Shown: positions 1 through 23,736 of the stretch, piece by piece
Numbering within the stretch: the stretch's first letter is position 1
How the letters are laid out: each line of letters begins with the position of its first letter
Assembly: GCA_051748045.1 (NCBI GenBank)
Contig: JBNJGY010000030.1
Span: 1-23,736, forward strand
Source of the DNA: Thermotogota bacterium
GTDB lineage: Bacteria > Thermotogota > Thermotogae > Petrotogales > Petrotogaceae
Direction of reading: 5' to 3'
DNA length: 23,736 nt
Position numbers and translations under genes: made by a program
Notes under the pieces: generated by a model
The model's database searches: none
The model's input: the letters and a program-made list of their open reading frames with translations, nothing else
What the model was told of the DNA's origin: nothing

Positions 1-195
1 GGATGTTCAGCTTTTGCCAAAGCATTTATTAATGGCGAAATAGATAAAAATGCATGTCTTCCAGGAAAAAGACAAGGAGTTCCTGAAAAATTAGATCTCA
101 TTAGTAAGATGAGTGACGAAGAATTGGATGATCTATATCAAAAAGCTGATGAGGAAGAAGATAAAATTAAAGAAGAATTGGAAAAGAGACTATAA
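1..195 (+). CDS. Partial (3' end) RnfB-like Fe-S protein, short form
   Basis: Frame 1 is open from base 1 to TAA at 193-195 and reads GCSAFAKAFINGEIDKNACLPGKRQGVPEKL...EKRL. GC..FA.A...C.PG matches the second half of the RnfB N-terminal Fe-S motif. Not in the ORF track because the start lies outside the window. Confidence 0.7.
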   Translation, partial: GCSAFAKAFINGEIDKNACLPGKRQGVPEKLDLISKMSDEELDDLYQKADEEEDKIKEELEKRL

Positions 196-202
196 TAATA
201 AA

Positions 203-237
203 ATAATGCAGGCCTTTTGGCCTGCATTATAATTTTT
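203..237. terminator. Bidirectional intrinsic terminator
   Basis: Perfect 12-bp stem ATAATGCAGGCC (203-214) / GGCCTGCATTAT (219-230) with a TTTT loop and A/T-rich flanks, between convergent genes. Confidence 0.9.
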
Positions 238-738
238 TTAATAAAGAGGTTCAAACCCCATTTCATCCCAGTAATCTTTCATCATATCTCTATAAAGCTG
301 GTAAAGTGTATCTCTATGAGTTTTTTCCCAATTAGCTAATTTGTTTAATATATCTATTGCATCTTTATCTTCAATATTTTTAGCAGCATTTTCATAGAAA
401 TTTTTAAAATCTTCTTCTATTAAATAAGCCATTCTTAAAATAGAAAGATCAGAGGTCATGTCTTCAATGTCTTTTTCGACGATTTCATTCTTTTTTCTTG
501 TTTCAAAAAAACTATTATCTTCTTCAAAAATAACTTCATTTAGTTTTTTATTACCATTTTCTGTTGTATCTATAAGTTCTTGGATATATTTCATATGGTC
601 ATATTCCATTTCAGCTAAATTTTCAAATATTTCTTTTAATTGTGCATTTTTAACTTTGTCTTTGTTATTTTTATAAAAAACATTTCCTTCTTTTTCTCTA
701 GATAACGCATATTTAAGAATACCTAAAACTCTACTCAT
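238..738 (-). CDS. Ferritin-like / rubrerythrin-family di-iron protein without a rubredoxin domain
   Basis: Twice-repeated E...FY...ExxH pattern (E-KEGNVFY...EYDH; EEDFKNFY...EKTH); AGGAGG SD upstream. Confidence 0.88.
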   Translation of the reverse strand: MSRVLGILKYALSREKEGNVFYKNNKDKVKNAQLKEIFENLAEMEYDHMKYIQELIDTTENGNKKLNEVIFEEDNSFFETRKKNEIVEKDIEDMTSDLSILRMAYLIEEDFKNFYENAAKNIEDKDAIDILNKLANWEKTHRDTLYQLYRDMMKDYWDEMGFEPLY

Positions 739-773
739 ATTTATTACCTCCTAAAATAATGAAATATATTTCA

Positions 774-802
774 ATTATAACATTAAATTAACTAAAAGAC
801 AA
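774..802 (-). promoter_or_regulatory. Sigma70-type promoter of the ferritin-like gene
   Basis: Minus strand TTGTCT (802-797), 17-nt spacer, TATAAT (779-774) with an extended TG. Confidence 0.7.
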
Positions 803-811
803 AAAATGAAA

Positions 812-2017
812 TTAGTTATTTAAATACTCTTTTTGTTCTGGAGTTAGTTTGTCTATTTCTATATTCATAGTTTCTAGTTTAATATTAGCTATTTTTTTAT
901 CAATAAAATCAGGTACAGGTTTTACATCAATTTCAATATCTTTATTTTCAAGAAAATATTTAGCTGCTTCAAGTTGCAAACTAAAAGATAAGTCCATAAT
1001 TTCTATTGGATGTCCATCTCCATTTACAAGATTAACAAGTCTTCCTTTAGCTAATAAAAAGACAGATTTATTATTTATTTTATATTCTTCAACTCCGGGT
1101 TTAATTTCTTCTATTGAATCAGCGATGTTATTTAAATCATTTACACTAACTTCTACGTCAAAATGTCCAGAGTTTGCTAAAATAGCTCCATCTTTCATGT
1201 TTTTAAAATGTTGTTCAGTAATAATATTTATATCCCCAGTTGCAGTAACAAAAATATCTCCTATATAAGCTGCTTTATCCATTTTCATAACTCTGAAACC
1301 ATCCATTATAGCCTCATTAGCTTTTATGGGGTCAACCTCTGTGACAATTACATTTGCCCCAAGTCCTTTTGCCCTAAGGGCAATGCCTCTTGAACACCAT
1401 CCATATCCTCCGACCACGACATTCTTTCCAGTAACTGTGGTATTAGTGGAACGTATGATTCCATCCCAAGTTGATTGACCAGTTCCATATCTATTGTCAA
1501 AAAGATATTTCATTTTTGAATCATTTACAGCTATAACAGGTACAGGTAATTTTCTTTTTTTATTTAATGATTGATATCTCATTACACCAGTTGTTGTTTC
1601 CTCACAAATTCCAATAAGATTGTCAAAATTAAAATTTTCTATAAATCTCGTACCTAAATCTGCTCCATCATCTATGATAATATCAGGCTGTTGAGATAAT
1701 ACTTTATCTATATTTTCCCAATATATATCTTCATCTAAGGTTTTATCAGCATATACATTCAATCCAAAATCTTTTAATGCTTCAGCAACATCAGGTTGAG
1801 TAGATAAAGGATTACTACCGGTTATTGAAACTTCAGCACCCAGTTGTTTAAAAATAATTGCTAAATAAGCAGTTTTTGCTTCAAGATGAATACTCATTGA
1901 TATCTTTGTTCCCTTAAAAGGTTGCTCTTCAATATATAAATCTCTTAATCTATTAACCACTTTCATATACTTTTTAACCCAATCTATCTTTTGATGTCCT
2001 GATTTTTTTAAATCCAT
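812..2017 (-). CDS. ahcY: Adenosylhomocysteinase (SAH hydrolase)
   Basis: Motifs HLEAKT, SNPLSTQ, DDGAD, EETTTG, K.LFDNRYGTGQS, GYGW, GHFDVE, GRLVNL..GHP. Confidence 0.96.
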   Translation of the reverse strand: MDLKKSGHQKIDWVKKYMKVVNRLRDLYIEEQPFKGTKISMSIHLEAKTAYLAIIFKQLGAEVSITGSNPLSTQPDVAEALKDFGLNVYADKTLDEDIYWENIDKVLSQQPDIIIDDGADLGTRFIENFNFDNLIGICEETTTGVMRYQSLNKKRKLPVPVIAVNDSKMKYLFDNRYGTGQSTWDGIIRSTNTTVTGKNVVVGGYGWCSRGIALRAKGLGANVIVTEVDPIKANEAIMDGFRVMKMDKAAYIGDIFVTATGDINIITEQHFKNMKDGAILANSGHFDVEVSVNDLNNIADSIEEIKPGVEEYKINNKSVFLLAKGRLVNLVNGDGHPIEIMDLSFSLQLEAAKYFLENKDIEIDVKPVPDFIDKKIANIKLETMNIEIDKLTPEQKEYLNN

Positions 2018-2048
2018 TTTTCTCCCCCTTTTTATTATTTATATTATG

Positions 2049-2057
2049 ATTATAACA
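2049..2057 (-). promoter_or_regulatory. Extended -10 promoter element for ahcY
   Basis: Minus strand TGTTATAAT about 30 nt upstream of the start; weak -35. Confidence 0.5.
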
Positions 2058-2199
2058 TTTTAATTTTTAAATTTCTTAATTATTTTTTATAAAGAGATTT
2101 TAAGACAAATGAGTAAAATGTTATTCTGAAAGGATTTATATATCTTTCGTCAAGCTTAAGGTGATGTGGCTAACATTATCAAATTAATGCTTTAAAAAA

Positions 2200-2934
2200 T
2201 TAAAATTCAGTCAAATTTTTCCAATATCTTTTTGGCATTAAATTTCTTTGTAATGTCGGATTATATCTTTCTTTTATACTTAAATGTTTATGATATATTT
2301 TCCAAGCTTCTTGAAAGACAAATTCATTATCAGAATAGAAGTTATCAAAATTTAAATTCAAGTTTTTTATTTCAACAATATCTTTTATGTTTTCATCATG
2401 AACATAAGCAGTATTTCTTTTAGAATCATTAATAATGAAATTTTCATAAGTAAGTCTTTTAGAAAAATGATGGCTTATTATTGGTAAAATATTGTGGTCA
2501 GGCTCAATAACAGAGTAAAAATAACCATTTTTTAATTCTTTAAACCTTACCAACCCTTTAAATCTATGTGATTCAACACTTACTTTGTTTGAATACTCTT
2601 TTATCTTGTTTATCACTTCATTTTTATAAGATCTATCTGTATTATTACCAAATTTATTAATTAAATTTAGATATTTAATAATAAAAATTTCTTTATCAAT
2701 AAGATTGGAAAGAAAAACGTAGTAAAGTTTTTTATGTACTTCTTTAGAGAACTTTTTATTTAACCAATTAAAAATATAATCTGATATTTTTTGTATACTG
2801 TTTATTTTTACAGTCTTAGTTTGAAATAAAGTATTTTTATTAAAAGTAATTTCATCAGTTTTTATTTTATGTTTATATATATAATACAAAACACAATATA
2901 AACCTTCAATAGTATTGTCATATTTAATAAGCAT
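2200..2934 (-). CDS. Putative DNA metabolism protein, TIGR03915/DUF4130 family
   Basis: YD.T.EG N-terminus, E.HRFKGLVRF, EPDHNILP, HF..R, and a C-terminal I.ER.N..LQ...MPKRYWKNLTE signature; overlaps the radical SAM gene. Confidence 0.92.
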   Translation of the reverse strand: MLIKYDNTIEGLYCVLYYIYKHKIKTDEITFNKNTLFQTKTVKINSIQKISDYIFNWLNKKFSKEVHKKLYYVFLSNLIDKEIFIIKYLNLINKFGNNTDRSYKNEVINKIKEYSNKVSVESHRFKGLVRFKELKNGYFYSVIEPDHNILPIISHHFSKRLTYENFIINDSKRNTAYVHDENIKDIVEIKNLNLNFDNFYSDNEFVFQEAWKIYHKHLSIKERYNPTLQRNLMPKRYWKNLTEF

Positions 2935-4198
2935 TTGGAAGTTCTAACTCCTTTCCAGTGAAAAGAGGAATTAATTTAGCACTTTTATTTTTAGATTCAG
3001 AAATAAAATGGTTTTTCAAGATCTCAGGATCTCTTAAAAAACCACTAATTTTTAATCCTGGAACCTCTATAAAGTATTTTGCTCTTTTTAAAACTGCTCC
3101 CATCTTTTTTAATTCATCATATGTTATGGTAGAGTATTTCCTCGCAGAGACAATTCTTCTACAGGTTTTGATTCCAAACCCAGGAATTCTTAAAAGTTCT
3201 TGATATGAGGCTTTATTTACATCTATAGGGAAAAATTCAGAATGGTTTAAAGCCCAAAATATTTTGGGGTCTAAATATTCATTTAAGAAATTATTTGATT
3301 TATCAAATATTTCATTCACAGTAAAATCATAAAATCTTAGTAACCAATCAGCTTGATAAAGTCTGTGTTCTCTATTTCTTTGGATTTTGCCAGAAAAATT
3401 AATTTTAGGGTCATCGTTTACAGGTACATATGCAGAAAAATAAACTCTTTTAAGATGAAATTTATTATATAAAGCTTCAGTTAGATTCAAAATCATATGA
3501 TCATTTTCAGGAGTTGCTCCTACAATCATCTGTGTGGTTTGACCAGCTGGAACAAAATTTGGAGTATTTTTAAATTTCTTTTTATCTTGGTAGACCATAA
3601 GATTATTTTCACCAATAAATTTCATAGGTTTAAAAATATTCTCTTTTGATTTTTGTGGAGCAAGGGCTTTTAAACTTTTTTGGGTTGGTAGTTCAATATT
3701 TACACTCATTCTATCTGATAAAAATCCAGTTTTTCTTATCAAATCAATATTTGCACCTGGTATTGCTTTTACATGTATGTATCCATTAAAATTATGTTCT
3801 TTTCTAAGCTTATAAACAATTTGATACATTTTTTCCATAGTATTGTCTGAATTAATAAAAATGGCAGAACTTAAGAATAAACCTTCTATATAATTTCTTT
3901 TGTAAAATTGTATGGTTAGATTGACTAATTCATTTACTGTGAGAGTACCTCTTTTTATGTTATTTGATTTTCTGTTTATACAATAAGCACAATCGAATAT
4001 ACAGTCATTTGACATAAGTATTTTTAGTAGAGAAATACATCTTCCATCAGAAGTCCAACTATGACAAATACCTCCATAAGAAGCGTTTCCAAGACCTCCT
4101 TTTTTATTTCCTCTAGAACTACCACTTGAAGAACAGGAAATATCATATTTGGCGGATTCAGAAAGTAATTTTATTTTATCTTTTAAATTATTTGCCAT
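2924..4198 (-). CDS. Putative DNA modification/repair radical SAM protein, TIGR03916 family
   Basis: AKYD.SCSSSG, GICHS..DGRCISLLKIL, CxxxCxxC (CIFDCAYC), REHRLYQADWLLRFY, and a C-terminal helix-hairpin-helix (LLRIPGFG). Confidence 0.95.
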   Translation of the reverse strand: MANNLKDKIKLLSESAKYDISCSSSGSSRGNKKGGLGNASYGGICHSWTSDGRCISLLKILMSNDCIFDCAYCINRKSNNIKRGTLTVNELVNLTIQFYKRNYIEGLFLSSAIFINSDNTMEKMYQIVYKLRKEHNFNGYIHVKAIPGANIDLIRKTGFLSDRMSVNIELPTQKSLKALAPQKSKENIFKPMKFIGENNLMVYQDKKKFKNTPNFVPAGQTTQMIVGATPENDHMILNLTEALYNKFHLKRVYFSAYVPVNDDPKINFSGKIQRNREHRLYQADWLLRFYDFTVNEIFDKSNNFLNEYLDPKIFWALNHSEFFPIDVNKASYQELLRIPGFGIKTCRRIVSARKYSTITYDELKKMGAVLKRAKYFIEVPGLKISGFLRDPEILKNHFISESKNKSAKLIPLFTGKELELPNAY

Positions 4199-4230
4199 TT
4201 TATCACCTCGTTATACGTACGTACACATAT

Positions 4231-4259
4231 ATTATACCATAAAAAAATTAGACCTTAAA
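4231..4259 (-). promoter_or_regulatory. Promoter of the radical SAM/DUF4130 operon
   Basis: Minus strand TTTAAG (4259-4254), 17-nt spacer, TATAAT (4236-4231) with an extended TG; SD GAGGTG downstream. Confidence 0.6.
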
Positions 4260-4269
4260 GGCCTAATTT
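4241..4269 (-). terminator. Intrinsic terminator overlapping the rdgB stop codon
   Basis: Minus-strand RNA AAAUUAGGCCU-UUA-AGGUCUAAUUU (11 bp with one G-U) ending in a 7-U run; pairs fully only on the minus strand. Confidence 0.65.
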
Positions 4270-4836
4270 ATATAAAATCTCTTTTAGTTTATCAAAAGCT
4301 CTAAATCTATGACTGATTTTATTTTTAATTTCTTCTCCTAGTTCTCCAAAAGTTCTTTCATATCCATCAGGAATGAAAAAAGGATCATATCCAAAACCAT
4401 TATTACCTTTTATAGTTTTAGAAATTGTTCCATAAACTCTACCTTCTGTTGACAATAAAATATTATTGTTTGGATCAAAATATGTAGCAGAACTAGCAAA
4501 ATAAGCAATTCTATTGTCTTTTATTTTTTCTAGCAAAGATTCCATTTTTTCTTTATAAGAAAATCCATCCATATATCTAGCAGATTTAACCCCTGGAAAC
4601 CCTCCTAATTCTTTAATACAAAGGCCAGAATCATCTGCGAAGACAGGTTTATTTAAAATATTACCTGCTGTGACAGCTTTAATTGTAGAATTTTCAATAA
4701 AAGAATTAGCACATTCTTCAGGATTAAAAACTTCAACTTCATCAAAAATTGAATGTATTTGAAAATGATCTTTAAATATTTGCTGAATTTCATTTAATTT
4801 ATGGTTATTTGAAGTTGCGAAATATATTTTTTTCAT
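4255..4836 (-). CDS. rdgB: Non-canonical purine NTP pyrophosphatase (RdgB/HAM1)
   Basis: ATSN.HK..E, ADDSGL, PGVKSARY, GFGYDPFF, K..ISHR. Confidence 0.95.
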   Translation of the reverse strand: MKKIYFATSNNHKLNEIQQIFKDHFQIHSIFDEVEVFNPEECANSFIENSTIKAVTAGNILNKPVFADDSGLCIKELGGFPGVKSARYMDGFSYKEKMESLLEKIKDNRIAYFASSATYFDPNNNILLSTEGRVYGTISKTIKGNNGFGYDPFFIPDGYERTFGELGEEIKNKISHRFRAFDKLKEILYKLGL

Positions 4837-5480
4837 TTTACCTTTTCCTTCATTAATAGTATTTCTCTTTCAGGATTATTTGATTTAAAAATTGCAGAAC
4901 CTGAAATAAATTCTCTAGCTCCAGCATCATATAAAGGTTTTATTTTATCTTTATTTACTCCACCATCTACTTGTATTTGAACATTTAAATTTTTCATATC
5001 TATCATTTCTTTTAATGATTGAATTTTGTCATATGAGTATTCTATGAAAGATTGACCACCGAAACCAGGATTAACACTCATTATCAGTATACTATCAACA
5101 ATTTTTAATATATTTTCTAAAAGATAAATGCTTGTATGAGGATTTATGGAAACACCTGCTTTTATCCCTTTTTCTTTAATCGCATTTATTGTTCTATCTA
5201 GATGATTTGTAGCTTCATAATGTATTGTTAATGAATCAGAATATTTCGAAAAATCATCTATATATTTTTCAGGGTTTTCTATCATTAAATGTGTGTCTAA
5301 ATATATCTTGGTATTTTGTTTTACCGATTTTATTATTGGATTTCCAAAACTAATATTAGGAACAAAATTTCCATCCATAACATCCATATGTAACCCATCA
5401 GCTACATTTATTACCTTTTCAATGTCTTTTTCAAGATTAAAAAAATCAGCGGATAATAACGAAGGGTATATTTTTACCAT
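4833..5480 (-). CDS. rpe: Ribulose-phosphate 3-epimerase
   Basis: PSLLSADF, HMDVMDG.FVPN, HLMI, MSVNPGFGGQ, VDGG. Confidence 0.96.
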   Translation of the reverse strand: MVKIYPSLLSADFFNLEKDIEKVINVADGLHMDVMDGNFVPNISFGNPIIKSVKQNTKIYLDTHLMIENPEKYIDDFSKYSDSLTIHYEATNHLDRTINAIKEKGIKAGVSINPHTSIYLLENILKIVDSILIMSVNPGFGGQSFIEYSYDKIQSLKEMIDMKNLNVQIQVDGGVNKDKIKPLYDAGAREFISGSAIFKSNNPEREILLMKEKVK

Positions 5481-6370
5481 TTTTTCACCTTCTTTTCTAT
5501 TTCATTATAAATAGTTAAATAGTTTTCATATCTCACTTTAGATATTTCTCCATTTTCAACAGCTTGTTTTACTCCACATTGAGGTTCATTAATGTGTAGA
5601 CAGTCTACAAATTGACAATATCTTGAGTATTGGTAAAATTCATAAAAATAATCTTTGAGATTTTCTTTTTCAATGTTATATGTTTCTATGTTAGCAAAAC
5701 CAGGGGTATCAGCTACGTATCCCCCAAAATCAAAATGTAGTAATTCTGTATGAGTGGTTGTATGTTTTCCCCTTTTTAATCTATCAGATATTTCTCCTAC
5801 TTTTAATTCTAATCCAGGAGATATCATATTTAATATGGATGATTTTCCTACACCAGACATACCAGCTAATGTACTCACTTTGTTTTTCATTTTTTCTCTT
5901 ATTAATTCTACATTCATATTTCTCTTTGTAGAAGTTTTAATAACTGTATATAAATCAGAATAAATATTCATGAATTTTTCTTTTAAGTTTTCGTCATAAT
6001 CTTTCAGAAGATCAACTTTATTAAGGATTATAATTATATCTAAATCTTCTTTTTCAGCTTGAACAATAAATTTGTCTACGATTAGAAAATCAACCTCAGG
6101 ATTTTTTAAAGTAGTTACCAATAAAACTTGATCTAAATTTGCAATTGAAGGTCTATATAGAATATTTTTTCTTTCTAATATATTTTCTATTTTTCCAATA
6201 TTTTCATTATCTTTTATGCTGTATTCTATGTAGTCGCCTACTATTGGTCGGATTTTCAGTTTTTTGAATTTTCCTCTAAGCATACATTCTACATATTCTC
6301 CACTTTTTAAATCATTAATTGTTACCATATTTGAATGAAATCTAGTTACGATTCCTTTTTTCCAAGACAT
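5474..6370 (-). CDS. rsgA: Ribosome small subunit-dependent GTPase A
   Basis: OB-fold N-terminus, circularly permuted G motifs (NKVD, GMSGVGKS, GKHTT, DTPG) and Zn site CQFVDCLH..EP.C. Confidence 0.96.
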   Translation of the reverse strand: MSWKKGIVTRFHSNMVTINDLKSGEYVECMLRGKFKKLKIRPIVGDYIEYSIKDNENIGKIENILERKNILYRPSIANLDQVLLVTTLKNPEVDFLIVDKFIVQAEKEDLDIIIILNKVDLLKDYDENLKEKFMNIYSDLYTVIKTSTKRNMNVELIREKMKNKVSTLAGMSGVGKSSILNMISPGLELKVGEISDRLKRGKHTTTHTELLHFDFGGYVADTPGFANIETYNIEKENLKDYFYEFYQYSRYCQFVDCLHINEPQCGVKQAVENGEISKVRYENYLTIYNEIEKKVKKW

Positions 6371-6870
6371 TAATTTCCTCCCTCATATAATCCAACATTT
6401 AAGACTATTTTATCAGAATTCATTTCTTTTCCAGGAGTTGGAGTGATGCTTACAACAATTCCATTTTTCTCGATATCATAAGTTCTTATTTTATTTATTT
6501 CATATTTTAAACCGTATTCAATTAAAAATTGTTCAGCTACTTCATAAGGCATTCCTATTAAGTCTGGAGATTTTTGTTTTTCTAGATTTCTCATTTGTAC
6601 TATTATATGGTGACCTTTTCTTACTTTTACACCTGCATCAGGCTCAGTATATATAACTTTATCACCGTTACCAATAAAATCAGGAATTAATCCTTTTTCT
6701 TCTAGAGCTTCTTTTGCTGTTTCTAGATTATTATTAATGAGATAAGGTACTTCTACAATTTTTGAACTGTTAGTATATGCAAGCATAAAAAAATAAAATA
6801 AAAGACCAGCAGAAATAATGCCAAAAATAAAAAAGCCTATTGATTTAAAGAATTTATTGATAAATTTCAT
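6370..6870 (-). CDS. Membrane-anchored PASTA-domain protein without a kinase domain
   Basis: N-terminal TM helix followed by two PASTA-like repeats (VEVPYLI...A...LE.KGL...V...P.AG..V..G; PDLIGM..E.A...L...GL...GIVVS..P.PG). Confidence 0.85.
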   Translation of the reverse strand: MKFINKFFKSIGFFIFGIISAGLLFYFFMLAYTNSSKIVEVPYLINNNLETAKEALEEKGLIPDFIGNGDKVIYTEPDAGVKVRKGHHIIVQMRNLEKQKSPDLIGMPYEVAEQFLIEYGLKYEINKIRTYDIEKNGIVVSITPTPGKEMNSDKIVLNVGLYEGGN

Positions 6871-6882
6871 AATTCCCCCCTA

Positions 6883-7929
6883 TTATCTAACATGCTTACC
6901 TTTTAACTGTCCGCAAGCAGCATCTATATCAGTTCCTTTTTCAGCTCTAATAACTGTATCTATTCCTTTGTCTCTTAAAATATTAGCGAATTGCTTTAAA
7001 TATTCTCTTTTTGGTTTTTCATAACCAGCAGGATTAGGGTTTACCGGGATAATATTCACCATAGATTTTAAACTACCAATCAATTCAGCTAATTTTAGTG
7101 CATCTTCTTTTGAATCATTAAATCCTTTAATAGCTATATATTCAAATGTCACTCTTTTATTTGTTTTTTCTTGATAAATTCTACAAGACTGCATTAATTC
7201 TTCAACAGGGTGTTTTGTATTTATTGGCATTAGTTGATCTCTTTTATAATTGGTTGCTGCATGCAAAGAAACAGATAACCTTATTTCTATATCAAGATCA
7301 CCTAGTTTTTCAATTTTATCTGTAATACCAGATGTTGAGACAGTTATATGACGAGCTCCAAGGTTTCTCATTTTTTTATCGTTTAAATTCAAGATACTAT
7401 TTACAACATTATCATAATTTAATAAAGGTTCTCCCATTCCCATATAAACAATATTATTTATTTTTCTATCTAGATATTTTTCTATAGTTAATACTTGAGA
7501 TATAATTTCTCCACCTGTCATATTTCTGGTAAAACCAAGTTTTCCAGTATTACAAAAAGTACATTTTAAGGCACAACCAACTTGAGAAGAAATACAGGCT
7601 GCAATTCTGTTTGGGTAGTATAAGATAACAGATTCTACTAATGCTCCATCTTCTAATTTGAAAAGGAATTTTGTAGTATCATCTTGTTTAGATTTTTGAA
7701 TATCAACTATTTCAGGATTAGAAATATTATAGTTTTTAGCTAATTTTTCTCTTGCACCTTTTGATATATTAGTCATTTCTTCAAAATTAAAAACATGTTT
7801 ATTATATACCCAGTCTAATATTTGATCGGTTCTAAATTTTTTAAAATCTAAGTTTTCTTGTAAATCTTTTTTTAAATCTTCATACGAAAAATTCAATATG
7901 TCTTTTTTATTCAATTTTATTTCCTCCAT
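6883..7929 (-). CDS. rlmN: 23S rRNA m2A2503 / tRNA methyltransferase RlmN
   Basis: CISSQVGC, CxxxCxxC (CALKCTFC), MGMGEP, SLHA, DIDAACGQL. Confidence 0.96.
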   Translation of the reverse strand: MEEIKLNKKDILNFSYEDLKKDLQENLDFKKFRTDQILDWVYNKHVFNFEEMTNISKGAREKLAKNYNISNPEIVDIQKSKQDDTTKFLFKLEDGALVESVILYYPNRIAACISSQVGCALKCTFCNTGKLGFTRNMTGGEIISQVLTIEKYLDRKINNIVYMGMGEPLLNYDNVVNSILNLNDKKMRNLGARHITVSTSGITDKIEKLGDLDIEIRLSVSLHAATNYKRDQLMPINTKHPVEELMQSCRIYQEKTNKRVTFEYIAIKGFNDSKEDALKLAELIGSLKSMVNIIPVNPNPAGYEKPKREYLKQFANILRDKGIDTVIRAEKGTDIDAACGQLKGKHVR

Positions 7930-9203
7930 TATTTTTTTACGAATTTAGCTATATAAAAAGGTATGAGAGTTTCATCAGGTACAATGTAATGACCGTATTT
8001 ATCAAATTGACTTTTTATATTATGTTTTTTAAGATCTTTCTTTATATCAATAAAATCTATATCAAAAATTTCTTTAATATTCATCATGTTTTCTGTATTC
8101 TCTTCTTTAAAAATAGTACAAGTGGAATAAACAAATTCAGTACCCTTTTCAGCTTGTTTGATTAAATTTGATAAAATGTTTCTTTGTAATTTTGAATAAA
8201 GTTCAATATTCTCTTCATCTAATCTTAATAGTACTTCAGGATGTATAGATGAAATACCAGCAGAAGTACAAGGAGCATCTATAAGAATTTTATCGAAATT
8301 ATTATTTAAGTCTACATTAGATGAATCTATTAATTCAGTGTTAATAATATTGATATTAAGTCTTTTAGCATTGCTATTAACCTTTTCTAATCTAATTATA
8401 TCATTTTCAAAGGCTAAAATATTACCTTTATTATTCATTAATTCAGCTAAATGTGTTGTTTTTCCCCCAGGGGCTGAACAAGCATCTAATATATTCTCAT
8501 TGTTTTTTGGATTCAATATATGACTTACTAGTTGAGAAGATTCATTTTGAATGTAATAATATCCTTCTTCATATAAATTATTAGATAATAAAATATCTTT
8601 GTTGTTTTCTATTATTAGACTATTTTCAAAATGTATTGAATTTTTTGTTTTGATTCCTAGTTCATCAAACTTTTTTATCATAGATTCTTTATCAGTTATA
8701 AGTGTGTTTATTCTTATTGTTATATTTGGTTCTTTTATATGTTTATTCATTATCTCATTTCTGTGTTTTAAAAATTTAATTTTCTCAAAAACCCATTTAG
8801 GGTAGCTGTATACAACATTTTTTGGTAATTTTTTTAATATTTCTTCTTTGTTTCTAATAAAATTTCTTAAAACAGCATTAACAAAGTTTTTTTGTTTCTT
8901 ATTTTTTATAAGTTTCACAGTTTCATTTACAGAAGCATACTCATCAATGCCTAATAATAACTGTGAAACTCCCAGCCTTAAAAATGTTTTTGAGGCTGGG
9001 GGGATAGATTTATAATTTTTAATTAATTTTTTTAAAATAAAATCAATTTTCACATGATTTCTTATAGTATAATTTAGTACCTTTGTGAAAAAACCTCTAT
9101 CTTCTGAGTTGTAATTATCTAATACATAAGATATTTTCTCTTGATCTAATATATTTCTTTTATAAAAATTCTTTAATATAGTATACAATGATTTTCTAAT
9201 CAA
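7929..9203 (-). CDS. rsmB: 16S rRNA m5C967 methyltransferase RsmB/Sun
   Basis: NusB-like N-terminus (FVNAVLR), DACSAPGGKT, DAPC, YSTC; TTG start. Confidence 0.9.
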   Translation of the reverse strand: MIRKSLYTILKNFYKRNILDQEKISYVLDNYNSEDRGFFTKVLNYTIRNHVKIDFILKKLIKNYKSIPPASKTFLRLGVSQLLLGIDEYASVNETVKLIKNKKQKNFVNAVLRNFIRNKEEILKKLPKNVVYSYPKWVFEKIKFLKHRNEIMNKHIKEPNITIRINTLITDKESMIKKFDELGIKTKNSIHFENSLIIENNKDILLSNNLYEEGYYYIQNESSQLVSHILNPKNNENILDACSAPGGKTTHLAELMNNKGNILAFENDIIRLEKVNSNAKRLNINIINTELIDSSNVDLNNNFDKILIDAPCTSAGISSIHPEVLLRLDEENIELYSKLQRNILSNLIKQAEKGTEFVYSTCTIFKEENTENMMNIKEIFDIDFIDIKKDLKKHNIKSQFDKYGHYIVPDETLIPFYIAKFVKK

Positions 9204-9204
9204 A

Positions 9205-9888
9205 TTAATCCCTACTTTGAGCTAATAATACCATTCTTATTAGCTGAGATACTGCCATTAAAGCAGATGCCACATAAGTCATAGCTGCAGCATTTAATAC
9301 TTTTTTAACTGTTTCTACCTCACCAGAGGGCATTCCTACCAAGGGTAAAGTTTTTACCGCTCTCGAACTTGCGTTAAATTCAACTGGTAAAGTTATTAAA
9401 GTAAATGCTACAACAAAACTAAACAAAATTATTCCTCCCCATAACAAATGAGGTATTGAAAATATAAATCCGACTATCAAAATTATCCAAGATAAATTGC
9501 TACCGAAAGAAGCAAAAGGAACTGACATATTTCTTAATACCAAGGGTTTATAATTCTTTTGATGTTGAATTGCATGGCCTACTTCATGTGCAACAACACC
9601 TAAAGCAGCAACTGATTGAGAATTATATGTTGAATTTGATAATCTTAAAACTTTATTAGTTGGATCATAATGATCAGATAAATGGCCACTAACTTGTTCA
9701 ACTTTTACATCAAAGAGCCCTAAAGAGTCTAAAAGTCTTCTTGCAAAACTAAATCCTTTTTCATTTAAAGAGGATTTTACTCTTGAATATTTATCGAAAG
9801 TATTTTTTACCTTCATTTGTGCCCATATTGATAATAAAATCGCTGGGATTAATATTAACATTGATGGATGAAAAAATAACATATACAT
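9205..9888 (-). CDS. Membrane zinc metallopeptidase, YugP/Zn_peptidase_2 family
   Basis: LSDHYDP, HEVGHA.Q (HExxH), TLPVEFNAS.RA, AAAMTYVA. Confidence 0.92.
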   Translation of the reverse strand: MYMLFFHPSMLILIPAILLSIWAQMKVKNTFDKYSRVKSSLNEKGFSFARRLLDSLGLFDVKVEQVSGHLSDHYDPTNKVLRLSNSTYNSQSVAALGVVAHEVGHAIQHQKNYKPLVLRNMSVPFASFGSNLSWIILIVGFIFSIPHLLWGGIILFSFVVAFTLITLPVEFNASSRAVKTLPLVGMPSGEVETVKKVLNAAAMTYVASALMAVSQLIRMVLLAQSRD

Positions 9889-9899
9889 ACACCTCCACT

Positions 9900-11078
9900 T
9901 TAATAGTTGATTTTGTCATCAACCATAAAAATATAATTTTTTAAATATTCTGTTTCAAAGATATTTTTTTGTACAGGATGATCAGGTGATTGGTAACCTC
10001 TGTGGATTAATTTAAGTGATTTATTGGTATCTTCCATTGCTTCAAAAATAATTCTAGAAAATTCTTCTTCAAAGATAATTTGTGTACAGGAAGAAGTAGT
10101 TAAAAATCCTTTATTTTTAGTGATTTTCATAGCTCTCAAATTTAATTCTTTATAACCTCTAAAAGCATTTCTTTTTGATTTTCTAGATTTTGCTAATGAA
10201 GGTGGATCAATCAATGTCATATCAAAATATCTGTTTGATTCGTCAAACATCTTTAAAACATCAAATGAATTTCCATTTATAATTTCATATTTAGAAGAAT
10301 CTATTGAATTAGCTTTTAGAGTTTTTTCTAAAATATTCAAAGCTCTTTCAGAATAATCTATAAAGGTAACTTTTTTGGCTCCTCCTTTTAAGGCATGAAG
10401 TCCAAAATTACCTGTATAAGAAAAGGCGTCTAAGGTATCTAAATCTTTAGAAAGTTCCAAAACTTTTTTTGCATTTATTCTTTGATCTAGAAAAAAACCA
10501 GTTTTCTGTCCTTTAATATCTGCAAAAAAGTTTATCCCATTTATTTCAAAAGGTATTAATTCAGGTCCTTTTTTATAAATCCAGCCTTCAATAGGAAGAA
10601 ACCCTTCAATTTTAGCACTTCGTTCATCATCTTTTTCAAATATAGCCTTAGGATCTAAAAATTTTATTAAAGATTTTAAAATCATATCTTTATATTCATA
10701 AACACCATAGGTGTTTATTTGTATGACTAAATAATCTTCAAATTTATCAATTATAAGACCTGGTATACCATCTGATTCCGCGAAGAATAATCTATAAGAA
10801 TTTTCTTTAATAATTTTACTTCTATAATCTATAGCTTTTTTTATTTTTTCATCAAAAAAATTTTGATCTATTTTTTTATTTTTTCTTGTTAATAGCCTTA
10901 TGGTTATAAGTGAATCTGAATTAAAATAACCTCTACCTAAAAAATTATTTTCATGAAAAACATCAACTATTTCACCTTTAATTATAGATTGATCCAAATT
11001 ATTAATTTCATTTTTATAAATCCATGGGTGTCCATTTAATACTCTTGATTTAATATTTTTATTTAAATTAATGACCAT
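9900..11078 (-). CDS. Class I SAM-dependent rRNA methyltransferase, RlmI/YccW family
   Basis: PUA N-terminus (GHPWIY), ESDG.PGL.ID, GQKTGFFLDQR, FSYTG.F, DPP, SC, DHP, ETEYLK. Confidence 0.9.
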   Translation of the reverse strand: MVINLNKNIKSRVLNGHPWIYKNEINNLDQSIIKGEIVDVFHENNFLGRGYFNSDSLITIRLLTRKNKKIDQNFFDEKIKKAIDYRSKIIKENSYRLFFAESDGIPGLIIDKFEDYLVIQINTYGVYEYKDMILKSLIKFLDPKAIFEKDDERSAKIEGFLPIEGWIYKKGPELIPFEINGINFFADIKGQKTGFFLDQRINAKKVLELSKDLDTLDAFSYTGNFGLHALKGGAKKVTFIDYSERALNILEKTLKANSIDSSKYEIINGNSFDVLKMFDESNRYFDMTLIDPPSLAKSRKSKRNAFRGYKELNLRAMKITKNKGFLTTSSCTQIIFEEEFSRIIFEAMEDTNKSLKLIHRGYQSPDHPVQKNIFETEYLKNYIFMVDDKINY

Positions 11079-11195
11079 GAACTAACCTCCGTAAAATGAT
11101 TATATGAAATTTATTACATATAAATATATTATCATATATATGTTTAATGTTTTTTACAAAAAAACATATATAGTGATTTAAAAACTACTTTGAGA

Positions 11196-11224
11196 TTAAA
11201 AAATGTTACATCTTTTGTTATAAT
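11196..11224 (+). promoter_or_regulatory. Promoter of ychF-tmcAL-guaA
   Basis: TTAAAA (11196-11201), 17-nt spacer, TATAAT (11219-11224) with an extended TG; SD AAGGAG before ychF. Confidence 0.55.
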
Positions 11225-11263
11225 ATAGATTAGAATGAATAAAATCACAAGGAGAATTAAAAT

Positions 11264-12355
11264 ATGCTAAAAATAGGATTTGTAGGTTTACCAAATGTAG
11301 GTAAATCAACATTATTTAATGCTTTATCAGAAAAACAAGTGCCTGCAGAAAATTACCCTTTTTGTACAGTTGATCCTAATATTGCTATTGTTGAATATGA
11401 AGATAATAGGCTTGATTTTGTGGCCAAATTACAGAATTCAAAGAAAAAAGTAAAACCTTCTATTGAGTTTATGGATATAGCAGGATTAGTAAAAGGAGCG
11501 AGCAAAGGAGATGGTTTAGGTAATAAATTTTTAGATAATATAAGTAAAGTTGATGCAATTGCTCACGTTGTTAGATGCTTCTCAGATTCAAATATAAGTC
11601 ATTCAAGTGGTGAAATAGACCCTTCTACTGATGCTGAAATAATTGATCTAGAATTAATAGAAAAAGATTTAGAGACAATAAAAAATAGATATGATAAAAA
11701 ATTCAAATTGGCAAGAGCAGGAGATAAAGAAGCTAAATATGAAATAGAATTATTAGAGTCTTTAATAAACTTTCTTGAAGCAGGAAATCTTGTTAGGAAC
11801 TTTGAAGAAGAAAGAAAAGAAAAAGATCAAAAAATTATAGATTCTTTATTTTTACTGACAGAAAAACCAGTAATTTATGTAGCTAATGTAGATGAAAATG
11901 ATGATGAGAATAAACAATATGTTGAATCTTTAAAAAAATATGTTCAAAAAGTTAATGGAAAAATATTTGTAATTAATTCAAAAATAGAAATGGATTTATC
12001 TTTAATGGATGAAGAAGAAAAACAATTGTTCATTGATGAATTAGGATTCAATACAAATAATTTAGAATCTTTCATAAAAGATTCTAAAAATCTTTTAAAT
12101 TTAATAACCTTTATCACTGGTACAAAGAATGAAGCAAAATCATGGAATGTTGAAAAAGGAACAACTACTTTTGAAGCAGCAGGTAAAATTCATAGCGATA
12201 TACAAAAAGGGTTTATAAAAGCTGAAGTCATAAATGCAAATGTATTAAAAGAAAATGGAGACCTGAAAAAAGCAAAAAATAATGGCTTAGTTTCAGTTGA
12301 AGGAAAAGATTATATTATAAGAGAAGGAGATTACATATATTTTCATTTTCACTAA
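11264..12355 (+). CDS. ychF: Ribosome-binding ATPase YchF
   Basis: GLPNVGKST, NYPFCT..PN, DIAGLVKGASKG.GLGN.FL, and a TGS-like C-terminus (AG.IHSD..KGFI.AE, EGKDY). Confidence 0.96.
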   Translation: MLKIGFVGLPNVGKSTLFNALSEKQVPAENYPFCTVDPNIAIVEYEDNRLDFVAKLQNSKKKVKPSIEFMDIAGLVKGASKGDGLGNKFLDNISKVDAIAHVVRCFSDSNISHSSGEIDPSTDAEIIDLELIEKDLETIKNRYDKKFKLARAGDKEAKYEIELLESLINFLEAGNLVRNFEEERKEKDQKIIDSLFLLTEKPVIYVANVDENDDENKQYVESLKKYVQKVNGKIFVINSKIEMDLSLMDEEEKQLFIDELGFNTNNLESFIKDSKNLLNLITFITGTKNEAKSWNVEKGTTTFEAAGKIHSDIQKGFIKAEVINANVLKENGDLKKAKNNGLVSVEGKDYIIREGDYIYFHFH

Positions 12356-12366
12356 GGAGAATAAAG

Positions 12367-13647
12367 ATGAATTCATTAGGAATTATTGTAGAATATAACC
12401 CATTACACAAAGGTCATATTTATCATTTGAAAAAATCAAAAGAAAAAACTAAGGCATCTCATACAGTTGCTGTTATGAGCGGTAATTTTGTTCAAAGGGG
12501 AGAACCATCTATAATTAACAAATTTTCAAGAGCCGAGATGGCTTTAGAAAATGGAGTTGATTTAGTTTTAGAACTTCCTTTTATATTTAGTATCCAAGAT
12601 GCAGGAGGTTTTGCAAACGGATCTATTGGAATTCTTCATAGAATAAAAAAAATAAAAAATATTGTTTTTGGCAGTGAGTCAAATGATTTAGAAACATTGG
12701 ATGAAATAGCAAAAATATTGTATAATAAACCTTCTTATTACAATAGCAAAATAAAAGGATATTTGAAAGAAGGGATATCTTTTCCTAATGCTAGAAAAAA
12801 TGCATTAATAGATGTATTGAAAAATCCAAAAGCCAAAAAAATAATAGAAAATTCCAATGATATATTAGGAGTAGAATATCTTTTACATCTTAAAAAATAT
12901 AAATCATCAATAAAACCACATATAATAAAAAGAATAGGGTCAGATTATAATCAAAAAACTTTAGAGACTGAAATATCTTCTGCAACTGCTATAAGAAAAG
13001 AGATATTCAGAAGTGGTTTAGATAATCTTAATGATTTTGTTCCGAAAAAAACATTTATGAATTTAAAAACTGAAATAACATCTTACAGAGGACCTATAAG
13101 TTTAAAAGACATTGAACAAATTCTTTTCTATAATTTATATTCTAAAAGTAGAGAAAATTTAGAGCAATACCATGGAGTCATAGAAGGATTATCTAAAAGA
13201 TTTTTAGATGCTTCAAAGATTTCTAAAAATATATATGAATTAATAGATAATGTCAAAACAAAAAGATTTACTAGAACGAGAATAAAAAGAACAATATTAA
13301 ATATAATTTTTGAAATCAAAAAAGAAGATATTAAAATAGTGAATAAATATGGTCCTCAATATGTTAGAGTACTTGGTTTTAACTCAAGAGGAAGAGAATT
13401 TTTATCAGAAATTAAAAAAGAAGTAGAAATTCCAATTTTTACCACTCTTTCCAAATACACAAATATTAAAAACAGAGTTGACGAAGATCAATTATCTCAT
13501 GAAAAATTCAATGTAAATTCAGAAGTTATGGATTATATGTTCAAAAAAGATATAATGGCTTCAAATATATATACAAGTTTTTATTCTGATAAATCTAATA
13601 AATATCTTGAAAATATGGATTACCAAAATCAAGTCATAATAAAATAA
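12367..13647 (+). CDS. tmcAL: tRNA(Met) cytidine acetate ligase (YlbM/UPF0348 nucleotidyltransferase)
   Basis: EYNPLHKGH, MSGNFVQRGEP, FGSE, NDILGVEY, SATAIR, KRFT.TRI.R. Confidence 0.9.
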   Translation: MNSLGIIVEYNPLHKGHIYHLKKSKEKTKASHTVAVMSGNFVQRGEPSIINKFSRAEMALENGVDLVLELPFIFSIQDAGGFANGSIGILHRIKKIKNIVFGSESNDLETLDEIAKILYNKPSYYNSKIKGYLKEGISFPNARKNALIDVLKNPKAKKIIENSNDILGVEYLLHLKKYKSSIKPHIIKRIGSDYNQKTLETEISSATAIRKEIFRSGLDNLNDFVPKKTFMNLKTEITSYRGPISLKDIEQILFYNLYSKSRENLEQYHGVIEGLSKRFLDASKISKNIYELIDNVKTKRFTRTRIKRTILNIIFEIKKEDIKIVNKYGPQYVRVLGFNSRGREFLSEIKKEVEIPIFTTLSKYTNIKNRVDEDQLSHEKFNVNSEVMDYMFKKDIMASNIYTSFYSDKSNKYLENMDYQNQVIIK

Positions 13648-13664
13648 TAATATGGAGGTATAAA

Positions 13665-15188
13665 ATGGAGAGGATAATTATAATTGATTATGGAAGTCAA
13701 TACACGCAATTACTTGCAAGAAGGGTAAGAGAATATGGTGTTTATTCTGAAGTGATACCTCCTAATAAAGAGATAAATCTTAAAAATGTTAAAGGTATTA
13801 TTTTGTCAGGAGGACCTGAAAGTGTTTATTCAGATAATGCTCCAAAATTAAATACAGAAATATTTAATTATAATATTCCTATATTAGGTGTTTGCTATGG
13901 TATGCAGTTAATTGCTCAAAATTTAGGTTGTGAAGTAAAAAAAGAGAACAATGGAGAATATGGAAGAACTGAAATTATTATAGAAAAAAAAGATCTTCTT
14001 TTTAATGAAATTCCAAATAAAATTACAACTTGGATGAGTCATGGGGATAATGTAATAAATCTGAGAGCTGATTTTGAACCTTTAGCAAAAACAAAAAACG
14101 GAATAATCGCTGGATTTAGATTGAAGTCAAAAAATATTTGGGGGATACAATTTCATCCAGAAGTAAGACATTCAGAGTTTGGCAATGATATAATCGAAAA
14201 TTTTGTATTAGATATATGCAAAATGAAAGGAGATTGGTCACTTTCAAATTTTGTAGATGATAAAATAAAAGAAATTAGGGAAAAAATAGGAAATAAAAAA
14301 GCTATAATTGCCCTTTCTGGTGGTGTTGATTCATCTGTGGCGGCGGTATTAGTTCACAAAGCTATAGGTAGTAATCTTAAAGCTGTTTTCGTTGATCATG
14401 GACTTTTAAGGAAAAATGAGCCAGAAGAAGTCAGAAGAATTTTTAAAGAAATGATAGGATTAGATTTATTAACTGTAAAAGCTAAAGATAGGTTTTTAAA
14501 TAAATTAAAAAATGTATCAGATCCAGAGGAAAAAAGAAAAATTATTGGTGAAGAATTCATAAGAGTCTTTGAAAAAGTAGCTAAAGAAAACGAAGATATA
14601 GAATATTTAATACAAGGCACAATATATTCAGATGTTATTGAAAGTGCAGCTTCTGGTTCTAACACATCAGTAATAAAAAGTCATCACAATGTTGGTGGAT
14701 TACCAGAAAAAATGAATCTAAAAATATTTGAACCATTAAGAGAAATATTCAAAGATGAAGTTAGAAGTACAGGAGAATTATTAAGTATCCCAAAACATAT
14801 TTTATATAGACATCCTTTTCCAGGTCCAGGTTTAGCTATAAGAATTATAGGTGAAATAACAGAGAAAAAACTTGAAATATTAAAAAATGTAGATTCGATT
14901 TTCATAGAAACTCTAAAAGAAAACAATTGGTATAATAAAGTTTGGCAATCATTTGCAGTTCTTACTCCTGTAAAAACTGTAGGTGTAGCAGGTGATACTA
15001 GAAAATACGAATATGTTGTTTCACTTAGATCAGTCGATAGTGTGGAAGGAATGACTGCAGATTGGTCAAGGATTCCATTCGATATATTAAACCAAGCATC
15101 AAATAGAATAACTAATGAGGTTCCAGAAGTAGGAAGAGTGGTTTATGATATAACTTCTAAACCACCTGCAACAATAGAATGGGAATAA
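13665..15188 (+). CDS. guaA: GMP synthase (glutamine-hydrolysing)
   Basis: GSQYT, GVCYG.Q, QFHPE, SGGVDS, KSHHNVGGLP, PFPGPGL, KPPATIEWE. Confidence 0.98.
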   Translation: MERIIIIDYGSQYTQLLARRVREYGVYSEVIPPNKEINLKNVKGIILSGGPESVYSDNAPKLNTEIFNYNIPILGVCYGMQLIAQNLGCEVKKENNGEYGRTEIIIEKKDLLFNEIPNKITTWMSHGDNVINLRADFEPLAKTKNGIIAGFRLKSKNIWGIQFHPEVRHSEFGNDIIENFVLDICKMKGDWSLSNFVDDKIKEIREKIGNKKAIIALSGGVDSSVAAVLVHKAIGSNLKAVFVDHGLLRKNEPEEVRRIFKEMIGLDLLTVKAKDRFLNKLKNVSDPEEKRKIIGEEFIRVFEKVAKENEDIEYLIQGTIYSDVIESAASGSNTSVIKSHHNVGGLPEKMNLKIFEPLREIFKDEVRSTGELLSIPKHILYRHPFPGPGLAIRIIGEITEKKLEILKNVDSIFIETLKENNWYNKVWQSFAVLTPVKTVGVAGDTRKYEYVVSLRSVDSVEGMTADWSRIPFDILNQASNRITNEVPEVGRVVYDITSKPPATIEWE

Positions 15189-15193
15189 AATTT

Positions 15194-15222
15194 AAATCGA
15201 CCTTAAATGGTCGATTTTTTTT
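15194..15222 (+). terminator. Intrinsic terminator after guaA
   Basis: AAATCGACC-ttaaat-GGTCGATTT followed by a T run. Confidence 0.88.
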
Positions 15223-15236
15223 GTTATTATTAATTG

Positions 15237-15245
15237 TGATATAAT
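15237..15245 (+). promoter_or_regulatory. Extended -10 promoter element for the phosphatase pair
   Basis: TGATATAAT immediately after the guaA terminator. Confidence 0.5.
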
Positions 15246-15282
15246 TAGCTTGGGCGTAAAACATTTACAGGAGGGATTTACA

Positions 15283-15933
15283 TTGAATATATATTTAGTT
15301 AGACATGGTATAACAGAATGGAATAAACAATATAAATGGCAAGGTGAAGAAGATAAAGAATTAAATGCAGAAGGTATTAATCAAGCAGAAACAGCACAAA
15401 AGAGATTTGCTGGTGATAATATAAAGAGCATTTATTCATCAACATTAAAAAGAGCAATCAAAACAGCTGAAATAATAAATAGAAATCATAATTTAGAAAT
15501 TAAAAAATTACATAATTTAGATGAGTGTAATGTTGGTCCTTTTTCAGGACTTCATATTGATGAAGTAAAGAATAAATATAAAAAAGAATTTAAAGAATGG
15601 TCAGGTGATCCATGGTCAAATATAGAAGGGATGGAATCTTTAGGTTCAGTTCAATCAAGGGCAGTAAAGGCAATAAAAGATATTATTTCTGAACATGATT
15701 CTGAAGATAAAATCGTTATTGTTGCTCATGGTTTAGTTATAAGAACAATAATATCATGGGTATTAAAATTACCTATTACATCTAATTCTAATTTTAGGAT
15801 TGATAATTGTTCTGTTTCAGAGGTCTTATATGACGACAACAAATTTAGATTAAAATCATTGAACGAAACATGGCATCTTTTACATTTTAATATGACCATA
15901 TATGAAACAGCTGAAGAAAGAGACATTCAATGA
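15283..15933 (+). CDS. Histidine phosphatase family protein (PGM/CobC-like)
   Basis: RHG, QG..D..L...G, S.LKRA..TA, AHG. Start revised from 15250 to TTG at 15283, 8 nt after SD AGGAGG (15269-15274). Confidence 0.9.
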   Translation: MNIYLVRHGITEWNKQYKWQGEEDKELNAEGINQAETAQKRFAGDNIKSIYSSTLKRAIKTAEIINRNHNLEIKKLHNLDECNVGPFSGLHIDEVKNKYKKEFKEWSGDPWSNIEGMESLGSVQSRAVKAIKDIISEHDSEDKIVIVAHGLVIRTIISWVLKLPITSNSNFRIDNCSVSEVLYDDNKFRLKSLNETWHLLHFNMTIYETAEERDIQ

Positions 15934-16619
15934 AAAGATTAAATACATATGTTTCACCATATGAGAAAATAGAACAACATGATATTATTTTATTAATAGA
16001 TACTTTTAGAGCCACAACTACTATAAATGCGTTATTTCATTTAAGTGCAAAAGAAGTATTGGTTACAGATGATATATATAAATCACTAGAGTTAAAAAAA
16101 GATGGATACATTTTATGTGGGGAAAGAGGAAGTAAAAAAATAGAGGGATTTGATTATTCAAATTCTCCAACAGAAATATTTAACTCTAGAGAGATTTTTA
16201 ATAATAGAAAAGTTCTAGTAAATACAACAAATGGGGCAAAAACATTTAAAATAGTGAATAAAATATCTGATGTGATTGCTCTCGGGCTTGTAAATCTTAA
16301 AGTTGTGGAAAATGAAATGAGTAATTATAATGACATTGGAATAGTTTGTAGTGGGTTACACGGAAATTACTCATTAGAAGATCATTACACTGCATATAGA
16401 ATTATCCAAAAAATATCTAAAAGATTTGATAGTAAAAATGATGGTACTTTAATGACAGAAAATATATATTTCTCTAAAGATATTATTGAAAAAGCCAATC
16501 ATTATTTTAATTTAAAAAAATTGAAATTAGATAAAGATATAGATTTTTGTTTAAACGAAAATAAATTTTCTACATGTCCTTATTCCGATAAAAATAGTAA
16601 TATATTTAAAATGATTTAA
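15930..16619 (+). CDS. comB: 2-phosphosulfolactate phosphatase family protein (ComB-like)
   Basis: ID.FRATTT, GERG, NSP.E, TTNG, SLED, DI.FC; ATGA overlap with the upstream gene. Confidence 0.85.
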   Translation: MKRLNTYVSPYEKIEQHDIILLIDTFRATTTINALFHLSAKEVLVTDDIYKSLELKKDGYILCGERGSKKIEGFDYSNSPTEIFNSREIFNNRKVLVNTTNGAKTFKIVNKISDVIALGLVNLKVVENEMSNYNDIGIVCSGLHGNYSLEDHYTAYRIIQKISKRFDSKNDGTLMTENIYFSKDIIEKANHYFNLKKLKLDKDIDFCLNENKFSTCPYSDKNSNIFKMI

Positions 16620-16688
16620 CTTTAATGAAAGAGAAATCTTTCTTAAATAGTTTATCATTGTAATGATACTAAAAAAGGAGGAAGAATA

Positions 16689-17855
16689 ATGAAAAATTTT
16701 ACTTTTCAAAACGAAACAAAAATTGAATTTGGAAAAGAATCGTATAAAAAATTACCAGAACAATTAAAAAAAGATGGAATAAAAAAAATTCTAATGGTTT
16801 ATGGAAGAAATTCTATTAAAAAAATTGGTCTTTATGACACATTAATTAATGATTTGAAAGATTCAAACATTGAGGTTAACGAAATTTCTGGTGTTCAACC
16901 TAACCCAAGATTGAGTTTAGTAAAAGAAGGTCTAAAAATATTTAAAGAAAAAAAATGTCAAGCTATTTTAGCTGTTGGTGGAGGTAGTGTTATTGACACT
17001 TCTAAAGCTATATCCGCAGGATATTTTTACGATGGAGACATATGGGATTTGTTTGCTAAAAAAGCTCCTGTAGAAGAAGGGTTGCCAATATATACTATAT
17101 TAACTCTTTCAGCTACTGGTTCAGAAATGAATGGGAATGCGGTAATAACAAAAGAAGAAACAAAACAAAAATGGGATATTTCCTCAAAAGCATTATTCCC
17201 AGTGGTATCTTATATTTCACCTGAACTACAGTTTTCATTACCGAAAAGTCAAACAATAAATGGTGGAGTAGATGCAATATCACATGTAATGGAATTTTAT
17301 TTTGACACAACCCCAAGAACTGAAATACAAGATGCTTTGGCTGAAGGAATAATAAAAACAGTAATAAAAGCTACAGAAACATTAATTGAAGATCCAGAAG
17401 ATTATCAATGTAGAGCAGCATTAGCCTGGGGAGCAACTCTAGCACTAAATGGTCTATTGGCTACGGGAAAACAGGGTGGAGACTGGTCCTCACATATGAT
17501 AGAACATGGTTTATCAGCTGTAACAGATGTAGCTCACGGAAAAGGATTAGCTATTATATTTCCTGCATTTCTTGAATTTTCAAAAAGTAAAATAATGGAT
17601 AAATTAGATAGATTTGCTGAAAAGATATTTGGAATAGATACAGGAAATAAAGGGTATGATTCTGATTTAGCAATAAAAGCTTTAAAAGATTGGTATAGAA
17701 AAATTGGCCAACCAGTTAAATTAAAGGAAATAGGCTTAGAAGAAGAGAAAATTAAAGAAATTGCTAAAAATGCATCACAAATCTCTCCTTTTGGTCAAAT
17801 TCAAGATATGAATGAAAAAGAAATTCTAGAAGTATTAAAAATTGCTTACAAATAA
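16689..17855 (+). CDS. Iron-containing alcohol dehydrogenase (butanol dehydrogenase/YqhD-like)
   Basis: PNP, AVGGGSVID..K, TLSATGSE, D..SH..E, H.IEH, HG.GL; SD AAGGAGG. Confidence 0.93.
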   Translation: MKNFTFQNETKIEFGKESYKKLPEQLKKDGIKKILMVYGRNSIKKIGLYDTLINDLKDSNIEVNEISGVQPNPRLSLVKEGLKIFKEKKCQAILAVGGGSVIDTSKAISAGYFYDGDIWDLFAKKAPVEEGLPIYTILTLSATGSEMNGNAVITKEETKQKWDISSKALFPVVSYISPELQFSLPKSQTINGGVDAISHVMEFYFDTTPRTEIQDALAEGIIKTVIKATETLIEDPEDYQCRAALAWGATLALNGLLATGKQGGDWSSHMIEHGLSAVTDVAHGKGLAIIFPAFLEFSKSKIMDKLDRFAEKIFGIDTGNKGYDSDLAIKALKDWYRKIGQPVKLKEIGLEEEKIKEIAKNASQISPFGQIQDMNEKEILEVLKIAYK

Positions 17856-17860
17856 ATTAT

Positions 17861-17886
17861 AAACCGGGATTCCCGGTTTTTCTTTT
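17861..17886 (+). terminator. Intrinsic terminator after the alcohol dehydrogenase
   Basis: AAACCGGG-att-CCCGGTTT followed by TTCTTTT. Confidence 0.85.
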
Positions 17887-17929
17887 AAAAAATAATAACT
17901 AAAACATTAATAAATGGAGATGATGGAAA

Positions 17930-18643
17930 ATGGAAATACTGGGTATAGTGGATAATTATAAAAAGTCAGATAATTTTAAAACCGATTGGGGTTTTTCTGT
18001 TGGGATTTCTACAGATCACTATAACATAATATTTGATACTGGTAATGATCCAGAAGTATTAAAACATAATATGAAAGAATTAAACCATGATGGACAAAAT
18101 AGAAATATAGATTTACTTTTTATTTCTCATAATCACACCGATCATACGGGGGGTATTGAATATTTTTTAGATAATTATTATTTGAAAAATGTTGCAGTTC
18201 CCTATGATATTGATCAAAAAATTTTTAAAAAAATTTCAAAACTCAATAAAACAAGGTTAATGGATATAAAATCTCCTACAACCCTAGATTTGAATGTACA
18301 TACTACTGGTGTAATGGGAGAAAAAATAAAAGAACAGGCGCTAGTTGTAGAAACTAAAAAAGGATTGGTTTTATTTGTAGGGTGCTCACATCCTGGAATA
18401 TCTGAAATAATTGAATATGTAAAAAACACTTTTAATGATAAAATACATTTGTTAATAGGAGGATTTCATTTTTATAAACTATATGAAGAAAAATTAGATA
18501 AAGAAATCAATTATCTTTTAAAAAGTGATATTGATTATATTGCTCCTACACACTGTACAGGCGATAGGGCTAGAAATATTTTAAAAGAAAAACTTGGAGA
18601 TAAGTTTGTTGAGTTCGGTGTCGGTTATAAAATTAAAATATGA
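17930..18643 (+). CDS. MBL-fold metallo-hydrolase (MJ0301/COG1237-like)
   Basis: WGFS, FDTG, SHNHTDHTGG (HxHxDH), EQAL, GCSHPG, GGFH, PTHCTG. Confidence 0.9.
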   Translation: MEILGIVDNYKKSDNFKTDWGFSVGISTDHYNIIFDTGNDPEVLKHNMKELNHDGQNRNIDLLFISHNHTDHTGGIEYFLDNYYLKNVAVPYDIDQKIFKKISKLNKTRLMDIKSPTTLDLNVHTTGVMGEKIKEQALVVETKKGLVLFVGCSHPGISEIIEYVKNTFNDKIHLLIGGFHFYKLYEEKLDKEINYLLKSDIDYIAPTHCTGDRARNILKEKLGDKFVEFGVGYKIKI

Positions 18644-18678
18644 TATAATAAAATATCTTAGAATATATGGGGGTTAAT

Positions 18679-20436
18679 ATGCTAAAAAGTCTAAAAAAAT
18701 TAAACAGACTTATTTTTCTCTTTTCACTTGCTATATTACTTATCTCGTTGATAGTTTTTTTTCTAAGCCTATATCGATTCAATGAGAATGAAAAAAATAA
18801 TACTATGATAAATGAAAATATAACAACCATTAATTCAATTATTTCCAATTTATATTTCATTAGAGATAATGAAGTAGATAAAGGTAATCAAAAAATTGAA
18901 GAAATAATTGATTATATAAGGTTATTATCTAATAATAACCAATCATTAAATATTAAATATAAATATGAAGTTACAAAAAAAATGATTCAAAATAATGATT
19001 CAGTACCAATTCAAGAAGTTATTAATGAAATCTCAAAATATGCTAGATATATAAGAGATTATAGAGAAAGAAGAGTATATGAAACAATAACTTTTAACAG
19101 ATTTTCCATTATATTTTTAATGTTTAGTTTATCTCTAATAGTTATCCTATTAACGTATCAAAGATCAAATATAAATAATTATTTTGATAAAATTCAAAAA
19201 GGCATTAAAAGTTTAGAAAACATACTTAGCTATAAAAAAGTTGAAAATAAAATCGATTATGAATGGGTTGAAGAAAAGATATTTTTAAAAGAAATTGAAA
19301 AAATTGATAATGAAATGGATTTAAATAAAAATCTTTTAGAGATTGGTAGATATAATTCAATGTATGACCTTTTAAAAAAAATAATGGACACAGTAGAAAA
19401 GAAATTACCTTTAGATAGATTATCATTTGCGTTTATGGATAATTTTGGGAATGTAATTGCTGAAAATGCTTCAACTAAATTAGATAATATTTATTTGGAG
19501 GCAGGATTTGTAGATGATTTAAAAAACACTTCATTAGAAAATATTATAAAATCAAAAAAATACAGAATTATAAATGATTTAGAAGATCATTATGAAAATA
19601 AACATAAGTCTGAAGCAACTAGACTTCTTTTAAAAGAAGGAATAAAATCAAATATAACAGCTCCTATTCAGTTTAACGATAGAGTAGTAGGTTTCATCTT
19701 TTTTGCTTCTTCGAAAAAAAATGTTTATAATGACTATCATATAAATATAGTAAAAAGAATAATTAATATATTAAAACAAAATATATTTAGTCATTATATA
19801 GTTCAACAAATAATAGCCTCATCATCAAATGGGTTTGTCAGATTAGTTGAAGGTAAAGACAATGAAACTGGAGATCATATTTCAAGAGTTGCAAGTGTAG
19901 CAAGATTAATAGCAAAAAAATTATCTGAAATTAATCCAAATATAACACCAAAATTTATAAGAGAACTATATCTTTTCACACCATTACATGATATAGGAAA
20001 AGTTGGAATTCCAGATGACATTCTTCTTAAACCAGGAAGATTAACAAAGGAAGAATATAATTTAATGAAAACACACGTTACTATCGGAGAAAATATTATT
20101 AAAGATATTAATAAAAGCATTGAAAATCTTAGTGACCTATCTCTTTTAGAAGTAGCGATTGATATAATAAGTGGTCATCACGAAAAATTTGATGGATCAG
20201 GCTATCCAAGAGGCAAAAAAGGTAAAAATATATCTCTTGCAGGTCGTATTGTTGCCGTTGCTGATGTTTTTGATGCGCTTATGAGTAAAAGGCCTTATAA
20301 AGATGCTTTTAGCTTTGAAGAGTCTTATAATTTAATTAAAAAAGGATCTGGAAACCATTTTGATCCTGAAATTGTAGAGATATTTGAATCCTCAATAAAT
20401 GAAATTAAAAAAATATACCAACTTTACAAAAATTAA
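18679..20436 (+). CDS. Membrane-bound GAF + HD-GYP cyclic di-nucleotide phosphodiesterase
   Basis: Two TM helices flanking an extracytoplasmic helical region, a GAF domain (GIKSNITAPI....VVGFI), then ETGDH, HDIGK, HHEKFDGSGYP and ADVFDA. The start is probably ATG 18679 (GGGGG SD) rather than 18667. Confidence 0.9.
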   Translation: MLKSLKKLNRLIFLFSLAILLISLIVFFLSLYRFNENEKNNTMINENITTINSIISNLYFIRDNEVDKGNQKIEEIIDYIRLLSNNNQSLNIKYKYEVTKKMIQNNDSVPIQEVINEISKYARYIRDYRERRVYETITFNRFSIIFLMFSLSLIVILLTYQRSNINNYFDKIQKGIKSLENILSYKKVENKIDYEWVEEKIFLKEIEKIDNEMDLNKNLLEIGRYNSMYDLLKKIMDTVEKKLPLDRLSFAFMDNFGNVIAENASTKLDNIYLEAGFVDDLKNTSLENIIKSKKYRIINDLEDHYENKHKSEATRLLLKEGIKSNITAPIQFNDRVVGFIFFASSKKNVYNDYHINIVKRIINILKQNIFSHYIVQQIIASSSNGFVRLVEGKDNETGDHISRVASVARLIAKKLSEINPNITPKFIRELYLFTPLHDIGKVGIPDDILLKPGRLTKEEYNLMKTHVTIGENIIKDINKSIENLSDLSLLEVAIDIISGHHEKFDGSGYPRGKKGKNISLAGRIVAVADVFDALMSKRPYKDAFSFEESYNLIKKGSGNHFDPEIVEIFESSINEIKKIYQLYKN

Positions 20437-20451
20437 TAAATGTGATACTAT
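20423..20451 (+). promoter_or_regulatory. Promoter of the trp leader-trpB unit
   Basis: TTTACA (20423-20428), 17-nt spacer, TACTAT (20446-20451) with an extended TG at 20443-20444. Confidence 0.7.
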
Positions 20452-20481
20452 TATATAAATACTTTTTAAGGAGTGGTATTT

Positions 20482-20535
20482 ATGTTGAAAAACTCTTTAA
20501 AATTAAATAGAAATTGGTGGTGGCATCTGAAATAG
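20482..20535 (+). CDS. trpL: Trp attenuator leader peptide MLKNSLKLNRNWWWHLK
   Basis: SD AAGGAG at 20468-20473, ATG at 20482, three tandem TGG codons at 20515-20523, TAG at 20533-20535; directly upstream of trpB. Confidence 0.92.
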   Translation: MLKNSLKLNRNWWWHLK

Positions 20536-20601
20536 GATGTCAAGTTTTGTTATGTCAAAAATAATGAAGGCATCCTATGTGATTTTAGGATGCCTCTTTT
20601 T
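20521..20601 (+). promoter_or_regulatory. Ribosome-mediated transcriptional attenuator
   Basis: Pause hairpin 1:2 = 20521-28/20535-42; antiterminator 2:3 = 20532-41/20569-78 (10 bp, one G-U); terminator 3:4 = 20568-77/20586-95 (10 bp perfect) followed by CTTTTT. Confidence 0.9.
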
Positions 20602-20617
20602 ATTGGGTGGAATATAT

Positions 20618-20651
20618 AACCCTTTCTCAAAAAAGAGGAAGGGTTTTTTTT
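20618..20651 (+). terminator. Second leader terminator in front of trpB
   Basis: AACCCTTTCTC (20618-28), A6 loop, GAGGAAGGGTT (20635-45): 11 bp with one G-U, and an 8-T run at 20644-51. Confidence 0.8.
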
Positions 20652-20678
20652 ATATCAAAAATTAAAGGAGTGAATCAA

Positions 20679-21833
20679 ATGTTAAAAACAAGTGGGATTT
20701 ATTATGGAGATTTTGGTGGAAGATTTGTACCTGAAAATTTAGAAAAAAAGTTAGAAATTTTAGAAGATGTTTTCAAAGAAGTAAAAGATGATCCTGTTTT
20801 CAATGCAGAGTTACAATATTACCTGAAAAATTATGTTGGTAGACCATCTTCTCTTTACTATGCAAAAAATTTATCAGACAAAATAGGGGTAAAAACATAT
20901 TTAAAAAGAGAAGACTTAAACCATACAGGTGCACATAAAATAAATAATACAATTGGACAAATATTAGTTGCAAAAAAAATGGGTAAAACTGAAATTATAG
21001 CAGAAACAGGAGCAGGGCAACATGGAGTAGCAACAGCTACAGCTGCAGCTTTATTTAATATGAAATGTAAAGTTTTTATGGGCGAAGAAGATATTAATAG
21101 ACAAAAAATGAATGTAGAAAGAATGAAAATATTAGGAGCTGAAGTTATTCCAGCTACTAATGGAACAAAAACATTAAAAGATGCAGTTGATTTAGCTCTG
21201 GGATATTATATAGAAAATCCTGAAAGTTATTATCTATTGGGATCAGCTGTTGGGCCATCTCCGTATCCAGAAATGGTAAAATATTTTCAATCTGTTATTG
21301 GTAAGGAAGCAAAAGAACAATTTGTTGAAAATGAAGGCGAATTACCAGATGGTATTTTTGCTTGTATTGGTGGAGGTTCAAATGCGATTGGGATTTTTAA
21401 TGAATTTTTAAATGAAAATGTTAAATTATATGCTGCTGAAGGGGGAGGAGAAGGCATTAATTCTGGTAAAACTGCAGCGACATTATCTAGTAATAGTAAA
21501 TCAATAATTTTTCAAGGATCATTTTCATATTGTTTAACTGATAATGAAGATAAACCGATTGAAGCTTATTCAGTTTCTGCTGGGTTAGACTACCCTGGAA
21601 TTGGTCCTGAACATTCATTTTTAAAAGATACAAAAAGAGTTAATTATTATCCTATAAATGATGATGAAGCAATTGAATCATTTAAAATATTGTCTCAAAA
21701 AGAAGGGATAATACCTGCTATAGAATCTGCTCACGCAATAGCTCTTGCAATAAAAATAGCCAAAAAAGAAAACTTAAAAAAAATAATAATCAATCTTTCT
21801 GGCAGAGGAGACAAAGATGTAGGAAGATTTTAA
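20679..21833 (+). CDS. trpB: Tryptophan synthase beta subunit (TrpB1-type), stand-alone
   Basis: FGG.FVPE, KREDLNHTGAHKINN (PLP lysine), ETGAGQHG, GGGSN, SAGLDYPG.GPEH, LSGRGDKD. Start revised from 20607 to ATG 20679 after SD AAGGAG. Confidence 0.96.
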   Translation: MLKTSGIYYGDFGGRFVPENLEKKLEILEDVFKEVKDDPVFNAELQYYLKNYVGRPSSLYYAKNLSDKIGVKTYLKREDLNHTGAHKINNTIGQILVAKKMGKTEIIAETGAGQHGVATATAAALFNMKCKVFMGEEDINRQKMNVERMKILGAEVIPATNGTKTLKDAVDLALGYYIENPESYYLLGSAVGPSPYPEMVKYFQSVIGKEAKEQFVENEGELPDGIFACIGGGSNAIGIFNEFLNENVKLYAAEGGGEGINSGKTAATLSSNSKSIIFQGSFSYCLTDNEDKPIEAYSVSAGLDYPGIGPEHSFLKDTKRVNYYPINDDEAIESFKILSQKEGIIPAIESAHAIALAIKIAKKENLKKIIINLSGRGDKDVGRF

Positions 21834-21864
21834 TTAAAATGGTAAAATAAATTGGTGATTAAAA

Positions 21865-22572
21865 ATGAAAGCAGTTATTAATTTAAATGACTTAAAAATA
21901 AAATTAAGAATAAAAAATATAACAAAAAAATCTATAAAACTTTATTTTTCAGAAAATAAAGAACTTATAATACATAAACCTAAGTATTATTCTTTAGCTA
22001 AAGTGAATCAATTTATTTATAAAAACAAAGAAAAAATATTATCAGAGTATAATAGAGTTTCACGAAATATAGAAGAAAAGAATTTTCACTATTTAGGCAA
22101 AAAAGTAGAGTTTAAAGAGATATATGATGACGAAGTATTAAATTGTGAGATAGAAGAAAATAATCAAGAATTACTTGTGAAAATAAATAAAAAAGTTCCA
22201 CAAAATATTTTAACAGATAAAATATTAAAGACAAAAAATCAATTTTTTTATAGTAAAATAAATAACATAATTTTATTTTATAAAGAAAAGCATAATAAAA
22301 ATCTTGGGTTAAAGATTAATTCTATAAAAATTAAAAATCTTAAATCTAGATGGGGAAGTTGTTCTACAAAGAAAAATTTAAATTTCAATGTAAAATTGAT
22401 ATGTTTTTCTGAAGATGTAATTGAATATGTTGTGGTTCATGAAATGTGTCATTTTATTTATATGAATCATTCAAAAGATTTTTGGAAAGAAGTAGAAAAA
22501 ATATTACCAGATTACAAAGAAAGAAAAAATAAATTAAATAACAAAATAATAATACCAGAGCTTTTGAGATAG
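21865..22572 (+). CDS. YgjP/DUF45 family zinc metallo-hydrolase (M48-like; UTP pyrophosphatase family)
   Basis: SRWGSCS, EYVVVHEMCH (HExxH), NHS.DFW..V. Confidence 0.9.
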   Translation: MKAVINLNDLKIKLRIKNITKKSIKLYFSENKELIIHKPKYYSLAKVNQFIYKNKEKILSEYNRVSRNIEEKNFHYLGKKVEFKEIYDDEVLNCEIEENNQELLVKINKKVPQNILTDKILKTKNQFFYSKINNIILFYKEKHNKNLGLKINSIKIKNLKSRWGSCSTKKNLNFNVKLICFSEDVIEYVVVHEMCHFIYMNHSKDFWKEVEKILPDYKERKNKLNNKIIIPELLR

Positions 22573-22585
22573 CTCTGGTATTATT
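22548..22585. terminator. Bidirectional terminator between convergent genes
   Basis: Perfect 15-bp stem AATAATACCAGAGCT (22548-62) / AGCTCTGGTATTATT (22571-85) with an 8-nt loop. Confidence 0.85.
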
Positions 22586-22598
22586 TATAAGATTATAT

Positions 22599-23303
22599 TT
22601 AGATATCAGTTTTTACTTCGAACATTAATGAAATAGATAGACCTTCTAATTTATTTTCTATAGTATTGTTTTCTAGGAATTTAGGAAACATAGAGGTTAT
22701 ATTATTACTCCATCCTAAATTAGCTATATTAAAAAAATAATCAGTTTTTAAAATAAGGTTAGTAGTATTATATCTATTTCTGTTTATATTGAACCCTAAA
22801 TCAAAACCAACTTTCAATGGAACTTCCATAGAATAAAGAATTGTACTGTTACCTGGAGTTGCTAAAATATCTTCTACAGAATTTATACCTTTTTCTTGAA
22901 TAAAATAAACTTGTGAACCAATACCCATACCAAAATTAGGGGTAATATTTAAAGATCCTAAATCAATATTATAACCAATTCCACCTGTAAAAGTAACTCC
23001 AACAAATCGATTGTAAAAAGTATCATTTTCTCCACTAAAATTCATAAAAACATGTGAATCCATAATTAATGCCAATCTGTTATCCAAAATGAATGAACTT
23101 GAATTAACCATGCTGAATATTGGATTTTTTAATTCAGGTAAATTATTGTTAGCAAAAGTAGAATTAATATCTTCATTGTTTAAAAGGGAAATTCCTCCAC
23201 CAAAACTACTTTTAACAGAATATGTATTACTATCATTACTCGCACCAAGCATTAATCCAAATGATAATACTAAAATTAACAATAAAAAAACACTTTTTTT
23301 CAT
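22599..23303 (-). CDS. Exported hypothetical protein, probable outer-membrane beta-barrel
   Basis: Signal peptide MKKSVFLLLILVLSFGLMLGA, several amphipathic Gly/aromatic-rich strands, SD AGGAGG. Confidence 0.6.
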   Translation of the reverse strand: MKKSVFLLLILVLSFGLMLGASNDSNTYSVKSSFGGGISLLNNEDINSTFANNNLPELKNPIFSMVNSSSFILDNRLALIMDSHVFMNFSGENDTFYNRFVGVTFTGGIGYNIDLGSLNITPNFGMGIGSQVYFIQEKGINSVEDILATPGNSTILYSMEVPLKVGFDLGFNINRNRYNTTNLILKTDYFFNIANLGWSNNITSMFPKFLENNTIENKLEGLSISLMFEVKTDI

Positions 23304-23316
23304 AAAAAAACCTCCT

Positions 23317-23736
23317 CTATTTATTTATAAAATTATTGAAATTATCACTGATTTTATCTTTTTCTAAAAGTCTAATTCTAATTTTGCTATCTTTTATATT
23401 TAATTTATTTAAAATATAATGTGCTAGCAAATATTCAAATGGTAACCAAGTCACATGGCCTACAGGCGCTCTATAATGTTTACACCCTTTAAATTCTTTT
23501 AGTAATAATTTTCTGCTTTTTCTAGATAGAGTTTTATCGAAAAGAGCTTCAATAAATGTAACTATCTTTGGATTAACTAAATGAGCATAAGATAAAGGGT
23601 CTATTTTAAAAAGAGGATGGATGTCTGATTTTATAATCTCTTCAAAACTCATTTTTTTTACTTTTTCAATATTTTCTCTATAAACTGATTTTATATAATC
23701 AATATCGTTTAGACCAAAATCAGTTTTATAACCTTT
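23317..23736 (-). CDS. Partial (3' end) probable alpha/beta-fold hydrolase
   Basis: The frame stays open from the window edge (KGYKTDFGLNDIDYIKSVYRENIEKVKK) into the 111-aa track ORF. The IDPL..A...V.FI.A.FD...P.GH pattern fits the catalytic Asp/His region. Confidence 0.6.
   Translation of the reverse strand, partial: KGYKTDFGLNDIDYIKSVYRENIEKVKKMSFEEIIKSDIHPLFKIDPLSYAHLVNPKIVTFIEALFDKTLSRKSRKLLLKEFKGCKHYRAPVGHVTWLPFEYLLAHYILNKLNIKDSKIRIRLLEKDKISDNFNNFINK

Follow-up and report, generated by a model that had tools for sequence, protein, structure and literature searches.

Two predicted intrinsic terminators stand in series between a short leader ORF and trpB in a Thermotogota genome, which raises the question of how this gene is expressed at all, and whether a single ribosome could control both terminators. 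The window, by which we mean the whole 23,736-nt stretch of DNA that was analysed (Petrotogaceae; contig JBNJGY010000030.1), holds the following elements around the leader ORF:

20423–20451, forward strand: promoter-like site, TTTACA, a 17-nt spacer and TACTAT, with TG ahead of the −10 hexamer (a weak consensus match)
20468–20473, forward strand: Shine–Dalgarno sequence AAGGAG of the leader ORF, 8 nt ahead of the ATG at 20482
20482–20535, forward strand: leader peptide ORF, MLKNSLKLNRNWWWHLK plus stop, 17 codons, read from the sequence
20665–20671, forward strand: Shine–Dalgarno sequence AAAGGAG of trpB, read from the sequence
20679–21833, forward strand: trpB, tryptophan synthase beta subunit, 384 aa (TIGR00263, PF00291)

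The trpB product scores 539.2 bits against TIGR00263, for which the cut-off is 392.45, and also matches PF00291. The leader ORF contains three consecutive Trp codons (TGG TGG TGG, 20515–20523) and ends with a TAG stop codon at 20533–35. It is thus a short ORF that is preceded by a Shine–Dalgarno sequence and carries a run of regulatory codons; two predicted intrinsic terminators (T1 and T2) lie between it and trpB, and a terminator-excluding pairing (2:3) would be favoured by a ribosome stalled at the position that we infer for it. By every feature visible in its sequence, the leader is a leader-peptide attenuator. The reach of a ribosome is given as about 12 nt in an excerpt of PMC4833913. 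In a consensus scan, promoter-like sites are rarer in this region than in its shuffles (11 versus 17.9). Two metatranscriptome runs were mapped beside one DNA run over 19800–22000; in the RNA contigs, trpB and the upstream gene are each covered in part, and 20402–20730 is uncovered.

Modelling of the leader RNA, with energies and folds calculated at 37 °C unless another temperature is given, yields six segments that can pair in alternative ways:

20521–20542, forward strand: hairpin 1:2, UGGCAUCU / GGAUGUCA, formed by segments 20521–28 and 20535–42, −9.6 kcal/mol
20532–20578, forward strand: antiterminator 1 (2:3), 20532–41 with 20569–78, 10 bp, −12.0 kcal/mol
20568–20601, forward strand: terminator 1 (T1, 3:4), 10-bp stem with arms AGGCAUCCUA (20568–77) and UAGGAUGCCU (20586–95), 8-nt loop and a tail CUUUUU that reaches 20601, −17.0 kcal/mol
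20618–20651, forward strand: terminator 2 (T2, 5:6), 11-bp stem with arms AACCCUUUCUC (20618–28) and GAGGAAGGGUU (20635–45), 11 pairs including one G–U, loop AAAAAA and a T-run at 20644–51, −16.1 kcal/mol
20593–20638, forward strand: antiterminator 2 (4:5), CCUCUUUUU (20593–601) with AAAAAGAGG (20630–38), enclosing a nested hairpin GGGU (20605–08) / ACCC (20619–22)

Segment 1 (20521–28) shares bases with the third Trp codon and the His codon, and segment 2 with the stop codon. Hairpins 1:2, 3:4 and 5:6 are all present in the minimum free energy (MFE) structure; 2:3 and 4:5 can form as well, but not together with these hairpins. An earlier note on this DNA had placed two terminators between the leader ORF and the trpB Shine–Dalgarno sequence; both are there, at the coordinates it gave, and both are flagged as terminator-like by the consensus scan. 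The same note had reported perfect complementarity between the 3′ end of T1 and the loop and 3′ arm of T2, and the sequence reads exactly so, CCTCTTTTT (20593–601) being the exact reverse complement of AAAAAGAGG (20630–38). The modelled energy of antiterminator 2 is −7.7 kcal/mol for the helix alone, −5.0 kcal/mol for the nested hairpin alone and −13.6 kcal/mol for both together. Terminator-like sites are concentrated in this part of the window, with six in the 2.7 kb from 20000 to 22700 versus 0.6 ± 0.9 in shuffles, and the 221-nt leader is unusually stably folded (z = −5.16; 0 of 200 shuffles as stable).

From sequence features, conservation, co-variation and modelled energies we infer ribosome positions, termination at T1 and T2 and a kinetic outcome, and the following mechanism is proposed. 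When charged tRNA-Trp is plentiful, the ribosome would occupy the stop codon at 20533–35 and cover segment 2, whereupon T1 would fold and terminate transcription at its U-tract. Any polymerase that leaks past T1 would meet T2, which should fold unhindered, since T1 then keeps its own 3′ strand paired. Under Trp scarcity, the ribosome would stall on the Trp codons at 20515–23 and cover segment 1, so that segment 2 (20532–41) could pair with segment 3 (20569–78) and segment 4 with its U-run (20593–601) would be left single-stranded. This free strand is predicted to capture the A-rich loop of T2 and the first four bases of its 3′ arm (20630–38) as they emerge, and the small hairpin 20605–08/20619–22 would occupy part of the T2 5′ arm. 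With its 5′ arm and its 3′ side both partly occupied, T2 could not nucleate while polymerase crosses the U-tract, and trpB would thus be transcribed. If this is correct, leakage would be the product of two termination failures, whereas induction would need one event only. We consider it probable that the leader works in this general manner, as a ribosome-mediated Trp attenuator with six RNA segments and two intrinsic terminators in series.

A search for relatives used a leader pattern composed of the WWW codons, CAYC and the T1 5′ arm, with the reversed pattern as control. This gave 20 matches, spread over 17 of the order's 51 genomes, and none for the control; one of the 20 is a chance match inside coding sequence. 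A stricter pattern was matched by 16 of 151 genomes of the phylum, all of which belong to one family (15 of its 25 other genomes and the window's own). One further leader, L206, was added by a covariance model of the leader. The total came to 21 leaders. One Thermotogota family of 26 genomes accounts for 20 of these, which lie in 17 of its genomes. The 21 leaders precede the following genes:

Ahead of trpB: the window leader, L049, L046–48, L034
Ahead of the trpE operon: L033, L035, L036, L124, L040–45
Ahead of trpS: L038 (in the window's own genome), L037, L039, L206
Ahead of a gene for a TrpX-like binding protein (transporter): L051

The TrpX-like protein downstream of L051 matches PF04392 and scores 220 bits, below the NCBIfam cut-off of 390. 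As judged from these sequences, the regulated genes, trpB, trpE, trpS and the gene for the TrpX-like binding protein, form a Trp regulon. Metagenomes contributed little: nearly all of the matches listed (at least 119) are GC-rich chance matches, 12 of the 13 AT-rich matches among those listed are leaders, and the only new leader among the matches listed is L124, which is identical in its leader to L151. L111 was dropped because a homopolymer artefact is suspected, its runs of G, T and A all seeming too long, and L107 from the metagenomes is not a leader. A further scan of genome contigs gave 11 matches; among the matches assessed, that is, those other than L221, L222, L223, L227 and L230, five are leaders already found, from Thermotogota or Petrotoga, and L226 is GC-rich coding sequence. 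The covariance model R1 at E up to 0.1 returned mostly ordinary terminators, such as the gene-end terminators L207, L212 and L218, and revealed no convincing leader in genus g9 (7 genomes), in g5 or in G002 (68% complete).

All 21 leaders share a WWWH motif with a stop 1–5 codons further on, and each also has hairpin 1:2, T1 and, beyond T1, a further hairpin with a U-run behind it. Both T1 and T2 are contained in the MFE structure of 20 of the 20 leaders folded, and likewise in that of L206. For hairpin 1:2, 94.1% of cells are paired in alignment A2. The six core pairs of 2:3 are also 94.1% paired across 17 leaders; no pair has changed on both sides, so the support for this helix is conservation and not co-variation. 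The seven core pairs of T1 are 100% paired across the 17 leaders, and two of them have changed on both sides.

A first alternative retains the relay (2:3, then 4:5) but gives it one working terminator. In such a his-type relay, T2 would be the sole real attenuator, and T1 would terminate little in vivo, its U-run serving to pair with the A-run of the T2 loop. The trpS leaders lend this some weight: three of the four keep the relay pairing without a clean U-tract after the middle hairpin, their T1 tails being of the UUUAAU type (UUUAAUUUAU, UUAAAUUUUU and CUUUAAAUUU), which indicates that the relay can do without termination at the middle hairpin. In several leaders, moreover, an A-run upstream of T1 can pair with part of the U-run; the g6 leaders, for example, have AAAGGGC...GCCCUUU, which extends the stem. 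The middle hairpin of the his leader, C:D, is not known to carry a U-tract or to act as more than a relay. Window-type leaders differ in this respect, since 5–6 U directly follow T1 in 18 of the 21, namely in all 17 trpB, trpE and transporter leaders and in the g4 trpS leader. T1 stem energies in these 18 leaders range from −14.7 to −23.8 kcal/mol; such a stem followed by 5–6 U is the standard signature of an intrinsic terminator, as flagged by the scan, and it is hard to see how a hairpin folded in this way would fail to terminate. In an excerpt of PMC4046918, the his leader of Salmonella and E. coli pairs as A:B, C:D and E:F when transcription is terminated and as B:C and D:E on read-through. 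It works with a non-terminating middle hairpin and, like the window leader, is a six-segment relay in which a stalled ribosome controls the distal terminator through the middle hairpin. On balance, we regard a T1 that contributes little to termination as unlikely.

The alternative that the two terminators are not coupled at all bears on a different part of the proposal. T2 could act independently of T1, either as a constitutive, partly leaky terminator or as an RNA-stabilising hairpin that sets a ceiling on expression, and the complementarity would then be a by-product of a U-tract lying beside an A-rich loop and of purine-rich and pyrimidine-rich arms. Chance complementarity is indeed raised because the T1 and T2 strands are pyrimidine- or purine-rich: when the T1 strand was shuffled 300 times, between 0 and 17% of the shuffles, depending on the leader, reached the observed duplex energy (0.7% for the window and 17% for L034). 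The window's own genome served as a null. The last 6 nt of each terminator stem and 8 nt of its tail were compared with the next 45 nt, and a perfect downstream complement of at least 9 nt was found at only 2 of 764 terminator-like sites (0.26%), one of which is T1; this argues against a by-product. Closely spaced terminators are themselves rare: there are four cases of same-strand terminator-like hairpins 3–35 nt apart in the 2.41-Mb genome, two of which come after a WWWH leader peptide. It would also be costly to keep a strong terminator constitutively active 28 nt ahead of trpB.

The pattern of conservation speaks against an independent T2 as well. In all 17 trpB, trpE and transporter leaders, the T1 3′ strand with its U-run has a perfect complement of 7–12 nt in the T2 loop and 3′ arm (9 nt in the window and in L049, 10 in genus g3, 7 in L034, 11 in L051, 10 in L033, 12 in genus g7 and 10–12 in genus g6). 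The letters of this 4:5 helix vary by lineage, with GCCUC-U5 facing A5-GAGG, GCCC-U5/6 facing A5/6-GGG(C) and GCC-U6 facing A6-GG, and the tail side carries lineage-specific extensions (A:U, AA:UU, AAU:AUU and AU:AU). In alignment A1, made with MAFFT, the 4:5 pairs do not share a single column register, and for this reason antiterminator 2 was assessed with a junction-anchored table and a swap test. In the junction-anchored register, three positions have changed on both sides: at position −2, 4 leaders have U:A and 13 have C:G; at position −4, 4 have C:G, 1 has G:C and 9 have a mismatch; and at tail position +2, 9 have A:U and 3 have U:A. Covariation analysis across relatives, which the earlier note had named as a check, thus shows paired changes at these few positions, and complementarity is retained in all 17 leaders of this class. 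When T1 strands and T2 hairpins were swapped among 12 representatives, cognate pairs proved longer than swapped ones (mean of 9.08 nt versus 6.77 nt), and none of 20,000 permutations attained the cognate sum; for the nine representatives of the U/A-loop class the permutation figure is 0.00055. These figures overstate the case because kin are not independent: there are about 4–5 lineage types and few covarying positions. Non-cognate combinations of T1 and T2 still reach complements of 4–12 nt, as would be expected if T2 were independent.

The trpS leaders reach the same logic by another route. In all four, GCCCUU(U) from T1 pairs with (A)AAGGGC, a strand that overlaps the T2 5′ arm, in the manner of a classical antiterminator. 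With a free segment 4, this helix either belongs to the MFE structure or lies no more than 1.6 kcal/mol above it. That the relay is retained through a different partner strand is, as far as the sequences go, the strongest single argument that it has been selected, and it is not readily explained by an independent T2. The nested hairpin proposed by the earlier note fared less evenly. The complementarity of GGGU and ACCC is real, and an equivalent small nested hairpin appears in 17 of 17 forced folds; the exact pair recurs only in the same-genus relative.

The folding energies, taken alone, would suit an independent T2. The equilibrium energies favour T2 over antiterminator 2 in 17 of the 17 leaders of this class, by 2.8–9.8 kcal/mol (4.7 kcal/mol in the window), so the proposed switch must be kinetic, as is that of the classical trp attenuator. 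Antiterminator 2 cannot be complete before the T2 3′ arm starts to emerge, because it is built on the T2 loop and 3′ arm. When segment 4 was kept free, by folding from 20586 with a growing 3′ end, antiterminator 2 with the nested hairpin was the MFE structure for a last free base at 20636–20642, and T2 took over only at 20643, when 9 of the 11 nt of its 3′ arm were out. With T1 closed (folding from 20568), weak partial helices between the U-run and the A-run were briefly the MFE structure at 20636–38, with barriers of 6.8–11.0, and the T2 upper stem was in the MFE structure from 20639. The contrast between the two states is modest in the window, where the take-over point shifts by 4 nt. Polymerase holds 9–14 nt of nascent RNA, and this shift therefore spans its crossing of the T2 U-tract.

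Barriers to the formation of T2 were modelled as well. To reach T2 from antiterminator 2 with the nested hairpin, the window RNA would have to cross 13.4 kcal/mol, against 6.5 kcal/mol from the 7-bp partial helix that is possible under a closed T1. Across the 17 leaders, the barriers are 12.0–21.3 with segment 4 free and 0–11.5 with T1 closed; all of these refer to nested paths, and pseudoknotted intermediates could lower them. At 55 °C, the energies are −10.4 for T2 and −8.1 for the anti-T2 fold, all energies shrinking with temperature. The suggestion of the earlier note that a freed segment 4 acts as the antiterminator of T2 gains support from conservation with change, from the rewired trpS leaders and from these predicted folds, and its companion claim, that T2 folds when T1 folds, agrees with the modelled appearance of the T2 upper stem from 20639. 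We therefore consider an uncoupled T2 quite improbable, less probable than a T1 that terminates little.

Control of T2 by a signal of its own, from an RNA-binding protein acting in trans, from a tRNA or from another translated ORF, which would make T1 and T2 two independent tandem attenuators, is very improbable: two-signal tandem attenuators do exist, as in the mgtCBR leader (in an excerpt of PMC3641672), and the leader has a sub-threshold Rfam match to the PyrR binding site at 20541–20652 (27.8 bits versus a gathering score of 54), but none of the 21 Rfam matches at E up to 10 is at gathering score, with Trp_leader (RF00513) and T-box absent from these, the 6–23 nt between T1 and T2 in the U/A-loop class are too short for an aptamer or an ORF and hold no conserved ORF or Rfam match that could be a second sensor, and all four gene classes under the leader are Trp-related. 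A second leader ORF at 20537–20665 (42 codons) was rejected; it contains 0 Trp codons and has no visible Shine–Dalgarno sequence, and the same-genus relative, read by eye, has a stop about seven codons past the matching ATG, which likewise speaks against a second signal.

We accordingly return to the coupled terminators. Taking the evidence together, we lean slightly towards the wider claim that one stalled ribosome gates two working terminators, the T1 3′ arm and U-tract serving as the T2 antiterminator, across the Trp regulon of the family. If true, one Thermotogota family uses this design for the trpE operon, a stand-alone trpB, trpS and a TrpX-like transporter.

Comparison with known systems shows what is shared and what appears to be added. 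Like the trpL type of E. coli, the window leader has a short ORF with tandem Trp codons that segment 1 overlaps and a stop at segment 2, mutually exclusive 1:2, 2:3 and 3:4 pairings, and a GC-rich 3:4 hairpin with a U-tract. It differs in having three Trp codons and a conserved His codon, and in the addition of a second terminator and of 4:5; leaders of this type also precede trpS and a transporter gene. In contrast to the leaders covered by Rfam Trp_leader, it does not match that model at E up to 10, and its host is a member of the Thermotogota and not of the Proteobacteria. A difference from the his leader lies in the distal antiterminator, whose partner in the trpB, trpE and transporter leaders is the loop and 3′ arm of the final hairpin instead of the 5′ arm. 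Two termination points in series within one 5′ leader are also found in excerpts on the mgtCBR leader, which has tandem attenuators with separate signals (PMC3641672), and on the rimP-leader, which has a second terminator in tandem (PMC2965389). There, every terminator comes with its own sensor or antiterminator, whereas the window has one leader ORF and terminators that share sequence.

The literature searched describes neither a Thermotogota Trp leader nor a leader peptide combined with two coupled terminators, although the supplements of PMC2965389 and PMC3766115 might list such leaders. The earlier note knew of no description of this architecture for trp attenuators, and this holds in part: coupled double terminators appear unreported, but the relay logic itself is already known from the his leader. 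What looks new is that the middle hairpin has a U-tract of its own, and that this tract forms part of the next antiterminator.

The genomic setting of the window suggests a role for its trpB. A search of the window's genome (99.65% complete) revealed neither TrpA (PF00290) nor TrpE (PF00425), while both were found in 14 of 14 control genomes; trpB therefore stands alone there. Such an enzyme probably makes Trp from indole, as a salvage reaction, and its gene nevertheless lies behind a Trp-responsive type of leader.

Leader-peptide attenuation is a textbook mechanism that is mainly known from Proteobacteria and Actinobacteria. The leaders described here would add a well-conserved family of Trp attenuators in Thermotogota that extends over a full regulon, including a tRNA synthetase and a transporter. 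Terminators coupled by shared sequence could allow one sensor to provide a sharper switch with lower leakage. At the level of RNA structure, the proposal implies that a U-tract can play two parts, signalling termination and supplying one strand of the antiterminator that follows, and that an antiterminator can target the loop and 3′ arm of a terminator instead of its 5′ arm. For annotation, it follows that tandem terminators in a 5′ leader should not be taken for a gene end; Rfam is without a model for the Thermotogota double-terminator Trp leader. Designers of synthetic attenuators could also adopt the layout where a high dynamic range is wanted.

Two smaller observations concern the surroundings of this leader type. 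In the full-length MFE structure of the window leader, 20594–99 pairs with 20664–69, at the trpB Shine–Dalgarno sequence; we take this apparent sequestration to be a coincidence of purine and pyrimidine runs. In the sister family, WWW leaders, including L017, precede genes for TrpB-like and binding proteins and have a single terminator.

No match to TrpA (PF00290) or TrpE (PF00425) was found in the genome that carries the window (G000; 99.65% complete), and both families were detected in all 14 of 14 control genomes; trpB (20679-21833) therefore stands alone. The gene that follows it is unrelated, and trpB is nevertheless preceded by a Trp leader. A stand-alone trpB under such control points to indole salvage in this genome. 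The genes on either side of the leader and trpB are as follows.

18667-20436: gene 5' of the leader, encoding a 589-aa protein
21865-22572: gene 3' of trpB, encoding a 235-aa protein with an HEMCH motif

The N-terminal part of the 589-aa protein looks membrane-bound, and in the C-terminal part there is a weak resemblance to c-di-GMP phosphodiesterase response regulators (NosR-family model: 102 bits, cut-off 400). From the end of its gene it is 46 nt to the leader ATG at 20482; the scan listed no terminator-like site in this interval. Nor did it list one between trpB and the downstream gene, so the latter may be co-transcribed with trpB under the Trp leader. Searching the 235-aa protein against NCBIfam gave no match.

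Two sites elsewhere in the same genome bear comparison with the window leader.

G000:C5:53960-54110 (locus L038, about 1501-1650): second WWWH leader, preceding trpS
G000:C2:88670-88740: terminator-like site with a 12-nt downstream complement, after a gene end

The trpS assignment rests on a TIGR00233 match of 296 bits. In its leader a middle hairpin is followed by UUUAAUUUAU, and the last terminator has AAGGGC in its 5' arm, with which the 3' strand of this hairpin pairs. Besides the window leader, the C2 site is the genome's only terminator-like site to have a long complement downstream. Its terminator consists of the stem GGGATAGG/CCTATCCC and a T-run, followed by an AT-rich stretch with AAAAAAGGG at its end. 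This stretch and the 3' strand and tail of the terminator can fold into a hairpin of about 21 bp. No leader ORF was seen at this site, and an ABC ATPase-like gene lies directly 3' of it.

In the sister family, WWW-containing leader ORFs are each followed by one terminator (L208-L210, L211, L213-L217 and L017). Judged by sequence, the genes downstream of these leaders would encode TrpB-like proteins (about 27-34% identity to the window TrpB), TrpB (L017; 54-55% identity) and binding-protein-like products.

The leader on metagenome contig L111 resembles L124, another metagenome leader, but its G-run, its A-run and its two T-runs all exceed those of L124 by 1-3 letters. These longer runs look like homopolymer error of that assembly; L111 was rejected as an additional leader and excluded from all counts. 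Within the 400 nt that precede trpB at locus L013, an approximately 68-nt unit with the core GGGTCACAGGGCGGAGCCC is present in tandem in four or more copies; at several other loci of the same genus this core occurs as single copies upstream of trpB.
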